Positions 1-8,628 of a stretch of 8,628 bases of DNA are shown one piece after another. The DNA lies in the NCBI GenBank assembly GCA_003144275.1, contig NJBF01000077.1, positions 1 through 8,628 on the forward strand. The letters are read 5' to 3'. Source of the stretch: Candidatus Heimdallarchaeota archaeon B3_Heim. Lineage in GTDB: Archaea > Asgardarchaeota > Heimdallarchaeia > Hodarchaeales > Hodarchaeaceae. Positions within the stretch are counted from its first letter, which is position 1. Each line of letters starts with the position of its first letter. Both the position numbers and the translations under genes were made by a program. The notes below the pieces were generated by a model. It ran no database searches. It had not been told where the DNA came from and was given only the letters and a program-made list of their open reading frames with translations.

Positions 1-1
1 T

Positions 2-295
2 GTACCGGATTTAGAAAAATATGTAGATTATTGCTGTGGGAAAAAATCTCATGAAAATTTTAAACGATGGCCAACAGGGGCTGAAGCCATATGGTCACTT
101 ACGCAAAATTGGGGACATCTTTCTGTATGGGATAGTACGCTACTCGGGAATTTCTTACACGAAGCTGGATTTGTTAACGTAAGAGAGGTGGATTTTTTAG
201 AAGGTACAGATAAAAGAATTATTAAAGATAATGAAAGGAGGAGATGGGAGTCGTTATATATGGAAGCACAAAAACCACAAGAAACTTGCAATTGA
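2..295 (+). CDS. 3' part of a class I SAM-dependent methyltransferase (Methyltransf_11-like, glycan-locus type), truncated by the left window edge
   Basis: Frame +2 is open from base 2 to TGA at 293-295. My translation (97 aa): VPDLEKYVDYCCGKKSHENFKRWPTGAEAIWSLTQNWGHLSVWDSTLLGNFLHEAGFVNVREVDFLEGTDKRIIKDNERRRWESLYMEAQKPQETCN. VPDLE, H..WD...L...L..AGF..V and the terminal SLY.EA.KP match the C-terminal half of small methyltransferases common in polysaccharide loci. The SAM-binding motif I lies outside the window. Confidence 0.75.
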   Translation, partial: VPDLEKYVDYCCGKKSHENFKRWPTGAEAIWSLTQNWGHLSVWDSTLLGNFLHEAGFVNVREVDFLEGTDKRIIKDNERRRWESLYMEAQKPQETCN

Positions 296-410
296 GAAAA
301 ATAAAGCAGCAGAATGAAAAGAAAAATAGGGGTTTTATCGAGAACAAACCACATTTTCCTGCAAACACAGTGAGTATATTGTCTTTTTTCAACAATTCCT
401 TGAGGGGCCG

Positions 411-1337
411 ATGGGAGAAAAACTAACTACCCCTGTGTTATTCATAGTTTTTAATCGCCCAGATACAACACGGCGAGTTTTTAATGAAATACGGAGAGGT
501 AAACCGACTAAGCTTTTTGTGGCAGCTGATGGGCCAAGAAAAAACAAGAAGGGCGAGAATGAGAGATGTCAAGCAGCAAGGGATATTATCAACCAAGTAG
601 ATTGGGATTGTAAAGTCAAAACACTTTTTAGAGGTAAGAATTTGGGATGTAAAATGGCTGTTAGTTCGGCAATTGACTGGTTTTTTGAAAACGTGGAAGA
701 AGGCATTATTTTGGAGGACGATTGTGTACCGAGTCAAAGTTTTTTTTGGTTTTGTCAGGAGTTACTTGAGAAATACAAAGATGATGAGAGAGTGATGATG
801 ATTAGTGGCACTAATGTAAACATTGAGTGGAAATCAGATTTGCAGGACTATCACTTTTCATATTATGGTGGTATATGGGGTTGGGGAACTTGGAAGAGAG
901 CGTGGAATTATTTTGATGTAGAGATGTCAAAATGGAAAAACACTTACTGGAGAAAACAAATAAAGTATCTAATTGGTGAAAAACAATACAAAGAAAGAGC
1001 GAGGAATTATGAAAAAACATTTACTAAGCAGTTAGATGCGTGGGGCTATGCCTGGAGCTTTGCTAGGTTAATAAATTCTGGGATGTCTGTAGTCCCGTCA
1101 AAAAATCTAATTTCTAATATCGGATTTAATTCTGAAGCAACCCACACAAAAAACATGAGGCATAAAACAAATAATCTAAAAAGATTTGAGATTGAGTTAC
1201 CATTGACCGATAATCCAATAGTTATTGTAGATGGAGATTACGATTATGTTTTTTCAAGCATAAACAATCGAAGCTTATTGAAAAGAACCATAGACAGGGC
1301 TAGAAAAGTATTTCAAAGAATTTATATTAGGTTTTAA
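411..1337 (+). CDS. GT-A fold nucleotide-diphospho-sugar transferase (family often annotated 'hemolytic protein HlpA-like'; distantly GnT-I/GT13-like)
   Basis: 308 aa. Motifs PVLFIVFNRPDTT, LFVAADGPR, VDWDCKVKTLFRGKNLGCK, GIILEDD (DxD-type metal motif, EDD at 714-722), IWGWGTWKRAW, NLISNIGF. Purine-rich GAGGGG at 402-407 upstream of the ATG. Confidence 0.85.
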   Translation: MGEKLTTPVLFIVFNRPDTTRRVFNEIRRGKPTKLFVAADGPRKNKKGENERCQAARDIINQVDWDCKVKTLFRGKNLGCKMAVSSAIDWFFENVEEGIILEDDCVPSQSFFWFCQELLEKYKDDERVMMISGTNVNIEWKSDLQDYHFSYYGGIWGWGTWKRAWNYFDVEMSKWKNTYWRKQIKYLIGEKQYKERARNYEKTFTKQLDAWGYAWSFARLINSGMSVVPSKNLISNIGFNSEATHTKNMRHKTNNLKRFEIELPLTDNPIVIVDGDYDYVFSSINNRSLLKRTIDRARKVFQRIYIRF

Positions 1338-1361
1338 CGATAAACGTACGAGATAAGAAAA

Positions 1362-2315
1362 ATGATAAAACAAGTTAGTATTTTAAACACATCGATTTCC
1401 TCAAATAACTTGGGAGATTATATAATTATGGATTCGGTAAAGAAGGAATTAAATGATATTATGCCAGATAGTTTTTTTGTCGAACTGCAAACACACGACA
1501 AACTTGGAAAAGTTAGTTATAAAAATCTTAAAAAATCAAATCTTTCTATTGTGGGAGGAACGAATCTCTTGTCGTCAAATATGAATTCTTATAATCAGTG
1601 GAAAATTGGATTGATTGACTCAATTTTCTTAAAAGATGTAGTTCTGATGGGCGTTGGATGGTGGCAGTACCAAAAAGATCCAAATCTTTACACTAAAACT
1701 CTGCTTAGAAGGATATTAAGCAAAAAATTCTTGCACGCGGTTAGGGATAACTACACTAAAAGAAAACTCGAATCTATCCGAATCAGCAATGTTATAAATA
1801 CGGGGTGCCCTACGATGTGGAACCTTACCCCAGACCATTGCAAAAAGATACCGAAGATAAAATCAAATAATGTTGTCTGCACCTTCACTGATTACAATAC
1901 CTGTTTAGAAAAAGACAGAAAACTAATTCGGGTATTAAAAAAATGTTATGATAAAATATATGTTTGGATTCAAGGTAGTCAAGATTATGAATACATAAAA
2001 AGGATTTCTGAAAAGGATATTCTAGTTATACCACCCAACTTAGAAGCTTTTAACCGATTGCTTAAATCTGATATAAGTTTAGATTATGTTGGTACAAGAC
2101 TTCATGCGGGGATAAGAGCAATGCAATTCTTCAAACGAGTAATCATAATTGGTATTGATAATAGGTCAATTGAGATTGGAAAGGATTTTAATTTGAAGGT
2201 AATAGAAAGAGATAATATTAAACAACTAGAGAACGAAATCAACAGTAATTTTGAAACAAAATTACATTTACCCTTAGATGATATTGAGAAATGGAGAAAT
2301 CAATTTGATGGGTAA
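1362..2315 (+). CDS. Polysaccharide pyruvyl transferase family protein (PS_pyruv_trans)
   Basis: 317 aa. N-terminal NNLGDYII, GGTNLL, MGVG, AVRD..T, GCPTMW and C-terminal DYVGTRLHAGIRAMQ...IGIDNR match the N.GD / GGG-like / VRD / RLH pattern of this family. Confidence 0.88.
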   Translation: MIKQVSILNTSISSNNLGDYIIMDSVKKELNDIMPDSFFVELQTHDKLGKVSYKNLKKSNLSIVGGTNLLSSNMNSYNQWKIGLIDSIFLKDVVLMGVGWWQYQKDPNLYTKTLLRRILSKKFLHAVRDNYTKRKLESIRISNVINTGCPTMWNLTPDHCKKIPKIKSNNVVCTFTDYNTCLEKDRKLIRVLKKCYDKIYVWIQGSQDYEYIKRISEKDILVIPPNLEAFNRLLKSDISLDYVGTRLHAGIRAMQFFKRVIIIGIDNRSIEIGKDFNLKVIERDNIKQLENEINSNFETKLHLPLDDIEKWRNQFDG

Positions 2316-2340
2316 AGATATAACCTTAATATTATGAAGA

Positions 2341-2350
2341 TTATTTATAG
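2341..2350 (+). promoter_or_regulatory. Possible archaeal TATA box (TTTATA at 2344-2349) with purine-rich BRE-like GAAGA just upstream
   Basis: Lies in the 65-bp AT-rich spacer, 31 nt before the ATG at 2381, a spacing compatible with a short-leader archaeal transcript. Such hexamers also arise by chance in AT-rich DNA. Confidence 0.3.
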
Positions 2351-2380
2351 TGTAATTTCAAATTAATTGCCGTTTCTTAA

Positions 2381-3646
2381 ATGAAAGTAGTAATAGTTAA
2401 CAAATCAGACATTCAGGGTGGAGCTGCTCGGGCAGCCTATAGACTACATACAGGTCTTAGGGAAATCGGTGTAGATTCAAAGATGCTCGTAGATAATAAA
2501 ATAAGTGATGATCCGAACGTTTATGGCCCGGAGGGGAAAATTAATAAGTCATGGAGCAAAGTTCGCCCTTTTATAGATAGAATACCTCTTAAATTATATG
2601 ATTGGCAAAAGACACCATTTCATCCCGCATGGATAGGCAGAAACATAATAGGCCATGAACTAGTCAAGAAAACTGATATTACAAACTTACACTGGATAGC
2701 AGGAGGTTTTCTTTCTATAAGGGGTATCTCGAGCCTTGTTAAGTTAGGTAAGCCTATAGTTTGGACACTCCATGACATGTGGGCCCTTACCGGAGGATGC
2801 CACTACTCAGGAGATTGTGAAAAATATATTGATTCTTGTGGTGCATGTCCTCAGTTAAACTGCGATAAACATAACGATATTACCAGAAAAATTTGGAGGA
2901 GAAAAAAAAGAGCGTATAAAGATTTGGATTTGACAATTGTAACTCCCAGCAGATGGTTGGCTGAGTGTGCCAAAAGAAGTTCATTGTTATCGGATTTAAA
3001 AGTTGAAGTGATACCGAATGGCTTGAATACCAACATATTTAAGCCTATAGAGAAATTGGCAGCAAGGAATATTCTTAATCTCTCCAAAAATAAAAAAATA
3101 ATTTTGATTGGGGCCATGAGTCCAACTACAGACAGGAGAAAAGGTTTCAAATATTTAAAAGAGGCAATTAATAAGCTGGAGAATATGAACGTTTTTAATA
3201 AAGATGAACTATGTCTTGTAACCTTTGGGGCTTCTCATTCCAGAGATATTGAAAAAATTCCCTTTGAAGTAAAATTTCTCGGAAGACTTTACGACGATTT
3301 TTCATTAGCGTTAAGTTATAGTGCGGCTGACATTTTCATGATTCCTTCTCTTCAAGATAATCTTCCAAATACTGTAATGGAATCCCTTTCCTGTGGAACT
3401 CCTGTAGTTGCTTTTAATATTGGTGGAATGCCGGATCTGATTGAGCATAAAAAAAATGGCTACTTAGCAAAGGAGAAAGATCCTAAAGATTTGGCAATTG
3501 GCATTAAATGGATAATTGTGGATGATGAGAGAAGAAAAAAAATTTCAATGAATGCAAGAGAAAAAGCTTTGAGAGAATATACATTGAAAATACAGGCTGA
3601 GCGGTATGTAAATTTATATAAGAGCTTGTTACAAAATAGAATATAG
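2381..3646 (+). CDS. GT4 family glycosyltransferase, WcaC-like subgroup
   Basis: 421 aa. Motifs GGAARAAYRLH, NLHWIAGGFLSI, KPIVWTLHDMW..TGGCHY..DC.KY...CG.CPQL, TPSRWLA, RKGFKYL, PSLQDNLPNTVMESLSCGTPVVAFNIGGMPDLIEHKKNGYLA (D-x7-E donor motif). Confidence 0.92.
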   Translation: MKVVIVNKSDIQGGAARAAYRLHTGLREIGVDSKMLVDNKISDDPNVYGPEGKINKSWSKVRPFIDRIPLKLYDWQKTPFHPAWIGRNIIGHELVKKTDITNLHWIAGGFLSIRGISSLVKLGKPIVWTLHDMWALTGGCHYSGDCEKYIDSCGACPQLNCDKHNDITRKIWRRKKRAYKDLDLTIVTPSRWLAECAKRSSLLSDLKVEVIPNGLNTNIFKPIEKLAARNILNLSKNKKIILIGAMSPTTDRRKGFKYLKEAINKLENMNVFNKDELCLVTFGASHSRDIEKIPFEVKFLGRLYDDFSLALSYSAADIFMIPSLQDNLPNTVMESLSCGTPVVAFNIGGMPDLIEHKKNGYLAKEKDPKDLAIGIKWIIVDDERRKKISMNAREKALREYTLKIQAERYVNLYKSLLQNRI

Positions 3647-3668
3647 GAATAAGAAGAGTCAAAGGACA

Positions 3669-4382
3669 ATGAAGGAGAAATCTATTAATACTGGGTACCC
3701 CAAGTCTGAGGCAGTAGTTTATGATCGGAAGAGATTTTCCGATCCCAAAGGAAGACTATTTAATAAATTAGAAATGCACCAATTAGAACGTATCCTACAT
3801 GTCCTACCGCTCCGGCAACGAATATTAGAGGTAGGATGTGGAACCGGCAGATTTATGGTGAAATGTTTGGAAGCCGGACATGAGGTTCACGGATTGGATC
3901 TCTCACCCCAGATGCTGGAAGAATGCGTTAAGAAAACCTCGAATTTTAAGCAAGTAAACTATTGTTTGGCCGAGGGTTCTAAATTGCCTTTTAAGGACAG
4001 TCAATTTGATTTCGTATATTCGATTAGGACGTTAAATCAGGTTTCGTCAAAGTCCTATGCTTTGGATATGATCCGCGAAATGATTCGAGTGTGTGGCGAT
4101 AATGGGACAATCCTTGTTGAATTCGTTAATAAATGCAGCGTGGCATTAGGTAGATATCGTTCTGTCCAACTCTCGATCAACGATATCAAATCGGTGGTTA
4201 AAAAATACGGAAATGTTGAAATTAAAGATATTTCGGGGATATTGATCTTCTCGCAGACTTTAATGAATCTAACGCCGGTCTTATTATTAGACATATTTGA
4301 AAGATTCGATACCTTTTTTTCCAAAATGTTTCCGGTGCTTTCGACTCGGTCTTATGTTACCCTGCAAAAGAAAGTCTCGTAA
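3669..4382 (+). CDS. Class I SAM-dependent methyltransferase (Methyltransf_11-like small-molecule/glycan methyltransferase)
   Basis: 237 aa. Motif I ILEVGCGTGRF, post-I VHGLDLSPQMLE, motif II LPFKDSQFDFVYS, motif III REMIRVC..NGTILVE. No DPPY/NPPY/PC motif, so not a DNA methyltransferase. AGGA at 3663-3666 before the ATG. Confidence 0.92.
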   Translation: MKEKSINTGYPKSEAVVYDRKRFSDPKGRLFNKLEMHQLERILHVLPLRQRILEVGCGTGRFMVKCLEAGHEVHGLDLSPQMLEECVKKTSNFKQVNYCLAEGSKLPFKDSQFDFVYSIRTLNQVSSKSYALDMIREMIRVCGDNGTILVEFVNKCSVALGRYRSVQLSINDIKSVVKKYGNVEIKDISGILIFSQTLMNLTPVLLLDIFERFDTFFSKMFPVLSTRSYVTLQKKVS

Positions 4383-4420
4383 TCGAAGTGCCGTAGCTAT
4401 AGTAAATAGAAGGGTTTTGT

Positions 4421-5614
4421 ATGATGAAGGTTGGTATATTTGTCGCTGAAGCTAAGTATTCTGTAAATACGTTTAATACCATTTCAGGACATGTACAGGT
4501 GCCTCTCTTAAGCGCCAATATATTAGAAAAACATGGTTATGAGGCTACCCTTATTACCAGTAAAGCTCCTGAGGGATATCAGTTACCCCCCATTGCTTCT
4601 AAAAAGCTAAGTGTAGAAACTGTTATGAGTGTATCTAAAAAATGGCCTAATCAGGGAACTCGACTTTTGAGAGTGCCATTATTGATTAATGAATTGCGAA
4701 AGCTGATATTGTCCTCGAATTTTGATATAATCCACGCCTTTGGAGATATTGAAACTGCTTACCTCTTAGGATTACTCAAAGCTAGGAAGATTTCTACTAC
4801 GGCGTTTATGACATTTCAGAATTTCAGCATCTCGAACTTGCCTTTCGTCAAGTTATTAACCACTAAATTCTTGAAAAACATAGATGCTTTGATAACCCTA
4901 ACAGATTATACAAAGATACAAATGCTTCAGTCAGGTTTAGGTTCAGTTGTCGATAAGAGCAAAGTAGTAGTGATGCAACCAGGGATTGAGAAACAGTTCA
5001 AAATTGATAGGGGGAAGTTACCTTCACTGAATCCTAAACGGTGTGTTCTCTTTTGGCGGAACGCAAATCGAGAAAATGGTGCGGATATATGTGCCGAGGC
5101 TTTTAAACAATTAAGTGGTGAATATCCCGATACTAGCTTTATATTCGCTGTTCGACCGGGCGATGAATATGATGAGGAACTTTCAAGAATTAGCCAAATA
5201 TATGAAAATATTGAACTCTTATTCTATCCCTATACAGACAATATTCGAATGGAAGATTTGCTGACCTCGGCTACGGTAGTTGTTCTCCCATTTCGAAAAC
5301 TTAGTATTAATCCGCAACTTGTAGTTTTAGAGACTTTGGCTAGCGGCACTCCACTTGTTACGACTCCTGTTGAGTCAAACAGAGAGATCATCAAACATCG
5401 TGAAACCGGCATATTAGTTCCACTATCCGTAAACGAGATTGCCGCAGCACTTAGAGAATTATTAAGTAAGCCATCTTTTGCGAGAAAGATAGGCATTAAC
5501 GCCAAATATCACATTCAGAAAGAATGGAATTGGGAAAAATACGGAGAGAAGCTAATAAAGCTGTACGAGGAAGTTAAGATAACTAAACGCAAGTCGAAAA
5601 GATTTAAAGCATAA
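4421..5614 (+). CDS. GT4 (GT-B) family glycosyltransferase, divergent
   Basis: 397 aa. MKVGIFV start, FDIIHAFG, DALITLTDYTK, MQPGI, C-terminal VVVLPF...LVVLETLASGTPLVTTPVESNREIIKHRETGILVP...IAAALRELL and WNWEKYGEKLIKLYEEV. The start could be either ATG of ATGATG. Confidence 0.85.
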   Translation: MMKVGIFVAEAKYSVNTFNTISGHVQVPLLSANILEKHGYEATLITSKAPEGYQLPPIASKKLSVETVMSVSKKWPNQGTRLLRVPLLINELRKLILSSNFDIIHAFGDIETAYLLGLLKARKISTTAFMTFQNFSISNLPFVKLLTTKFLKNIDALITLTDYTKIQMLQSGLGSVVDKSKVVVMQPGIEKQFKIDRGKLPSLNPKRCVLFWRNANRENGADICAEAFKQLSGEYPDTSFIFAVRPGDEYDEELSRISQIYENIELLFYPYTDNIRMEDLLTSATVVVLPFRKLSINPQLVVLETLASGTPLVTTPVESNREIIKHRETGILVPLSVNEIAAALRELLSKPSFARKIGINAKYHIQKEWNWEKYGEKLIKLYEEVKITKRKSKRFKA

Positions 5615-5639
5615 TCATCAAAAGAGCAGGGTTAATTTT

Positions 5640-6503
5640 ATGCATAACACATCACGCAAACTAGAAGGTGGGCTCCGGACTAACGGTCTGTTCAATAAAA
5701 AGTCTGAACCAGATAAACCTTTAATTAGCGCAATAACCATAGTTTTTAATGGTGAGAAATATCTCGAACAGACAATTCAGAGTGTTATAAATCAAACTTA
5801 CGATAATATTGAATACATTATGATTGACGGCGGTTCTACTGATGGAACACTGGATATTATCAGAAAATATGAAGATAAAATTGCCTACTGGGTTAGTGAG
5901 AAGGATGAGGGAATAGGTGATGCTTTTAATAAAGGGATAAAGCTATCATCGGGTGAAATTATAGGTATAATTCATTCAGATGATTATTATGCCAGTAAGG
6001 ACGTCGTCTGTAAGGTAGTTAATAAGTTCAATAAATATCAAAATATAAAAGCTATTTACGGAATAATCGATTTTGTAGATCCAAAAACTAATGAGCTTGA
6101 ACTAAGATGGGGTAAAGATTGCAGTCCAAATGAAATTAAGAAAAGAATGTATATTCCTCATCCAACATTATTTTGTAAAAAAGAAGTTTGTAAGAATATA
6201 GGTTATTTCAGAAAAGACCTTAAATATGCGATGGATTATGAATGGGCAATCAGACTGGTAAAATATACTAAACCTTACTTTCTAAACAAAAGAATTGCCG
6301 TAATGAGAAGAGGCGGAATCAATATGAGAAATATTAAAAACACTTTTTGGGAAGCGTCTAAGAGTCTATGGGAAAATGGATACTATATGGATGCAATTAT
6401 AATGATTATTAGGAGTAATGTTAAAGATGCTATGGAGAAAGTCATACGAAAACTTAGATTAAATATTGTTATAAAAAAATATCATAATATGAAAAAGTAC
6501 TGA
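5640..6503 (+). CDS. GT2 family glycosyltransferase, WfgS/WcaE-like subgroup
   Basis: 287 aa. PLISAITIVFNGEKYLEQTIQSVINQTYDNIEYIMIDGGSTDGT, WVSEKDEGIGDAFNKGI, IIHSDD (DxD-equivalent), IPHPTLFCKK, KYAMDYEW. Short N-terminal extension with EGGLR. Confidence 0.93.
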   Translation: MHNTSRKLEGGLRTNGLFNKKSEPDKPLISAITIVFNGEKYLEQTIQSVINQTYDNIEYIMIDGGSTDGTLDIIRKYEDKIAYWVSEKDEGIGDAFNKGIKLSSGEIIGIIHSDDYYASKDVVCKVVNKFNKYQNIKAIYGIIDFVDPKTNELELRWGKDCSPNEIKKRMYIPHPTLFCKKEVCKNIGYFRKDLKYAMDYEWAIRLVKYTKPYFLNKRIAVMRRGGINMRNIKNTFWEASKSLWENGYYMDAIIMIIRSNVKDAMEKVIRKLRLNIVIKKYHNMKKY

Positions 6504-6510
6504 CTTTCAT
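6489..6510. terminator. Weak AT-rich hairpin covering both convergent stop codons; possible shared termination zone
   Basis: ATGAAA-AA-GT-actg-AC-TTTCAT (8 bp stem, 2-nt bulge). There are oligo-T tracts downstream on each strand: T6 at 6559-6564 on +, and T5 at 6492-6496 and T7 at 6473-6479 on -. Confidence 0.2.
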
Positions 6511-8600
6511 TTATGCTGATATAGTGCTGCCCCATCATTATCATAAATTTGGTTAGAGTTTTTTATGAAGGGAAGCGAGTACTTATATTTATTTGCTCTT
6601 TTCCGAGCAACATCAGATATAAGGTAATATTTTGCATTTGAAGCATTGCTAAAGGATATGTTCCCCAACGAATCAAAATTAGAATTGTATCTAAAAGCAG
6701 CCCTTACACGGCCGAGAGGTCCTGCCCATATAGTTGTTTTCTTAAGATTTGATTCCATCCAATTCATGGCAATTTTTTCTTCCTTTGAATAAAATATCCA
6801 TCTATTGGATACTGACGGATCACATGTTGACTTCACTAGCGAGTTTATTGACCATATGATAATTAAGATGATAAACAATATTTCTCCAGTAAGTTGCCAC
6901 CTTTTGATATCCAACTGATGTATCCATTTTAAGATTATCATGCTGGCTAAAGCTACGGCAAAAAACATAAAGTATGGGAAAATTCTTAGTTCAAAATTGT
7001 TTGCAACGCCAGTTCCAATGATTTTGTCCAGAAATATTGTTATTAAAAGTAAGAGAAAGAATGAAACATAAAATGAAAATAAAAATAAAAAGTGAAGGGG
7101 ATTGGAAGAAAGATTTTTCTTTTGGATAAAATCCCAGATAATAGTCAAAGCCATAATTAAAGAGAGAGGAAAAATTATCCAATTAAATAGCATCAAAAAC
7201 ATCCAGATAAATGGGGGGAAGGAAAGATCGGATGAGATCGAAAGAATATGCAATCCGAATACATAGGTAAGTAACCCAAAGCCGCAAGCTGCATATATGC
7301 CCATGCGATAAGACTTATTAGAACGTATTTTTTCAGAAAACCTCATAATCAGATTTTTCAAAGCAGGCATGATTGGAACTTTGAAAAAGATGAAAAGCAG
7401 GAACAGTGACACAATTATGATTAATGTCGCAATGCCAAGCGGTATTGAAGTTGGATGAAGCGCTATTAATTTATTTTTCCAAGTATTAATGTGATTCTTC
7501 TGCGACACCCATAAGATAGGATATATATATGAACAGATAGAATAGTATATTGGAATGCAAGGAATCACGATATATGACATCTTCTTATAAGCCGGACTAC
7601 TCACACCCAAAAGCTTAGAAAAAAAGAAACCAATCATACAGGCAAAAATCATGCTAATGATGATAGCCGCTGAAAACCACTTGTTAAAGGAAGTTAATGA
7701 TAATACGGTCATATAAAAAAGTGCAAGATACAAAACGAATTTCTTATCATCCCTTTTAAGTGAAATCAATCGTATCAGGATGAAAAATGTCATCAATGCA
7801 AGGAAAAATATAAATCGTTCGTGTGAGCCGCGACTGGTGAAAAACAATAAACCTGGCTGCAGAGTTAAAAGGAATGTGGCAAGCAATGCTATCTTTTTAT
7901 CTCTAATTAATTCAACAAATAGTGGATAGGCTATTGTTAGATATAAAAAACCCGTCGGTAATATTAACAACTTCTGAATGGATAAATCTGTAATATTTGA
8001 TAAAAAAGTTACTACAACTTGAAATCCAAAGCCACTGCTATACTGATAGGTGGTAAATATTGTGGCTTGGCTCTTTACTGCCTGGATTGTTTTTGTAATC
8101 ATTCCCATGTCACCATCAGCTATTAATCCAGAATATCGTAATGAGAAGTATAAACAAGATAAGAATCCGTAAAATGATATTAATAATAGAGAATTAAAAG
8201 TAGATCTATCTATTGGAATACTCTTATGTTCTGTGACAGCAGTTTCTCTTCTTGCAGCAGTTACAGCAGCGAAAACCAATGTGAATGAAGATATTGCCAA
8301 CAAAATCGGACCCAGCCTAATTCCCCAGGGAGTATAACTTAATACTAACCCAGTAATTACTACTACTGCGATACTCAATCCTATGCTAAGAGCGATTCTT
8401 TCTATTGCATCCATTTCATTTTTTTTGGGAAATAAGGCACAAATGAGGGAATATCCCGGTAGGAATAATACCAGAGGGAAGCCTACTATTATTCGTAGTG
8501 GCGTGGCATTTAATGGCGGAACCACAATGAAAATCACGGATACTAACACAAAGACTATTATAGCTATAAATTCTTTTGGCACTCGTCCTTCTGGATTCAT
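6507..8600 (-). CDS. Polytopic membrane protein: N-terminal DUF1616-type module plus predicted GT-C-like glycosyltransferase body
   Basis: 697 aa, about 16-18 hydrophobic segments. Residues ~9-118 (VPPLNATPLRIIVGFPLVLFLPGYSLICALFP...DAIERIALSIGLSIA...YTPWGIRL.PIL) are typical DUF1616. The remainder has an acidic loop DGD (162-164), YSSGF, SHE (259-261), ELRIFPY (537-543) and a soluble C-terminal domain (EEKIAMNWMESN...IYDNDGAALY). The frame stays open to the window edge, but the ATG at 8600 fits the domain start and has an SD-like AAGGT 7 nt upstream. Confidence 0.8.
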   Translation of the reverse strand: MNPEGRVPKEFIAIIVFVLVSVIFIVVPPLNATPLRIIVGFPLVLFLPGYSLICALFPKKNEMDAIERIALSIGLSIAVVVITGLVLSYTPWGIRLGPILLAISSFTLVFAAVTAARRETAVTEHKSIPIDRSTFNSLLLISFYGFLSCLYFSLRYSGLIADGDMGMITKTIQAVKSQATIFTTYQYSSGFGFQVVVTFLSNITDLSIQKLLILPTGFLYLTIAYPLFVELIRDKKIALLATFLLTLQPGLLFFTSRGSHERFIFFLALMTFFILIRLISLKRDDKKFVLYLALFYMTVLSLTSFNKWFSAAIIISMIFACMIGFFFSKLLGVSSPAYKKMSYIVIPCIPIYYSICSYIYPILWVSQKNHINTWKNKLIALHPTSIPLGIATLIIIVSLFLLFIFFKVPIMPALKNLIMRFSEKIRSNKSYRMGIYAACGFGLLTYVFGLHILSISSDLSFPPFIWMFLMLFNWIIFPLSLIMALTIIWDFIQKKNLSSNPLHFLFLFSFYVSFFLLLLITIFLDKIIGTGVANNFELRIFPYFMFFAVALASMIILKWIHQLDIKRWQLTGEILFIILIIIWSINSLVKSTCDPSVSNRWIFYSKEEKIAMNWMESNLKKTTIWAGPLGRVRAAFRYNSNFDSLGNISFSNASNAKYYLISDVARKRANKYKYSLPFIKNSNQIYDNDGAALYQHK

Positions 8601-8602
8601 AT

Positions 8603-8617
8603 ACCGTACCTTACCTT
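8603..8617 (-). promoter_or_regulatory. Probable ribosome-binding site region of the DUF1616 fusion gene
   Basis: The minus strand reads AAGGT-AAGGT-ACGGT-AT-ATG. The middle AAGGT ends 7 nt before the ATG and matches the AGGT core of GGAGGTGA. Confidence 0.4.
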
Positions 8618-8628
8618 TTATGAAGTAA

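What the first reader, a model, noticed from the sequence alone, without database searches (positions are those of the whole stretch)
6507..8600. DUF1616 fused to a GT-C-like transferase body: a possible functional clue for an uncharacterised domain
Seen: after the four DUF1616 helices and a short polar linker (RRETAVTEHKSIPIDRS) comes a GT-C-like pattern. This comprises a TM helix, a long loop with D162-G-D164 (8109-8117) plus a helix and YSSGF, a TM pair ending in SRGSHE (E261, 7818-7820), a late ELRIFPY (R539, 6984-6986), then a soluble domain starting KSTCDPSVSNRWIFYSKEEKIAMNW. Established: GT-C enzymes place catalytic or metal-binding acids in the first external loop and a second short loop, and often carry a late R-x-x-P motif. 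As I recall, typical DUF1616 proteins instead continue into one helix and a beta-rich external domain. No WWDYG/WWDxG motif is present, so this is not AglB. Inference: a new GT-C subfamily in which DUF1616 acts as a carrier-binding, partner-recruiting or oligomerisation module.
Basis: partly seen in the sequence, partly recalled or inferred. Interest (0 to 1): 0.72.

Follow-up and report, generated by a model that had tools for sequence, protein, structure and literature searches.

The report
STT3-like glycosyltransferase fused to half of DUF1616
This gene encodes a membrane sugar-transferring enzyme, a distant and unnamed relative of the N-glycosylation enzyme STT3/AglB, fused to the four-helix half of the function-less protein DUF1616. 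The same enzyme family lies next to DUF1616 genes in other microbes, which gives DUF1616 a first testable role in cell-surface glycosylation.

Summary
ORF 6507-8600 (-) encodes a 697-aa protein. Residues 14-125 match only the first 124 of 307 positions of Pfam DUF1616, which are its four TM helices. Residues 126-697 match no Pfam or NCBIfam model but fold with high confidence as a GT-C glycosyltransferase. The closest solved structures are STT3/AglB (Z 24-29), and hhalign against STT3 gives 92% probability. D164, R257, H260, E261, D525, N535, R539 and K590 are 94-100% conserved in 149 relatives and lie on the outer face. D162 is only acidic-preferred. WWDYG is absent, and the genome has a separate canonical AglB.

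The body family is large (430 representatives) and mostly stand-alone. The fusion occurs in about 15 metagenomic sequence clusters.

Two new points emerged.
- In 5 of 6 fused relatives, a divergent upstream gene encodes the missing C-terminal half of DUF1616. DUF1616 is therefore split there.
- In 8 of 10 Chloroflexota loci, a full DUF1616 gene lies immediately downstream of the stand-alone enzyme.

This supports a two-part GT-C/DUF1616 system. Donor, acceptor and physical contact are untested.

Earlier notes of this scan describe the same pairing on other DNA. I found no publication on it.

The parts
6507..8600 (-). Whole gene, 697 aa plus stop: DUF1616 N-module fused to a GT-C glycosyltransferase
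8226..8561 (-). DUF1616 N-terminal module (residues 14-125): four TM helices with a conserved LPGY kink (P48, G49, Y50), S72 and R117
   Evidence: Pfam E 1e-37, model positions 1-124 of 307. Conservation in 123 modules. Separate model with pLDDT 83.
8208..8249 (-). Short polar linker (residues 118-131), predicted cytoplasmic, joining the module to TM1 of the enzyme
   Evidence: pLDDT below 50 at residues 118-124. Loop charge count.
6828..8207 (-). GT-C transmembrane core (residues 132-591): 13 predicted TM helices including a 2-helix insertion
   Evidence: AF2 model pLDDT 85.5. VIA Z 24-29 to STT3/AglB. hhalign to STT3 at 92% probability.
7956..8135 (-). First external loop (residues 156-215) with the [E/D]162-x-D164 motif (8109-8117), Y187 and G190. 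D164 is the candidate catalytic or metal-binding Asp.
   Evidence: D164, Y187 and G190 are invariant in 149 sequences. D164 aligns with the STT3 EL1 Asp of the FDP motif.
7818..7832 (-). Second short external loop R257-G-S-H260-E261
   Evidence: R257 148/149, H260 148/149, E261 140/149. Aligns with the STT3 G-F-F-D-N-E motif, E261 to the invariant Glu.
7209..7460 (-). Insertion specific to the fused clade (about residues 381-464), with two extra hydrophobic helices, inside the long external loop region. Low model confidence.
   Evidence: Gaps in stand-alone homologues. pLDDT 58-69.
6984..7028 (-). Conserved polar cluster D525 ... N535 ... R539 at the outer ends of two late TM helices. Candidate phosphate-binding site for the lipid carrier (inferred).
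   Evidence: D525 144/149, N535 148/149, R539 148/149. Topology.
6510..6827 (-). C-terminal external alpha/beta domain (residues 592-697) with conserved P595, N599, W601, E608, W614, W625 and R631. It occupies the place of the STT3 domain that carries WWDYG but has no such motif.
   Evidence: (aligned through residue 697 to STT3/AglB)
411..6503 (+). Convergent glycan-assembly cluster: unclassified 308-aa protein, pyruvyl transferase, GT4, methyltransferase, GT4, and a GT2 (TuaG/WcaE-like) ending 3 bp from the stop of the GT-C gene
   Evidence: The GT2, methyltransferase and GT4 order is conserved next to fused relatives.

Best explanation
**Shown.** The gene encodes a polytopic membrane glycosyltransferase of the GT-C(A) structural class. 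It belongs to a large unnamed family that is a distant sequence and fold relative of the oligosaccharyltransferase STT3/AglB/PglB. The protein has about 17 TM helices, with the N-terminus inside. The invariant EL1 Asp (D164), the R-G-S-H-E loop, the D525/N535/R539/K590 cluster and a 106-aa C-terminal domain all face outside.

**Shown by comparative genomics.** This enzyme family is genetically coupled to DUF1616.
- In Chloroflexota, a complete DUF1616 gene directly follows the enzyme gene.
- In the window's clade, DUF1616 is split. Its four-helix N-module is fused to the N-terminus of the enzyme. Its other half (one TM helix plus an Ig-like outer domain) is a separate divergent gene next door in relatives. 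In the window itself the contig ends 28 bp upstream of the start codon, so that gene cannot be seen.

**Inferred.**
- The enzyme and DUF1616 form one two-part machine, and the four-helix module is the piece that contacts the enzyme's TM domain.
- The enzyme takes a polyprenyl-(pyro)phosphate-linked glycan, built by the adjacent cytoplasmic GT2/GT4, methyl- and pyruvyl-transferases and flipped by a Wzx-type flippase. It transfers that glycan at the outer membrane face to an acceptor that is not an N-x-S/T sequon.
- The DUF1616 outer domain helps to bind or position the acceptor or product.
For: **Fold.**
- AF2 model has pLDDT 85.5 and pTM 0.85.
- Foldseek PDB hits with E <= 1e-3 are all GT-C enzymes.
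- VIA-align gives STT3/AglB Z 24-29 with about 420 residues aligned over model residues 124-697. PMT scores 20-22, PglB 21, ArnT 20 and DPY19 18.
- Swiss-Prot models give the same order, and the Atlas neighbours carry GT-C families.

**Sequence.**
- hhalign of the family against Asgard STT3 gives 92% probability, E 5.5e-7.
- D164 pairs with the STT3 EL1 Asp, and E261 with the invariant Glu of the D-N-E motif.
- Catalytic-site conservation is shown, and the outside-facing topology (20 K/R in 85 loop residues inside, against 5 in 59 outside).

**Coupling to DUF1616.**
- Pfam matches the N-module.
- N-module identity among fused relatives is equal to or above whole-protein identity.
- A divergent ~271-aa gene lies upstream in 5 of 6 relatives with visible upstream DNA.
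- That gene is homologous to the DUF1616 C-half: Pfam model positions 154-236 at E 3e-5, hhalign 84%, and shared invariant EF..Y, YR and H.W motifs.
- A full DUF1616 gene lies immediately downstream in 8 of 10 Chloroflexota loci and 3.6 kb away in a ninth.
- It is the only DUF1616 match in 5 of 5 of those genomes.
- DUF1616 also lies in the same cluster in archaeal locus L049 and directly after a distant GT-C relative in Asgard locus L006.

**Context.** The enzyme sits in GT2/GT4-rich clusters with Wzx flippase, pyruvyl transferase and sugar-nucleotide genes.
Against: - No biochemical or genetic data exist for any member.
- Physical contact between the module, the enzyme and the C-half protein is not shown. 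I could not inspect inter-domain confidence in the model.
- The closest stand-alone archaeal relatives (L048, L074, and L051/L072 as far as visible) have no DUF1616 gene in the visible flanks. The pairing is therefore strong in Chloroflexota but not universal.
- The four-helix module is promiscuous. It occurs alone, in 2-4 tandem copies, and at the N-terminus of large unrelated surface proteins. That also fits a generic anchor.
- The partner C-half gene was not found in this genome assembly.
- The gene family was not found in 20 of 20 same-genus genomes, so the 8.6-kb contig is either a strain-specific island or possibly mis-binned. Its composition is compatible with the genome but not distinctive.
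- Fold similarity to STT3 does not tell donor type.
Confidence: 0.6

Rival explanations
1. The enzyme is a monosaccharide-adding GT-C, working like PMT, ArnT or Haloferax AglS. It would take one sugar from a polyprenyl-monophosphate sugar and decorate an already exported glycan or protein. DUF1616 would be an accessory.
For: Most GT-C families use monophosphate-sugar donors (established knowledge). PMT, ArnT and DPY19 also score Z 18-22. A conserved GT2 lies convergent and adjacent.
Against: That GT2 is best matched by TuaG/WcaE/EpsE-type cytoplasmic repeat-unit transferases, not by polyprenyl-phosphate sugar synthases. In L008 the typical trio of GT2, small DUF2304 membrane protein and GT-C belongs to a different PMT_2 enzyme. 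The best fold and only detectable sequence relatives are STT3-type en-bloc transferases.
Confidence: 0.2
2. The enzyme is the glycan polymerase of a Wzx-dependent pathway, doing the job of Wzy. DUF1616 would act like a co-polymerase or chain-length partner.
For: The clusters have a Wzx flippase and many repeat-unit transferases. In L049 no other candidate polymerase is visible. The pairing of a membrane enzyme with a partner that has an outer domain recalls Wzy/Wzz (established knowledge).
Against: L008 and L068 each carry a further unassigned protein of 431-434 aa beside the PMT_2/flippase genes; the L008 one has 8 predicted TM helices (not computed for L068), and either could be the polymerase. 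There is no Pfam match to Wzy_C or EpsG, and no Wzy-type structure appears among the listed fold matches. That absence is only weak evidence.
Confidence: 0.15
3. The enzyme is an active GT-C, but the fused four-helix module is only a generic membrane anchor or stabiliser picked up by chance. On this view the fusion says nothing specific about DUF1616 function.
For: The module is found alone, tandemly repeated and fused to unrelated large surface proteins. The fusion is confined to about 15 sequence clusters. None of the other 150 best family representatives has it.
Against: An enzyme with 13 TM helices needs no extra anchor. The module is at least as conserved as the enzyme within the clade. 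The missing DUF1616 half is encoded next door in 5 of 6 relatives. Complete DUF1616 genes follow the stand-alone enzyme in 8 of 10 Chloroflexota loci.
Confidence: 0.15
4. The protein is not an enzyme at all but a transporter or flippase.
For: It is a large polytopic membrane protein in a glycan cluster. MurJ and Wzx structures appear far down the Foldseek list (E above 0.1, TM 0.11-0.14).
Against: All significant fold matches are GT-C enzymes. Residues conserved at 94-100% sit at the outer membrane interface, as in GT-C active sites. Separate Wzx genes exist in related islands.
Confidence: 0.03

Closest known systems
STT3 / AglB / PglB oligosaccharyltransferase catalytic subunits (GT66, Pfam PF02516)
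   Same: They are the best structural match over the whole body, including the C-terminal outer domain (Z 24-29). They are also the only family with detectable profile similarity (hhalign 92%). The EL1 Asp and the Glu of the second acidic loop are at equivalent positions. Both have the N-terminus inside and the C-terminal domain outside.
   Different: There is no Pfam STT3 match, no WWDYG motif, and no conserved Glu seen in the long loop region. The enzyme is shorter, about 530 aa when stand-alone. It has family-specific R257/H260, N535/R539, K590 and S-N-x-W motifs. It pairs with DUF1616. The host genome has its own canonical AglB.
PMT / PMT_2 / ArnT / DPY19 GT-C(A) enzymes (GT39, GT83, GT98)
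   Same: They share the same fold class (Z 18-22) and have an acidic residue in the first external loop. Atlas structural neighbours of the protein carry PMT_2 in part.
   Different: No Pfam match. They score lower than STT3, and for PMT the match stops before the C-terminal domain (model residues 127-601).
Canonical DUF1616 proteins (PF07760 / COG4743), for example Haloferax volcanii HVO_2173, a membrane N-glycoprotein (PMC8241124)
   Same: Residues 14-125 are a bona fide copy of the four-helix N-module and keep all of its conserved residues.
   Different: The fifth helix and the beta-rich outer domain (model positions 125-307) are missing from this protein. In relatives they are encoded by a separate divergent gene.
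Multi-component transmembrane glycosylation systems (GtrA/GtrB/GtrC, ArnC/ArnEF/ArnT; reviewed in PMC8035078)
   Same: The logic is the same: a GT-C enzyme working with a small multi-helix membrane partner encoded next to it.
   Different: The N-module shows no detectable fold or sequence relation to solved small partners (best PDB Z 7.5, generic helical bundles). DUF1616 additionally has an Ig-like outer domain.

Membership tests
GT-C superfamily, GT-C(A) structural class | Polytopic membrane protein whose fold superposes on solved GT-C enzymes | tested here: met
   Z 24-29 to STT3/AglB and 18-22 to PMT, PglB, ArnT and DPY19. All Foldseek hits with E <= 1e-3 are GT-C enzymes.
GT-C superfamily, GT-C(A) structural class | Conserved acidic residue in the first long extracytoplasmic loop after TM1 | tested here: met
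   D164 is 149/149 and position 162 is E or D in 125/149. The loop is predicted outside. D164 aligns with the STT3 EL1 Asp.
GT-C superfamily, GT-C(A) structural class | Use of a polyprenyl-phosphate-linked sugar donor | not testable with these tools
   Needs biochemistry.
STT3/AglB/PglB (GT66, PF02516) | Match to the STT3 Pfam model | tested here: not met
   No PF02516 hit at E <= 0.1. The genome's true AglB scores 155.7 bits.
STT3/AglB/PglB (GT66, PF02516) | WWDYG motif in the external C-terminal domain | tested here: not met
   No WWD string in the protein. The family consensus at that place is S-N-x-W-x-F-Y. The own-genome AglB has WWDYG.
STT3/AglB/PglB (GT66, PF02516) | Second acidic metal-binding motif (D-x-D, D-x-E or D-x-H) in the short loop after TM3 | tested here: inconclusive
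   hhalign pairs S259-H260-E261 with the STT3 D-N-E motif, so only the Glu is shared.
STT3/AglB/PglB (GT66, PF02516) | Conserved Glu of the TIXE/SVSE motif in the long external loop EL5 | tested here: inconclusive
   No invariant Glu is listed between positions 360 and 465 in 149 sequences. That region is poorly aligned and poorly modelled.
DUF1616 (PF07760) | N-terminal four-TM module (model positions 1-124) | tested here: met
   E 1e-37, 130 bits, above the 31.6-bit cut-off.
DUF1616 (PF07760) | Fifth helix plus beta-rich outer domain (model positions about 125-307) | tested here: not met
   The Pfam match ends at model position 124. A local HMM of canonical proteins covers only positions 4-127.
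PMT / PMT_2 / ArnT (PF02366, PF13231) | Match to the family HMMs | tested here: not met
   No hit at E <= 0.1. Other genes of the same genome do match PMT_2.
Wzy / O-antigen ligase type (PF04932 and relatives) | HMM match or fold match | tested here: inconclusive
   No Pfam hit and none among the listed fold matches. An unlisted family is not excluded.

The most novel reading that the evidence does not exclude
The GT-C/DUF1616 pair may be a second, sequon-motif-free class of oligosaccharyltransferase or glycan ligase, shared by archaea and monoderm bacteria. This is the kind of enzyme still missing for AglB-independent N-glycosylation. One example is the Agl15 pathway of Haloferax volcanii, whose transferase 'remains to be identified' (PMC8241124). 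In this reading DUF1616 is the enzyme's acceptor-handling subunit.
Probability: 0.12. Interest if true: 0.85.

Novelty: new variant of a known kind. Interest (0 to 1): 0.6.

Why it matters
DUF1616 is a widespread membrane-protein family, mostly archaeal, with more than 1,700 sequence clusters found here. It has no assigned function, and full-text search found only one paper that mentions it, and only as a glycoprotein in a table.

The enzyme family is also unnamed, although it has hundreds of diverged members in archaea and Chloroflexota. Three observations converge on one testable statement, that DUF1616 is the dedicated partner of an STT3-like glycosyltransferase:
- the fusion in this window;
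- the split DUF1616 gene in its relatives;
- the tight gene pair in Chloroflexota.

This offers a concrete entry point to surface glycosylation that does not depend on AglB. It also points to which half of DUF1616 touches the enzyme. The case sits in a genome that earlier scan notes assign to a Heimdall-type Asgard archaeon, a lineage whose glycosylation machinery matters for eukaryote origins. However, the gene looks like an accessory island, not a lineage trait.

Tried and rejected
- **Co-folding.** Complex prediction on the cognate N-module (P0008 residues 1-131) with the C-half protein P0272 returned 'no answer' (score 0.01, controls not run). This is neither for nor against binding.
- **Fold of the N-module alone.** The best solved-structure match was Z 7.5 to generic helical bundles. 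AFDB clusters returned only other DUF1616 modules. No link to GtrA-like or other known small partners could be made.
- **Sequence searches against the PDB.** Neither the protein nor the family profile found anything meaningful.
- **The search for related loci.** The broad alignments A2 and A9 had no usable conserved stretch. With A1 the scan found no confirmed locus. Only the narrower A10 worked.
- **The search for homologous proteins with profile A2.** It returned only the fused clade and no named organisms.
- **Partner gene in this genome.** tblastn of the C-half protein against the assembly gave nothing. Because the contig ends 28 bp upstream of the start codon, this does not show absence.
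- **Is the architecture simply Pfam DUF6541?** DUF6541 gave only sub-threshold hits on DUF1616 modules. No bona fide DUF6541 was found in five Chloroflexota genomes, so this stayed unresolved.
- **Frameshift or assembly chimera.** Rejected, because about 15 independent clusters share the architecture.
Full report
**1. What is there**

The window is a whole 8,628-bp contig, C95, of a 3.95-Mb, 103-contig genome. Earlier scan notes call this genome a Heimdall-type Asgard archaeon; I did not verify that here.

Six co-directional genes on the + strand (411-6503) encode:
- an unclassified 308-aa protein;
- a pyruvyl transferase;
- a GT4;
- a methyltransferase;
- a second GT4;
- a GT2 that is best matched by TuaG/WcaE/EpsE-type repeat-unit transferases.

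The finding is the convergent gene 6507-8600 (-), which encodes 697 aa. Its stop lies 3 bp from the end of the GT2 gene.

**2. Two parts**

Pfam DUF1616 matches residues 14-125 (E 1e-37), but only to model positions 1-124 of 307. This is the four-helix N-terminal module. Residues 126-697 match nothing in Pfam or NCBIfam.

A search of 1.84 billion representatives with the body alone found 430 relatives at E <= 1e-3. Most are 510-560 aa and stand-alone, and the sampled ones also lack Pfam domains. Only about 15 metagenomic clusters, at 45-92% identity, share the fused architecture. None of the other best 150 representatives carries a DUF1616 segment. The fusion is therefore real but a small side branch.

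**3. The body is a GT-C enzyme closest to STT3**

- An AlphaFold2 model built on a 149-sequence alignment has pLDDT 85.5 and pTM 0.85.
- Every Foldseek PDB match with E <= 1e-3 is a GT-C glycosyltransferase.
- VIA-align gives Z 24-29 for yeast and human STT3 and for Archaeoglobus AglB. About 420 residues align across model residues 124-697, including the C-terminal domain.
- Other GT-C enzymes score lower: PMT 20-22, PglB 21, ALG12 20.7, ArnT 20, AftA 19 and DPY19 18.
- Swiss-Prot models rank the same way. The ESM Atlas neighbours carry PMT_2, DUF2206, DUF6541 and DUF2079 in part.

The profile-profile comparison used the family against 27 Asgard STT3 sequences taken from the genome's own phylum. 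It gives 92% probability (E 5.5e-7) over 167 columns spanning TM1-TM5. D164 aligns with the STT3 'FDP' Asp of the first external loop. G258...E261 aligns with 'GFFDNE', so E261 matches the invariant Glu.

The protein is not AglB:
- it has no STT3 Pfam match;
- it has no WWDYG;
- the genome has one canonical AglB with WWDYG on contig C88, plus several PMT_2 enzymes.

**4. Conservation and topology**

| Position | Conservation in 149 sequences |
|---|---|
| D164, Y187, G190 | 149 |
| R155 | 147 |
| R257, H260 | 148 each |
| E261 | 140 |
| D525 | 144 |
| N535, R539, K590, P595 | 148 each |
| W601 | 145 |
| 162 | E 84, D 41 |

The motif is therefore [E/D]-x-D, not D-x-D.

I took helices from the model and assumed the N-terminus is inside. 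Short cytoplasmic loops then hold 20 K/R in 85 residues, against 5 in 59 for short outer loops. All conserved polar residues and the 106-aa C-terminal domain fall outside.

The fused clade has an extra segment, about residues 381-464, with two hydrophobic helices. It is modelled with low confidence.

**5. The DUF1616 module**

The module has four helices with an invariant G49-Y50 inside a conserved LPGY kink, and the fused protein keeps all of its conserved residues. Modelled alone it reaches pLDDT 83. It resembles no solved structure above noise.

In databases it occurs in several settings:
- alone;
- in canonical proteins of about 295 aa;
- in 2-4 tandem copies ahead of a canonical DUF1616;
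- at the N-terminus of large surface proteins.

Within the fused clade it is at least as conserved as the enzyme. For the more distant members, module identity is 61-86% against 49-71% for the whole protein.

**6. The key comparative result**

*Split DUF1616 in the fused clade.* In relatives of the fused gene with visible upstream DNA, 5 of 6 have a divergent gene of about 271 aa. These are L008, the P0007 contig, L009, L011 and L068; the exception is L010. Its product is one TM helix plus a beta-rich domain, and it is homologous to the C-terminal half of DUF1616:
- Pfam model positions 154-236, E 3e-5;
- hhalign 84%, E 7e-6;
- shared invariant motifs at both ends of the domain.

In this clade DUF1616 is therefore split, with one half fused to the enzyme and the other half encoded next door. 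In the window the contig ends 28 bp upstream of the start codon, so this gene cannot be seen. It was not found elsewhere in the assembly.

*Gene pair in Chloroflexota.* Ten Chloroflexota (Anaerolineae) genome loci carry stand-alone family members.

| Arrangement | Loci (of 10) |
|---|---|
| Complete DUF1616 gene immediately downstream, same strand | 8 |
| DUF1616 gene 3.6 kb downstream | 1 |
| None within 10 kb | 1 |

In the five genomes searched whole, it is the only DUF1616 match.

*Other loci.* An archaeal metagenome locus (L049) has a 1,059-aa DUF1616 protein at the head of the same cluster. A distant GT-C relative in another Asgard genome (L006) is directly followed by a DUF1616 start.

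The closest stand-alone archaeal relatives (L048, L074, and L051 and L072 as far as visible) show no DUF1616 nearby. The coupling is therefore frequent but not universal.

**7. Context and likely role**

Fused and stand-alone members always lie in GT2/GT4-rich glycan clusters. These carry sugar-nucleotide genes, often a Wzx-type flippase and a pyruvyl transferase.

In L008, the classic trio of GT2, a small DUF2304 protein and a PMT_2 GT-C is present as a separate unit. The GT2 next to our gene is of the cytoplasmic repeat-unit type.

Together with the STT3 affinity, this favours transfer of a flipped, lipid-linked glycan to an outside acceptor over single-sugar decoration. A polymerase role is also possible. 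Neither donor nor acceptor is shown.

**8. Status of the gene in its genome**

The family was not found in 20 same-genus genomes. It gave only five weak hits among 300 genomes of the phylum.

Contig GC is 0.351 against 0.361 for the genome. Tetranucleotide correlation is 0.96, at the 14th percentile of same-size pieces. This fits the genome without proving membership. The gene is either part of a strain-specific glycan island or sits on a mis-binned contig.

**9. What is known**

Full-text search found a single paper mentioning DUF1616. It lists Haloferax volcanii HVO_2173 as an AglB-dependent N-glycoprotein with two or more TM helices. The same paper states that the oligosaccharyltransferase of the AglB-independent Agl15 pathway is still unidentified.

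Earlier notes of this scan describe GT-C plus DUF1616 pairs, 'sometimes fused', in Chloroflexota, Actinobacteria and archaea. My independent tests agree with them. The specific additions here are the half-fusion and the split C-half gene.

**10. Verdict**

The GT-C reading is supported, and the role of the module is narrowed but not proven. This is a new family-level variant of a known enzyme class, with a previously function-less partner. Limits: no experiment exists, there is no access to inter-domain model confidence, and the one co-folding job gave no answer.

Noticed in passing
P0165-P0200 (database proteins): Many long 'DUF1616' proteins of Methanobacterium and relatives carry 2-4 tandem copies of the four-helix module ahead of one complete DUF1616. 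The module behaves as a repeatable unit.
   Followed up: partly
P0167, P0169, P0185, P0199: The first ~110 positions of Pfam DUF6541, a family whose members look GT-C-like in the Atlas, give sub-threshold hits on DUF1616 four-helix modules. DUF6541 may itself begin with a related module. No bona fide DUF6541 was found in five Chloroflexota genomes.
   Followed up: partly
window 7209-7460 (-), residues ~381-464: This insertion is specific to the fused clade. It has two extra hydrophobic helices and a K/R-rich connecting loop inside the long loop region of the enzyme. Model confidence is low and its role is unknown.
   Followed up: no
window 411-1337 (+): A 308-aa protein at the head of the glycan cluster has no Pfam or NCBIfam family. 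There is only a sub-threshold GT25 hit around an E-D-D motif. It is possibly an unclassified GT-A-type transferase.
   Followed up: no
L008:1156-2460 (-) and L068:99-1394 (-): These are unassigned proteins of 431-434 aa next to the Wzx flippase and/or PMT_2 genes in islands of fused relatives. The L008 one has 8 predicted TM helices. They are candidates for a polymerase or a further GT-C.
   Followed up: partly
L008:8358-8902 (-) and L068:1750-2486 (+): Small toxin-antitoxin-like genes (an RHH/CopG-type gene, and an NTP_transf_2 plus HEPN pair) sit inside the glycan islands next to the C-half gene or PMT_2 gene. This hints that the islands are mobile or variable.
   Followed up: no
P0139 (1429 aa) and P0143 (1458 aa): In these giant proteins the GT-C body lies far from the N-terminus. 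P0139 also has a CARDB (Ig-like) domain. Locus L048 has an 816-aa CARDB protein inside the cluster. Ig-like outer domains seem to accompany this enzyme family in several forms.
   Followed up: no
L006:1417-3586 (+), another genome of the same phylum: A distant GT-C relative (610 aa, E 2e-6 to the family profile) is directly followed by the start of a DUF1616 gene, which is cut by the end of the fetched locus.
   Followed up: partly
G000 versus 20 same-genus genomes: The enzyme family was not found in any of the 20 same-genus genomes searched. The whole contig may be a strain-specific island or mis-binned.
   Followed up: partly
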